Below, in pieces: positions 1 through 64,000 of a stretch of DNA of 64,000 bases; position 1 is the stretch's first letter, and every line of letters starts with the position of its first letter. The notes beneath the pieces are model-generated. The model was not told the DNA's origin, ran no database searches, and saw nothing but the letters and a program-made list of their open reading frames with translations. Source of the stretch: an uncultured Planctomycetota bacterium (GTDB taxonomy: Bacteria > Planctomycetota > Planctomycetia > Isosphaerales > Isosphaeraceae); assembly GCA_963823665.1 (NCBI GenBank), contig CAWGMQ010000004.1:1216001-1280000 (forward strand). The letters run 5' to 3'. A program made the translations under genes and the position numbers.

Positions 1-762
1 GAGGTGATTCGCGTCTATCTGCCGCCGGACGCGAACTGCCTCCTCTCCGTCACCGACCACTGCCTCCGCAGCCGCGACTACGTCAACGTGATCGTCGCCG
101 GCAAGCAGCCTTCGCTTCAGTGGCTCACCATGGACCAGGCCGTCAAGCACTGCACGGCCGGGCTCTCGATCTGGGACTGGGCCAGCAATGACCAGGCCAG
201 CGAGCCCGACGTCGTCATGGCCTGCTGCGGCGACGTGCCGACGCTCGAGACCCTGGCCGCCGTCCACCTTCTGCGCAGCCACGTGCCCGATCTGAAAGTG
301 CGTGTCGTCAACGTCGTCGACCTGATGAAGCTCCAGCCTGCCGAGGAGCACCCTCACGGCCTGACGCACAAGGAGTTCGACACGATCTTCACCAAAGAGA
401 AGCCGATTATCTTCGCGTTCCACGGCTACCCATGGCTCATTCACCGCCTGACCTATCGCCGCACGAATCATCCGAACCTGCATGTCCGCGGCTACAAGGA
501 GGAGGGAACCACCACAACTCCGTTCGACATGGCGGTGCTCAATCAACTCGACAGGTTCAATCTGGTCAACGACGTGATCGAGCGCGTGCCCAAGCTGGGC
601 GAACGCGCAGCCTATTTCCAGCAAGCGATGCGCGAGAAGCTGATCGAGCACAGGCACTACGTCGCAAAGCACGGCGACGATCTACCCGAAGTGCGCGATT
701 GGAAATGGGGCAGCGGAGCGACGGCTCACGGCAGAGCGGATACCGCCGCGGATAACGTTTGA
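1..762 (+). CDS. xfp: Phosphoketolase (XFP), C-terminal part, truncated by window edge
   Basis: [35 protein letters not shown] and [17 protein letters not shown] are characteristic XFP C-terminal motifs. Confidence 0.95.
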
Positions 763-879
763 GCTGGTTCAGGACCTACACCCGTCTGGCACTTCCATCG
801 CGCTTCGAGTACGGTTGCAAGATCAGCCGGCCGAATGCGCCCGCGAAGCGATTCGCCTCTTTTCTCAGGGATAACAGAT

Positions 880-2388
880 ATGAGAACTCTCATCATGGTT
901 GCACTGGTCGCTAGCAGTGGATCGTTCTCCGTCGCTCTCGCCGCCGGCGAATCGCCGTCTCTGCCGCGCAGTCAACCGGAGGCGCACGGTATATCGTCCG
1001 CCGCGATTCTCACCTTCGTCGACGAGGCCGAGAAAAAAATCGATGCGCTGCATAGCTTCATGCTCGTTCGCCACGGTCACGTCGTGGCCGAAGGGTGGTG
1101 GTCGCCGTACCAGGCAGAATCTCGCCACGAACTTTACTCGCTCAGCAAGAGCTTCACCTCCACGGCCGTGGGCCTGGCCATCGCAGAGGGAAAGCTGAGT
1201 ATCGATGACGAGGTGCTCAAGTTCTTCCCAGACGATGCTCCCAAACAGCCAAGCGCGAACCTGAAAGCGATGCGCGTGAGCGACCTCTTGCGCATGTCCA
1301 CCGGCCACCAGGCCGAGCCGCGGCGCGAGCCCGGCGCGGTCTGGACCAAACGGTTCCTGGAGCAGCCGGTCCCTTTCAAGCCGGGCACTCACTTCCTCTA
1401 CAACACATCTGCGACTTACATGCTCTCGGCCATCGTTCAAAAAGTCACGGGGATGACCGTGCTCGACTACCTGAAGCCAAGACTCTTCGAGCCGCTGGGC
1501 ATCGAAAACCCGACCTGGGGAACCAGTCCGCAAGGAATCAGCCTGGGCGGATACGGATTGAGCATCCGCACCGAAGACATCGCGCGTTTCGGCCAGCTCT
1601 ATCTCCAGAAGGGGAAGTGGCAAGGAAAGCAGCTCGTTCCGGCCACGTGGGTCGAGGCAGCCACCGCGCGCCAGACTTCAAACGGCAGCAACCCCAAGAG
1701 TGATTGGGACCAAGGTTATGGCTACCAGTTCTGGCGCTCCCGCAACGGTGCCTTCCGCGGTGACGGCGCCTTCGGCCAGTATTGCATCGTCTTGCCCGAT
1801 CAAGACGCAGTGATCGCCATCACCAGCGGCGTGAAAGACATGCAGGCCGTGCTCAATCTGGTGTGGGATCAACTCCTCCCTGCAATGAAACCCACACCGC
1901 TCGCGAACGATCAAGAAACCCAGATGAAGCTCGCGCAGAAGCTGTCGGCTCTGTCGCTACCGCCGCAAGCAGGAAATGGCACGCCCGAAAGAGCATCGAC
2001 CGCAGCCCCCAAGACCTACGTGTTTCCCGCCAACGACCGCAAGCTCGAATCAATCACGCTTCGTTGCGACAACCCGGACGGAGCTGCCAATCTTGAGGTC
2101 CAATCCGGCGGCATCGAACACAAGATTACGTGCACCCCGGGCAAATGGCACAAAGGTCGCTTCGCCTACGGCACGTTCCCGGAGGAGCCCGCAGCGGCAA
2201 GTGGTGCCTGGACCGCCAACGATACGTTCACGGCCAAGATCTGTTTCTACGAAACCCCGATCTGCATTACGATGACCTTGAAGTTCTCCGGCACGGAACT
2301 GCTCCTCGATACCACGTCCAACGTCGGTTTCGGGCCGACGAAGCAACCGCAGCTCGTCGGGAAGGAAAAGCCAACGAAAGTCGACTGA
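880..2388 (+). CDS. Secreted serine hydrolase, beta-lactamase class C/AmpC-like family
   Basis: Signal peptide from ATG880; SxxK (YSLSKSF), YxN-like (FLYNT), LFEPLGI, YGYQFW and GAFGQY motifs. Confidence 0.9.
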   Translation: MRTLIMVALVASSGSFSVALAAGESPSLPRSQPEAHGISSAAILTFVDEAEKKIDALHSFMLVRHGHVVAEGWWSPYQAESRHELYSLSKSFTSTAVGLAIAEGKLSIDDEVLKFFPDDAPKQPSANLKAMRVSDLLRMSTGHQAEPRREPGAVWTKRFLEQPVPFKPGTHFLYNTSATYMLSAIVQKVTGMTVLDYLKPRLFEPLGIENPTWGTSPQGISLGGYGLSIRTEDIARFGQLYLQKGKWQGKQLVPATWVEAATARQTSNGSNPKSDWDQGYGYQFWRSRNGAFRGDGAFGQYCIVLPDQDAVIAITSGVKDMQAVLNLVWDQLLPAMKPTPLANDQETQMKLAQKLSALSLPPQAGNGTPERASTAAPKTYVFPANDRKLESITLRCDNPDGAANLEVQSGGIEHKITCTPGKWHKGRFAYGTFPEEPAAASGAWTANDTFTAKICFYETPICITMTLKFSGTELLLDTTSNVGFGPTKQPQLVGKEKPTKVD

Positions 2389-2428
2389 AATGGCTTTATC
2401 CCCCAAAACCGCGCTGCAAAAAACCAAT

Positions 2429-2495
2429 GCCCCGAAGGGGCGCAACAACAAAGCCCAGGGCATCGCCCTGGGTTTCCAACGCATCGCCCTGGGTT
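2429..2495. repeat. REP-like twin-hairpin element
   Basis: GCCCC-GAA-GGGGC (2429-2441) and CCCAGGGC-ATC-GCCCTGGG (2454-2472), plus a direct repeat of GCATCGCCCTGGGTT (2460-2474 and 2481-2495), in an intergenic spacer. Confidence 0.65.
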
Positions 2496-2506
2496 CCCTC
2501 AACAAC

Positions 2507-4202
2507 ATGCTTCGTGCATTCGTCGCTGCGTTTGTGGGAATCTCGCTTGCCACGACCGTCGGCTGTAAAAACGATGCAGCCCGGCCGACTCCAAAGCCGC
2601 AAGCCCACCCTGACCCACTCGTCTTCCGCGCACAGGACCTTCCGTTTCAGTACGACCGTGGCGAAACCGGATCGGCGTGGCCGGTCGAGACGACCGGCGG
2701 AGGTGTGGGCCTTCTCGATTTCGACGGCGACAGCCGGCTCGATATCTTCCTGGCACAAGGAGGCCCGCTCAAAGGGCCCGTCGATCCCCGAAAGTCAAGC
2801 GATGTGCTGCTCCGTAACTCCGGCGACGGAGATTCGAAGACATCTCCGAGCGCGTCGGGCTATCCGCGAAGGGATACGGTCAAGGAGTGACGGTGGCCGA
2901 CTACGATGGTGATGGCGATCCCGACGTCTACGTGACGCGCTATGGCCGAAACACGCTCTGGCGAAACGACCGTAAAGAAGGCCGATTCACCGATGTGACG
3001 GAAGAGGCCGGCGTCGGCTGCGGTAGCTGGAGCTTCGGCGGCCGCATTCGGCGATTACGATTTCGACGGCGATCTTGATCTCTTTGTGGCCAATTATTTC
3101 GCGTTCGACGAGTCAAAGGCGCCGTTCCGGCGCGACCCGGTCACCGGCGCCGCAGACTACGGCCTGCCCCAGGATTTCGCCGGCTTGCCCGACGTTCTGT
3201 TCCGGAACGAAGGCAACGGCCGGTTCAAAGACGTCACGAAATCGGCGGGTGTGGCAGGCCTGGGACGCGGCATGGGAATCCTGGCGAGTGATGTCGATGG
3301 CGACGGCCGGCTCGATTGGCTCGTCGCCAACGATGCCGAAAGCAACTCACTCTGGCGAAACCGCGGCGACGGAACTTTTGAGGACGTGGCTGACCCGATC
3401 GGCCTGGCGGTGAACGGCCAGGGGCTCTCCGAGGCCAACATGGGCATCGCCTTCGGAGATACCAACGGCGACACACTTCCAGATGTCTTGATAAGTCACT
3501 TGTACAATGAGCACACAACACTCTGGCGCGCGCACCGGCCGCCCGGAAGATGGCCTCCTCTTCCAGGACCAGACAAGCGAGGCCGGTCTGGCCGTCGATT
3601 CCCGGCCGCTCACCGGCTGGGGAATCGTGCTGGCCGACCTGGATCTCGACGGTGATCTCGACGTCCTCACCACGAACGGCCATATCCGCCACGAGCCATC
3701 GCAGCTCTACCGCTACGAGAACCCGCCGATGCTCTGGCGAAATCTCGGCAACGGGCGCTTTGCCAATGTCACCGCGGATGCCGGCCCGTACTTCACAGCA
3801 CTTCACATGGGCCGCGGCCTGGCCGCCGGCGATCTGGACTCCGACGGCGATCTCGATTTCGTCGTCGTCCACCATCACAAGCCCAGCGCCGTGCTCTGGA
3901 ATGAGTCGCCACGCCAGGGCAATTACGTGATCATGAAACTGCGAGGTGCCGGCGCAAATCGCGACGCCATCGGCGCCCGGCTCGTCGCCCACGCCGGCCC
4001 GCGAACATTCGTTCGCACCGTCGACGGCGGCGGAAGCTATATCTCCGCGAGTGACAAGAGCGTCCATTTCGGCCTCGGCGACGCCAAGCTGATCGATCGC
4101 CTGGAAATCCGCTGGCCCTCCGGCAAAGTCGACGTGAAAACCGACGTGCCGGTAAACCAAACCATCGAATGCGCCGAAAGCAAGCGATCCGCAGAGCGTT
4201 GA
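2507..4202 (+). CDS. CRTAC1/FG-GAP repeat lipoprotein with C-terminal ASPIC/UnbV domain (several frameshifts, probably sequencing errors)
   Basis: Lipoprotein-like signal (LATTVG-C); repeated DxDGDGxxD motifs across ORFs 2390-2890, 2887-3078, 3086-3655 and 3507-4202; NRDAIGAR, GGSYIS, VHFGLG and IRWPSG of ASPIC/UnbV. Confidence 0.9.
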
Positions 4203-4207
4203 TCGCC

Positions 4208-4263
4208 CGCAGCGTACGCTGCGCAAAGCTTCCCCCCTTTAGAAGGGGGGGCCAGGGGGGGTG
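4208..4263. repeat. Palindrome plus REP-like C/G hairpin between convergent genes
   Basis: Perfect 16-bp palindrome CGCAGCGTACGCTGCG (4208-4223) followed by CCCCCCTT-TAG-AAGGGGGG and a second G-run. Confidence 0.55.
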
Positions 4264-4289
4264 CATTGCGGTCGCCGCAGCACCGTTCA

Positions 4290-5049
4290 TCAACCCCTGC
4301 CAACGTACGGCATCTTGGTCGCCATCACCGTCATGAACAGCACGTTGGCATCCAGCGGCAGGCTCGCCATGTAGACGACAGCCCGCGCCACGTGCTCGAC
4401 ATCGAACGTGGGCTCGACGACGATCGCACCGTTAGGCTGCAAAATCCCGTCCTTCATCCGGGCGGTCATCTCCGTGCCGGCATTGCCGATGTCGATCTGC
4501 CCGCAGGCGATGTCGTACTTGCGCCGTCCAGGCGCTGTCGACTTGGTCAGCCCCGAGATGGCGTGCTTGGTCGCGGTGTAAGGCGCTGAGTTCGGGCGCG
4601 GTGTGTAGGCCGAGATCGATCCATTATTGATGATGCGGCCGCCCCGAGGATCTTGCGCCTTCATCACGCGAAATGCCTCGCGCGTGCAGAGGAACGCACC
4701 GGTCAAATTAACGTCGACAACGCGTCGCCACGCATCGAATTCCAGATCTTCGAGCGGCACCGGCGGAGCGCCTGTCCCGGCATTGTTGAACAAGATGTCC
4801 ACGCGCCCGAAGGCCGCCGTGGCCGCGCCGAAGAGCGCCGCGACCGACTTCGGGTCCGTGACGTCGGTGGGAACGGCCAGCGCCGGCGAGCCGTCGCCTC
4901 CTGCTCGAACCACAGTCTCCGCGAGGGCCTCACTCCGGCGGCCGGCAAGCGACAACCGCAAACCCTTCTCTTAGCAGTGCCAGGGCCGCCGCCCGGCCGA
5001 TGCCCGAGCCCGCGCCGGTGACGATCGCGGTCCTTCGTGGCGAGTTCAT
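4290..5049 (-). CDS. Short-chain dehydrogenase/reductase (frameshift near 4965)
   Basis: TGAGSGIG in ORF 4930-5205 joins NNAG, YTATK and IDIGNA in ORF 4290-4961. Confidence 0.9.
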
Positions 5050-5086
5050 GCTGAAATGGCCCCCGCGGTCAAACCGGCACGGTTGG

Positions 5087-5626
5087 TTACTTCGAGCTTC
5101 GGGCACTCTTGCGGGCCGGAGCCGTTGTTGATTTTGCGGTCTGCGCCGCCTTCCGCGCCGGTGCCTGCTCCTTGGCCGCCTTGAGCCCGGCCTCGCAGTG
5201 CGCAATGTATTTCTTCGCCGGCACTCTCTTGATCAACTCGCCTATCACGTCGAGCGCGAGGTCCTCGACCTTCTTGAAACGCACGCACGACTTGCCCATG
5301 TCGAGCTTCTTCCCGGTCTTGGCCCACGCCTCCTGAAACCATTTCGCGAGGTCTGTACCGCCGTAGACGCACATGAGATAAAGTGACATATGGTTCTTTT
5401 GCGAGGCCAGCGCCGCAAACGGCAACGGCTGCTTGGGGTCGCAATGGTATCCCGCCGGGTAGACACGATGCGGCACGAAATAGCCGATCATGCCATACTG
5501 GATTCCTTCCTCGTAATCCTTGTCGAGGTTCTTGAGAACGACCCGCCGAACCGCTTCGATGGCCTTGCGTCGATCCTCCGGTAATTCGGCGAGGTACTGT
5601 TCGACTGTCGTCGCTTTGCTTTGCAT
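5087..5626 (-). CDS. DUF1801 (YdhG-like) protein with Lys/Ala-rich tail
   Basis: MQSKATTVEQYL, YGMIGY, YPAGYHCDP, ASQKNHMSLY and LDMGKSCVRFKK. Confidence 0.85.
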   Translation of the reverse strand: MQSKATTVEQYLAELPEDRRKAIEAVRRVVLKNLDKDYEEGIQYGMIGYFVPHRVYPAGYHCDPKQPLPFAALASQKNHMSLYLMCVYGGTDLAKWFQEAWAKTGKKLDMGKSCVRFKKVEDLALDVIGELIKRVPAKKYIAHCEAGLKAAKEQAPARKAAQTAKSTTAPARKSARSSK

Positions 5627-5784
5627 GGAAGGACTGTCTTGTCGAAGAGTGTTGATCCACGGTGATGCTTCGGCCCGAACAGCCCGCAGCCGATGCACAA
5701 TCTTTGGTATTCTACAAGCTCGTACCACCAGTTGCAGCAAGGCTCTCCAGCCCAGGATAGGCCCGACTCATGAACCAGGTGAGT

Positions 5785-6897
5785 ATGTTGGATTCCGTGC
5801 CGGCGGCTACGGCCGGCCTGTTCCTATTGCTACTCCTTGCAATGCCAGCACAGAACCACGCAGAAGAACCGAGGCCGGCATTGACCAAGGAACGGGCGTC
5901 CGCGTTCGCGCGGCTCGCGCTCAAGGGACTGAACAAGGAATACCCCAACAAACCCGAGCACGTCATGGCCGGCCCGTCCGATGTGGCCGCGCCGAAGGTA
6001 CTCCACCCCGCGTTCTTCGGCTGCTACGACTGGCACTCGTCCGTACACGGCCACTGGATGCTGGTGCGCCTGCTGCGGCTCTTCCCGGACTTACCCGAAG
6101 GAATCGAGACCCGCGCCATCCTGGCCGCACATTTCACCGCAGCGAATCTGAAAGCCGAGGCCGATTACTTCGGCCGAAAGGAGAGCAAGTCGTTCGAGAG
6201 GCCCTACGGCTGGGCCTGGCTGCTCAAGCTCGCGGAAGAGCTCCACGGCTGGGACGACCCCGATGCCTTGGTCTGGTCCAAGAACTTCCAGCCGCTCGCC
6301 GACATGATCGTCGCGCGATATCTCGATTATTTCCCCAAGCAGACGTACCCGATCCGAACGGGCGTGCATCCCAACACAGCCTTCGGCCTTGCGTTCGCAT
6401 ACGACTACGCCCGCGCCCTGGACGACAAGCGTCTTCTGGCGCTGGTGCAGGAGCGGGCGCGCACCTACTTCGGCGCCGATTCAGGCATCCCAGCGGCCTG
6501 GGAGCCCGGCGGTGCAGATTTCTTCTCGCCGAGTCTGATCGAGGCCGACCTGATGCGGCGCGTCCTCTCGCCGCCTGATTTCCGCGCCTGGTTCGACAGG
6601 TTCCTGCCCTCGGCCTCCCGGGGTGAGCCGGTTGCCCTTTTCGCACCCGTGACGGTCACGGATCGAACCGACCCGCAGCTCGTTCACCTGGACGGACTGA
6701 ACTTGAGCCGCGCGTGGTGCATGATGAGTATCGCCGGCGCTCTTCCCCGCGGCGACGCAGCCCGCGCCGCTCTCACGGCTTCGGCTGCCCGTCACGCCGA
6801 GTCTGCCCTCGAGCACGTGGCCAGCGGCGACTATGCGGGCGAGCACTGGCTGGCCTCGTTCGCGGTGTATCTTCTCTCGGCGCCGGCTGTCGACTGA
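5785..6897 (+). CDS. DUF2891 family secreted protein
   Basis: Signal peptide; HPAFFGCYDWHSSVHGHW, FERPYGWAW, HLDGLNLSRAW and YAGEHWLASFA. Confidence 0.88.
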   Translation: MLDSVPAATAGLFLLLLLAMPAQNHAEEPRPALTKERASAFARLALKGLNKEYPNKPEHVMAGPSDVAAPKVLHPAFFGCYDWHSSVHGHWMLVRLLRLFPDLPEGIETRAILAAHFTAANLKAEADYFGRKESKSFERPYGWAWLLKLAEELHGWDDPDALVWSKNFQPLADMIVARYLDYFPKQTYPIRTGVHPNTAFGLAFAYDYARALDDKRLLALVQERARTYFGADSGIPAAWEPGGADFFSPSLIEADLMRRVLSPPDFRAWFDRFLPSASRGEPVALFAPVTVTDRTDPQLVHLDGLNLSRAWCMMSIAGALPRGDAARAALTASAARHAESALEHVASGDYAGEHWLASFAVYLLSAPAVD

Positions 6898-7080
6898 CCA
6901 AGCCATCGCGGCGCCGCAAATAGTCGCACTCGGCGGTGGCCGCAGAGCGCCCGGGCTGATATAATCTTCCAAAGCTCCGGATCGGCTCATGGGAACGCCG
7001 CGTGCGAATGATCGGCGGCGATTCCGTTTAGCATGAGCCTGCCGGCATGTCGCGATCAGCGTGTCAGTTAACAATCGAGG

Positions 7081-7650
7081 ATGAGAATCATGAGACGACT
7101 GATGTTCGTTGGCGTCGGGGTTATCGTTTCGTGCCTTGCGCTCTCGGTCAAAGCGCAGGATTCAAAGTCCGACGATCAGTCGGCCTACAAACTGCTGGCG
7201 AAGGAAGAAGGCGTTTGGGATGCCGACATCAAGGTGATGATACCCGGCGCGGATGGAAAGGTAGAGACCTCGACTTCCAAGGGAGTCGAGACCAATCGGA
7301 TGCTCGGGGGTAAATGGCTGATCAGCGATTTCAAGGGCGAAATGGGCGGGTCGACATTCGAAGGCCACGGCACCAACGGATACGATGCCAAGAAGAACAA
7401 GTACATCGGAACCTGGGTCGATACGATGTCCGTACGCATCGACACCATGGAAGGCACGTACGACGACAAGACCAAAACGCTGACCTTGAACTCCGATAGC
7501 GAGACACCCGACGGCAAGCCCATGAAGATGCGGCTAGAGACCCAATTCAACGACGATGGAACGAGAACCTTCAGCCTTTACATGCAGGCCGAGGGCCAGA
7601 AGGAATTCGCCAAATCGATGGAGATCAAGTACACGAAGCGGAAGAGCTGA
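7081..7650 (+). CDS. DUF1579 family secreted protein
   Basis: Signal peptide; G-x-W start, FEGHGTNGYD, KYIGTWVDTM and MEIKYTK C-terminus. Confidence 0.8.
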   Translation: MRIMRRLMFVGVGVIVSCLALSVKAQDSKSDDQSAYKLLAKEEGVWDADIKVMIPGADGKVETSTSKGVETNRMLGGKWLISDFKGEMGGSTFEGHGTNGYDAKKNKYIGTWVDTMSVRIDTMEGTYDDKTKTLTLNSDSETPDGKPMKMRLETQFNDDGTRTFSLYMQAEGQKEFAKSMEIKYTKRKS

Positions 7651-7688
7651 ATTCCGCGCCGCAAACGCCCATTGTGCCCGTGAAGCTA

Positions 7689-7716
7689 TTGACATTCGAA
7701 AGCCCGATCGTAAGCT
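7689..7716 (+). promoter_or_regulatory. Putative sigma70 promoter for the cytochrome c' gene
   Basis: TTGACA (7689-7694), 16-nt spacer, TAAGCT (7711-7716). Confidence 0.45.
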
Positions 7717-7863
7717 GAGAAGTGTAATCCTGCTCATGGCGGGCGGGCTGAATGTCGGGCGGCTATGGTGGCCTCGCAGTGCGAAATATCGCACCGCGAG
7801 GCTTTCGTGTTTTCTGGGCCGATCAAATCTCGATCAACCTCGACCCCGAGGGAAGGAAGTGCG

Positions 7864-8271
7864 ATGAAGAAGTCACTCGCTACGCTCGCAGCGCTCATCC
7901 TGATCACCGCGCCCCTGGCTATACAGCCCACTCGCGGAGATGATCAGCAAGACAAGGAAAAGGAGAAACCCGCCAGCATCTGGATGAAAATGAAGCTCTC
8001 GGCAACGCAGAACATCCTGGCCGGGTTGACAAAGGGTGACTTCGACGAAATCGAAAAGAACGCTCAATCAATGCTGTTCGTGGACCATCTTGAAAAGTGG
8101 CTGCGCGCCGATACGCCCGGTTACAACATGAAGCTGAAAAACTTCGAGTACGCGAACAAATCCTTGAAGCTGGCGGCTCATGAGAAGAACATCGACGGTG
8201 CAGCCATCGCCTACGTCCAACTGACCCTGAGCTGTGTGGAGTGCCACAAGCTCATTCGCGACGTGAAGTAG
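7864..8271 (+). CDS. Small secreted class II (cytochrome c'-like) c-type cytochrome
   Basis: Signal peptide MKKSLATLAAL, helical body, single C-terminal CVECH. Confidence 0.75.
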   Translation: MKKSLATLAALILITAPLAIQPTRGDDQQDKEKEKPASIWMKMKLSATQNILAGLTKGDFDEIEKNAQSMLFVDHLEKWLRADTPGYNMKLKNFEYANKSLKLAAHEKNIDGAAIAYVQLTLSCVECHKLIRDVK

Positions 8272-9669
8272 CGTCCGGGCGCAAGTCGTACTCGCGGATC
8301 TTGTCGAAGAGCTGCCGGCGGCTGATTCCCAGCCGTTCGGCGGTTTTCGTGCGATTGCCGTTGCAGGCAGCCAGAGCGCGGGCGATCTCTCGACGCTCGA
8401 CTTCGGCGAGGAGTGCCCGGAGTGGAACGGGCTCTGCGTCGTCTACGACCGCGGCGGCATTCGCGTCGAGTAGATCCTCCGAGTCGAGGTGATCGGGAAG
8501 AATGGCTCTCCCCCGCGCGAGATCGCAGCCCTCGCCAGTGCATTCTCGAGCTGGCGGACATTTCCCGGCCATGATCGCTCCTTGATCGCAGCGAGCGCCT
8601 CGGGCGAGAGAGACAGCTCACCCCAGCCATGCCGTTGCTCTACACGCCGCAGGATGTTCTCCGCAAGAAGCGGTATGTCTTCGGCACGATCGCGTAGAGG
8701 AGGGATGACGATCCGACCAACATTCAAACGGTAGAAAAGGTCTTCCCGGAATCGGCCGGCGGCGACCTCTTTTGCCAGATCGCGGTGCGTCGCCGAGATC
8801 ACTCGAGCGTCGGCACGCAGCGTCTCCGTGCCGCCCACCCGCTCAAATTCGCACTGCTGAATCACACGCAAGATCTTCGACTGCGCCGATTGTGGCAGCT
8901 CAGCCACTTCGTCGAGGAAGATCGTGCCGCCGGAGGCACGTTCAAAGCGTCCCGGCTTCTGGCGGTCGGCGCCGGTGAACGCACCCCGCTCGTGGCCGAA
9001 CAACTCGCTTTCGACAAGACCTTCCGGAAGCGCGCCACAATTGACCCTGATGAAAGGTCCGCTAACGCGATTGGAGTGGCGATGGAGCGCGGCCGCGACT
9101 AGCTCCTTCCCGGTCCCGCTCTCGCCAACGATCAACACCGGAGCATCGGTGGCCGCGGTGAGGCCGATCAGCTTGAAAACCTCTCGCATCGCCGCACTTC
9201 CGCCGATGAGCTCCGGCTCGGACTCGCCGTCTTCATCGGGCACATCCTCGGGAGTTCGATCGGACCGCGCTCGCAGCGCCTTGACCTCGGACGCCAGTGC
9301 TCGCTGTCTGAGAGCTCGTTTCAGTGTGAGCAAGAGCTCGTCGAGATCAAATGGCTTGGTCAAGTAGTCGTACGCGCCGCGCCGCATCGCCTCGATCGCA
9401 GCGGCCGAGCCCCCGAAAGCGGTGACGACGATCACCGGCAGGTCCCCGAGCGCCGGCCCCAGCTCGTGCAGGACCTCGAGGCCGTCACGCCCAGGCATCT
9501 TGAGATCCAGCAGCACCGCGTCAGGTCCGTTCGAGCGGATGGACTTCAGCGTCCCGTCGCCGTCTGATGCTTCGAGCGCTCGATAGCCTTCGGACTCCAG
9601 GAGCTTGACGAGATTTCGGCGAATCGTGCGGTCGTCGTCGGCTACCAGGATCTTCGCAGTTGCGTCCAT
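8252..9669 (-). CDS. Sigma54-dependent response regulator, NtrC/AtoC/ZraR type (frameshift near 8515)
   Basis: Receiver domain (LLDLKMP), GESGTGKE, GAFTGA, FREDLFYRLNV, WPGNVRQL; Fis-type HTH (GNRTKTAERLGISR) in ORF 8252-8572. Confidence 0.95.
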
Positions 9670-11057
9670 CAGAGAGAATCTCCATTCCGGCCGGGGATGT
9701 ATGCGGGCAGGGTCACCGTGAAGACCGCGCCGGTTCCCTCGGTCCGGTTGCCGGCGCCCAGCTCGCCTCGATGTGCCAGCACAATCTCGCGGGCAATGGC
9801 AAGGCCGAGCCCGGTGCCTTCGGGTTTGGTTGTGAAGAATGGCTCGAAAAGATGACCGAGTACCTCGGGCGGCAGCCCAGGTCCGGAATCGGCCACGCTG
9901 GCCGTGACGGTGGAACGGCTCAGGTCGCCGCGTGTCGAAACACGAAGCGTTCCTCCCCTCGGCATCGCCTGGATGCCGTTGCTCGTCAGGTTGCGAAAGA
10001 CCTGCAACAGCGCGGGTGCGGCCATGGCCACAGCCGGCAGATTCGGGTCGAGCTCGATCTCGACGCGCACACCGCTTGGCTCGGCCTGGCTCGTCGCAAG
10101 CCGCCCCGCTTCAGCCAGCACAAAATTCAGATCGCCCGCCGCGAGTTCCTGGGCGTCGGCCCTCGAGAACTGAAGCAGCCGCGAGACGATTTCCTCGAGG
10201 CGGTCGACCTCGTGGACCAACCCGCCCAGCGATTCGTCATCCAGCCCGAGAACTCCGCGCTGCCAGAGCTGGGCCGTCGATCGAATGCCGGCCAGCGGGT
10301 TGCGAACCTCGTGTGCAACCCCGGCGAGAAGCTTGCCCAGCGCGGCCAGACGCTCGCTTCGTCGCAGGTCGGTCTGCAATCGTTCCCGCTCGACAGCCTG
10401 ACGGCGAACGGTCAGAGCCAAACCCGTGGTCAGCGCGAACGCGAGGGCGATGCCCGCCAGCGCCAACCCCGATGCAAGCCGGTAGCCCTGGAGCGAAGCG
10501 TCGACGAACAACGGATCGAGCAGGCGAGTCATCACCCAGCTCGCACCGACGACTCGCCCCTTGACCTCCAGCGGTGCAGTGCGAATGGCTACGGTAACCG
10601 GGCGTTCGCCTTCCAGCTCCTCGACGGAAAAGAGCACCTGCTTTCGTCGAATCGCGGCGTCGACCTGGATGTCGATCAGGTCGGCCTCGAGCTCGGGCAG
10701 AGCGGTGCCCAGGAAACTCTTGAACCTCAGGACGAAGTAGCCGCCCTCGATCTCGATCCCTGCGAACGTCGCGAGCGCCTGGTTGGTCGTGGCCGAAAGG
10801 TGCCGGTCTAGCTCATCGCGTGAACGTTCCTCCGGGTAGTCGAAATCGCCCGCTTCCGCAATGAGCTCGCGGCCGCGAGCCGCAAGGTCATTTCCCGCAA
10901 GCTCGAGCAGGTCCTTCGCCTGCGACCTGCGCCTCTCGCGCGCCACGACAGCCGATCCAGTCGTCCAGAGCACGACGAGGGCCGCGACGAACAGCGCTGC
11001 CACCACACTCACCTGAAGCGCGAGAGGCACCCTCAGCTTGACCCGGCCAAATGACAT
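9669..11057 (-). CDS. Membrane sensor histidine kinase
   Basis: Two TM helices, H-box AHEVRNPL, N/G/F boxes (DSGPG, FEPFFTTK, GTGLGL); translationally coupled to the regulator. Confidence 0.93.
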   Translation of the reverse strand: MSFGRVKLRVPLALQVSVVAALFVAALVVLWTTGSAVVARERRRSQAKDLLELAGNDLAARGRELIAEAGDFDYPEERSRDELDRHLSATTNQALATFAGIEIEGGYFVLRFKSFLGTALPELEADLIDIQVDAAIRRKQVLFSVEELEGERPVTVAIRTAPLEVKGRVVGASWVMTRLLDPLFVDASLQGYRLASGLALAGIALAFALTTGLALTVRRQAVERERLQTDLRRSERLAALGKLLAGVAHEVRNPLAGIRSTAQLWQRGVLGLDDESLGGLVHEVDRLEEIVSRLLQFSRADAQELAAGDLNFVLAEAGRLATSQAEPSGVRVEIELDPNLPAVAMAAPALLQVFRNLTSNGIQAMPRGGTLRVSTRGDLSRSTVTASVADSGPGLPPEVLGHLFEPFFTTKPEGTGLGLAIAREIVLAHRGELGAGNRTEGTGAVFTVTLPAYIPGRNGDSL

Positions 11058-11185
11058 CCTCGAAACCTCGACTCTGCGGCCTTCTGATGACAACCAGGAA
11101 CCACGATCACTTCCTCCGCTCCATATTTTCGCAAAACTCGCGCCATGTCGCCAAATGCTCGTCTCGTTGGAATTCGTCGCAGCAG

Positions 11186-11228
11186 GTGGGCGGAATTCCC
11201 ACACACGGTTGGGCGGCACACCGCCCAA
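11186..11228. promoter_or_regulatory. Paired upstream activator sites for the sigma54 enhancer-binding protein
   Basis: Perfect inverted repeat TTGGGCGG-CACA-CCGCCCAA (11209-11228) and a related site GTGGGCGGAATTCCCACAC (11186-11204); the two TGGGCGG half-sites are 23 bp apart. Confidence 0.6.
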
Positions 11229-11278
11229 CAATCGCAAGAGATCGCTCCGAATGGGCCGAAAAGGCCCCTTTCGCGAAT

Positions 11279-11294
11279 TGGCACCAGGCGTGCG
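11279..11294 (+). promoter_or_regulatory. Sigma54 -24/-12 promoter
   Basis: TGGCAC-CAGGC-GTGCG with exact GG-N10-GC spacing (GG 11280-11281, GC 11292-11293), divergent from a sigma54 activator gene. Confidence 0.75.
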
Positions 11295-11378
11295 TTATGC
11301 CGATCCTTGTCGTCCGGCGACCCCCGTCGCCGATCACTGAGGCAAGCCGAGAACGATTCGTTTCAAGAAGGAAGAACA

Positions 11379-12172
11379 ATGATAACCAAGCTGATTGCCA
11401 CGGTTTCCTCCGTCGTGGCGAGCGTCGCCCTGGCGGCCCTTTTTCCACCACAAACGCGCCCACCGGCGCCCCCCCGCCGCCGCCGAAAGCCAAAGGCAAA
11501 GGCGAGGGCAAGAAGAAAGCCGAGCGAGAGCCCGGCGGAGATTTGCGAAAGGCGTACACACTCCTGCGCCGGTTGCGAGCGAGCGACGGAATGGCGGGCC
11601 GGACCGACGAGCGGCTCCGTGAGTGGACCGATCAGGCGGCCAAGCTGTACCGTAAAGCACTCACGGCGCAGACTGGCGGCGACGCCCTCATCGCCCGCGA
11701 GTATGGCGCGGCCGCTCACGATCTGGCGCGGGCCGTCGACCACGCACGAAACGCAGCCCGGTACGACCGCCCCGATCCGGATCTTCCGGATCCATCCGAC
11801 GACATCGAGGGCGACGAGACTCGCGAGCGAGCACAGCGCGACCTGCGCCGCGCTTACGAACGAATCACTTGGCTCGGGACATGGGAGCCCGCGGCGGATT
11901 TGACGGTTTATGTCAAGGCCGCGCAGGACTTGTATAACGCCGCAAGGCGCGACCTCGCGGCAGGCCGTGACGAGCGTGGGGACGAGCTCGCCCGTGCTTC
12001 CGAGGCGATGACCCACGTGCCCGAGCACCTCGCCCAGGCCGGCGATCGCGACCGGTTCGCACCGCGCCCGGCCCCCGTGCCACCACCCGAGTCTCCTGCG
12101 CCAAAAGGCAAGCGGGCCGAGCGCCGCGAGCTTGAAAACTCGGGTCTACCGCCGATCCTGCCGCCGCGTTAA
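11379..12172 (+). CDS. Secreted or membrane-anchored alpha-helical hypothetical protein with two internal repeats (frameshift near 11450-11475)
   Basis: RBS and ATG11379 give MITKLIATVSSVVASVALAAL, which joins the Pro/Lys linker and helical repeats of ORF 11051-12172 after a shift in C-rich sequence. Confidence 0.7.
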
Positions 12173-12256
12173 GTCGGGCGAGACTCCGATCGCGGACCAA
12201 CCGGGCGTGCCTCGCGATTTCTGCCGAAGAGCCGTCACCAGAAAGGCTGAGCACAC

Positions 12257-13498
12257 ATGGACTGGCGCAACCGCATCGGGCTTTACGGATCCTACTTCTT
12301 CGGCGTCGCCGGCATCGGCTTCACACTGCCATTCCTTCCGCTCTATCTCGGGCAAGAGGGGCTATCCGACCGGGCGATCGGCCTGGTGTCGACACTCGCA
12401 GCGCTTGCCGGCCTCGCCCAGTTTCCCATAGGGATCTGGTCGGACCGGCTATCCACGCGCCAGCCGTTCCTCATCGTTTCATTGGGCATTCTGACCCTGG
12501 CGACGTTGCTGCTCCATGAAACGCATCAGCCAATCTGGGTTGCGCTCCTGGTCGTGCTCTTCGCTGAGAACGGAATCTGCCGCGCGGTGGTCGAAAGCCT
12601 CACCGGCGCCGAGGCTGCCGCGCTGGCCCGTGCGGGCCAAGTGGGCGCGGCGCTCGGCGCTCTGCGGATCTGGAAGCCGATCAGTATCGTCGCCGTCGCG
12701 CTCGCCGGGAGCTGGCTCGCCGAACGGTACGGCCTCGGCTCGATCCTGATACCCCTCACGGTCGTGCAAGGGCTCGGTTTCATCGCGGCTTTCCTGATTC
12801 ACGAGCATGGGAAAACCGCAAGATCGCCGGCTCCTCGAGCCGACACGCCCACCCGAGCACGGCTCTGGAGTGACCATGCCGTCTGGGCGTTCGTAGCGGC
12901 GATGGTCTTGTTCCACGTCGCGAATGCACCGGGCGGCGTGTATCTCGGCCTGTTCTTGAGTCGCGATCTCCATGCGCCCGCGCGCTATCTGGCATACGCC
13001 TTTTGCGTGAGTATGATCAGTTGGGCGGTGGTCGTGTGGCCGGCGGGGTGGCTCGCCGACCGCTGGGGCCGTCGTCCGCTCTTGATCCTGGCTTGGGCGG
13101 GAATGGCTCTGCGCCTGGGAGTGGTCGCCGTGGCTCATACTGCCGCGCAATTGATCGCCAACCAGGCCCTCGACGGCACCTGCAACGCCATGTTTGCGGT
13201 GGTGGCCGCGGCGTGGGTGACCGACCGCCTCGGCGACCAGAGGCGCTCCGGCGAAGCCCAGGTGATCGTGGGCTCCTGCCTCGCCCTGGGCTCGGCAATC
13301 GGCCCGGCGGTCTCCGGCTATCTGGTGGAGGCACTCGGCTACCGTGGGCTCTTCGGCGCGCTGGCGGCCGCGGGCGCCGTCGCAACGACGATCGTCGTCA
13401 TCGGCGTTCCGGAGACCGTGGCCAGGCCCCGCGACGAGCACAGCCGGCCAACCGAAGATCTCGTGGTGGCGGGAGCAGAGCTTGCCGATGTTCCGTGA
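12257..13498 (+). CDS. MFS transporter
   Basis: About 12 hydrophobic segments; motif A copies GIWSDRLSTR and GWLADRWGRR; C-terminal VPET. Confidence 0.92.
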   Translation: MDWRNRIGLYGSYFFGVAGIGFTLPFLPLYLGQEGLSDRAIGLVSTLAALAGLAQFPIGIWSDRLSTRQPFLIVSLGILTLATLLLHETHQPIWVALLVVLFAENGICRAVVESLTGAEAAALARAGQVGAALGALRIWKPISIVAVALAGSWLAERYGLGSILIPLTVVQGLGFIAAFLIHEHGKTARSPAPRADTPTRARLWSDHAVWAFVAAMVLFHVANAPGGVYLGLFLSRDLHAPARYLAYAFCVSMISWAVVVWPAGWLADRWGRRPLLILAWAGMALRLGVVAVAHTAAQLIANQALDGTCNAMFAVVAAAWVTDRLGDQRRSGEAQVIVGSCLALGSAIGPAVSGYLVEALGYRGLFGALAAAGAVATTIVVIGVPETVARPRDEHSRPTEDLVVAGAELADVP

Positions 13499-13558
13499 CG
13501 TTCACGAAATCCAGACCGTTCCTCGATTCTCTGATCCGCGTTCGATTCGGAGGAAGCA

Positions 13559-14809
13559 TTGTCACTGACCACATCCTCAGCCTCAGTTCCCCTGGTTTCG
13601 ACGATCTTCGGCCTGACCTACCTCGGGCTGGCAGCCGGAAGGATCCCCGGCCTGCGGATTGACCGTGCGGGCATCGCCCTGGTCGGTGCGGCCGCCATGC
13701 TAGGCACCGGCGTGCTCTCGATGCGAGAAGCCGCCAAGGCTGTCGATTACGCCACGATCGTGCTTCTCTTCGGCATGATGGTCCTGGTCGCTCATCTGCG
13801 CCTGGCGGGCTTCTTTGCCCTGGCAACGGAACGCATCGCCGGACAGTTTTCCGGCCCTTTTACACTTCTCGCAGTGACCATCGCGCTCTCGGGTGTCCTC
13901 TCCGCATTCCTGGTCAACGACGTGGTCTGCGTGGCACTCACGCCGCTGGTGCTCGAGCTATGCCCGCGACTCAAACGGCCGCCGATCCCCTACCTCGTCG
14001 GTCTGGCCACAGCCTCAAACGTGGGATCGGTCGCCACGATCACAGGCAACCCCCAAAACATGATCATCGGCTCGCTTTCACAGATTTCCTACTTGCGCTT
14101 TGCCGGACGGCTCGCACCCGTCGCGCTCGTCGGGCTATTTCTGAATTTCGCGGTCGTGGCGCTCGTCTACCGCACTACGCTCCTGGCAACAGCTCGAGCC
14201 GCCGATATGGCGGATGAGACGACTCGCCCCAGAGTGCATCGCGCGCTCCTGGGAAAAAGCCTGCTCGTGACCATCGTCACGGTCGGGCTCTTCTTCGCGG
14301 GCCTACCAATCGCGCTCGTCGCACTCGTGGCGGCGGGGGTGCTCTTGCTCGGGCGCGTGCGCCCCGAAAAGGTGTACAACTCCATTGATTGGCCGCTCCT
14401 CGTCATGTTTGCCGGCCTTTTCGTCGTCGTGAATGCATTCGAGACAAATGTCGTACAAACCTGGGGGCTCGAGCGCTGGGACGCACTTCTGCAATCGCCC
14501 GTGGTCCTCGTCAGCGGGTTATCGCTAATCTTGTCGAACCTGGTTTCAAACGTACCGGCCGTCTTGCTCTTCAAGCCGCTCATGGAAGTGATGCCAGAGC
14601 GCGAGCAGGCGTGGCTGGCGCTGGCGATGTCGAGCACGCTGGCGGGAAACCTGACGGTACTGGGATCGGTCGCGAATTTGATCGTCGTCGAAAGTGCGCG
14701 GCGCTCGGGAACACACCTGGGGTTCCTCGAATACCTCAAGGTGGGCGTGCCGCTAACGATCCTGACAACGCTCGCGGGCGTGGCGTGGCTAGCTGTGACC
14801 CACTATTAA
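13559..14809 (+). CDS. ArsB/NhaD-superfamily anion permease (YbiR/CitMHS-like)
   Basis: GGAGG RBS before TTG; DRAGIALVGA, SAFLVND, TITGNPQN, SNLVSNVPA and LAGNLTVLGSVANLIV. Confidence 0.9.
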   Translation: MSLTTSSASVPLVSTIFGLTYLGLAAGRIPGLRIDRAGIALVGAAAMLGTGVLSMREAAKAVDYATIVLLFGMMVLVAHLRLAGFFALATERIAGQFSGPFTLLAVTIALSGVLSAFLVNDVVCVALTPLVLELCPRLKRPPIPYLVGLATASNVGSVATITGNPQNMIIGSLSQISYLRFAGRLAPVALVGLFLNFAVVALVYRTTLLATARAADMADETTRPRVHRALLGKSLLVTIVTVGLFFAGLPIALVALVAAGVLLLGRVRPEKVYNSIDWPLLVMFAGLFVVVNAFETNVVQTWGLERWDALLQSPVVLVSGLSLILSNLVSNVPAVLLFKPLMEVMPEREQAWLALAMSSTLAGNLTVLGSVANLIVVESARRSGTHLGFLEYLKVGVPLTILTTLAGVAWLAVTHY

Positions 14810-14829
14810 CCGAATGAAGTGAGCGTGAC

Positions 14830-15106
14830 ATGGACAACGGGAAATCACCTCCCTCGCGCCAAAGCTCACGCGCACTCGACGTGGTCAATTTCCTGCTTGC
14901 CGACGTCCGGGACGGGCTCGGCCCGTATCTGGCGATTTATCTGAGCGTGCGCCGGTTTCTTCACGCTTGCGGCAATCGCCGTGGTCGCGCTGGCGTTCTA
15001 CGCTCCGGCCATGCCCGAGACCCGCCCGCTTCCCGTTGCCGTTGATCACGCTCAAGCCAAGGTCGCCGCTCCCCACACCAGTTTCTTCATAGACCCGACA
15101 TATTGA
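14830..15106 (+). pseudogene. MFS transporter relic retaining only first and last helices
   Basis: N-terminus RALDVVNFLLADVRDGLGPYLAIYL is followed at 14951, in another frame, by AGFFTLAAIAVVALAFYAPAMPETR and a stop at 15104-15106. Confidence 0.75.
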
Positions 15107-15110
15107 GGAC

Positions 15111-16175
15111 ATGATTCCAATGCCAGCAGAACCGGTCATCGTGGTGATTCCCGGAGACCTTCACCTCACGGAGCCGGGCCTGGAGAATCACCGCGTTGCG
15201 CAATGGATGGTTGAAGATGTCAACCGAATAATCAAGCCCGACTTCGTTCAGTTCATCGGCGACAACGTCCAGGACGCAACGCCCGAGCAGTTTCGCCTCT
15301 TCGACGACCTGCGTCTGAGGCTGAATAGCCCGCATTTCGTCCTGGTTGGCGACCACGACGTCAAAGGCGATTCCTCGGCTGAGGAATTCCGGCGGAATGT
15401 CGGCGCCCCCTACGGCTCGCACTCCCTGCGCGGCTTCAAGTTCATCCGGCTCAACACACAGGAGTCTCGACCGCTGGGGATCTCCAAGGAACAGATCGCC
15501 TGGTTTCGCGAGGAAATCGAGCTGGCCCTCGCTGCGGACGAGCGAATCGTCATCTTCCAGCACAACTATCCCTACCAGATCTGGGAGAATTTCAGCGGAC
15601 CGGGAATTGACGCATGGCGTACGATCGTCCACACGAGGCGAGTCGAAACCATCGTCTGTGGCCATACTCATTACTGGCAGATAGCCAACGACGGCTGGAA
15701 CGTGGCCATCGCCACGCGCTCGATCGGCGACCCCGAAGGCGGGCCTCCCTGCTACACACTGCTCTACCTGCATGAAGACGACTTGGCCGTGACCTACCGC
15801 ACGGTGGAAGATCGCACCCCGCTCGTTCTGATCACGCACCCCAGAGCTCGTATTCTTGCGACGAGTGCGCATCACGTCGTGAAGGCCGCAGACGAAGTGC
15901 GCGTGTGCACTTGGTCCGACAACCGCGTCTCCTCCGTTCGCTACCGAGTGAGTGATGCCGCGTTCAGTGACATGGAGCCACGTGGTAACGGCGTCTGGTC
16001 AGGGCCGCTAAAATCGGATCGGCTCTCGAAGGGCGTCCATGCCCTCGAAGTCATCGCCACCTCTGTGGATGGCACCGAAGCATCAGAGCGGCTGGGATTC
16101 ATGTTCGACCCGACAGGTCGCTACACAGCCGTGCCCGAAGCGCAGCCCGCCGTGGTGTCCACCGCGTTCTGCTGA
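15111..16175 (+). CDS. Calcineurin-like metallophosphoesterase with C-terminal beta-sandwich domain
   Basis: GDLH, GDNVQD, GDHD, FQH and GHTH motifs. Confidence 0.9.
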   Translation: MIPMPAEPVIVVIPGDLHLTEPGLENHRVAQWMVEDVNRIIKPDFVQFIGDNVQDATPEQFRLFDDLRLRLNSPHFVLVGDHDVKGDSSAEEFRRNVGAPYGSHSLRGFKFIRLNTQESRPLGISKEQIAWFREEIELALAADERIVIFQHNYPYQIWENFSGPGIDAWRTIVHTRRVETIVCGHTHYWQIANDGWNVAIATRSIGDPEGGPPCYTLLYLHEDDLAVTYRTVEDRTPLVLITHPRARILATSAHHVVKAADEVRVCTWSDNRVSSVRYRVSDAAFSDMEPRGNGVWSGPLKSDRLSKGVHALEVIATSVDGTEASERLGFMFDPTGRYTAVPEAQPAVVSTAFC

Positions 16176-16216
16176 GCGCGCGCTTGCGAATTTCTTCGCA
16201 CCGCGATCCGATCCGA

Positions 16217-19200
16217 TCAGCGAGCTCGCGGGACGAAGACGTCGTCCGGCAGATCGATCTGGCCCGGAGTCGCGCGCTTGATTCTTCCGGTCCACTCGGC
16301 CGCCCTTTCGGGCTTTCCCCAGGCCTTGAAAAGGCGAATGACTCGCTCGGCAGCCTCGCCCAGGCGGTGCTTCGAGAGCAACGGGATCTTCGCCTCGCGG
16401 GCTTTCATGCCTTCGTATCCGCCGACGATGAGTGGTTCGGCCGCGACGAAGTTGATCTGCCCGAGCACGCAATCACCGAGCAGGGAGCGGGTGTAGAATG
16501 TCGACCAATCATCGGGCTGAGCCTTTTCGCGCAAGGCAAGGCATTGCTTCAAGACCGACTGCGACTCGGCCCATTTCTGCTGCCTGAGCAGCGCAGCGCC
16601 GAGCGTTGCAATCATCGCCGCCGTGCGGGGATCTTCGGGGCCGAATCGTTTGCCGGCCCGAGGCAGGCTATCCCGAACGAGCAACTCGGCCAGCGCGAAG
16701 CTGCCGGCGGACAGGTACGCATCGGCGAGATCCTGGCGGGCGGCGAGCGATTCGGGATGGTCCGGCGTGAGCTTTGAATCCGCGAGCTTGACATTGATTT
16801 CGTGCATGGCGACCGCCTCGGCGCTCTTGCCCGAGGCGAGCAGGGCATTGGCGAAACCCTTACGGCAACTGATCGTGGTCACATTGTCACGACCCAGGAT
16901 CGGCTCCATGCTCTTGATCGTCGGCTCAAATAAAGCGATCGCTTCGCGTTGGCGTCCAGCGGCTGAATAAGAGAAAGCGAGCGACGACCGACTGAACAGT
17001 GTGTCGGGATGGTCGTGCCCTTGTTTCGTCTCGCGCAGCTTGAGGTTTGCCTCGTGGAGCGCGACCGCCTCGGCCACCCTGCCGACACGTCTGTAGGCCG
17101 AGCCGAGGTTGTTTCGGCTTAGGAGCGTGGCTCGGTGATCGGGCCCGAGCGTCGACTCATTGAACTTGAGTACCTTCTCGACCAAAGGGAGCGCATCCGA
17201 TATCCGCCCCACAGCGTAATAGGCCGCCGCGAGATTATTCCGGCTCATCATCGTCTCGGGGTGCGTTCGCCCGAGAGCCCTTTCGCGTCCCTTGAGTGTT
17301 TTCTCAAACACCGCCGTCGCCTCGGCAACGCGGCCGGATTCGAGATAGGCCTTGCCAAGGTTGTTGCGGCCAAGAAGAGTTTCGGGATGGTCTGGACCGA
17401 GTTTCGGCTCCTCGATCTTGAGGATTGATTCAAGCATTGCGATCGCCTCGCGCATTTTCCCCACGGCCAGGTAAATGAGAGCGAGATTATTGCGGAGTTG
17501 AAGCGTGATCTGATGGGCCGGTCCGAGCGTCGACTCCGCAATCGGCACGCTCCGTTCATTGAGAGCCAGGGCCTCAGGGATCCTGCCGGTCTCGTCGTAC
17601 GCCGTGCTGAGGTTGATACAAGTCGCAAGCGTGTCGGGATGCGAGGGCCCTAGCTTCGCGGTCTGGAGCTTCAGTGCCTGTTCCAAGAGCGCGATCGCTT
17701 GCGGCGCTTTGCCGGCGTCTGTGTAGCAAGCCGCCAGGTGAACGCGCGTGCTGAGCGTTTGGGGGTGATCGAGCCCGAGCTTCGCCTCCTGAAGCGTGAG
17801 CGCGGGTTCGAGAAGCGCGATCGCTTCGCGCGTTCGTCCTGCATCCTTGTATCCAACCGCGAGATGATTGTAACGGGCGAACGTGACGGGATGTTCGGGC
17901 CCGAACTTCGCTTCCACGAGCTTGAGGTTCGACGTCTGCATGGCGATTGCCTCGTCAATCTTGCCCGAATCGCGAAGGGCTGCCCCCAGGTTCTGGCGGG
18001 TGATAAGTGTCGTCGGGTGGGTGGCGCCGAGCGCGGCTTCGGCGAGCTTGAGAGTCGACCGGAAAAGCGAAACCGCATCGGATATTCTGCCGGCTGCCAG
18101 GTAGTCTCTCGCCAGGTCGTTGCGGTTGCCGATCGTTACCGGGTGAGTCGGCCCCAGCTTGAACTCGCGCGCCTTGAGTGTCTCCTCGTGCAGTTTGATC
18201 GCATCGTTCGTGCGGCCGGCGGCGATGTAGGCGTCGGCGAGGCCGCTGAGAAAGACGAGCCTGTCAGGATGTTCGGGGCCAAAGTTCGATTCCACATCCG
18301 GCCGCGCTTTCTCATAGAGTGCGACGGCCTCGGTGGTCCGGCCGGCGGCGATGTAGGCATCCGCGAGGTTGCCGCGGCTGTGAAGTGTATGCGGGTGCCC
18401 GCGCCCCAGCGTCGCCTCCCGCGCTTTGAGAGTTATCTCTTGCAAGCGGATCGCATCGGCCGTGCGGCCTGCCGCGAGTTTGGCCTGAGCAAGGCCGTTG
18501 AAGAAGATGAGCGTATCAGGGTGCTCAGGCCCGAGCATCGTTTCCGATTCTTCGAGCACCGCCTCATAAAGTGCGATCGACTCGGGAATTCGACCCGCCC
18601 GCAGGTAGTCCAGAGCCAGATTGTTCCGGATCTTGCGAGTGTTAGGGTGATCGCGCCCCAACCTCGATTCCATCAGCTTGAGCGTCGACTCATGCAGCTT
18701 GATCGCAACGTCAGTGCGTCCGTCGTCGAGATAAGCACCGGCGAGGTTATTGCGACTGTTAAGTGTATGAGGGTGCTCGGGGCCGAGCTTTGCCTCCCGG
18801 AGCTTCACTGTCGCCTCATGCAGCTTGATCGCATCCGCAGTTCGTCCTGCGGCGTTATAACAGGTTGATAGGTTGTTGCGAGTAACGAGCGTCTCGGGAT
18901 GCTCCGGGCCGAGCTTCGACTCCTCCATCAGTAGTGTCGACTCGTGAAGCTTGATTGCCTCACCCGTGCGTCCGGCGGCTTCATAAGCCTGCGCGAGGTT
19001 GTTGCGGCTGGTGAACACCCGGGGATGGTCTGGGCCGTGCTCCGCCTCGAGCATCTTGAGCGTGGCTTCATGCATCTCGATCGCGCGCGCCGTCTGCCCG
19101 TCGGCCAGGTAGTCTTGGGCGAGATTATTGCGGCCCATGAGTGTCGCTGGGGCAAGGGCGCCCAGCAATCGCTCGTTCAGCTTGAGCGTCGCTTCATCCA

Positions 19201-21216
19201 TCTTGATTGCTCCGGCAGTACGGCCCGCGTCGAGATTGGCGCCGGCAAGACCGGAGCGGCTCTCCAGCGTGTCGGGATGATCGGGGCCAAGCTTTGATTC
19301 ACGCGCCGGGAGTGTCGCCTCATGCAGCTTGATCGCAAGGGCGGTGCGGCCTGCGGCGCGGTAGGCGTTGGCAAGGTTATTGCGACTGCTGAGCGTGAGG
19401 GCGTGGTCTGAGCCGAGGGCCGACTCACGCACCTGGCTGGCCTTCGTGAGCGTCGACACCGCCTCGTCATAAAGCCCCAGACCTCGATAGGTCTCACCCA
19501 GCGCGTCGAGGAGCGCCCCTGGGTCTCCTGCGATCCCGTGAACTCCTGGTCGAGCTGGATGGCAGCGCGGTCCAGCAGGTCAGCCACCTGCACAGTCCGG
19601 CCATCCAGAGAAGGGTCCGGGCTGCGGAACGCATCCGTGAGGAACTCACTGACAGCTTCGGCCTGCCTGCGCGACTCTTCCGATTGCACGAGCGCCCGCT
19701 CGGTCGATTTCTTCGCCGCACGAGTCTCGTCCAGGCGCTCGAGCGCCAGCCCCTCGGCGTCGACCGCTCGGTTGCGATCCGCGCGCCTTTTTCGGCGCAC
19801 TGCGCACGAACTGCCAGAGCCGCGCTCACCACCGCCGCTGCGACAAGCAATAGCACAAAGGAACCCGCCGTGATCAGGCCCGTCCGGTGCTTGCGCGCAG
19901 CTTTCGCAACCGGTACACCGCGCTCGGCGGACCGGCTTCCACCGGGTCGCCCGCCAGATGACGCTCGATGTCGCGCGAAACCCGCTCGCCGACTCGTACC
20001 TCCGAGTCCGGTCTTTCTCCAGCGCCTTCATCACGATCCAGTCGAGATCACCGCGCATCAGCCGGCTCAGACGCGCCGGCTCTGTCTTCCGCAGCGCCGC
20101 GACCGACGCCAATGTATCGCGCACTCCGCTCAGCCGCGTGCTCGGCTTGGGCGGCTCCTCTTCTCGAATTCGCCGCAGAATCTCGGAATAGCCGGCCTCC
20201 CGCAGACGCGGGCGCTCCAGCGGCGTCGAACCCGTCAGCAGCTCATAAAGCATCACTCCCAGCGCGTAAATGTCGGCGCGAGTGTCAATGTCCATCGCCG
20301 AGATCTCGGCCTGCTCGGGGCTCATGTATTCCAGCGTCCCGATGATGGCCCCGTGCTGTGTAAAAAACGTTTGCTCGGTGAGCCGCTGGTCAATCGCTTT
20401 GGCGATGCCAAAGTCGATAACCTTGGGCGTCGGCTTGCCGTCCTGCATCGCGACCAGCACGTTCGACGGCTTGATATCGCGGTGAATGATCCCCTTCTGG
20501 TGGGCGTGCTGGATCGCCTGGCATACGGGAATGAACAGCTCGAGTCGTTCCTTGGGTGTCAGATGCACGGCGTCGCAGTACTCGGTGATCGGCACTCCCT
20601 TGACCAGCTCCATCACGAAATACGGACGTCCGCTGTCAGTAACGCCGGCGTCGAAAACCTTCGCGATGCTGGCGTGGTCCATGATCGCCAGCGCCTGGCG
20701 CTCGGCCTGGAACCGGGCGACGACCTGTTCCGTGTCCATGCCTGGCTTGATGACCTTGAGCGCAACTCTACGACGCACGGGCCGCTCCTGCTCGGCGAGG
20801 TAGACGGCCCCCATACCTCCTTCGCCAATTCGCTGCAGAAGCTTATACGGTCCGATGAGCGTACCCAGGCCCTCGACCAGATGCGGTGCGCCGGGTGATC
20901 CAGTTGCTTCGCGCGCGCCGGCGGACGCAACATCCGTGCAAGTCGCGTTCTCCTCGTGCCGCACCGGACCAGACGGCGAGGTGGAAATCGCCGCCGGGAC
21001 CGACTCCGGATCAGCCGTTGCCAGAAGGTCTGGCGGCCCTTCGAGAAAACCACTGGCCTCACCCAGAGCCCGAAGCAGGGTTTCAACCTTGCGCCGCAGG
21101 TCTCGATCGCCTGCACAGGCGCCATCCAGATAAGCCGCTCGCTCTTCAGTCGACGCGATCTCGACAGCCTCGTCGAAGATTGCTTTCACGTCACCGCGGG
21201 GGCGTTCGCTGGGCAC
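16217..21216 (-). CDS. Hanks-type Ser/Thr kinase with TM segment and about 24 kinesin-light-chain-type 42-aa TPR repeats (frameshifts between ~19500 and ~19980)
   Basis: GEGGMG, ALKVIK, HRDIKPSN, DFG and YMSPE in ORF 19177-21216; HPxT..RNNLA..Y repeats in ORF 16217-19459. Confidence 0.92.
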
Positions 21217-21259
21217 GACGTGGATCTCCGTCTTCGGTCACTTGGACGATTTGCTCTGT

Positions 21260-21305
21260 AATGCGACAACTGGCATCGATCTGTGCCACGAGCGCCCGGT
21301 TTTTT
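21260..21305 (-). promoter_or_regulatory. Putative ECF-dependent promoter, copy 1 (upstream of kinase)
   Basis: Minus strand A6-N9-CGTGGCACA-N14-GTCGCATT; identical boxes and spacer length recur at 22343-22389. Confidence 0.7.
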
Positions 21306-21916
21306 CAGACGGGCGCGTCTCCGTGCGGATTGAGCTCGTGGTAGAGCCAGGCGCGTGCATAGACCCAGTGGCGATTGGCGGTGCGGAGCGAGACACCCAT
21401 GACCGAGGCAGCCCGAAGCGTTGTAAGCCCCCCGAAATAGCGCAGCTTCACGATCTGGGCAGCGGCCGGCTCTTCCTGTGCCAGGCGGTCGAGGGCCTCG
21501 TCAAGCGCCAGCACGTCGTGTGCCGCCCCTTCACCGGCCGGCACGAGCCGCTCGAGCTCGAGGCCGACACGCGCTCGCCCACCGCCGTGCCTTAGCCGCC
21601 GCTTCCGCCTGGCGTTCTCGACGAGGATCCGCCGCATCGCTTCGGCCGCCGCGGCAAAAAAGTGTCCGCGACCATCCCATGGCTTCTCGGGATCGGACCC
21701 GACTAGACGTAGATACGCCTCGTGGACGAGCGCCGTGGCCTGGAGCGTTTGGCCCGCCGCCTCCTGGGCCAACCGGACGGCGGCGAGCCGGCGCAGCTCG
21801 TCATAGACGAGCGGTAAGAGCTGCTCGGCCGCGCGCGGCTCGCCGTTCAAGACGGCATCGAGCGCCCGCGTGACTTCCGTGCTTGCGGGTTCGTGGTCTT
21901 TCCGCGTGGGCGCCAT
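21305..21916 (-). CDS. ECF sigma factor, planctomycete kinase-associated type (TIGR02999-like)
   Basis: LLPLVYDELRRLA, TLQATALVHEAYLRL, FFAAAAEAMRRILV, VKLRYFGGL and W..ARAWL. Confidence 0.93.
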   Translation of the reverse strand: MAPTRKDHEPASTEVTRALDAVLNGEPRAAEQLLPLVYDELRRLAAVRLAQEAAGQTLQATALVHEAYLRLVGSDPEKPWDGRGHFFAAAAEAMRRILVENARRKRRLRHGGGRARVGLELERLVPAGEGAAHDVLALDEALDRLAQEEPAAAQIVKLRYFGGLTTLRAASVMGVSLRTANRHWVYARAWLYHELNPHGDAPV

Positions 21917-22123
21917 GAAGAGGTATGAGATTCTCGATCTCACGTCCGGATTGTCAAAACTCAGCACAACTAGAATCCTTGACCGCAACGAGCAGCGATT
22001 ACCAACGTAGGGCCGGTACGAGCAGCCGGTCAAGGGCCCGCCTGAGAATGCTGATACCGTCCGGCACACCGCATCACGATGGGAAAATGTCATTGTTGCT
22101 GGTCGAAGCGCGGTTCATGCGGA

Positions 22124-22270
22124 TCACGGTCGTGCCATCAAGAGCGAAACAACCCGTCCTTCGAGGGCTTCGAGCGCCGGCCGCCAGCGGTTGCCATGAG
22201 TTCGCCGCTTCCGACGCCAATCTCGATCGTCGCGGGTCGTAAGCTGACGGCTGTTCAATTGATACAACAT
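22124..22270 (-). pseudogene. 48-aa ORF consisting only of a LEPR-XLL-like export N-terminus (truncated gene or micro-protein)
   Basis: Translated by hand: MLYQLNSRQLTTRDDRDWRRKRRTHGNRWRPALEALEGRVVSLLMARP*; AGGA upstream; lies just downstream of promoter copy 2. Confidence 0.6.
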
Positions 22271-22342
22271 TGCGGATGTGTCCTGAGATGGTGCCGCCTG
22301 CGAAAGCGAGGAGACGCGTATCGGACAGCCGATTCAGGACAC

Positions 22343-22389
22343 AATGCGACGTGCCGAGGCGGGATGTGCCACGACGACCGATTTTTTTT
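22343..22389 (-). promoter_or_regulatory. Putative ECF-dependent promoter, copy 2
   Basis: Minus strand A8-N8-CGTGGCACA-N14-GTCGCATT. Confidence 0.7.
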
Positions 22390-22460
22390 GGCGGGAGCGG
22401 ATCCGAGCAAGGGAACCTGAACGCCGGCGCAACCTCGCTTACCTTCGAAGCCACTCGACT

Positions 22461-25400
22461 TTAGCGCGACCTGCGCAAACGATGCACTCGCTCCGAATCG
22501 AACAGGGAATCGACGGCCAATGCCGACAACGGCATCACGCGCATTTTCAATTCCACCCGGGCGCTAGCGATCTCTGACTTGTTCAGCGTCGCCGCGAAGT
22601 TGCCGCCGGGCGCGCCGTCGTCATTGCCATCAAGAGCGCGCCCGTACGAGTCCGTCAGATCGGCTGCGGTGATTCGCAGTTGCTCGGGCCCGGCAAGGTT
22701 GAACTGGCTCTTAGGTGCAAGAGTGACGGTGAGGGTCGACGGATTATAAACGGCCGACTCGAGCGGCACAGGTTTCTTGAAAGTCGTGACGTGTTTCTTC
22801 GTCGTGCCCGACAGAACCTCATAGGCGGCGAGATTGCCTGCGCCGCTCAAAGACCCGCTGAACTGAACTTCGAGCACTTTCTCTGCCTTCGTCTTGACCT
22901 TCTTGCCTTTGCCGACCTTCACCTTCATCGTCGCGAATTGAACCGACGTGACGGTTACCGGTGGCGGGATTGCGATCACCTGGGTCGTCGCCTCCGCCGC
23001 GGTCGGCGTCGATTGGATATGGCCCACGTTGTCGGTCGCCACGCTGTAGAAGGCATAGGTGTGGCCGGTGATGCCAGGGAAGGCGACCGAAGCCGTATAG
23101 CTTGATCCCGCGCCGAGCTCGGCAGAAATGCCCGCTTGGAAGAGCTTGAATGGACCGCCGTCGTCGGAGACGTAGAGGGCGAACGAGGCGATTCCTGAAC
23201 CGTGGGGGTCGTCGGCGCCCGTCATGTTCACGGTGAAGCTGTTCGACGTGGTCAAAAGGGGAAGCGGGCTGACGCTGCTCGTGGGTGGGCCGGTGTCGAT
23301 TGTGTTAGTCGCGGTCGGCGTGGCGAGCGGCGCGTTGGTGTCGAAGACGACGGAAGCTTGCGCGCTCAACGTCGTGCCCGTCGGATCCGACGCCTTGGGA
23401 TTGATGCTGTACGAAACGTAGGCGTCTCCCATGGGGGGGCTCTTGTCCGGTGGCAGAAAGCCCTCGAGCGAATTGGAGGGCGTGTCGAGCGTGGTGGGGT
23501 CAAGCGATGTGAAGGTCCACGTCACAAGGCCGGTGAGCGGATTGAGATCGGCCGCGATGCTCACCAAGACACCCACGCTGGCGGTTGCATCGACGACCGT
23601 CTGGTAAGAGGTGCGGCCTGGAGGAACTTGCACCGTGATGTTGCCGAAGCCGATGTCGCCGAGCCCGAAGGTGCTCCAGTCGAGGCCCGTGCTCAGTTGC
23701 TCGGTGACGACCGCTTGTTGCACAGGGGCGGTGGCGATGGGTTTATTCTCAAAATCAATGGTGTAGTTGAGCGTCTGGTTCGGCGTCACGAAGCCCTGGG
23801 AACCGTATCCGGCGGGGCCGATCAAGTCGTTGGGGTCGCTGCTGAAAAGACTGGCCAGGTAGGCGTCAAGCTTCTTCACGGCGGGTATCATGCCGATGAG
23901 TTTGCCAATGGAGTAACCGAGCCCTGAGGCGTTTTGGACACCGGAAATGCCCAAGCCTATGGGCCCGGCCAGCCTCCCGGCGGCGCCGAGCGCCCCCCCA
24001 AGTCGGCCTGCAGCGCCGGCGGCAGGTGCGGCGACCGCGCCAGCGGGTATGCGCGGCGGTGGTATTTCCGGCATCGGCGTCCCATGATAAGGATTGAATT
24101 CGCTCCAATACTTTTGCGGTCCGTAGATGTCCTCAAAATCCCAGTCATTGAACCAGACCGATCTCATCACGTAATCCGCGGAGTTGTAGGAGTAAAAACG
24201 ATTGCCGTTCACTGTCGCGCTCCAGAAACCCCCTGACGCGTCTGCATCATAACCAGTGAAAGGAGGCGGTCCGCTGACGGGACCGGACGCCTGGTCGCTA
24301 AGTCCGGAGGGATCAATGAAATCCGTGGGGCTAGCTCCAGCGTAACGGCGAATGTTCGTGTCCCCGCCCGCCAATCCCGATGGATCGTTCGAAGCGAATT
24401 GCCCCGTGGCGGGATCGTAATCGCGGTAACTCATGTGCAAGAGACCACCCGCGCCGGCCGACACGCCGAAATTGCCGATGAACGTGAATGGGTTGGCAAC
24501 CGTGCCGCTCGACGCAAGAAGCGATCCGAACGGGTTGTACGCGTAACTCGCGACAACCGAGCCGGTGGCATTCGTCATATCCGCTGTCGAACCGAGTGCG
24601 TCAAAGTCGTAGTAATAATTGCCGCTCGCAGTCACCTGGCTAACCAGACCAAGGCCGTATGTGTATTGAGCGATCGTGTTGCCGCTGCCGTCGAACGCGC
24701 CCACGACCGTGCCGAGCACGCCGCCGAATCCTGTCGGATCAACGAGGTATTGCGTGGTTTGTCCGTTCGTCGTCACGGAGCTGTGGTTACCGAGCGCGTC
24801 GTATGCATAAATCGTCGTTCCCGTCGGGGTCGTGACGCTGGTGAGCTCGTTGAGCGCGTTATACCTATAGCTGTTCGTGCCGTCGGAAATCAGGTTGCCA
24901 GCCGCGTCGTACGTATCGGTCGTGCCGCCGACGCTCGTGTACTCATTCACGTCGTTGCTGGTGTAGGTCGTGGTCACACCGTTAACAACAGTGCTGGTGC
25001 GATCGCCGGCCGCGTTGTAGGTGTAAGTCTGGTCCTGACTTGGCACGGACGGGTCAGTCGAATCGAGCACGGCCTGAATCAGCTCGCCATCGGGATCGTA
25101 TGTGTACGTCCACTCGCCGTACGAGGTCGTCATCGTTGCCACTTCGCCAACAGCGTTGTAGGTATACACAAAGCTGCTGTTCAAGCTCCCGGCGGGCGCG
25201 AAGTTCAGCACGCTCAGCACATTCCCATCGCCATCGTACGCGTATGTGGTGTACGTCCCATTGCCGTTGTCGGTGCGCGTCAACTCGTCGTCGGCGTTGT
25301 AGGTGTAGGTGACGATCGGGTTGCCGTTCGAATCCGTCAGCCCCGCGAGCTGGCCATCGGCGGTGTACTGGTAGTTGACCGTGTATCCCGTCTGGTCCAC

Positions 25401-28400
25401 CATCTGCGTTCGCCGCCCGGTGGCATCGAGAGTGAACTTGAGGAACTCTCCGTTCGGGTAGCTCACCTCGGTTAGCTCGTCTGCCGCGTTGTAAGTGAAT
25501 GTCGTCGTACCGCTCGCATCGGTCGCGGTGGCGAGGTTGCCGTGGGCATCGTAGGTGTATGTGTACACGGTGCCGTCGGACAAGGTCTCCTGGGTCATCT
25601 GGCCGCTCGCGTTGTAGACTGTGCTCACCGCTTCGCCGTCGGCGCTCACATACGAGATCGGCTCGCCCAGAGGGTTGAAAGTACTCGTCGACGTGGTCCC
25701 GTCGGGGAGCGTTGTCGTAAGCTGGTTGCCGGAGGAATCGTAAGCATACGTGGTCGTGTTGCCGCCTGCGTCGGTCATGGAGGTAATCTGGTTGTCGATG
25801 CCATACGTGTAGCTCGTGGTGTTGCCCGCCGGGTCGGTCACGCTAAGCAGGTTTCCCTCGGCGCTATAAGTGTAACTCTCGGTCTGGCCGAGAGAATTCG
25901 TCACCTGGGTCGGCAGCAGAGTCGCGGGATCGAAATCGATTGATGTGACCTTGCCGAGTGCGTCGACCTCTTTCGCGACCTCGCCAAACTCGTTGTAGTC
26001 GAGCTCGGTCGAGTTGCCGAGCGCATCCGTGACGGTGATCTGGCCGGGCGGCCCGTAAGTGAACGTTTCCTTCTCCGCACCGCCGTTGAGCGCGATGGTG
26101 GCGATGCGTCCCAGTGCGTCGTACGTCAGCACTTGCTGTGTGCCATCGGAGAGCGCGATCGACTGGAGCGCGCCAGCCGTTGGCGTTCCGGTCTGCTCGT
26201 TGTAGGTGTACTGCGTCGTTCCCTGCGGTGTGGTGACGCTCTGGAGGTGCTCTTCGGAAGCGTCGTACGCATAGGTCGCGACCCGCCCGTATGAATCGGT
26301 GACGCTCGATACCAGTCCCGCCGCGTTATAGGCAATCGCTAGGCTCTGACCGGAAGACGCGGTCAGGGTCGTCAAGCGGCCGTTCGAGTCATAGCCCGCG
26401 GTGATGCGATTCCCATTGGTATCTTTCTCGTATTCGAGCGTTCCGCCCGAATTGAAGACCTCGAGCGTGCCATCTTGCTCCTCGAGCTGAAGCCCGCCGC
26501 TGGACAATCTCGTCAATGTTCCAAAGTCGCCCGGCTGGCTCTGAAACGTGCCGCCAGGCAACAGCGTGAACGTGCGAATGGTGCCGGCGTAATCGACCGT
26601 CACGTTGCCAGAGGTGTCGGTACTGGCCACGATATCCCAGTCATCGCTCCAACCGAGTCCGAACGGCCCCAGGGCCTCGCGGCCGCTCAACGGCTGCATG
26701 AACGTGCGTGTGAAGTCGAGCGAAAGGCTGCCGGGCGTTGGAACAGAGGCGTCGGTCTGAGTGCCGAGCGTGGTGATCGGGAGCTCGGCATCGGCATTCA
26801 GGATTTCCTGGCTGAAGAGCGTGTCCACATCGTTCGTACGCTCGCCCAGCATGCCAAGGTACGTAGCAACCGAGTCGAGCGCGGATTGAAGCTGCCCTTC
26901 CGTCGTTCCGATCAAGGACTGGAGATTCGCCACGATCTGGCCCCAGGCTTCAGTCCCTGTGAACGCGGGCGGGCCGTCAGACTGAAAACCAGACCACTCG
27001 ACGTTTTGTGTGGGATCGACCGGACCGACGGAAAGATTGACCCCGGTCGAGCCCGTCAGCGATCCTTCGAGCACGAGCGTCTCGGACCCGCTCGCGCCGG
27101 GGGGCAGAACACCGGCGGGACCGGTCGGGTCAATTCCGAGGAAATCGACCGTGTTGCCGCTGAACGTGTCTTGCGATGCGAGACGCACCTGCACCGCGTC
27201 GGCCGAGAAGACCAGGATCGGCGCGGGGATGTCGGTCGCTCCCGTGTTCGCGTAGGTCACGGTCACTGGAGTTGGAACATTCGCGAATATTCCAACGGGT
27301 AGATTCATGTGGAGCCAGAGATTCCCCGGTGCGGCCGTGTTCACGGTGAACAGGGCCGAGGCCGTCGCATGGCTGCCGGCGCTCGAGGCCTGAACGTGGT
27401 ATGCACCAGGCGCAAGACCGCTCAGGTTAAACGTTGCAAATAGCGTGGAATCGTCCTGATCGATGACCTGACTGGCCGGCGTCGCCGCGCCGCCGATTGG
27501 GCTCACGAGACTGACGCTGGTGCTGGGCGTGAACTTGGAACCGTTCAGTGTGACGGTCGCCTGGCCTTGGTTGCTGTCGGAGGCGGGAGCGAAACTGAAG
27601 ATGCCGAATGACTGCACCGCGGCGGTGAGCGAATAACCAGCGCCCGAGCCCGAGGGCGCGCCGCCGCTCACCATGATGTAATACGTGCCGGTCTGGGTCC
27701 CCGGAATCGCGATCGTCTGTGTGGTCGACGTGGAGTTGAAAGCGTAGTCGTCGTAATCGGACGACGTGGGCTCGGCCTGGTAGAGCGCGAAGAGCCCGGC
27801 TCCGCCTGGGCTGGGCGTTGTGAGCGTCAGCGTCACGGCCGACCCGGCGGCCACGGCTAGCTGGTAGTAGACCTGCTCGCCGCTGCCAATGGTGCCCGAG
27901 ACTGCCGCGCCGGGCACAAGCGCATTGTTCTGCACGCTGATCTCGCTCGATGACGCGAGCACGCCGTTCGCGCGATTCGTGTCCGTGACCTGTCCCTGGC
28001 TGTCGGCGACCACGATCACGCGGTAGCTTCCCGCCGCCACGCCGGGCAGCGCGGCCGTGATCGTGCCTGTGTACGATCCGTCGCCTGCGACCGTGCCGCT
28101 GTGCCCAACACGTCCAATCAGCACGGCCGAGGGCGAGAGCGTGGTCGAGAGATAAACCGAGTCTTGCCAACTCGTCACGTTCGTGCTGCTCGGGTCTTCG
28201 TTCTCGACCGTGTAGGAAACGGTTGTATTCTGGCCGACGACACCGGTGGGCTGCACCATCACATTGGTGACGGCCAGGTTCGAGCCCGCGCCCTGACGAG
28301 TGACCGTAACATCGGTTGCGTTGACCGCGACGGCCAGAAGCTGGCCCGCGCCGGCCGAGGTGCGACTGATTGAGGCGAAGCTACCAGTCTCACCCGCGTC

Positions 28401-31066
28401 GGAGACGATCTGGAACGATTCACCGTTGGCCGGAACGAAACCGTTTGCCAGCGCCAGGCCAAGCGTGCCGCCGAGCGTGATCTGGCCGGTCGCCGTGAGC
28501 GTGCCAAAGTTGCCACTCGAGGAAGCGCCGCCGAACTTGACGTCGAGCGCGGCAGTAGATTCCTCGGTGAGAGCCCCGTTCACCCCCAGTGTCGCCGATG
28601 AGCCGAGGATGATCGTTCCGCTGTTGTCGAGATTGCCGGGCGTGGTGAACGACGCGCCATTCGAGAGCGTCAAGCTGCCGGATTCCGACGACAGAGATCC
28701 GAGCGCGGGAAAGCTGGCTGAAGTGCCGGCGAGAGTGATGTCCGCCTGGTTGGTTGCGATGGTGATGCCGGCGGGGAACAGCAGCGAGCCGCCATTGAGC
28801 AGATTCCAGGTGCCGCCGGTGAGCGTCGTTCCGGTCATCTGGGTGATCGGCGCGTTGGAGGGCGACGAGAAGTCGAGCGTGCCCGAATCGACCTGAACGA
28901 TACCGGTGTTGTTGAAAACCTGGATCGCCAGCGACGTCGTTCCCGTGCCGGCGGTCTTGGCGAAGGTGCCCTCGTTGTTGAGCTGACCGGTATGCAAGCT
29001 GTTGCCGGGCACGTCGCCGACGTCAAATGTGCCATAATTGTTGATCAGAGCATTGTTGAAGGCGAGCGTGCCGCCCGTCCAGTTGATCGTCCCGGCGTTG
29101 TCGAGCTCTCGCGACAGAATCTGGGTGCCGTTCCCGGTCAACGCGAGCGTGCCGCCGGAGGGAATGGTCGTCGTCCCGGTCCCTTGCATCTCGCCGCCGG
29201 TCCAGTCGAGCGTACCGGTGACCGTGAGATCGCCGGTTCCATCGACTGCCCCGTCCATCAAATCCAGCTCAGGCGCGATCAGATTGGTGTCGATCAACAG
29301 GTCGACAAATTCGCCGTCGACGACGAGGCTGCCGGCGCCCTGCCAGGCCGCCCCCGGGCCGATCGTGTAATTCTGTGTGCCGTTGGTGCTGATGTAGACC
29401 AGCGACGATCCTGCGGCAACGTCGAAGATACCGGTGTCGGTCCCGTCGTTGTAGAGCGTGATCGAGCCGGAGTTGATGTTGACGGTGCCCGTGTTATTGA
29501 AAAGGAAGGCAACGAAGCGGCTCGAGCCGGTGCCTGTGGGGCTAGTCTTTTCCAGGGTGCCCGCGTTGTTGACTTGGGGGCCGAACTGTTCGTCATTCTC
29601 GATGCTGAACGTGCCGCCGGAGAGATTGTCGAAGACCCCGCTGCCGCCGACGCCCTCGGTGCCCGACCAGGTTGCGGTCCCCGAGTTCTCCAGCGTGCGG
29701 TTGAGCTCGGGCGAAGCGCCGCGCCGGCAAATTCGAGCGTCGCCCCCGACGGAATCGTCGTCGTTCCGGTGCCTTGCATTGTGCCGCCGGTCCAGTCCAG
29801 TGTGCTGGTGATCGTCAAATCGGCCGTGCCGTCGACGGCTCCGTCCATCAGCTTCAGATCCGGAACGGTGAAATCGGTGTTGACCAGAAGGTCAACAAAT
29901 TGTCCGTCGATGTCCAGGCTGCCGGCGCCCTGCCAGGTGGCTCCCTGGGCGATCGTGTAGTTCTGCGTGCCGTTGGTGCTCGTGAAGTAGAGCGACGCGC
30001 CGGCGGCGACGTTGAATACGCCGGTGTCGGTGCCGTCGTTTTCGAGATCGATCGAGCCGGCATCCACGTCCACCGTGCCGGAGTTGTTGAAGAGGAACGC
30101 AGGGAAGTTGACCAAGCCTGTGCCCGAGGAGCTGGCCTTGACGAGCGTGCCTGCGTTGTTGACTTCCGGATCGAATTCGCCCGCATTGCCCATGGTGACC
30201 GTCGCCCCGGCGAGGTTGTTCAAGACGCCACTCCCCGCGACCCGCTCGGGCCCCGACCAGACGACGGTGCCGGAATTGTTGACCGTGGTGTTGAGCTCGC
30301 TCAAGTTTGAGCTGCTGCCGGAGATGTTCATGGTCGCGCCGGCGGCGACATCGACTGTGCCGGCTCCGGTGAGCGCTCCGCCGGATAATTTGAATGTGCC
30401 GGGGACCGTCAGGGCGTCATTGACTTGAATCGTCCCTTCTTCAAACGTCACGTTCTGGGGAGCGCTCATGCTCGTGTTGAAAACAAGGCTCGTGAAATAG
30501 CCGTTGATGTCGTAGTCACCGCCGCCCGAAAACGACGCACCGGCGTTGAAATCGACGGGGTTCTGGCCGTAGAAGCCCAGGGTGGCTCCGGTGCTGACGC
30601 CCACAGGCCCTGCAATCGACCCGCCGTTAATCACAGACAGCGCACCTTCTTGGACATCAAGACCGGCGCCCGGCGCGAGCATGAGCGAGCCGAAGGAGCT
30701 GTTCGCGGAGCCGGCATTCTCGATCGTGAACGTACCGCCGGTGACGTCGAACGTCTGAAACTGGTTGCCGATGATGCTGTTGACCGAGGCTGACCCGGTG
30801 ACGTCGATCGTCATTTCGCCGCCCAGCTCGATCTGGTCATTGACCCCGGGAATGCCGGGAGCGTTGTTGATTCCCTCCCAGTTGCTCGGAACGTCGAAAT
30901 CTCCCGAGGAGCCCCCGACCCACTGATTGACCGCCAGCAACCGCCGCTGCTCAAGAATCTCCACGCCGAACCGGAGCCGGCGCGCAGCGCGCTTGCGGGT
31001 GGCGCCATGGCGCTCGGGTGTCTTTGCGTTCGCGCGGTGCGTGTCGAAGCGGCCTTCAGGAAACAT
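22461..31066 (-). CDS. Giant (~2,870 aa) exported RHS/YD-repeat protein: LEPR-XLL N-terminus, beta-helix-like passenger, CARDB/PPC/Ig domains, RHS shell and core, internal variable segment, DPND domain, C-terminal Lys-rich domain (frameshift near 29725)
   Basis: RRLRFGVEILEQRRLLA; G/T/N-rich repeats; YxYD..G repeats; RDYDPATGQF..DP and PTDFIDPSGL RHS core; ORFs 29294-31171 and 22461-29297 join across one shift. Confidence 0.88.
29145..30295 (-). repeat. Tandem internal duplication of about 197 aa within the giant protein
   Basis: NDGTDTG.F.VAAG.SL...STNGTQNYTI..GA.WQGAGSL..DG.FVDLL and LMDGAVDGT.DLT.T.TLDWTGG.MQGTGTTTIPSG occur twice; matching sequence at 29341 and 29931. Confidence 0.85.
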
Positions 31067-31257
31067 GGATGTGGGTCCTGTCGGCGTATTGCGGCTCTTC
31101 TCGCAGTCCTCAACCAACGGCGACGAGTGCCTCCAATCGAGGTAAGCGAAGCGAACTTCGAGCTCGGACATCGCCCTGTCGAAAAAAATCCGATTCGTTC
31201 TTGGACGGCGAATCAGTATGATAGGATGGATGCAAAGGACCGGAGAAATCAGCGCAA

Positions 31258-31869
31258 ATGAGCGGCGATACCACCGCAGACGTTCGCGACCTGATCAAAC
31301 GGCTGGAACAGAACGAAGAGTCGGCCCGGCGCGCGCTCCTGGAGCGAGTGCACGAACGACTGAGGCGAATTGCCGCCGCGACACTGCGCAAGGAGTTTCC
31401 CCGGCTGCAAGCCCGGCATGAGCTGGGGAGCATCGTCGACGAGGCGTGGATGCGGCTGCTCCAGACTTTGGAGCAGCACCGGCCGGCGTCTCCGGAAGAC
31501 TTTTACGGGCTGATGTTTCACAAGGTGCGGCAGGTGCTGCTCGACCTGGCGCGGCGGCAGACGCGGGACGACAACCGTTGGCGGCAGCCGGCGCCCGGAG
31601 GGCTCGAATCGGGGACCGCGGCGGCGTTCGACGTCGCCGACTCGAGCCATGATCCGGTCCGGTTAGCGTTCTGGACCGAGTTTCACGATGAGGTGGCTCG
31701 CCTGCCCGATAACCAGCGTACCGTCTTCGACTTTCACTATTTCGCCGGGTTTCCCCAAAGCGAGATTGCGGTGCTGCTGAAGCTCGAGCCGAAGCAGGTG
31801 AGCCGCTTATGGCTATCGGCAACCCGGCGTCTTGCGCAGTGGTTGAGCGAGGTCGAGGAGCTTTCGTGA
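31258..31869 (+). CDS. ECF sigma factor (kinase-associated)
   Basis: RLRRIA, SIVDEAWMRL, RQVLLDLARR, region 4 LPDNQRTVFDFHYFAGFPQSEIAVLL; overlaps the kinase start. Confidence 0.88.
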   Translation: MSGDTTADVRDLIKRLEQNEESARRALLERVHERLRRIAAATLRKEFPRLQARHELGSIVDEAWMRLLQTLEQHRPASPEDFYGLMFHKVRQVLLDLARRQTRDDNRWRQPAPGGLESGTAAAFDVADSSHDPVRLAFWTEFHDEVARLPDNQRTVFDFHYFAGFPQSEIAVLLKLEPKQVSRLWLSATRRLAQWLSEVEELS

Positions 31870-34577
31870 TGGGGCGAGACGCATCATCGGACCCATTCGC
31901 GGAGAACGGCAGCGGGCCAGAGGCGCCGTCGGCCGTCACGGTTGAACTTCGCGCGCAAACGATGCCCGACCGAAAGATCGATGCCCTGAGCCCGACCGAC
32001 GAAGAGTTGCTGCTGGACGCGCTGGCCGACTGGGACGCGCGCTTCCGCCTGGGAGAGGACCCGCCGGTTGAATCACTCGGGGTGATCGATCCCCGTCTCG
32101 TCGACGAGCTGGCGCGGTGGATCGACCAGCAGAAGCGTCTCTACGCCATCATGGCGCTGCAAGAAACCGCGGTTGATGGGTACGTCGGAGCTCCGGAGAG
32201 TCTCCCGGTGTTTCCCGGCCACGAAACGCTGGGCAAGATCGGACACGGGGGCATGGGGGTCGTTTACAAGGCCCGCGACCTGAAGCTGAGTCGTATTGTT
32301 GCGATCAAGACGATCGCTGACATTCACGGTTCCGGCGGGTCTCGCTTCGGCCGGTTTCTGGCCGAGGCCGAAGCCGTCGCCCGGCTCAAGCATCCCAATG
32401 TCGTTCCAATCTATTCCATCGCGGAGCACCAGGGGCGGCCTTATTTTTCGCTGGAATATGCCGACGGCGGAAGTCTGCTGGAACGATTGGCACAGGGGCC
32501 GCAGAGCGCACGGCCCGCCGCTGAGCTGATCGAGGTGCTCGCTCACGCGGTTCACGCTGCTCACCAGGCTGGGATCGTGCATCGCGACCTGAAGCCGAGC
32601 AACGTGCTGATCGCCGCCGGCGGCATTCCCAAGATCAGCGATTTCGGGCTGGCCAAGCTGCTTGATCGCGAATCGGTTCGAACGCTTACCGGTGAAACGC
32701 TGGGAACGCCCAGCTACATGGCGCCTGAGCAGGCTTCCGGCCATTCGAGCACGGTTGGCCCTGGCGCCGATATCCACGCGCTGGGAGCGATCCTTTATCA
32801 CGCCATGACGGGTCGCCCGCCGTTTCTCGGTGAGTCGCCGCTCGAGACGCTCGCTCTGGTGGTCGGCACGGAAGCGGTTCCCCCCCGCCGGCTGCGCCCG
32901 GAGATACCACCGGACCTCGAAACGATCTGTCTGAAGTGTCTCGAAAAGACACCAGCGCGGCGATGTGCGACCGCCCTCGAGCTTGCCGAAGATCTCGAGC
33001 GGTTCCGGTTCGGGGTACCAGTCCGGGCTCGCCGGATCGGGCACGCTCAACGCGTCTTCAAGTGGGCCAGGCGTCATCCCTGGCAAACGGGGCTGGCCGG
33101 AACCATCGCTCTGGCCGCGGCGGCCGTGATCGGCCTGGTTTACTGGCACTTCAACGAGCTCCAGATCGAGATCGGCCGCACTCAGGCTAAGGCCGCCGAG
33201 GCCCGCCATCATTATGCGGAAGCCCGCGCAACGATCACCGAGATGCTTGCAAAGCTCGACGATCGCCAGGTTGCAGGCTCTCCGCGGCTGCTCAACCTGC
33301 GTCACAAGCAGCGGCAAGCCGCTCTCGAGTTTTTTCATCGCGTGCTGAGTGGGACCGACTCGAACGACCCGATGATCAGCCGCGACACAGCCTGGATGCT
33401 CAACCAGGCCTCGGCGCTCGAACATTCGCTCGGCCAGACCGAGGAGGCCGCGAGCTCGATGCGGCGAGCCATCGGCCTGCTGACGTGCGCGAGAGAAGCC
33501 GATCCGCAGAATCTCGGCCTGCTGAGAATGCACGTCGATTGCCTGCTCAAGCTCTGTGCCTACCTGAACGCGCTTGAGAAGCACGACCAAGCAAGCGCGG
33601 CCGGCCGGGAAGCGGTCGAGCTTGCCGAACAGGTTTTGAAGGCCGACCCGGAAAACGTGGAATGCCAGGAAGAGCTTGCCATGTGCCATCACAACCTTGC
33701 AACGGCGCTGACGGTCGCACGACGAACCGCGGAGGCCCTGGCCGAGGACGAGAGAGCAATCCAGATTCGTGAGCGCATTGATCCATTGCGGTTGCCCGGC
33801 GTGACCGAGCCGCTGGCCATGTCCCTCTCGAACCGCGGCGTGAAACGCTGGCACGCCGGCGAGCTCGCGGCCGCCGAGGCCGATTTTCGACGCGCGGCGG
33901 GACTTCTCGCCGTGCGCCCAGGCGGCATCGCAGAGGTTAACGACACGTCCACCGTCGCAACAGCCCAGGTGAACGCGTGCTGGTCGGGAATGCTGCTTAC
34001 GGCGGGACGGGCCGAAGATGCGATCGCACGCTCAGACGCGGGTCTGCTGGCGATCGAGGAGCCGCTTCGCAAGGAGCCCGACCACCATGAGCTCAAAGAC
34101 CTCGCCTTGAAACTCCACGGCAACCGCGCATATGCGCGAGAATCGCTCAACCAGCACCGCGAAGCTGCGGGCGATTGGGAGCACGTGGTGCAGCTCGCCG
34201 GAGAGCCGGTGCCCATAAGCTATCGGGTTCATCTCGCGATCGAGCTGCTGCAGAGCGGCGAGCTTGCGCGTGCCTTGGCACAAGCCCGGTTCCTCAAGCC
34301 CTCGGCGGAAATCCACGGTGCTGACAGTTACAACCTCGCGTGCCTCTACGGCCTGCTTGGTTCGAACGCGCAGAAGGATCCGCAAATGCCGGCCGCTGAG
34401 CGTACGCGCCTCGTCGAGTCTTACGTCACCCAGGCCCTGGCCTGGCTCAAGTGTGGTGCGGACAGCGGTTTCTTCAATGACCGGGCGATACGCGAGCACG
34501 CGCGGAAGGATCCGGACCTTTCGATCCTCTGGCAGCGGCCCGAGTTCCAGACGCTGATCGAACCGCCGGCGAAATGA
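31869..34577 (+). CDS. Ser/Thr kinase with TM segment and TPR C-terminus
   Basis: GHGGMG, AIKTI, HRDLKPSN, DFGLAK, GTPSYMAPE, DLETICLKCLEK; terminal YNLAC and DPDL motifs. Confidence 0.93.
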   Translation: MGRDASSDPFAENGSGPEAPSAVTVELRAQTMPDRKIDALSPTDEELLLDALADWDARFRLGEDPPVESLGVIDPRLVDELARWIDQQKRLYAIMALQETAVDGYVGAPESLPVFPGHETLGKIGHGGMGVVYKARDLKLSRIVAIKTIADIHGSGGSRFGRFLAEAEAVARLKHPNVVPIYSIAEHQGRPYFSLEYADGGSLLERLAQGPQSARPAAELIEVLAHAVHAAHQAGIVHRDLKPSNVLIAAGGIPKISDFGLAKLLDRESVRTLTGETLGTPSYMAPEQASGHSSTVGPGADIHALGAILYHAMTGRPPFLGESPLETLALVVGTEAVPPRRLRPEIPPDLETICLKCLEKTPARRCATALELAEDLERFRFGVPVRARRIGHAQRVFKWARRHPWQTGLAGTIALAAAAVIGLVYWHFNELQIEIGRTQAKAAEARHHYAEARATITEMLAKLDDRQVAGSPRLLNLRHKQRQAALEFFHRVLSGTDSNDPMISRDTAWMLNQASALEHSLGQTEEAASSMRRAIGLLTCAREADPQNLGLLRMHVDCLLKLCAYLNALEKHDQASAAGREAVELAEQVLKADPENVECQEELAMCHHNLATALTVARRTAEALAEDERAIQIRERIDPLRLPGVTEPLAMSLSNRGVKRWHAGELAAAEADFRRAAGLLAVRPGGIAEVNDTSTVATAQVNACWSGMLLTAGRAEDAIARSDAGLLAIEEPLRKEPDHHELKDLALKLHGNRAYARESLNQHREAAGDWEHVVQLAGEPVPISYRVHLAIELLQSGELARALAQARFLKPSAEIHGADSYNLACLYGLLGSNAQKDPQMPAAERTRLVESYVTQALAWLKCGADSGFFNDRAIREHARKDPDLSILWQRPEFQTLIEPPAK

Positions 34578-34617
34578 TCAGGCACTCGCAAACGCGGGCG
34601 GCTCTTCGAGTGTGGCG

Positions 34618-35155
34618 CTAACCGGCTCGACCGCCCCACGCTCGACGGGGGCGGAGCCCGGCGATCGCATAGAGGCCGATCGGCAGGATTGGCCAGGCGA
34701 TCCAGGGGATCATCTGCTGCCAGCGAGGCGGCGTCGGGGCCACCTCGACATCGAACGCGACCGGCTGCGAGGGATCGATCTCGCCGACCGATACTTCGAT
34801 GTGCCAGAGGCCGCCCTCGGAAAGCTCAAGCCTTGCCGCACGCAAAAGCTTGTTCGTCGCCGCTTCGGTCGTGGCCGGCATCCGGAGTCCGAATTCCCCG
34901 CCCCCGACCCGCCCCGCGCAGCACCTCGATCGGCACATCCGTGATTGGTCTGCCCGTTTCGGCGTCCAGCAAGAGCACGCTCAGATCGACCTGCCCCGCG
35001 CACAGCGACGCGGGCGCCGTGAACACCGAGATCGACCAGTCGCCGCGACAGCCGGAGAACCTCAACGTGCCTCCGTCACCGAGCGCGGGAGCCGAGGCAA
35101 CGCCCAGGCACAGGCAAATCGTCGCAAGCGCAATACCCAGTTCCTTCTTCCTCAT
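34618..35155 (-). CDS. Exported, C-terminally anchored Ig-fold protein (YtkA/FixH-like), last gene of the oxidase operon (frameshift near 34920)
   Basis: Signal peptide, then DGGTLR..SVFTAP..G.VDLSVL in ORF 34826-35185 and AT.EAATNKLL..G.W...V plus a TM helix in ORF 34618-34938. Confidence 0.6.
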
Positions 35156-35159
35156 GCAT

Positions 35160-37505
35160 TCACCCCGCCATCTGCATCGTTCCACGCATTTGCATCGGTT
35201 GAAAAACTATCCAGATACCCGCGGCAAACAAAAGCGCGATCAAGATTGCCCAGGGCGCGAACGCACGAAATGGTCGCGTCACGCGGTGGACCTCTGAGTG
35301 CGCGATGCGATGGGCCGTGTAAAGCGAGAGCAGCAGACCAAAGTCGAGGCAGACAATCTCAAACCGCAGCAGCCAGCCCGGCGCTGGAATGCACGCGGCG
35401 CAGCTCCAATCAACGGGGCCGAGACCCGCCCAACCCCGTTCGGCCAGAAATCGCTGCACTGCCGGAATCACGCCTTCGTAGCTCGTCACGAGGTGGAAGC
35501 TGTAGTGTGCCAGCCACATACCAAACCCGAGTGGAACAAGCGCATAGCTGAATCGCGTCGCCAGCGCGATCCACCCCTCGTTCGAACAACTCCACAACCG
35601 CGAGACAGCCGTCGTGGCGCCAATGATCGAGAGAGGTATCACGACCAGTGCCAGCAAACAGAGAACGGTCGTTGCAACGAAACTCGAACGGAGCGGGATA
35701 ACGGCCGCGAAGCGACTTTGGAGATCCGAGAGCGGCGCCGTCATCAATGCCGCATTGGCGAATGCACCGCTGACGAGGACGACAACGAGCGCGGCCAGAT
35801 CGAGCCGCCGGCTGAACCGTCCGACCCCGGAACGGCGCGGATCGCGCCAGAGCGCGGCGCCGGGCACGCCCGCGATGATACCGACGTTGTCGTGCGGGCA
35901 GACATGAACGCAATCCAGGCAGAACGTGCAATCCATGTTGCTCGACTTCCGCGGCTGGTAGAGGCCCAGCTCGCAGCCCGGAATTTCGCCGGTCCCGCGG
36001 ATGCATTCCTTGGTGCGGCAGGATGAGCAAACATCCGGCTGGCGCACCTTGACCTCCAAAGGCGAGACGAGCGATTGCACGAAGTTGAACTGGCCGATCG
36101 GACAGACATATTTGCAGAAGGATGCGCCGCGAAACAGACCGTCGATCAGAAACGCAGCGCCGAAGTAAGCCAGAACAATCGCGGCCGTGAGAAATGGGCT
36201 GTCCCAGAGGGCAAATGCCTCGTAGGCCCAAAGAAAGATAGCGAGCAGCACGACCGCCGGCCATTTGTTCCTGAGCCACGGCGGCCAGGGGCGAGTCGCC
36301 GTCCTGAAGCGCCGCGCGATCGCCCGCGGCAGCATGAAAGGGCATGCCATGCAGAAGACATTGCCCGTGGCCAGCAGCCCCAGCACCACGAGTCCGCGCC
36401 AGTGAATCCAGGGCAGGATCCCCGCCAGATTCATGCCGGCGACCGGCGGTCCGAACATTCCATCGAAGACGATCGCGATCGCGAGCAAAAGAAGCGGAAG
36501 CTGCAGGCAAACCCGAGCGTGCCGCCACCTGAGAAACCGACCGAGTATCGGCACGCGCAGGAGATCGAACGGCGCCGGCCCGGCCCGACGGGGGGGCTGA
36601 CCGATGATCGGCAGCGAAAGGCGCGTCGGTAAGGCAGAACGCCGCCTGGCGCGCTGCGGCATTGACTTTACCTGCTGGTGTGGCCTGCGGGCATCGCCAA
36701 ACAGAAGCCGGACCCCGATCACGAAGAGCGGAAGCAGGTAAACCAGGGATCCCGGCACCCACATGAGCACTCCGGCGGCAGCTTGATCGTCCAGGGCAGA
36801 AAAATTTCCAAGCCGTGGACGGGAGGCGTAATACGAGTAAAGAGGTGCATCCGAGAATGTCAGCCAGGCGGCAAGAAGCGTGTTCTGCACGTCGGCCAGG
36901 ATCAAGTACGGGATGAGCAGCCACGGCGACCACCGCGGGCGACTGGGAAAAGGCCGGATGACCGGGAACCAGAACAACAGCCCCGTGACCAGAAAACAGA
37001 TGTGCTGAAAATAATGCCATGTGTCAGAGGCAAGCGCAAGCTGATACGTTGGTGGAAGGTGCCAGATCCAGGTTGCCGCCGTGAACAGCAGCCATGCCGG
37101 CAGCGGTTCCGCGAGCCACTGGAATGCGCGGCGCAGGTTCCGCGAACGAACGAACGGGCCAACCCAGGCTGTCCGGATCGACCGTGGCAGCCCCAGCAGA
37201 AGCGGGAACAGGGGGGCGCCCAGCCAGAGCAGGGGGGGCGCGATCATCATGAGCAACACGTGTTGCAGCATGTGCACTTGCAGCAGCAACGCGGTGAACG
37301 GTTCGATCGGCGAGGCGACTGCCAGAAAGAGCGTGCCCAGACCAAGGCCGAAAGCAATGAGCCTGGCAGCCGGCCATCGATCCGGATCACGGCGATGCAG
37401 CACGCGCCAGCCGCGCAGGTACACGACGGCCGTCACCAGCAGCGAGGCGAGCACCCACGGCTCGAACGGCCAGGATCGCATGACGGCTTCGAACGTGGGG
37501 TCCAT
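35160..37505 (-). CDS. CtaG (caa3 assembly factor) fused to a NapH/CcoG-like membrane polyferredoxin
   Basis: HMLQH, WHLP and DDQAAAGVLMWVPG (CtaG); CMACP, CKYVCP, CSSCRTKEC and CTFCLDCVHVCP. Confidence 0.88.
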   Translation of the reverse strand: MDPTFEAVMRSWPFEPWVLASLLVTAVVYLRGWRVLHRRDPDRWPAARLIAFGLGLGTLFLAVASPIEPFTALLLQVHMLQHVLLMMIAPPLLWLGAPLFPLLLGLPRSIRTAWVGPFVRSRNLRRAFQWLAEPLPAWLLFTAATWIWHLPPTYQLALASDTWHYFQHICFLVTGLLFWFPVIRPFPSRPRWSPWLLIPYLILADVQNTLLAAWLTFSDAPLYSYYASRPRLGNFSALDDQAAAGVLMWVPGSLVYLLPLFVIGVRLLFGDARRPHQQVKSMPQRARRRSALPTRLSLPIIGQPPRRAGPAPFDLLRVPILGRFLRWRHARVCLQLPLLLLAIAIVFDGMFGPPVAGMNLAGILPWIHWRGLVVLGLLATGNVFCMACPFMLPRAIARRFRTATRPWPPWLRNKWPAVVLLAIFLWAYEAFALWDSPFLTAAIVLAYFGAAFLIDGLFRGASFCKYVCPIGQFNFVQSLVSPLEVKVRQPDVCSSCRTKECIRGTGEIPGCELGLYQPRKSSNMDCTFCLDCVHVCPHDNVGIIAGVPGAALWRDPRRSGVGRFSRRLDLAALVVVLVSGAFANAALMTAPLSDLQSRFAAVIPLRSSFVATTVLCLLALVVIPLSIIGATTAVSRLWSCSNEGWIALATRFSYALVPLGFGMWLAHYSFHLVTSYEGVIPAVQRFLAERGWAGLGPVDWSCAACIPAPGWLLRFEIVCLDFGLLLSLYTAHRIAHSEVHRVTRPFRAFAPWAILIALLFAAGIWIVFQPMQMRGTMQMAG

Positions 37506-37522
37506 CGCGCGTCTCGATCAGG

Positions 37523-38980
37523 TTACGGTTGGGCCACGGCGGCCGGTCGGGCCGCGTCGCGACCCGGCGGCCGCAAGCTCACCAGGAAATCAACGAGCGC
37601 GGTCATTTCGGCTGGGCGGATCTGCTTGCCGTATGCGGGCATGTTGCCGCCTCCGGGCGTTCCGTTCGAGATCTGATCGATCAACTGGTCGCGGGTGAGC
37701 CGCGTGCCGACGCCGCTCAATTCAGGCCCGCGACGCCCGCCCGAGCCCTCGAGCGCATGACAGTTTCGACACTGCTTGTTCTGGAGTACAACCGCTCCCT
37801 GAAGCTGCAGCGGCGAGCACGCCCTCACAAGCTCTTCCGGCACCGGGTCGCTGCTCCAAGCGCCCATCACCGGCGACCAAGGCTCGGTGGCACCGTAGTA
37901 AGTGAGCACCGCCAGCACGGTGCCAATCAGCACGACCGACAGGACCGCAACCGGCCGCCGGCTCGGAGCGCGTTCCCCGCGATTGGAGATGAAAGGCACC
38001 AGGAACAACGCGCAAAGCAAAACCACCGGCAACCCCAGGATGATGAGCGTTTCTGCACTCGGCGGGCTCAGGGAAAGCAGAGCAAACAACCACAGAAACG
38101 GCCAATCGGGCTTGGGATTCGCCCCAGTCAAAGCGGGCTCCGGCAAGTCGCCCGGCCCCTTGGGCCCGACGATCGCCGCCAGCAAAACCACTACGATTGT
38201 CGTCAAAGCCGAGAAGAGCGCGTCCTTGAGCATCGCTTCACCGAAAAACGGAACGCCGCGCTCGTGGAGCTCTTTCTCGTATTCCGGCTGATAAGTCGCA
38301 GGATCGACGATCTCGCCGGGCACCGGCGGTGCGCTGATTCCGCGTTTCAACACCAGCCAGAGATGCAAGCCGAGCAACCCGAGCAGCGAGCCCGGAATAA
38401 TAAAGACGTGCAGCGCGAAGAACCGGCTCAGCGTATCCGAGCCGATGATCGGACCGCCCAGCATCAAATCGACCACGTATGGTCCGATGACCGGCACTCG
38501 ACCGGCCATCGATGCCCCGACCCCGACACCCCAGTAGGCGTCGGCATCCCAGCGCATGACCTGACCGGTGAACGCCATTCCCACCGTCAGGAGCAGCAGA
38601 ACCACGCCCGAGAGCCAGTTCAACTCGCGTGGATACTTGAAAGCCCCATGCAGAAAAACCTGCGTCATGTGCACGACGACCATGACCACCATGGCCGAGC
38701 TGGACCAGTAGTGCAGCGAGCGGAGGAACCAACCGAACGGCTGGTGTTCATTCAAGTAAACGAGGCTCGCATACGCCTCACTCGTGGAGGGAACGTAGAC
38801 GAGCGCAAGCCCGATGCCGGTCAGTATTTGAATCATGAGCAGCGTCATCGAAGCACTGCCGAAGACATACCACCAGCCCATCGGACCGGCAGCCCCGCGC
38901 GGTATGGGATGCAAGAGCATCGGGCCAACCGCTTCGCGGAGATTCAGTCGGGATTCGAACCACTGCAGCAGTCGCTTCAT
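37523..38980 (-). CDS. qcrB: Cytochrome b of a Rieske/b complex, fused to subunit IV and a C-terminal cytochrome c
   Basis: Four heme b His ligands (RSLHYW, VVHMTQ, FALHVF, GLHLW), PDW motif, CRNCH and MP axial Met. Confidence 0.9.
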   Translation of the reverse strand: MKRLLQWFESRLNLREAVGPMLLHPIPRGAAGPMGWWYVFGSASMTLLMIQILTGIGLALVYVPSTSEAYASLVYLNEHQPFGWFLRSLHYWSSSAMVVMVVVHMTQVFLHGAFKYPRELNWLSGVVLLLLTVGMAFTGQVMRWDADAYWGVGVGASMAGRVPVIGPYVVDLMLGGPIIGSDTLSRFFALHVFIIPGSLLGLLGLHLWLVLKRGISAPPVPGEIVDPATYQPEYEKELHERGVPFFGEAMLKDALFSALTTIVVVLLAAIVGPKGPGDLPEPALTGANPKPDWPFLWLFALLSLSPPSAETLIILGLPVVLLCALFLVPFISNRGERAPSRRPVAVLSVVLIGTVLAVLTYYGATEPWSPVMGAWSSDPVPEELVRACSPLQLQGAVVLQNKQCRNCHALEGSGGRRGPELSGVGTRLTRDQLIDQISNGTPGGGNMPAYGKQIRPAEMTALVDFLVSLRPPGRDAARPAAVAQP

Positions 38981-38989
38981 TGCCGATCC

Positions 38990-39516
38990 TCAAGCCTTAT
39001 CCGACTCCTGGAGAACATTCTGCAAAGTCGGCAGGTGGGGCGCCTGGATCTCCAGGTTTCCCTCGCGAATTCGCCACGCGCACGTGAACAACCCGCGCGT
39101 CGGCGGGCCCGAAGCGCGCTGGCCGTCTTCGTAGTAGACACCGCCATGACAAGGGCACATGAATAGCCCGGATTGCGGAAACCACGTAACGGGGCAACCA
39201 AGGTGCGCGCAGTTCATGGCGAACACCAGAAATTGATCGTCTCCAAGATTCCGCACGTACACGCCCATCCGAGCGGCCATGCCATCCCAGGGCGTGCCTA
39301 GCGGATTGTCGAATGTCTTGAGCCGCGTTTCATCAGGTGCGAATGCAGTTACCGGGCCCAGGTTGATCCATTCGACCGTTCGCTTCCTGATCGCTCCCAG
39401 GAGATAGCCGACGAAGGGAATCGCCACGAGCACGCCGCCAATCGCGCCGATCGCGAATGTGATCCATTTGAGGAACCCGCGCCTGTTGCCGTGTCGAGTT
39501 TTGGGTCATGTCTCAT
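38990..39516 (-). CDS. qcrA: Rieske [2Fe-2S] subunit (frameshift just before the Tat motif)
   Basis: NRRGFLK Tat motif, CAHLGC and CPCHGG; ATGA overlap with the upstream gene. Confidence 0.9.
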
Positions 39517-40289
39517 TTCCCTGTCGGTTTGACCGTCGGCCCGACGCTCTCTCTCCACGAACCCAGCAATGACACCAGTTCCGTGACTTCCTGAGAGGTC
39601 AGCGGCTTAAATCCATCCGGTCGGCCCGTGCCGTCGCTGCTGTCAGGCATTCCCAGATCGGGACGGCCGGTGATGATCAGCCGGCGCACGGCCTGGTCGC
39701 TCAAGAGCGCGACGAAGTCCGGATCGTGAATGGCCCCGGCGGTCTTGCTCCCCTCGCCCTGGTCGCCGTGACAGGATGCGCACGCTCGCGCAAAGACCTT
39801 CCACCCGGCGTCGCTCGAACTGTCGCGATCGGGCCCGCCCGGTTCCGCTCGAAGTGGAGGTGTGCCCGCCGGAACCGGCTCGGGTGTCCCCCAGTGTGAC
39901 TTGATCCCCTGCGCAAGAACCAGGACTTGCTCGGCCGTCAGTTGGCCTCCGCTGCTCTGCGCAAATGCCGGCATCAGCGTACCAGGGCGTCCTGCCGCGA
40001 TGATGAGCCGCAGGTCGTCTTCGGAGATCAGGCTCCGGAAGAGTTTGTCGTTGAGCGGCGGGGCCGGTCCAAGCTTGCCCAGCAGCCCATGGCAACCGGC
40101 ACAATTCCGACGATAAAGGACGTCGAATGACCATTCGTTCTGTGACGCCAGCGCTCGATCGGCCGCTTTGGGCCGGCCCGGGAGATCACATCCACTTGTG
40201 CAGATAAAGAGGAGTGCGCACGGAACATGCCAGGAGCGAAATGGATGACCGGGACAGCGAGACTTGCGCGCTGCAAGCTCACAACTCAC
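39513..40289 (-). CDS. Diheme c-type cytochrome, probable lipoprotein
   Basis: CAGCH and CASCH, each followed by GRP..MP; SG-C lipobox-like site. Confidence 0.88.
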   Translation of the reverse strand: MSCELAARKSRCPGHPFRSWHVPCALLFICTSGCDLPGRPKAADRALASQNEWSFDVLYRRNCAGCHGLLGKLGPAPPLNDKLFRSLISEDDLRLIIAAGRPGTLMPAFAQSSGGQLTAEQVLVLAQGIKSHWGTPEPVPAGTPPLRAEPGGPDRDSSSDAGWKVFARACASCHGDQGEGSKTAGAIHDPDFVALLSDQAVRRLIITGRPDLGMPDSSDGTGRPDGFKPLTSQEVTELVSLLGSWRESVGPTVKPTGK

Positions 40290-41156
40290 CTCCGCCCGTG
40301 CCGGGCGCCGGTGAACCTTTCAGCGAGCTCGGCCCACTTCCGGCCGGGGGCACGAGGACTTTTTGCGTTCGCACGACGACGATCGACATGGCCAACCCAT
40401 AAACCGCCTGGGAGACGACAAACCAGAACCAGTCGACGTGACGCTGTAGCGCAGGGTTGATGATCCCCATGAACCCGTGACAGAGGCCCGTCCACAGCAG
40501 AGGCATGAGTACCCCGCCGGCGATCACCGGGCCGCCCGGCACGGGAGGAAGAGTCGGCGACACGACGCCAAACAGAAGACCGAACGTCGCGGAGAACGTG
40601 GCGTGGACGACGATCGCAACGATCAGAGCACCCACCTGGAACTGCTCGAGCTGGGAAACGCTCTCGCCGGTGATGCCGGGAACGACGATACCCGCCAGGA
40701 GGTTGATCGGGAACCAGATGCCGTGGCCGCTCAAAACACCATAAATCGAGCGCGGGAATGGGCATCACCAGCCCACCCACAATGACCGCCTTTGACGCCG
40801 GCCGAGATCGGATGGAACGCCTCGGGAAGCTGAAACCGATATCCCGCCATGCCGGGACGAAGCTGGTCCACCGTGCCGAGCTGGCCGACGATGGGGCCCG
40901 CACGAAGCTCCGGCGAGACCAGCGGCTCGTGCAAATGTCCACGCCCCGGTAGTAACTGGCCGATCCAGCCGCAGAGCCCCAGCACAAACAATGCGGCACC
41001 GACGAAGGACAGAGCAAGATTCGTCGCCCATCCCGCGCCCAGCATCGTGAGTCCGAGAGCCACCACGATCGGCCAGACCGTCGCCTGCGGCATCTCGACC
41101 GCTTTCGCTGAGCCGTGTTCGGGCGAGCCCGGAGGTTCTGGGCTGGTATCGGTCAT
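40279..41156 (-). CDS. Multi-pass membrane protein, N-terminus resembling oxidase subunit IV (frameshifts near 40750-40790)
   Basis: MPQATVWPIVVALGL two-TM unit, then further TM helices with His residues (GHGIWFPINLLAG, IVVHATFS) across ORFs 40731-41156 and 40279-40734. Confidence 0.65.
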
Positions 41157-41223
41157 GCCACGTCAATCTCCAAGGCCTCGCCTCGAATCAGCAAATGACT
41201 TCGTGAACGAAACATGTGCCCCA

Positions 41224-41838
41224 CTAACGCCCAACCAGATACACGAGCGTGAACACAACCAGCCAGACAGCATCCACAAAATGCCAGTACCACGAAACAA
41301 CTTCCACCGCGGTGTTTCCGGCGGTGATCAGGTTCTTGACACCCAGGCCGAAGATGATGCTCATCACCATCACACCAATCGAAACGTGCAGGGCGTGAAA
41401 GCCGACCAGGGTGAAATACGTCGTTCCGAACAGGTTGCGACTGATGGTGAGCCCCCACTTGCCGATCAGGTCGCTCCACTCCCACATCGTGCCTCCCAGA
41501 AAGAGCGCTCCCAGAACAATGGTCAAGCCCCACCACTTGAGAAACGTGCCATTCCGGCCCCGAGAGAGAGCCTTCTCCGCCAGATGAATCGTCGCGCTGC
41601 TCGAAAAGAGACACGCCGACGCGGCAAGAACCATCGGCAAACGGAAAACCTCGCTCGGCTTGGGATTGCCCGAAGTACTCTGAGAGAGAAAATACACATA
41701 CGCCATGATCAGCGTGCCGAAGAACGAAGCCTCCGAGATGAGGAACGCGATCATGCCGGTTTTCGCGGGAGGCAGCGCAGCATGGCCCTCGACTATCGCA
41801 CGCGGCTGAGCAAACGGCAGCGGATAATCATTACTCAT
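41224..41838 (-). CDS. ctaE: Cytochrome c oxidase subunit III
   Basis: [16 protein letters not shown] and [10 protein letters not shown]. Confidence 0.95.
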
Positions 41839-43478
41839 AGTGCCAATCCGGATCGTCGGGGTGCTTCAGGTCCCAGAGGGGCCGACGGCTGCGCACGGTC
41901 GGAATCGTCTCGAAGTTGTAAGCAGGAGGAGGGGACGTCGAGGCCCATTCGAGCGTCCAGGCGTTCCAGGGATCGTCGCCCGACGGAGCACCGTAGAAGA
42001 GCGAAATCAGGAAGTTCCACGCGAAGATCAAATAGCTCGGCGCCTGAATGAGCGCGCCCACGCCGGTGAGCACGTTCCAGAACTGCCAGCGGACGATCGG
42101 CCTGATAGGTGAAAATCCTCCGCGGCATTCCCAGGATGCCGGCAGACGTGCATCGGCCCGAAGGTGAGGATGAAGCCGATGAGCAAGAGCCAGAAGTGCC
42201 ACGCGGCCAGCCGCTCCGAGTACATCCGGCCCGGTGACTTTGGGATACCAGTAATACATCCCCGCGAAGAGGCCCATCAGGATGCCGCCGATGATCACCC
42301 AGTGAAAATGGCCCACGACAAAGTAGCTGTCGTGGAGCTGATAATCGACCGGCGCCACCGCGAGCATGATGCCCGTCAATCCGCCGATCACGAACATCGA
42401 CAAGAAGCCGAAGCAGAAGAGCATCGGCGCGGCCATGCGAATGCGCCCGCCGTAGATCGTGGCGAGCCAGTTGAACATCTTCACTCCGGTCGGAATGCCC
42501 ACCACCAGGCTGGCCGCGGCGAAATAGACGTCGACCGTCCTGCTCATCCCAACCGTGAACATGTGATGCGCCCAGACTCCGAAGCTGACGAATGCGATGG
42601 CCACGGTCGAGGCCGCCACGAACTCGTAGCCGAAGATCACCTTGCGGGAGAAAACCGGAATCACTTCCGAGACCATGCCGAAGGCCGGCAGAACCAGGAT
42701 GTAGACTTCGGGATGGCCGAAAAACCAGAACAGGTGCTGCCACAAGTAAGGTGAGCCGCCGGCCTGGGCGTCGAAGAAATGCGCGCCCAGATTGCGGTCG
42801 AACCAGAGCATGATCGAGCGCGGCGGTCAGCGGCGGGAGAGCGAACAGGATCTGCACGTTGGCCCAGAATGCCATCCAGGTGTAGAGCGGAATCTTGCGC
42901 AGCGTCATTCCAGGGCAGCGCAGCGAAAGCACCGTGGCGACCAGGTTGATCGCACCCGAGACGCTGCCGATGCCGCTGACGATCAGCCCCAGAATCCAGA
43001 AGTCGGTCGCCGAGCCGCGGGCAAAGGCTCGCTCCGTGAGCGGGGCGTAGGCGAACCAGCCGATCGCCGGCGCCCCTCCGGTGGCAAAGCTGAAATAGGC
43101 GAGCAAGCCGCCGAAAATCGTGACCCATAATCCCAGCGCGTTCAAGCGCGGGAACGCCATGTCGCGCGCGCCGATCTGAAGCGGGACGATGTAGTTGGCC
43201 ACGCCGGCCAGGATGGGCATGGCCACGAAGAAGATCATCGTCGTGCCGTGCATCGTCATCATCTGGTTGAAGAAATCGGCCGAGACGATTCTGGCACCGG
43301 GCCACATGAGCTGAAGGCGCATCACGAGCGCTTCGGCACCGCCGATGAGCAGGAACACGATCGCCACGAGGATGTACATCACGCCGATCTTCTTGTGATC
43401 GACGGTGGTCACCCACTCGTGAAGCACGCCGGTCCATGGCGGGCGCGACAGTGCGGTTTCCTGGTGAGCGAGTGTCAT
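41831..43478 (-). CDS. ctaD: Cytochrome c oxidase subunit I, A1 type (frameshifts near 42820 and 42090-42230)
   Basis: [40 protein letters not shown] and GMPRR. Confidence 0.95.
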
Positions 43479-43539
43479 GAAGGCCGTTATCCTGCAAGTG
43501 AGTCGTCGGCGGTTCAACGAGATGCTATGGACAGGAAAT

Positions 43540-44553
43540 CTACTGGAGAGCGCTCAAGTAATCCACGAGGAGATCGACGCTTTTCGCATTCAAACCGAAT
43601 CGAGGCATCAGACAGCCTTCCTTGGTCTGTTGGGGATCGTTCAGCCACTTGCGCAGCTCCTCCCGGGTATTCGGGGTCATTCCCGCGGCGATCGTCTGCC
43701 TGCTCATCAGGTGCGTCAGGTCGGGGGCATAGGTGCCCCGCGCGGTTGTGCCGGTGACGCGATGGCAGTTGACGCACGACTGCGACAAAAATGCGCTTCG
43801 CGCCTCACGCAGCTCGGGCTTGTCGACGGCCGGCCTTTTCTGGTTCTCCAGCCACGACTGGAAATCTGCCGGCGAATCGACGTTCACCCGCAGCAGCATG
43901 TTCGCGTGCTGGGTTCCGCAATACTCGGCGCACTGGCCGAGAAACACGCCTTGCTGATTCGTCTGAAACCACATTTGATTGGTGCGGCCCGGGATCAGGT
44001 CGGTCTTTCCGCCCAGGCGCGGCACCCAGAAGCTATGGCAGACGTCGGCCGACTTGAGCGTCAGGTAGACCGGTCGCGGCACGCCGTCTTCGCTGGCCGG
44101 CACGTGCAGCTCGTTGGCCGTGATGAAGCCCAGATCCTGATCGTCATACTTGTCGTAGATGTATTCCCACCACCACTGATGGCCGATGACGGTGACGTAG
44201 AGCGGCTTGGCTCCGGCCGGCGGAGCCTTGGGATCAACTCGAACCAGGAACTCGGTGCGCGTCAGGATCGAGCGCCAGCACGAACACGGTCAGCGCCGGC
44301 GCCGCGGTCCAGGCGATCTCGATCGGCATGCTGCCATACACCTGGGGCGGCTCGGCCGTTTCTTTGCGCGCAGGCGGAAGCGAACGATGCTGTAGATGAG
44401 CACGCCTTCGACGACAAGCAGAATCACGCCGCAGATGGCCAGGACGAGGATGAAGAGCGACCGGATCGCATGCGCCGCGGGTGAGCTCGGATCGAAGATC
44501 GATAGATTCTCGGCCGCGCCGGCTCGACTGGCAAAGAGGATGAGTCTGCTCAT
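43540..44553 (-). CDS. ctaC: Cytochrome c oxidase subunit II with fused cytochrome c (caa3 type; several frameshifts)
   Basis: PPQVYGSMPIEIAWT, HQWWWEY, DVCHSFW, CuA motif CAEYCGTQHANM and CVNCH. Confidence 0.93.
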
Positions 44554-44851
44554 ACTTATCGCGTCCTGGTGCGAGCTCGGCTTGCGACAACCTGGCGGCA
44601 CCTGGTGGCCACCCGCCCTTGCGCTGCCAAGACGAGAATATAAGCGGAGCCAGTGGACTTCAACCATCTTCGCCATCAATTCCGGCGAGTCGAATCGAAA
44701 CAATAAACAACTTTCCGTGGCGATTCACTTGGGGGCGGTTCATTGAATGGAAGGGTGACGGGCAGTACTCTGTCGTAGAGGAAAACCCTTCTAGACGCAC
44801 TCGAGAGGAGATAGAACCTCTCCGCTACCCCGATCGACGGAGTTCCGAAAG

Positions 44852-46603
44852 ATGGCCGAACAACCTAAAAGCGGTTTCTATATTGCAGTCGGGCTCGTAG
44901 TCGCTGCGCTGATTGGCTTTGCAGTTTATCGCGGCCGCGATGTGATCGCGCCCCCGCCGGCTGCCCCCCCTGGCGGCGGTGCCGGGCAAGCGAAGATCGA
45001 TCCCAAGGAAATCGCACAACCGGCCGAATCCAGCCAGGATACGTCGAGCCCGACCACCGTCAAGGAATACACGTTCAGGCCGGCCGAAAAGCTGCCACCG
45101 GTCAAGGGAACAGCCGCGTACAAGCCGCTCGTCAACAATACGGTGCGATTTGCTCTGAACATATGGGCAGGTTGGGCGCCAATCGTCTTTGCGAATGACG
45201 GGTTCAAGGCCGGAAAAGAATGGACGACGCCGGGCGGAGAGAAGTTCAAGGTCGATCTCGTTCTGATCGACGAGCCGGTTGCCATGCGCGACGCCTACGC
45301 TGCCGGGAGCATTCATATCGGGTGGGCCACGCTGGATATGGTTCCGCTGTTCCTTCAGGGCTTCGTCGACGCGGAAGGCAACCCGACCGACAGCCGGATC
45401 ATGCCGCGCATCTATCAGCAGGTCGATTTCTCGAACGGCGGCGACGGCATCGTCGTGCGCGAGAATATCAAGACGGCAGCCGACCTTCGCGGCAAGAAGA
45501 TGGTGCTCGCGCAGAACTCCCCCTCACATTACTTCGCGCTCAACATGCTGGTCTCCGGCGGCGTGCAGCCGCCGGAAGTCGATATGACGTTCACGCCGAG
45601 CGCATTCGAGGCCGCCTCCGCATTCAACGCTCGCAAGGAATTCTCGGCGTGCGTTTCCTGGGCGCCGGACATTTACAACTTGGCGAAGATCAAGGGAAAC
45701 CGCATGCTGGTGACAACCCAGACTGCCAACCGACTGATCGCCGACGTCTGGTTCGCCCGGGCCGATTTCGCCCGCGATCACGGGCCAATCATCGAGGGCT
45801 TGGTTCGCGGAATCTTCGACGCGATGGAGCAGCTCAAGGAGCAGCCCAACAAGCAAAAGGTCTCCAAGCTCATGGCTGCCGGCTATACCATTCCGGAGGC
45901 CGATGCGCTCGCCATGCTGGGCGACGCCCACAGCACCAACTGGGCCGAGAACTTCCAGTTCTTCATCAACCAGAACAACCCGACCAACTTCGAGGTCATC
46001 TGGCAACGCGCATACATGCTCTATCGCCGGATCGGCTCGATCACGCACCGGCCCGTGCCCTTCGACCAGGTCATGGATTATTCCGTCATCCAAAAGCTGG
46101 GGCAGGAGGAGAAGTACGCGAAGTCGAAGGTGGAATACGAGTCGAGGGTCGCTCCCAAAGACGTGCAAACCGTTCGTACCGAGGGCGAAGAGATTCTGAC
46201 GAACACGGTCGTCATCCACTTTTTCCCCAACAGCTTTGATCCGATGTCAACCGTTGAACGAACGGTCAACGGCAAGAAGGTCGAGGAACGCTATGACCCC
46301 AATGTCGAGAACGTTCTCAAGGAGATCGCGCAACTGGCCGGGCAGTTCGGCACCGCGCGAATCATCATCGAAGGCCATACCGACGGCTCGATGAAAGGCC
46401 AGGTGCCGGTCGAGGCCGTCAAGGACCTTTCCCTCAAGCGCGCCAACGCCATCAAGGAAGCCCTCATCAGCAAGTACAGCGACCTCGACCCCAATCGATT
46501 TAACGTCGATGGCCTGGGGTGGGATCGCCCCGTCGACCCGCTCAATCAGACCAAAAATCGACGGGTCGAGATCAAGGTGCTCACGGCCGAGAAGGCAAAC
46601 TGA
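44852..46603 (+). CDS. ABC substrate-binding protein (NMT1/SsuA-like) fused to a C-terminal OmpA-like peptidoglycan-binding domain
   Basis: N-terminal TM anchor, W.GWAP, SNGGDGIVVR, DLRGK; IEGHTD, LSLKRANAIK and KNRRVEI. Confidence 0.88.
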   Translation: MAEQPKSGFYIAVGLVVAALIGFAVYRGRDVIAPPPAAPPGGGAGQAKIDPKEIAQPAESSQDTSSPTTVKEYTFRPAEKLPPVKGTAAYKPLVNNTVRFALNIWAGWAPIVFANDGFKAGKEWTTPGGEKFKVDLVLIDEPVAMRDAYAAGSIHIGWATLDMVPLFLQGFVDAEGNPTDSRIMPRIYQQVDFSNGGDGIVVRENIKTAADLRGKKMVLAQNSPSHYFALNMLVSGGVQPPEVDMTFTPSAFEAASAFNARKEFSACVSWAPDIYNLAKIKGNRMLVTTQTANRLIADVWFARADFARDHGPIIEGLVRGIFDAMEQLKEQPNKQKVSKLMAAGYTIPEADALAMLGDAHSTNWAENFQFFINQNNPTNFEVIWQRAYMLYRRIGSITHRPVPFDQVMDYSVIQKLGQEEKYAKSKVEYESRVAPKDVQTVRTEGEEILTNTVVIHFFPNSFDPMSTVERTVNGKKVEERYDPNVENVLKEIAQLAGQFGTARIIIEGHTDGSMKGQVPVEAVKDLSLKRANAIKEALISKYSDLDPNRFNVDGLGWDRPVDPLNQTKNRRVEIKVLTAEKAN

Positions 46604-47568
46604 TGAAGGATCTTCGTTTCGCCTTGCGGCGCCGGTTACCGACCTGGCAGGCAGTGCTCATGGGCATTCTGGGCGTGGGCACCTGCCTGTCGATCTGGTG
46701 GTTTGTGACGTCCGGACCGGTCGAAGAGCGGATCATTTCACCCGCGAAAGGGCTGCCCAGCCCGAAGGAGACGTTCGCCAGCTTTCCAAGTCTGTGGTTT
46801 GATCGGGCGCTCACGCGCAACCTCCTGATCACCCTGCGACGGCTTTCTCTGGGGTTCGGGCTGGCCACACTGGTCGGAGTACCGCTGGGAGTGCTCTGCG
46901 GCTGCTTCGATCGGGTGCAAACTTTTTTCATGCCCGTGATTTTGTTCGGCCGCAACATCCCGGTCGCGGCACTCATTCCGCTGACGTTCTCCCTCTTCGA
47001 CATCGGCGAGATGCAAAAGGTGATGTTCATCTTCATCGCCTGCGTGGCATTCGTGGTGTGGGACACCACCCGTGCCATCGAGGAGGTTGGCGGCCAGTAC
47101 ATCGACACAGCTTACACGCTGGGTGCCGGCACCTGGCAGACCATCGGCAAGGTGCTCTTGCCGCTGGCACTACCCAGCGTGTTCAACTCGCTGAGACTGC
47201 TCTTCGGTCTGGCGTTCGGCTACATCATGCTCGCCGAGGTGGTGAAGTTCGGCTCGGAAGCCGGTGGGCTCGGCGATCTCATCAACACGTCGCAGCGCCT
47301 CGGCAACCGCCGGCACGTGCTGCTCATTCTGCTGATCATTCCGGTCGTCGCACTGTGCATCGACCGGTTCTTCTTTTTCGTCCAGGCAGAGCTGTTTCCG
47401 TACCGATACGGCGGCATGGGTCTTCTGGACCGGCTGCTTCGCAGCGTGCTGCACGCCTGGGAAGACCTGCGCTTGTTGATGTGGAGAGCAGTCACGGGAC
47501 AGCTCTGGCGGAAAGCGGTCGGGAAGCCCGCACCGGCCAATGCTCCAGCCGATGCCAAGACGCCATGA
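46603..47568 (+). CDS. ABC permease, SsuC/TauC type
   Basis: LPSP, GVPLG, IPVAALIPL and EAA-like loop YIDTAYTLGA..VLLPLALP. Confidence 0.92.
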   Translation: MKDLRFALRRRLPTWQAVLMGILGVGTCLSIWWFVTSGPVEERIISPAKGLPSPKETFASFPSLWFDRALTRNLLITLRRLSLGFGLATLVGVPLGVLCGCFDRVQTFFMPVILFGRNIPVAALIPLTFSLFDIGEMQKVMFIFIACVAFVVWDTTRAIEEVGGQYIDTAYTLGAGTWQTIGKVLLPLALPSVFNSLRLLFGLAFGYIMLAEVVKFGSEAGGLGDLINTSQRLGNRRHVLLILLIIPVVALCIDRFFFFVQAELFPYRYGGMGLLDRLLRSVLHAWEDLRLLMWRAVTGQLWRKAVGKPAPANAPADAKTP

Positions 47569-48485
47569 GTAATGCTGATCCAAAGCCGGGAGCAGTTGTG
47601 AGCGCAGCAGCCGGCCAGGCCGTCGGCATCGGCCGCGTGCTCGCCGGCGTTCGCCAGCCGGGCGAAGTGCGGCAGCCGCATGTCGTCGAGTTTCGCGGCG
47701 TGACCAAGATGTTCAACGCCGGCAAATCGAACGAATTCACCGCGATTCACAATGTCACGTTCGTCGTTGAAGACCTGGTCGACAAGGGCGAGTTCATCTG
47801 CGTGCTCGGCCCCAGCGGCAGCGGCAAGAGCACGATCCTGCGGCTCATTGCCGGCCTGCGGCCCCAGCATCCTCCAACCACGGGCGAAGTGCTCGTGATG
47901 GGAGAAAAAGTCCTCGGCCCCGGCGCCGACCGCGGCATGGTCTTCCAGGACTACACGAGCTTTGACCATCGCACTGTCCTCGATAACGTGGCATTCGGCC
48001 TGGAATGCCAGGGCGTGCCGCGACGGGAGCGCTATGAGCACGCCCGGCGCTGGATTACACGTGTCGGCCTCGACGTGACCACAGACGAACACAAATACCC
48101 GCACGAGCTCTCCGGCGGCATGCGGCAGCGGGTTGCGATCGCTCGCACCTTGATCCTGCACCCGCGAATCATTCTGATGGACGAGCCGTTCGGAGCGCTC
48201 GACCCGATGACTCGCATGGCAATGCAAGACCTCGTGCTCGAGCTCTGGCGCACGACGCAGGCAACCGTCTTCTTCGTCACCCATTCGATCGAGGAAGCCG
48301 TGTTCCTGGGAGACCGCATTTATGTCGTATCGAACTCGCCCGGAACGATCCTTCACGAGCTGACGATCGACCCTTCGGACCGGCCGTCCAAGGAAATGCA
48401 GCGTGAAGAACGTTTTCAGCAGACGGTATATTATCTGCGTGACCTGATCAGCCAGCTCGAAGAAAGTCGCCGGGCCGGTACCTGA
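47565..48485 (+). CDS. ABC ATPase, SsuB/TauB type
   Basis: GPSGSGKS, LSGGMRQR, ILMDEPFGALD and VTHSIEEA. Confidence 0.95.
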   Translation: MSNADPKPGAVVSAAAGQAVGIGRVLAGVRQPGEVRQPHVVEFRGVTKMFNAGKSNEFTAIHNVTFVVEDLVDKGEFICVLGPSGSGKSTILRLIAGLRPQHPPTTGEVLVMGEKVLGPGADRGMVFQDYTSFDHRTVLDNVAFGLECQGVPRRERYEHARRWITRVGLDVTTDEHKYPHELSGGMRQRVAIARTLILHPRIILMDEPFGALDPMTRMAMQDLVLELWRTTQATVFFVTHSIEEAVFLGDRIYVVSNSPGTILHELTIDPSDRPSKEMQREERFQQTVYYLRDLISQLEESRRAGT

Positions 48486-48525
48486 TACACGGGGCCGATC
48501 AATTTTCGGGAGGACCAGCAGAGCA

Positions 48526-49442
48526 GTGGGCCTGGGCAAATACATCAAGAAGGCATTCCTTTTTCACTGGAACTTGCTCGCGTTCGCAGGCGGCATGGGC
48601 TTCGCCTTCCTCTCCGGGCATCCAGACGTCTTCGCGCCCGTTGTGCTGGCGGCTGAGACCGCCTACCTCGGGTTCCTCGGCACGCATCCTCGCTTCCAGA
48701 GGCACGTCGACGCCCAGGAGCACAAGGCGGCCCGCGCGCAGGTCGAGTGCCGAGGCCGTCCTGCGCTTGATGCGAGCGCTGCCTCCCGCGCAGCTTCGCC
48801 GCTTTCAGGCTTTGAAGGATCGCTGCCTTTCGGTGCGCCAGATCGCCGAGCAGTTGCGCAGCCCGACGGTGAGGCGCCCTGCGCTCACTCGACGAGCTTC
48901 AGCTCGCCGATCTAGACCGCCTGCTCTGGATCTACCTCCGCACTCTCTACACCCAGTACATGCTCGAACGGTTTTTCCAGAGCACCAGCATGCAGGAGAT
49001 AGAGTCAGAGATCAAACGTCTCGAGGAACGCATTCGCCGGCTGGACAAGGAACCCGAATCCGCCAATCGCACGCGGATCAGGCAGTCTCTGCAAGGCAAC
49101 CTGGAAACCGGCAAGTCACGGCTCGCCAATCTGGAAAAGGCCCGCGAGAACTACGACTTGCTTCAGGCCGAGATCGAGAATCTCGAGACAAAGATCCAGT
49201 CGATTACCGAGCTGGCGATCAACCGCAGCGATGCCGAGGCCATCACCGGGCAGGTCGAGCAGATCACGCAGGGTTTGGTCCGCACCGAGCAGACGATCAA
49301 CGACCTGGGATTCGCCACCGGCGGGGAATCGTTCGATTTGACGGTGCCGAGCATCCTGGCGCGAGAGGTTGGCGAAGGAGCTCAGATGGGACAGGAGGCT
49401 TCGCCGCCGCGACGGCGCCAGGACGAGATTCAATTCCTTTGA
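48526..49442 (+). CDS. Membrane-anchored coiled-coil hypothetical protein (two frameshifts at ~48745 and ~48870)
   Basis: Two N-terminal hydrophobic segments, LDRLLWIYLR and a long heptad-rich C-terminus across ORFs 48526-48915, 48641-49615 and 48960-49442. Confidence 0.7.
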
Positions 49443-49467
49443 TCCGAGGTCACCTCGAGGGCGCTCG

Positions 49468-51255
49468 ATGGCTCTCGCAGAGAAACGGCTGGTGCTGGGA
49501 ATCAACTGCGCCTATCACGAGAGCTCGGCTGCCCTCGTGCGCGGCGATCAGGTCGTCTTCGCCGTCGAGGAAGAACGCTTCACCCGGATCAAGCACGCGA
49601 AGCAAGCTCGAGTGACGAACCCCGATGAGCTTCCCTGGAATGCGATCCGCGCATGCCTCGAGTTCGTACCCGAATCGAAGCTCTCTCTGCTCGACGCCAT
49701 CGCCTATTCGCTCGCCCCGGGACGCCGCCTCGCCATGGTTGGGCTTGATCCGTACCAGCGCGACGACAGAACCGGATTCGGCACGCCGCAGGGCGAAGCC
49801 GAGTTTAACTCCCGAGTGCTGGGGATTCCGCACCTGTTCGCCCGCGAGGCGAATGATTCGGCCGTCGCGGATCGATTTCACTTTGTTCCTCACCACCGCG
49901 CGCACGCGGCGAGCGCATTCTACGCATCGCTGTTCCCGTCGGCCGCCATTCTGGTGATCGATGGCATCGGCGAAGCCGCGACGGCGTGGCTCGGCCGAGG
50001 CACGGGCAAGGGACTGGAGCCGCTCGAAGAGATTCCGTATCCGCACTCGATCGGAATGCTCTGGGAACGGGTGGCCGTGTATCTCGGCTTCACCGAGTTC
50101 GACGCCTGCAAGGTCATGGGGCTGGCCGCCTACGGAGACCAAACGCGGTTCGCAGCGGAGCTTGATCTTCTCTTCCCGATTCTGGATAAACGCGGAGGCG
50201 TGATCGGGAAAGACGCGCCGCCTTTCCGCATCGACTCGGAGATTGCACGGCTGCGAGCCGATGACGTGTCCGGACTCGAAGCGCTCTTCGGACCCAGGCG
50301 CAGCCCGGGCGAATCGCCCACGCTCGCTCGGTTTGCCGACTTCGCCGCGTCCTTGCAACGCCGAACCGAGCAGGCGGTGCTCGCACTCGCTTGGCGGCTT
50401 TTTCGAGCAACCGAAGAACGGTATCTCGTTTTCGCAGGAGGACTGGCACTCAATTGCGTCTCGAACGCCGAGCTCGAGCGTCACGGTCCTTTTCGATCCC
50501 TGTTCGTACCCTGTGCGGCCCACGACGCCGGAACCGCGATCGGAGCAGCACTCGACGTTGCGCATGAAGAAGCCATGACCGCTCAAGAAATTCGAACCTA
50601 CCAGCCGCGGATGCACACTTCGTTCCTGGGTCCGAAGTATCGGGCTGCCGCGATTGAATCAGCCCTTGTGCAGGGGGGCTATTCGTTCCAGAAAGTCGTC
50701 GATCCTGCCGGCATGGCAGCGGCTTTGATCGCCGAGGGGTTCCTGGTCGGGTGGTTCCAAGGTCGAATGGAATTCGGTCCCAGAGCTCTGGGCCACCGGT
50801 CGCTGCTCGCCGATCCGCGCGATGCCCGGATTTGCGATAGGCTCAACCGCAGAATCAAACACCGCGAGCCATTCCAGCCATTCGGTGCGTCGGTGTTGGC
50901 CGAAGAGGCCCGGCACTGGTTCCAAACGCCGCGGCGGCGGTCGCGGGCCGCTTTGTGCCGCAGTTTCATGAATGTCGCCTATCCCGTCCGATTCAAGCAA
51001 GAAGACCGCATTCCGGCCGTGCTGCATCATGACCACACATGCCGGGTGCAGTTGGTGTACGCGAAACAGAACCGACTGTTTCATTCGCTGATCAGCCAAT
51101 TCCAGCAGCTCACCGGGGTGCCGCTCGTTCTGAATACGTCATTCAACGATCAGGAGCCTCTGGTGGCGACTCCCGATGATGCGCTCAAGACATTTGCGCG
51201 TTCCGAGATCGACGCCCTATTTCTGGGAGACTACCTTGTCCGCCGGCCGACTTAG
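49468..51255 (+). CDS. Carbamoyltransferase, NodU/CmcH/TobZ family
   Basis: EEERFTRIKH, HHRAHAASAF, DGIGE, KVMGLAAYG, FGPRALGHRS and LNTSFN. Confidence 0.95.
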   Translation: MALAEKRLVLGINCAYHESSAALVRGDQVVFAVEEERFTRIKHAKQARVTNPDELPWNAIRACLEFVPESKLSLLDAIAYSLAPGRRLAMVGLDPYQRDDRTGFGTPQGEAEFNSRVLGIPHLFAREANDSAVADRFHFVPHHRAHAASAFYASLFPSAAILVIDGIGEAATAWLGRGTGKGLEPLEEIPYPHSIGMLWERVAVYLGFTEFDACKVMGLAAYGDQTRFAAELDLLFPILDKRGGVIGKDAPPFRIDSEIARLRADDVSGLEALFGPRRSPGESPTLARFADFAASLQRRTEQAVLALAWRLFRATEERYLVFAGGLALNCVSNAELERHGPFRSLFVPCAAHDAGTAIGAALDVAHEEAMTAQEIRTYQPRMHTSFLGPKYRAAAIESALVQGGYSFQKVVDPAGMAAALIAEGFLVGWFQGRMEFGPRALGHRSLLADPRDARICDRLNRRIKHREPFQPFGASVLAEEARHWFQTPRRRSRAALCRSFMNVAYPVRFKQEDRIPAVLHHDHTCRVQLVYAKQNRLFHSLISQFQQLTGVPLVLNTSFNDQEPLVATPDDALKTFARSEIDALFLGDYLVRRPT

Positions 51256-52243
51256 CGTCTCGGCAGCGAGGGTCCGAGTCGAGCCGCCCGAAGCGTTGCG
51301 CTTCGAGCCGGTGCGCGATCGATACGGCCCGCGGCTGGCGCTCGTCTTCGGAAATCACGCGCGGGACGGGATGTGCCCATACTATCTCGGGAGCCGGTGC
51401 TTGCACTGCGACATCGGGGCAGGGGAGGGAGCAGCGTTCGATCTCGAGGCGAACCGCGGCCGACTCGCGTGGTTCGCCGGCTATTATCGAGCGATCCTGG
51501 GCTCGGTAAGCCACCTGGTCATCTACAATTCCGGCTCCGTGCTGAACCCCGGGGAAATGCCGCCGGACTTTCTGGGCGAGATCGCCGCCTTCGCACGATC
51601 CTTGCCGGCCGTCCGCGTCCTTTCACTCGACTCACGCGAGGCCTTTATCCAGCGCGAGAGTCTTCGACCGATTCTGGATGTTGCAGGTGCGCAAATCACG
51701 GTCAGACCAGTTCTGGGGGTCGAGTCATCGGACGATCGAATTCGCAATGAAGTCCTCAGGAAGGTGATGCCGCGCGAGAAGATCATCCGCGTTTTCCGCG
51801 ACTTGGGTGAGCTTTCAGCCGAATACGGGCCGGACCGAATTGGAGTCGATGTGAACGTCGTCATCGGCAGTCCGGGTACTACGAGTGAGACAGCGGTGTC
51901 CGATGCCGCGGATACGGCACTCTTCGCGCTACGAGCGGGGTCCGAGCACGGGGTGCGAGTCGACCTGAATCTGCACCCGTACTATAGTGGACAGCGCGGG
52001 CGTGAATTTTTTCCCGATCACGGTCGCTGCTCGGTTGCAACAACCGTGACCGCGGCTTCGGCGATTGCGGAGTTGGTGCGATCGGCTGGGGCGCAGACGA
52101 ACGTCTTCATCGGATGGCAGGATGAAGGTCATGACTGCGAGCAGAACGAGCGATCTCTTGAATTGAAACGCGCGATGGCCGCCTTCGACCGATTCAATCA
52201 GACAAATAATCCTCGAGTGCTTCTGGAAAGCGGGCTGACATGA
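51236..52243 (+). CDS. Atypical radical SAM enzyme resembling the RaSEA/TIGR01210 family
   Basis: CPYYLGSRCLHC (CX7CX2C), IYNSGSVLNPGE, DSR and LGVESSDDRIRNEVLRK; TTG start with GGAG overlapping the carbamoyltransferase stop. Confidence 0.7.
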   Translation: MSAGRLSVSAARVRVEPPEALRFEPVRDRYGPRLALVFGNHARDGMCPYYLGSRCLHCDIGAGEGAAFDLEANRGRLAWFAGYYRAILGSVSHLVIYNSGSVLNPGEMPPDFLGEIAAFARSLPAVRVLSLDSREAFIQRESLRPILDVAGAQITVRPVLGVESSDDRIRNEVLRKVMPREKIIRVFRDLGELSAEYGPDRIGVDVNVVIGSPGTTSETAVSDAADTALFALRAGSEHGVRVDLNLHPYYSGQRGREFFPDHGRCSVATTVTAASAIAELVRSAGAQTNVFIGWQDEGHDCEQNERSLELKRAMAAFDRFNQTNNPRVLLESGLT

Positions 52244-53025
52244 GTATCTTTCGCGACAATCTGTTTGCGGGAAAAGTTGCCCTGGTCACCGGCGGGGCGA
52301 CGGGAATCGGCCTTGGCATCGCGACGGCGCTTGCACAGCATGGCGCTTCCCTGGCGCTTGCCAGCCGGAATGAAGAAAACCTTCAAGTTGCCGCGAGGCA
52401 TATCCGAGAATCGACAAAACAACGATGCTTGACGATCGTCACCGACGTTCGTCAGCCGGAAGCGGTTGGGGCGGCCGTGACGCGCATCGTCCAGGAACTG
52501 GGCTCGCTCGATCTCGTGATCAACAATGCAGCCGGAAACTTCTTTTGCCCATCCGCCAAGCTGAGCCCCAACGGCTTCGGCACAGTGATCGACATCGACG
52601 CCAAGGGCACCTGGAATGTCTCCCGAGCTGCGTATGACGCGTGGCTCGGAGCGCACGGAGGAACTATCCTGAACATCAGCGCCACGCTGCACTACGGCGG
52701 CACGCCCGGCCAGGCACACGTCGCCGCCGCCAAGGCGGCCGTGGATGCGCTCACGCGCACGCTCGCCGTGGAGTGGGGCCCTCAAAACATCCGAGTGAAC
52801 GCCATAGCCCCCGGCCCAATTGGAGACACCGAAGGCGTGCGCCGTCTCTTACCCGGCGAGGCCGCAGAAAAAATGCGCCAGGTCATCCCAACTCGAAAGC
52901 TCGGCGCGATCAGCGACATCGTGAGCGCGGCCTTGTTCCTGCTCAGCGACGCGGCCGCCAACGTGAACGGAGCCATCCTGGTCTGCGACGGCGGCCTCTC
53001 GCTCACCGGCCGATTCCTCGAATAG
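52240..53025 (+). CDS. SDR, 2,4-dienoyl-CoA reductase (DECR/FadH)-like
   Basis: TGGATGIG, NNAAGNF, LSPNGF, HVAAAKA and IRVNAIAPGPI. Confidence 0.9.
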   Translation: MSIFRDNLFAGKVALVTGGATGIGLGIATALAQHGASLALASRNEENLQVAARHIRESTKQRCLTIVTDVRQPEAVGAAVTRIVQELGSLDLVINNAAGNFFCPSAKLSPNGFGTVIDIDAKGTWNVSRAAYDAWLGAHGGTILNISATLHYGGTPGQAHVAAAKAAVDALTRTLAVEWGPQNIRVNAIAPGPIGDTEGVRRLLPGEAAEKMRQVIPTRKLGAISDIVSAALFLLSDAAANVNGAILVCDGGLSLTGRFLE

Positions 53026-53026
53026 T

Positions 53027-53098
53027 CGATCCTCCAGACCTTTACCTACGACTGTCGGTATTATTACCGACAGTCGTAGGTAAAGGTCTGGAGGATCG
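53027..53098. promoter_or_regulatory. Perfect inverted repeat with 34-bp arms containing BlaI-type operator candidates and the blaI RBS
   Basis: CGATCCTCCAGACCTTTACCTACGACTGTCGGTA-TTAT-TACCGACAGTCGTAGGTAAAGGTCTGGAGGATCG, no mismatches. Confidence 0.9.
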
Positions 53099-53102
53099 CG
53101 TG

Positions 53103-53504
53103 ATGGACGCCCCGCATGGGCTGCCCCCGCTCTCGGAGGCGCAGCTCGAGATCATGAACGTGGTGTGGGACCGCGGCGAGGTGACGGTCGCAGACGTGTG
53201 GAAGGCGCTTTCCGTAGACCGGAAAGTGGCGCGAAACACGGTTCTGACGATGCTCACGCGGCTGGAGGAGAAAGGCTGGCTCGAGCGAGACTCAGTCGAG
53301 CATGCGCATCGGTACCGGGCTGCGCTCCCACGCGATGCTACGCTGGGAACGATGCTCAGCCGCCTGGTCCAGATAGCCTTCGGCGGATCGGCCGAGGGGC
53401 TCTTGGTGGCGCTGTTGCAAGACCGGGGCGTCTCGAAGGAGGAGGCAGCGCGCATTCGCGCGATGATCGATCAGGCCGAAAAACGAGGGAGGCGAAGGCC
53501 ATGA
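53103..53504 (+). CDS. BlaI/MecI/CopY family repressor
   Basis: LSEAQLEIMNVVW, TVLTMLTRLEEKGWL, FGGS; GGAGG RBS. Confidence 0.93.
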   Translation: MDAPHGLPPLSEAQLEIMNVVWDRGEVTVADVWKALSVDRKVARNTVLTMLTRLEEKGWLERDSVEHAHRYRAALPRDATLGTMLSRLVQIAFGGSAEGLLVALLQDRGVSKEEAARIRAMIDQAEKRGRRRP

Positions 53505-56500
53505 GCTGGATTGAACAGTTTGCGCCAGGATCTTACTTCGGCCGGCTGGCGCTCCAGGTTATTGCCCAGGTCACAGGAGTCATCCTGGTTGCGGCCGTCC
53601 TGTCGGAGACGTTCCTCAAGCGAAGAGCGGCGCTGCGCCATCGTCTCTGGCTCTGCTGTCTCGCGTGCATCCTCCTGGGCCCGCCATTAGCCATCGTACT
53701 CGATCACGCAGGGATTGCCCTCGAGATCATTCCCTGGGCGGGGAGCCCGTCTCCTGCGACAGAGAATAATGTCGCTACCGTCGAAAATCTGCGACCGCAG
53801 GTTTCGGCAAGTCCAGCGTGGGAGGTTGCAGCCTACATACGCGAAGTACCCGAGGCGGGCACGACCCAACCGGCCCCGGAGCCAATCGACCTGTCGAGCT
53901 CCATTCCCGCGTCGTCGCCTGCAATTGAAGACCGGGCCATGGAGCCTCTGCCCGGGCCTTCAGTAGCGCCCGCGACGGCGGCGCAGCGCGACGTTGCAAC
54001 CAACATGTTGCAGGTCGCGCTCGGTGGTCTGGTGTTGTTGTGGGCGCTCGGCGTCGCGATCGGTTCCGTGCGGCTCTTGCTCGCCTGGCAACGGCTGAGC
54101 CGGCTCCGTCGTTCACTTGAGACGCTCGATGCTCACAATCTCGAGGCTGTGTTCAACGAGGTTCGTCAGGCGCTTGGGCTTCTCCGGCTGCCGGATGTCT
54201 TCACTTCGTGGGAAGTTTCAGGGCCGGTTGCCATCGGCACCTTCCGCGGGGGAATCGTGCTGCCCCGCACGCTCGCCGGATCGCTGGCACCGAACCAGCT
54301 TCGGGACGTCTTGGTTCACGAATTTGCGCACGTCCTCCGCTGGGACCCGCTGGTCGCGCTCTTGCAGCGGATCGCGGCCGTGGTGTACTGGCCGCATCCG
54401 CTCGTTCATTGGCTCAACCGGCGACTGGCGCGGTCGCGCGAAGAAGTTTGCGACAATTTCGTGCTCCGTTCTGGTGATCCCTGCGAATACGCACGCACGC
54501 TGCTCCAATTATCTGAGGGCCTCTTCGCGGCAAAGGCACAGCGCGTGGGGCTTGCGCTTGCCGAAGGCCGCTGGACGCTGAGCGATCGCATCTCTGGAAT
54601 CCTGGATCCGGGAAGGAATGCGGTGACGGCAGTCAAACCAGGGCCGGCCGCTGCCCTGGCACTCGCCCTGGCGTCGATTTGCATCTTGATAGGTGCAGCG
54701 CGACCGATCTCGGCGAAGCCGCAGGCAAGAGAGATTTCCGACAAAGTAGCTTCTGCAAAGGCACCGGAACGAGCAGTTCGAGGCATCGTTGTGGACGAGA
54801 AAGGCCAGCCCGTGGCAAACGCCAGGGTGTTCCCGGTGCGCTGGGAGAAACGGATCGAGCCCACGACGACGTCGCCGCACGGCTCGTTCCGGCTCGCTCT
54901 GGGAGGTTTGATGTTCCTCGAGGAGGACATCGCCGCCTCCGCGGATGAGGGCGGGCTGATGGGATTGGGCAAGTACGTCGAGCCGAAGAGTAGTTCCGAA
55001 CTCGCGCAGCCGGTTCGAATCGTGCTCAAGCAGAGCCGTGTGACGAAAGTGCATGTTCGCGATGCCAAAGCTCAGCCGGTGATAGGCGCCACGGTGGCCG
55101 CCGTGGGTTCCGACTACCAGGGCGAGACGACGACGGATCAAGCAGGTGACGCTTTGTTGCGGGTTCCGGCTGACGCCCAGGTGCGCTGGCTCGTTGCACG
55201 AAAAGCGGGCGTGGGGTTCGACTACTCCGAGAATGTTCGCTCCACGGGCGCCGACAAGATCCGGCCGTTGCCGCCGGAGGTGACACTGATACTCGAGGGC
55301 GCGCGCTCAGTGCGCATCAAGGCCGTGGATACCGCGGGCCGGCCGGTGCCCGGAGTCGAATTCGCGCCCTGGACGATCGCAAAGCCGCCAAAGCGCGATC
55401 AGGCGAACATCGGAGGCGCCCGGGGATGTACGCACGCACGGACAATTCCGGCGAAGCCACATTTGACTGGCTCCCGCCGGTTGTGGGAGAAGACGTCCCG
55501 TTCTTGATTCTTCCGCGAGAGTACTCCTGCCCGCAGTCGCCGGTTTATCGCTCGGGCGATGACGGAAAGTTGCTCGAGGCGCGACTGCTGCGCAGCACGC
55601 GCATCGCGGGCGTCGTGCGACACGCGGATGGCCGTCCGGCGGCAGGAATGCTGATCCTTGCCGAAGGCCACGGCGCAACCAATCATGATTGCCGGATGCA
55701 CACGCGAACTGCTGGCGATGGCTCATATGCACTCGACGTCTATCCCGAGCAATCGTACATGATCGCCGTTCTGGACGAGCGTTGGGCGGCAAGGACACTT
55801 GCCGGCGTGATCGTGCGAGAAGGAAAGCCACAGACTGGTCTGGACCTTACACTCCTCGCCGGCACGCTCATTCACGGCGTGGTCACGAAAGGCGCGGGCG
55901 GGCCGCCCGTGCATGGCGCGACGATCACGCTGATGGAGCAGGGTCCCGATCTCCCGCCGGCGTTCAAGGCGCCCTTGGCGGCGAAGGACGTTTCCAGATT
56001 GCCTCAGTGGACCACGACCGACGATCTCGGCCGGTATCGATTCCGCGTCGGGCCGGGCCGATACCGGATCAATAGCGGAGACGGCGCAGACGAGCAGATT
56101 GTCGAGGCCCAGGCCGAGATCGTGCGCGATCTTCGTATCAGCGAGTCACTGGAGCGAGAGTCAATTACCGGAACGGCGATCGAGAAAACGCCAGCGGGCG
56201 AGCGGCCCATTCCTGGCGCATTGATCGAAGTCGCGCCGATTGGCAGCAACGGCTTCGATGGCAGGGCCGTTGCAAATGCCCAAGGGCAATTCGAGCTGAC
56301 GCTCAGGCGTGGAGGATCGCGAACGATCCTCGCTCGTGACCCTGGCGGAGCAGTCGCAGGTTTCACGCGCATTGGCCCCGATACGAAGCGAGTGAAAGCC
56401 TACGCCGCGCCGCCCTCGCGGATATCGGGTAGAGTGCTCGACTCGGACGGCCGAGGGGTTTTTGGCCGGCGCATCCAGCTTCTTGTCGATTCCGGTCCGG

Positions 56501-58176
56501 ATTTCCAAACCTCCAGTCGCTTTCCCGCCCATGTGCCAACGGACGCGGACGGGCGGTACGAGTTCCGTGGTATTGCCGTCGGCGCCAACGTCGACGTGCT
56601 CGTTGGGATTGATCAAGATCGCGTGGAACGATCGGGGCTTCTCAATGTCCAGCACGTCGTGGTGCGCGGGCCTGATCCGATCGAAATGGATGACGTTGTC
56701 CTGCGCAAGAAAAAGGAGAACGCCACCGGGCGGACTCAAATGCCTCCGCTTCCTGGCGCGGCCTCCTATCAGCCAGTGGCACCGACCCGGGCCGTGTGCG
56801 AGACCGTGCTGCGTGAAATCGGCCGAGAGCCCGTCACTCCCGACATGATAGATCGCGCCTGGCTGTTCACCCGACCGCAATTCCACTGGCACGCGAACAT
56901 CAAGGAGATAGGCGCGGCCCTCGGTGAACCGCAGATGATCGAGTGGATCGACGAGACCGCTCGCCGGTTGACCGGTAAGCCCGCCGACTCGCTGACGGTC
57001 TTCAAAGGCGCGCTCGACTACGGCTTCGGCTGGTACGATGAAATCGTCAGGGAAAAGATCATCGAATGGCGCGCCGACGCGGTAAGACCCGCAGTAACCG
57101 TTCGAGGAGCCGTCGTTGAACAAGAGAGTGGCAAGCTGATCGCAGGCGCAGTTGTCTATGCATCCGACGGATTGGCACGAACCGACTCCGCGGGCAGGTT
57201 TCAGCTCGAGACGAGGGCTCCGCAGGTGAAGGGGATGATCTGGGTCGAGGCAGAGGGCTTTGCCCTGTGCGAGTACCCCGCACTCGTTGGTCCAGACAAG
57301 CAGGCGGACGTGCGGATCTCGCTCGGCAAGGAGGAACTGATCGCCGGCTTGGTGGTCGGACCGGATGGCCGACCAGTTGCGGAGGCGACTGTCACGGCGA
57401 TCGTCAAACACTTCGAGTTCCGCGCGCCAAACGCGGGAGCGACTGCTGGAGGATCCTCCTTCGGCTTCCCCATCGAGGTGAATACCGGCGCAGACGGCCG
57501 TTTCGTCCTGCGAGGCATACCGCGCGGACTGCGGATAGGCTGGTGGGAGGTCCGGCATCCCGAATTCCAGACGCTCGACTCCAACGGCGACATCCTGTCT
57601 GCCGCAGACTCAATGACGCTCAAGCTGGCGGCCGGCTGCTCGGTTTCGGGTGTTGTCGTCGATGAATCCGGCCGGTCCATTTCCGGCGCCGACGTTCAGA
57701 TTCGATCGCCGTCCAGCTCCGGGCACCAGACGCGGACCCGCACCAACCGCGACGGCCGCTTCCACTTCGGAAACGTCAGTCCGGGCCGGTGGACAGTGCT
57801 CGTGCAACCGCTGCGCCAAGCACCGGTTTACACCACCGTCGTGGCGTCTGCAAATCGGCCCGCGGAAAATCAATTCGTCGTCGGACCAAGCGCATACATC
57901 CTCGGCCGCGTGATCGGACCAGACGGCTCGCCGGTCGAAGGCGCCGCCGTGGGCTGGGCCAAGCCCGTGAACGAACGCGGCCAGGAGATCGAGGCGCTCG
58001 AGCTCAGTCGAACGTCGACCACAGCCAAGGACGGCACGTTTCGATTCGGGCCCATTTCCCAGGGAAACTTTGCACTGACGGGCCTGGCAACACAGCCGCG
58101 GCGGACCGGTCACGTGACCGCCAGCGCAAACACCGTCGACGCCGTGATCCGGCTCGAGCTCGAAAAGAGGCAATAA
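53501..58176 (+). CDS. BlaR1-type M56 metallopeptidase with many carboxypeptidase-regulatory-like beta-sandwich repeats (frameshift near 55425)
   Basis: RHRLW, HEFAH, YWPHPLVHW and REEVCD; repeated G.VVD..G.PV.GA.V and T..DGRF units; ATGA overlap with blaI. Confidence 0.9.
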
Positions 58177-58248
58177 CGGCGATCTCGCCGGGAAAGGTGA
58201 CTTACCGACATCGGATCGGTATGCTCGATCCCTCTCCCGGAGCAAACC

Positions 58249-59229
58249 ATGGCAGGCCGTTTATCCCTCGAAGACAAGCTGGCGGCGCTTCGCGCGATTC
58301 GAGATGCGGAGCCATCGGAAAGTCACAAGTCCGAGTTGAAGCGCTATCTCGGCGACCGGTCAAACCTGGTCGTCGCCTCGGCCGCAACCCTCGCCGGCGA
58401 GCGAGCGTTTCTCGAGCTTCTTGGCGACATGGAGGTCGCGTTCGATCGCTTCCTCGTCGATCCCGTCAAGAACGACAAACTGTGCCGCGCCAAGATCGCC
58501 ATTGTGCAGGCCCTGGATAAGATCGAGCATCTCAAGCGCGACGTCTTCGAGAAGGCTGCCCGTCACATTCAGCTCGAGCCGGCCTGGGGCAAGGAAGACG
58601 ACACCGCGGCGCCGTTGCGCGCTGCGGCGCTCTTTGCACTCGCCAGGATCGGCGGGTCAGACTACCACTGTCTGCTTGTCGACGCATTGACCGACCCCGA
58701 GAAGGACGTGCGGCTTGCCGCAGCCCAGGCGCTGGCCTACGTCGGCACGGAGGCCGCCGGGTTGGTCCTTCGTTTGAAAGCCCGTCTGGGAGATGCCGAC
58801 CCGGACGTGCTCTCCGAGTGCCTGTCCGGCCTCTTGACGATTGGCCCAGAGGCGAACCTTGATTTCGTCTGTGAATTCCTCGGTCCAGCCGACCCCCCTC
58901 GGTGCGAAGCCGCGGCCCTGGCCCTGGGCAAGACCAAGCTGCCCCGTGCCCTCGAAGCGCTCAAGTCCTGCTGGCAAAGATCTTACGAAAAAACGCTCCG
59001 GAACCAGATTCTGCTCGCGATCTCCATGATGCGACTTCCCGCGGCGATCGACTTCCTGCTTGAGCTGGTCGAGTCTGACTCGGAATCGTCAGCACTTTCT
59101 GCCATGACGGCCCTGAAATTCCACCGCTACGACACACGGCTGTGTGAACGCCTTGCGCAAACGGTAAAGAGAACGGCGAGCCGCGCTCTACAATTACAGT
59201 TGGATCGAGATTTCGCGACGACCCCATAG
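58249..59229 (+). CDS. HEAT/PBS-lyase repeat protein
   Basis: LTDPEKDVRLAAAQAL, EAAALALG and other helical repeats. Confidence 0.8.
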   Translation: MAGRLSLEDKLAALRAIRDAEPSESHKSELKRYLGDRSNLVVASAATLAGERAFLELLGDMEVAFDRFLVDPVKNDKLCRAKIAIVQALDKIEHLKRDVFEKAARHIQLEPAWGKEDDTAAPLRAAALFALARIGGSDYHCLLVDALTDPEKDVRLAAAQALAYVGTEAAGLVLRLKARLGDADPDVLSECLSGLLTIGPEANLDFVCEFLGPADPPRCEAAALALGKTKLPRALEALKSCWQRSYEKTLRNQILLAISMMRLPAAIDFLLELVESDSESSALSAMTALKFHRYDTRLCERLAQTVKRTASRALQLQLDRDFATTP

Positions 59230-59442
59230 GCCGGACACGATCGTCGACCACGATTCTGTCCGCTCGTCGAGCAGTAACCGATCGTTAGAGGGACCAACGT
59301 TGCAAAAAAGCTGCACCGACATTCATGCAATGATTCACGTAATCGTGGCGTGTTGCTCGGATGTGGCCCGGTCGGGTACACTGGTAACATGGGCGAAGTC
59401 TGGCCGAAGACGGTGTTGTGCGGGACAACCGGAGTTTGACCG

Positions 59443-60048
59443 ATGGCGGAACGTGGGACTGATGAGGGTCTTCTCGGCGCGGCGCGGGGCGGTTCGCGGG
59501 AGGCGCTCGGAAATGCGCTGGAGGCCAGCCGTCGTTACTTGCTGGCGATTGCGTCGCGCGAGCTCGATCCGGACCTGATGGCCAAAGGCGGGGCGTCGGA
59601 TCTGGTGCAGGAGACATTTCTGGAGGCTCAGCGCGACTTTGCGCGGTTCCGGGGTTCTTCACCGGACGAGCTGCGCGCGTGGCTTCGCCAGGTATTGCTT
59701 CACAACGTCGGGGCGTTCACGCGGCGGTTTCGCGCGACGAGCAAGCGGGCGGTGGGGCTGGAAGTTGCGATTGACGGCGGCGCGTCGTCCGCCGGTACAG
59801 ATGAGCCCAAGGCCGCGTCGAATCTCTCGCCCAGCGGGGTCGCGATCGAGCACGAACAGAGCTCGGCGTTGCGGCGGGCATTGGAACGGCTGCCGGAGGA
59901 GTACCGCCGGGTCGTGTGCCTTCGGTTCGACGAGGATCGATCGTTCGAGGAGATCGGCGAATTGACCGGCCGGTCCCCGAATGCCGCCCGCAAGGTGTGG
60001 GCACGCGCGATGGAGAGGCTGAGGCTGGAATGGGAGAGCCGGTTGTGA
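59443..60048 (+). CDS. ECF sigma factor, planctomycete type (TIGR02984-like)
   Basis: YLLAIA, KGGASDLVQETFLEA..DF..F.G, LRAWLRQVL, SPS and LPEEYRRVV. Confidence 0.93.
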   Translation: MAERGTDEGLLGAARGGSREALGNALEASRRYLLAIASRELDPDLMAKGGASDLVQETFLEAQRDFARFRGSSPDELRAWLRQVLLHNVGAFTRRFRATSKRAVGLEVAIDGGASSAGTDEPKAASNLSPSGVAIEHEQSSALRRALERLPEEYRRVVCLRFDEDRSFEEIGELTGRSPNAARKVWARAMERLRLEWESRL

Positions 60049-62794
60049 CGCTCGACGAAGCAGCCTCACTCCGGGGGAATGACGACGCGGCTCTGTGGCT
60101 GGCGGCCTGCGACGAGCGCCTGGCCTCTGGCGAGCCGATCTCGTCGTTGGAAGGCGTGGGGGTTCCCGCGGCGCTCCGGCCGCACCTCGAAGTCGAAGCG
60201 GCGTGGTGCCAACTGGTGCGGCAGATGTGGCACCATTCCACCGAACCGGAGCCCGCGGCGAAGAATCTTTGGTCCGGAGACAAAGCCCCTATTCTGGAAG
60301 AACATCCGGCCGAGCTGGGCCGGTTCGTGATCCGGCGCGAGCTGGGGCGGGGATCCTTCGGAATCGTGTACCTGGCGTATGACCCGCGGCTGCGGCGCGA
60401 GCTGGCGCTCAAGGTTCCGCGCGGCGAGGTGCTGCTCTCGAGCGAGCTCCGCGCGCGGTTCCGGAACGAGGCGATGGCGGCCGCGGGCCTGGACCACCCC
60501 AATATCGTGCCGGTCTACGAGGCGGGCGAGGACGGGCCGTGCTGTTTCATCGCTTCGGCATACTGTCCGGGCATCACGCTGGCGGCCTGGCTCCGAGGCC
60601 GCAGCACCGTGGTGCCGCACCGGATGGCTGCAAAGCTGGTGGCCACGCTGGCCGAGGCGGTCGAGCATGCGCACCGGCGCGGAGTCTTGCACCGAGACCT
60701 CAAGCCGAGCAATATCTTGCTCGAAATGCCTGCCGACCGGGCCGAGGATCGGCAACAGGACGACGACATCCGCGATCTGGTTCCCCGCGTGACGGACTTC
60801 GGGCTGGCCAAACTTCTGGACGACGAGCTGGCTCCGGGCGCACCACTCAACCCGACGCAGTCCGGCATGCTCGTGGGAACCCCGAGCTACATGGCGCCCG
60901 AGCAGGCCGAAGGAAAGCGCGGCGCGGTCGGCCCAGCGAGTGACATCTACAGCCTGGGCGTGATCCTTTACGAGGTGCTCACCGGCCGGCCGCCGTTCCA
61001 GGGAGATTCGGTGCTGGATACACTGGTCCTGGTGCGTACGCAGGATGTGTTGCCCCCTTCAAAGCTCCGCCAACGCCTGCCGCGCGACCTCGAAACGATC
61101 TGCCTGCACTGCCTGAACCGGCAGCCGCAGGCGCGCTACAGGGCGGCAGGAGAGCTTGCGGAGGACCTGCGGCGCTTCCTCGCCGGCGAACCGATCCGCG
61201 CACGCCCGGCCCACCCGGTTGAGCGGGCCGTTAAATGGGTTCACCGCCATCCGGCGATCGCAGCGCTCGGTGGCGCAACGGCCACGGCCACGATTGCGAT
61301 TGCGATTGTCATCGCGATCGCGACCGTCCGCCTCAAGCACCAGAGAGACCTGGCCGAGAGCCGCCGGCTTGAGGCCGTGGCCAATCTGCAAAAGGCCCGC
61401 CAGGCCGTGGACCGAATGTTGACCCGGGTCAGCGCAGAGCGACTCAAGGACATTCCCCAAGTTGAGCCAGTGCAGCGCGCGCTGCTGGAAGACGCTCTGG
61501 AGTTCTACCGGGAGTTCGCGCGTGACGCCCACGGTGACCCGGAGATTCTGTTCGAGGCGAGCCGGGCCTATCTCAGGCTCGGCGCGCCTACCATGGTTTC
61601 GGCAGGCTGCGCGAGGCCGATTCTTGTGTCCGCGAGGCGCTTGCGATCCAGGAGAAGCTGGTGGCCGCTGCCCCGGCGATCGCAGCCTATGGGCATGAGC
61701 TTGCAAATACCCACATCGCGCTGGCCAGGCTCGCGCGCGACCTCGGCCAGCCCGCTCATGCGCTCGAGTCGTTGCGCAAGGCGACGGCACTGGGCGACAC
61801 AATCTCCGCCGCCGATCCCAACAACGGCAGCTACCAAACGCAGCGCGCCAATTTGGCCAACGTGCGCGGAATGGTTCTCGAGGACATGGGGCAGCGCGAG
61901 GCCGCCGAAGCCGATTATCGCAAGGGCATCGAGTTGCACGATGACCTGGCCGAGCGATTCCCGACAGAGAAGGAGCATCGGACACGTGCGGGCGTGTGCC
62001 GCAACAACCTCACCATTCTGCTGGAAGAATCCGGCCGGCTTGAAGAGGCCGAGGCGATCTACCGGCAGAGTATCAAACTCTGGGAAGCTCTGGCCGCCGG
62101 TGAACCCGCACATGCCGATCATCGCTCCAAGCTGGCGCTCACCGAGGCCAACCTGGCGGTGCTGCTGGAGAAGACCAGCCGTACGAGCGAGGCAGAGCGA
62201 AGCCTCCAGCGCGCTGCCGTTCTGCGCGCGTCCCTGACGAAGGACTTCCCGAACACGCCCTGGCATTTCGTCAAGCTGGCTGAAGCTCACCGCAGACTGT
62301 CCGAGCTGCAAGCCGATCGCGGTGACTTTGCGGAAACCCGCAAGCTGCGAGAGCAGGCCGTCGCGGCCGCGCGAGCAGCACGGGCGATCGCCCCGGAAAA
62401 CGTGGAATTCCGCCGTCTGCTTGCCTCGGAGTGCGCCAGCCTTGTCGAGACGTTGATCTCCCTCAAGAAGCATGACGAAGCAACCCGATATACCGCGGAG
62501 TTCGCCTCGCTTTCTCACGATTCAGCGATTGAGACACTGCACGCCGGTTCGTTCATGGCGCAATGCGTTCCGCTGGCTGCGGCCGATCCCGATCTCCCGG
62601 GCTCACGCCGAGCCGAGCTTGCGGAGGCCTATGCGAAGCGAGCGATCGAGCTCGTTGGCGAAGCGGCGAGAAAGGGTTATCGCGACGTCGATGCGGTTCG
62701 GAAGGACAAAGGCTTTGATTCATTACGGGCGCGGCCGGATTTCGGCGCTTTGGTAGCCGGGATGGTGACGGCGCCGGACGCGAGCGCACGTTGA
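60045..62794 (+). CDS. Ser/Thr kinase with TM segment and TPR C-terminus (frameshift near 61585)
   Basis: GRGSFG, ALKVPR, HRDLKPSN, DFGLAK and GTPSYMAPE; TPRs in ORF 61661-62794; GTGA overlap with the ECF gene. Confidence 0.92.
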
Positions 62795-62862
62795 GGGCTC
62801 GCCGCAAGCTCGCGCGGTGAACCGAGGCGCTATGCACGAAATATCTCACGCCGCCTTCGTCG

Positions 62863-64000
62863 CTACCGGCGCGACGGAACGCCCGATGCCACGTTTGAAT
62901 CATCCTCGAGCATCTTCAGAACACCGGCGGAGGCTCGGCGAACCTCGGGCTCGGGGTCGGTCTCTTGTCGCGCGCGAATCGCCGGGATCGCTGCCGCGGC
63001 GCCGGCCCCGAACCGCGCCAGGGCCATGAGCGCCGCAACTCGCGTCTCCTTCGATGGCGATGCCACACCGTTTTGTGCAAGCGCGGCGACCACGATGTCA
63101 CTCGAGGCCGTGCCGGGGCCGATCTCGCCCAGGACTCGTGCGGCGGCCTTTCCGTTCTCGAGCTGCCCCTTGTCATCGTTTGACTGTTTCAGCGCGGCGA
63201 TCAACTCGGGAATTGCGCCCTCCGCCCTCGGGCCGAATGTTCCTAGAGCATCAATGGCCCAGCGAGCGCTTTTTCCGCGAGACGAGATGGATTCCCTCAA
63301 GACTTCGATCACCTTGGGGGCTGCTTCCGTTCGGTCGGCGATAAAGCTGAGCGCGTTCGCCGCGGCCGGCCCATTCTCCCACACATCGTCAATCAATTCC
63401 GCTTGTTTCATGACACGAATGAGCGCCGGAATCGCGGCTGTCCTCGCGGCGATGCGGCGGCCGTCTTTGAGCGCATGAATCGCTGCAAACTTCCGCGCTG
63501 GATGCCCGGCCTCCAGTACTTTGAGTAGCGCGGCGACGATCTCAGAGGACTGCGGTTCGTCGGGTCGACCATCCCCAAGCGTCGCGAGCACGTCTCCCAA
63601 TACCCAGGCGGCTACGCACGCCGGATCCCACGTCGAAGGGTTCCGCTTGCCGCGGCCGAGTCTCTCGAGATCAAGTGGTTCTTTCTCGAGAATCGCAATC
63701 AAACCGGGAACGGCAGTCCGGCGTTCTGCGCCGAAAGAGTTGATGGCCGAGGCCGCTACGAACCGCATCTGGATGTCCGGGCTCGAAAGCGCGGCGACGA
63801 GCGCCGGCACGCACGCGCCCGTGGCCGCCGGCGGACGCAGCTTTACACATGCCTGGACATAAGCCATTCGCTCGGAAGAGCCGGCATCCGAGCGTTCAAG
63901 TCCTCGAATCAGATGCGGGACCAGTTTGTCGATGCCACCGCGAAACCTCGTAAGCACGTCAATCGCGATCAAACGAACCGGAACGGATTCGTCATCAAGA
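62863..64000 (-). CDS. HEAT-repeat protein, C-terminal part (truncated by window edge)
   Basis: Repeated VPAL/AIP.LI..L, AA..LG.IGP and VR.AA motifs. Confidence 0.85.
   Translation of the reverse strand, partial: LDDESVPVRLIAIDVLTRFRGGIDKLVPHLIRGLERSDAGSSERMAYVQACVKLRPPAATGACVPALVAALSSPDIQMRFVAASAINSFGAERRTAVPGLIAILEKEPLDLERLGRGKRNPSTWDPACVAAWVLGDVLATLGDGRPDEPQSSEIVAALLKVLEAGHPARKFAAIHALKDGRRIAARTAAIPALIRVMKQAELIDDVWENGPAAANALSFIADRTEAAPKVIEVLRESISSRGKSARWAIDALGTFGPRAEGAIPELIAALKQSNDDKGQLENGKAAARVLGEIGPGTASSDIVVAALAQNGVASPSKETRVAALMALARFGAGAAAAIPAIRARQETDPEPEVRRASAGVLKMLEDDSNVASGVPSRR

Follow-up and report, generated by a model that had tools for sequence, protein, structure and literature searches.

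A carbamoyltransferase coupled to a predicted radical SAM protein of the RaSEA/QueL branch in Isosphaeraceae and other bacteria and archaea

The window, the whole stretch of 64,000 nucleotides analysed here, comes from an uncultured member of the Isosphaeraceae and contains a carbamoyltransferase gene followed by overlapping genes for a predicted radical SAM protein and a short-chain dehydrogenase/reductase (SDR). The identified features of this locus are the following.

44852-46603, plus strand: NMT1-like binding protein-OmpA fusion (Pfam and NCBIfam).
46519-47568, plus strand: ABC permease (Pfam and NCBIfam).
47565-48485, plus strand: ABC ATPase (Pfam and NCBIfam).
48526-48915 and 48960-49442, plus strand: coiled-coil gene, here in two ORFs (Pfam and NCBIfam).
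49468..51255, plus strand: class III carbamoyltransferase of the "WE clade", 595 aa, a core part of the unit (Pfam PF02543 and PF16861).
51236..52243, plus strand: predicted 335-aa radical SAM protein (RaSEA/QueL branch) with a CX7CX2C motif, a core part of the unit (TIGR01210, QueL profile, AF2).
52240..53025, plus strand: SDR resembling 2,4-dienoyl-CoA reductase, translationally coupled here and likely a local passenger (PRK07576, PRK07677).

The radical SAM gene has a TTG start 6 nt downstream of GGAG and overlaps the last 20 nt of the transferase gene, whose TAG stop occupies 51253-55. Its own TGA overlaps the ATG of the SDR gene, forming ATGA at 52240-43. All motifs and gene overlaps quoted for positions 49468..53025 in the first-pass annotation are present in the sequence. 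A promoter scan, a terminator scan and a GC profile yielded nothing informative.

The genes upstream of the carbamoyltransferase form part of the PspA / AAA+ / ABC / PBPB-OmpA operon type (Ravi et al. 2024, PMC11237479). In the loci examined here, this operon has the pair, or a sister radical enzyme, attached to it more than once; the words "radical" and "carbamoyl" do not occur in the main text of that paper. The coiled-coil gene is a single 306-aa ORF in two other loci, L004 and L006. This upstream group is a recurrent, optional neighbour: of 58 pair loci at least 7 kb long, 15 have the NMT1-like binding protein.

Both domains of the carbamoyltransferase, Kae1-like (PF02543, E 5e-42) and YrdC-like (PF16861, E 8e-63), were recognized above cut-off. 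Residues H17, H142, H146, D165 and D353 align with H27, H133, H137, D156 and D333 of GdmN, hence the metal ligands HxxxH..D..D and the catalytic histidine are intact; K464-x-R466 and S558-x-N560 are also present. The one deviation, a small one, is Gln470 in place of the usually conserved Arg in the KxRExFRPF motif, shared with six of the 66 radical SAM-linked homologues. It does not pass the NodU model NF041651 (110 bits versus a cut-off of 1000). It belongs to a subfamily marked by YPHSxGxLWE, termed the WE clade, on whose profile class III members from the PDB score 413-470 bits versus at least 770 bits for radical SAM-linked members. The two-domain layout, metal ligands and catalytic histidine are common to GdmN, NovN, TobZ (PMC9633730) and StdF (PMC13174530), whereas the WE clade is set apart by distinct pocket residues and carries an insertion that follows KH. 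Residues K45, R87, E110, W199 and E200 are fixed in radical SAM-linked, solo and NRPS-linked members of the WE clade and are not fixed in 24 other planctomycete transferases; R87, W199 and E200 map onto GdmN pocket helices 1 and 2 in our own mapping.

The product of 51236-52243 has no Pfam match at E <= 1, PF04055 included. The canonical CX3CX2C motif is absent; the cysteine triad C47, C55 and C58, within CPYYLGSRCLHC, has the spacing CX7CX2C, and the protein also carries IYNSGSVLNPGE, DSR and LGVESSDDRIRNEVLRK. The triad is conserved without exception in the close homologues (83 of 83) and in a diverse set (49 of 49), with a family spacing of CX6-7CX2C, and thus is not a chance occurrence; non-canonical spacing is the rule among TIGR01210-positive proteins too. 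In an AF2 model (pLDDT 93.6, pTM 0.91) the triad comes after strand E31-37. The best 25 rows of a VIA structure comparison are all radical SAM enzymes, as are nearly all listed rows in Foldseek, where Elp3 ranks first. The top VIA match is QueL (PDB 6p78), with Z 17.4, identity 16-17% and an rmsd of 3.4 over 226 residues, against Z 16.6 for NosL and 16.5 for BioB. Since QueL scores within one Z unit of NosL and BioB, and Foldseek places Elp3 first, the fold does not settle the reaction. Taken together, the triad and the partial TIM-barrel fold of the model predict a radical SAM superfamily protein, in agreement with the first-pass annotation as a radical SAM enzyme. None of the three outcomes that would have contradicted that annotation (no radical SAM barrel, cysteines that vary among homologues, homologues that do not occur with carbamoyltransferases) was observed. 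The named homologues are almost always "hypothetical protein" in the source records, the fate in automatic annotation that had been anticipated for this gene.

The sequence family nearest to the 51236-52243 product is RaSEA. The match to TIGR01210 has an E-value of 1e-7 and 31.6 bits, far under the curated cut-off of 212.15 bits, and 13 representatives of the family to which the 51236-52243 product belongs score 0-62 bits. A FastTree phylogeny with 121 sequences unites 44 members of the latter family in a clade (0.87), which sits on a branch (0.98) separate from all 14 TIGR01210 proteins over the cut-off, the latter being database proteins rather than tested enzymes. Identity to one TIGR01210-positive protein is 23%. 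The core residues G100, S101, R134, G161, E163, R170 and K176 are common with the over-cut-off set, while R76, H93, E135, D243, N245, H247, R264, H299 and D300 are invariant in the family and differ in TIGR01210-positive proteins. In a profile search of the PDB, QueL (E 3e-6) was the sole sequence match below E 0.1. The widely spaced triad and the NSGS, SR, GxE and R..K motifs resemble those of the ArcS-RaSEA system; in contrast, the partner here is a carbamoyltransferase instead of ArcS, and fusions of the radical SAM gene with its partner occur. QueL shares CxxCD, NSGS and GxE..D..R, but the protein described here is about 80 residues longer and is coupled to a biosynthetic transferase.

No ArcS and no archaeal TGT over cut-off were found in the organism's own genome (92% complete), in which the single TGT-like gene scores 127 of 350 bits on TIGR00432 and 30 of 440 bits on NF040592. 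QueC is present elsewhere in this genome, unlinked. QueL typically resides in a queuosine salvage neighbourhood with a transporter, a hydrolase and tgt; a set of 109 neighbour proteins, chosen from 294 clusters, includes no queuosine salvage genes. In 27 sources scanned, neither preQ1 nor any other riboswitch was detected; the only RNA elements there were Acido-Lenti-1, tmRNA and a group II intron fragment. The proposed kinship with RaSEA is upheld: judged from its score, its clade and the missing ArcS and archaeal TGT, the protein is a relative of RaSEA and not RaSEA itself. A role in archaeosine or queuosine synthesis is rejected on the basis of the TIGR01210 score, the neighbours and the same missing genes.

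The pairing of the two genes is conserved, as the first-pass annotation had expected. The carbamoyltransferase lies directly upstream of the radical SAM gene in 55 of 58 genome loci with 15 phylum labels. Both proteins are encoded by one fused ORF in nine loci, and the fusions belong to different regions of the transferase tree. All three domains fold in an AF2 model of one natural fusion, L025:6291-8924 (11 sequences; pLDDT 81, pTM 0.75), which gives no firm indication of how the domains touch. Among the exceptions, the scaffold of L030 begins in the same 7-mer repeat where a transferase-bearing scaffold ends, and L033 lies at the edge of its contig. In the 0.8 Mb MAG of L016, which has the radical enzyme, no transferase was found. 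The unit had been described as bacterial, which proved too narrow, as four pair loci (L023, L024, L043 and L266) are archaeal.

The distribution of the radical SAM family is patchy, with four carriers among 401 planctomycete genomes and two among 36 other genomes of the organism's own family. Some carbamoyltransferase is encoded in 233 of the 401 Planctomycetota genomes; five transferases of this phylum reach at least 770 bits on the subfamily profile, each with a RaSEA-branch enzyme next downstream. The radical partners of the WE clade come from at least three distinct RaSEA-related branches, and the radical SAM-linked transferases do not form a single clade in the tree. In metagenomes, 25 of 45 informative transferase loci have neither the radical SAM enzyme nor a sister. 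Exclusive association of the WE clade with the radical SAM enzyme is thus ruled out: its members also occur alone or with other partners, including NRPS genes (L246, L199, L201, L245), a TauD/CAS-like dioxygenase (L148, and L247 by inspection), an aminotransferase, SHMT, a methyltransferase and a DDAH-like protein. The transferase of Mycetohabitans, for instance, lies beside an NRPS gene.

In one archaeal genome, G578, a radical SAM-family gene is coupled by ATGA to a GNAT-like gene, and no WE-clade transferase was found in that genome. The GNAT call is based on an atlas feature score alone, in this single genome, the Pfam result being blank, and no homologue of the partner (P0393) was found beyond itself. 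Since the GNAT-like gene replaces the transferase, this arrangement suggests that N-acylation is the partner's contribution. No more carriers with other partners were found in 250 further genomes of the Micrarchaeota group and 250 cyanobacterial genomes. Of 38 pattern matches in IMG/VR none was confirmed, the transferase motif had no matches there, and 50,697 phage records contain no relative; phage DNA modification is rejected on these searches.

In an attempt to reconstruct the reaction, we combined these observations with the known chemistry of both families. Class III carbamoyltransferases form carbamoyl-AMP from carbamoyl phosphate and ATP in the YrdC-like domain and then transfer the carbamoyl group in the Kae1-like domain (PMC9654439, PMC9633730). 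NodU-like StdF converts the epsilon-amine of lysine, giving homocitrulline (PMC13174530). RaSEA and QueL, the characterised members of the branch that we found, both act on deazaguanine derivatives. Both cleave C-N bonds (PMC11298593, PMC7694415), and in archaeosine synthesis ArcS adds lysine and RaSEA takes off the lysine carbon chain (PMC11298593). By analogy, the reading that we favour, while giving it somewhat less than an even chance, is that the pair carbamoylates an amine and then cuts the adjacent C-N bond by radical chemistry. The donor would be carbamoyl phosphate, activated and transferred as in other class III enzymes. The organism's genome has a source of carbamoyl phosphate, and so have three of five small archaeal carriers, whereas none was found in the other two. 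C47, C55 and C58 would bind a [4Fe-4S] cluster and cleave SAM, generating the 5'-deoxyadenosyl radical, as is usual for the superfamily. The acceptor would be a zwitterionic amine, with conversion of the lysine epsilon-amine to homocitrulline as the model case. Transfer would come first and cleavage second, and C-N scission would produce a ureido fragment and an aldehyde or cyclic imine. The SDR would have no role.

That WE-clade transferases stand by themselves in some loci and adjoin NRPS, amino-acid dioxygenase or methyltransferase genes in others points to an amino-acid-like small molecule as the acceptor rather than tRNA, a sugar or a lipid. The residues fixed across radical SAM-linked, solo and NRPS-linked members agree with this. 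The earlier suggestion of a nucleoside, sugar or lipid substrate is therefore disfavoured, a nucleoside being less probable but conceivable, while its order of carbamoylation followed by a radical step is kept in the favoured reading. The true acceptor may be larger, because cleavage of free homocitrulline would give urea and a cyclic imine, a costly reaction of no obvious use. We found no description of the carbamoyltransferase-radical SAM pair or its reaction in the literature, and the reaction is apparently undescribed so far.

A less probable but possible alternative retains the small amino-acid-like acceptor and leaves the C-N bond in place, so that the radical step oxidises, cyclises or rearranges the product, or precedes carbamoylation. 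A 2-oxoglutarate dioxygenase lies downstream of the WE-clade transferase in L148 and L247, and StdF and StdDE likewise carbamoylate and then hydroxylate a C-H bond (PMC13174530). The invariant His, Asp and Glu residues of the family are missing from RaSEA-type proteins. A useful product, such as a secondary metabolite, is easier to imagine here, and MATE, EamA or MFS transporters are located beside some pair loci. However, this alternative departs from the C-N cleavage of both characterised relatives, with which the family shares NSGS, (D/E)SR, G(L/V)E and R..K.

Modification of a nucleoside, tRNA or protein side chain, for instance trimming of a carbamoylated base or protein lysine by the radical enzyme, appears rather unlikely. 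The substrates of RaSEA (tRNA) and QueL (a deazaguanine base) and the fold that class III transferases share with t6A enzymes are in line with it, as are the NMT1/THI5-like or Bmp-type binding proteins beside many pair loci and the PRMT5-like methyltransferases directly upstream in L023 and L024. On the other hand, the very patchy distribution, the viral negatives and the lack of ArcS and archaeal TGT in the own genome argue against it. The 109 neighbours, one lineage's divergent pseudouridine synthase excepted, include no tgt, que, arcS or RNA-binding gene, and NRPS-linked members have the same acceptor-pocket residues.

A TsaC/TsaD-like scheme is very improbable. Here the transferase would combine an amino acid with CO2 into an aminoacyl-carbamoyl-AMP and transfer it, and the radical enzyme would trim off the amino acid, so that a plain carbamoyl group carrying the amino acid's nitrogen is left. 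It would be the closest parallel to ArcS-RaSEA with lysine as the nitrogen donor. In two of the five small archaeal carriers neither CPS nor carbamate kinase was found, in line with this scheme, but these MAGs may be incomplete. Moreover, the YrdC-like residues K464, R466, M501, H520, D522, R526 and N556-N560 match those of 24 ordinary transferases, and many WE-clade members have no trimming partner.

The SDR had been proposed as a pathway member, which is not borne out. Its orthologue occurs in two of 58 loci (L002 and L003), where the radical SAM proteins are 78-86% identical, and is absent from the Isosphaerales loci L004-L006; this count covers orthologues only, since tblastn missed a distant, unrelated SDR (26% identity) that Pfam revealed after the pair in L014. 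The best models, PRK07576 (287 of 321 bits) and PRK07677 (233 of 318 bits), are dienoyl-CoA-reductase-like and under their cut-offs. Despite the ATGA coupling, the SDR likely is a local passenger outside the unit, and a three-gene pathway tailoring a sugar or lipid, consistent with that overlap and with the SDR in L014, is the least likely reading of all.

We further speculate, as a combined reading that is itself doubtful, that the RaSEA/QueL branch could be a general toolkit for tagging an amine and then cutting next to it, with swappable taggers: amidination by ArcS, carbamoylation here, acetylation by the GNAT-like protein in G578, and the DDAH-like protein in L067. The product of the pair could then be a diffusible ureido signal, imported or sensed by the neighbouring NMT1-like binding proteins, which would connect it with sensor kinases and the PspA/AAA envelope operon.

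This family, invisible to Pfam and mostly named hypothetical, is tied to one partner across bacteria and archaea, with natural single-chain fusions. Since the two enzymes make a self-contained system with a predictable donor, carbamoyl phosphate, expression of both genes, or of a single fusion, could reveal the radical reaction. If the C-N bond beside a ureido group is cleaved, the logic of ArcS-RaSEA would extend past tRNA to small-molecule metabolism. Given the rarity of the family in Planctomycetota, the gain would be for enzymology and natural products rather than for core physiology.

The source genome (16.5 Mb, completeness 92%) contains, in the window at C4:1216001-1280000, three genes that a first-pass annotation had joined into a single modification pathway. 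All three reading frames are open, and every motif and gene overlap quoted for them was found in the sequence. Two other genes of the window are each broken into two ORFs, probably by assembly frameshifts. The features are:

2428-2472 (minus strand), match to the Acido-Lenti-1 RNA (39.3 bits against a gathering threshold of 37)
41831-43517, cox1, two ORFs
48526-49442, coiled-coil gene, two ORFs
49468-51255, class III carbamoyltransferase
51236-52243, radical SAM protein of 335 aa
52240-53025, SDR, with an HxxxK motif that we take to be of the dienoyl-CoA-reductase type

The transferase and the radical SAM gene almost certainly form a functional pair. Scanning 185,579 species genomes by pattern revealed 58 loci of the radical SAM family under 15 phylum labels, of which certain resemble mis-bins, while 10 loci have no label; since the scan required either of two peptide patterns, divergent members are under-sampled. 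The transferase lies directly upstream in 55 of the 58 loci (46 adjacent, 9 fused into ORFs of about 870 aa), as expected from the proposed pairing. Two of the other three loci, L033 and L030, lie at the edge of their contigs, and L030 overlaps, by a 43-nt repeat, the terminus of a scaffold in its own genome that carries a transferase; in the third, L016 from a 0.8 Mb Micrarchaeota MAG, no transferase was found. The SDR, assumed to be a further pathway member, has an orthologue in only 2 of the 58 loci and is dropped.

Named near homologues of the radical SAM protein belong to Isosphaerales and other planctomycetes. By whole-genome profile search, the family is present in 4 of 401 Planctomycetota, all four with the transferase, in 2 of 36 genomes of the same taxonomic family besides the source, and in 3 of 301 small-genome archaea. 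Two of these archaea have the transferase; in the third (G578:C6, L267:8212-9890) its place is taken by a 248-aa GNAT-like orphan, ATGA-coupled to the radical SAM gene. The pair is a real, rare, cross-domain two-gene unit; the restriction to bacteria first suggested does not hold.

The dependence is one-way, as follows from the distribution and phylogeny of the transferase. Carbamoyltransferases occur in 233 of the 401 planctomycete genomes, and five score at least 770 bits with the subfamily profile, each followed by a RaSEA-branch enzyme (four of the family, one sister). The sixth (678 bits) adjoins an NRPS, and none of the next 24 examined has a RaSEA-branch enzyme within 1.5 kb. A transferase motif scan of metagenomes gave 121 stretches and 79 distinct loci with flanks; 2 lack a transferase and 32 are too short, and the 45 informative loci contain 14 with the radical SAM family (4 fused), 6 with sister RaSEA-like enzymes and 25 with other neighbours. 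In a tree of 133 transferases the subfamily forms one clade (WE; support 0.955), within which radical SAM-linked, solo (a 24-member clade) and NRPS-linked sequences are intermixed. The radical SAM enzyme is nearly always found with the transferase, while the transferase often occurs without it. In one protein, P0273 (1154 aa), a WE-clade transferase carries a B12-binding radical SAM domain fused to its N-terminus.

The radical SAM protein has no Pfam match, and its similarity to the RaSEA model TIGR01210 is weak (E 1e-7; 31.6 bits against a cut-off of 212). Of 8000 candidates scored, 439 are homologues; when 1.84 billion representatives were searched with a profile, 60 proteins reached E <= 1e-30 and another 1505 formed a second tier extending to E 0.001. 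C47, C55 and C58, spaced as CX6-7CX2C across the family, are invariant in all 83 aligned homologues (taken from 120 among the matches listed), as well as in 49 diverse sequences taken from the genome loci. An AF2 model (pLDDT 93.6) compared with 48,161 chains by VIA-align is led by radical SAM enzymes: QueL (Z 17.4, rmsd 3.4, 226 residues), with NosL (16.6) and BioB (16.5) too close behind for the method to separate. In Foldseek Elp3 leads, followed by QueL (E 6e-7), and QueL alone reached E < 0.1 in a PDB sequence search (E 3e-6). TIGR01210 is the best model for 77 of the 83 proteins scanned among the matches listed, mostly below its cut-off. G100, S101, R134, G161, E163, R170 and K176 are common to the family and the over-cut-off RaSEA proteins, whereas R76, H93, E135, N207, D243, N245, H247, R264, H299 and D300 are family-specific. 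A FastTree phylogeny (121 sequences) groups the 44 family members in a clade of their own, separate from all 14 over-cut-off TIGR01210 proteins. The suspected likeness to RaSEA therefore stands as kinship, not identity. No ArcS or archaeal TGT scored over cut-off in the source genome. From the fold, profile, tree and ArcS/TGT results, we predict that the protein acts in the manner of RaSEA or QueL without being either; its subfamily is uncharacterised so far.

Other RaSEA-like genes occur in different contexts. Four small archaeal genomes (L268, L269, L271, L272) have an operon of a RaSEA-like radical SAM gene, DUF6190, a DHDPS-family gene and a Glu/Leu/Phe/Val-dehydrogenase-like gene beside a divergent HTH gene, which looks like an undescribed amino-acid pathway; P0241 is a radical SAM-DUF6190 fusion. 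Fusions to TIR domains (P0217, P0221, P0251) are possible anti-phage signalling enzymes. A planctomycete operon (L092:8710-12470) combines asparagine-synthase-like, RaSEA-related radical SAM and halogenase-like genes.

Of the 58 pair loci of at least 7 kb, 15 encode an NMT1-like binding protein, as do 3 of 7 sister loci and none of 18 solo-transferase loci; these counts come from a profile built partly from these same proteins and compare sets with different flanks and non-independent kin. Its best model is TIGR03427 (65 of 334 bits), and about seven arrangements can be told apart by eye. Many belong to the PspA/AAA/ABC/PBPB-OmpA operon type, described by Ravi et al. (PMC11237479). In L090:395-10566 and L091:9462-19998 a sister enzyme (CX4CX2C) is the last gene of such an operon, without a transferase, after vWA, SBP-OmpA, coiled-coil, PspA-like, second SBP, ABC and AAA genes.

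We tentatively propose a carbamoylate-then-cleave scheme. The transferase would convert carbamoyl phosphate and ATP to carbamoyl-AMP, the family chemistry outlined in PMC9633730 and PMC9654439, and would then N-carbamoylate an amino-acid-like amine; PMC13174530 describes the lysine-carbamoylating StdF. SAM-dependent hydrogen abstraction by the partner could lead to C-N cleavage next to the ureido group. The third step is modelled on the reaction mechanisms of RaSEA and QueL, the former with an imine by-product. The main rival, a radical step that leaves the C-N bond intact, seems rather unlikely. The cleavage scheme would be a variation on the ArcS-RaSEA layout with an inferred substrate (for ArcS-RaSEA and the C-N-cleaving relatives, see PMC11298593 and PMC7694415). 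In a literature search thin on subscription journals, no title or abstract concerned the pairing of a carbamoyltransferase with an enzyme of the RaSEA/QueL type, and none of the papers searched mentioned TIGR01210; Table S3 of PMC11237479 could still contain such neighbours.

The acceptor is probably a small amino-acid-like compound. The catalytic machinery of the transferase is intact, judged by alignment to GdmN and by the KxR..SxN motif. K45, N51, R87, E110, W199, E200 and T300 are fixed in every part of the subfamily irrespective of partner, but not in 24 planctomycete transferases from outside it; R87, W199 and E200 map to GdmN pocket helices in our alignment. This mixture of Lys/Arg and Glu would fit a zwitterionic acceptor. 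Other WE-clade partners are amino-acid-type enzymes: a TauD-family gene, an aminotransferase, SHMT, a DDAH-like gene and a radical SAM gene, KamA-like in our view, in metagenome loci, and a CAS-like dioxygenase with a glycosyltransferase, named by sequence inspection, in Streptomyces clavuligerus. A DDAH/arginine-deiminase-like gene follows a RaSEA-like gene in L067:208-2296 and precedes a WE-clade transferase in L132:3829-6239.

On plasmid pBRH01 of Mycetohabitans rhizoxinica (NC_014718.1; L246:14995-31466), the amino-acid-type partners of a WE-clade transferase are a methyltransferase and a four-module NRPS, a locus for which our literature search found no paper. A single methyltransferase family (43-57% identity) recurs: here it follows the transferase, in L199 and P0144 it is fused to the transferase and to the radical SAM enzyme, respectively, and in L024 it lies near the pair; being common to both, it ties the radical SAM enzyme to the chemistry of the NRPS-linked transferases. 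M. rhizoxinica is a cultured host in which the acceptor of the transferase might be identified.
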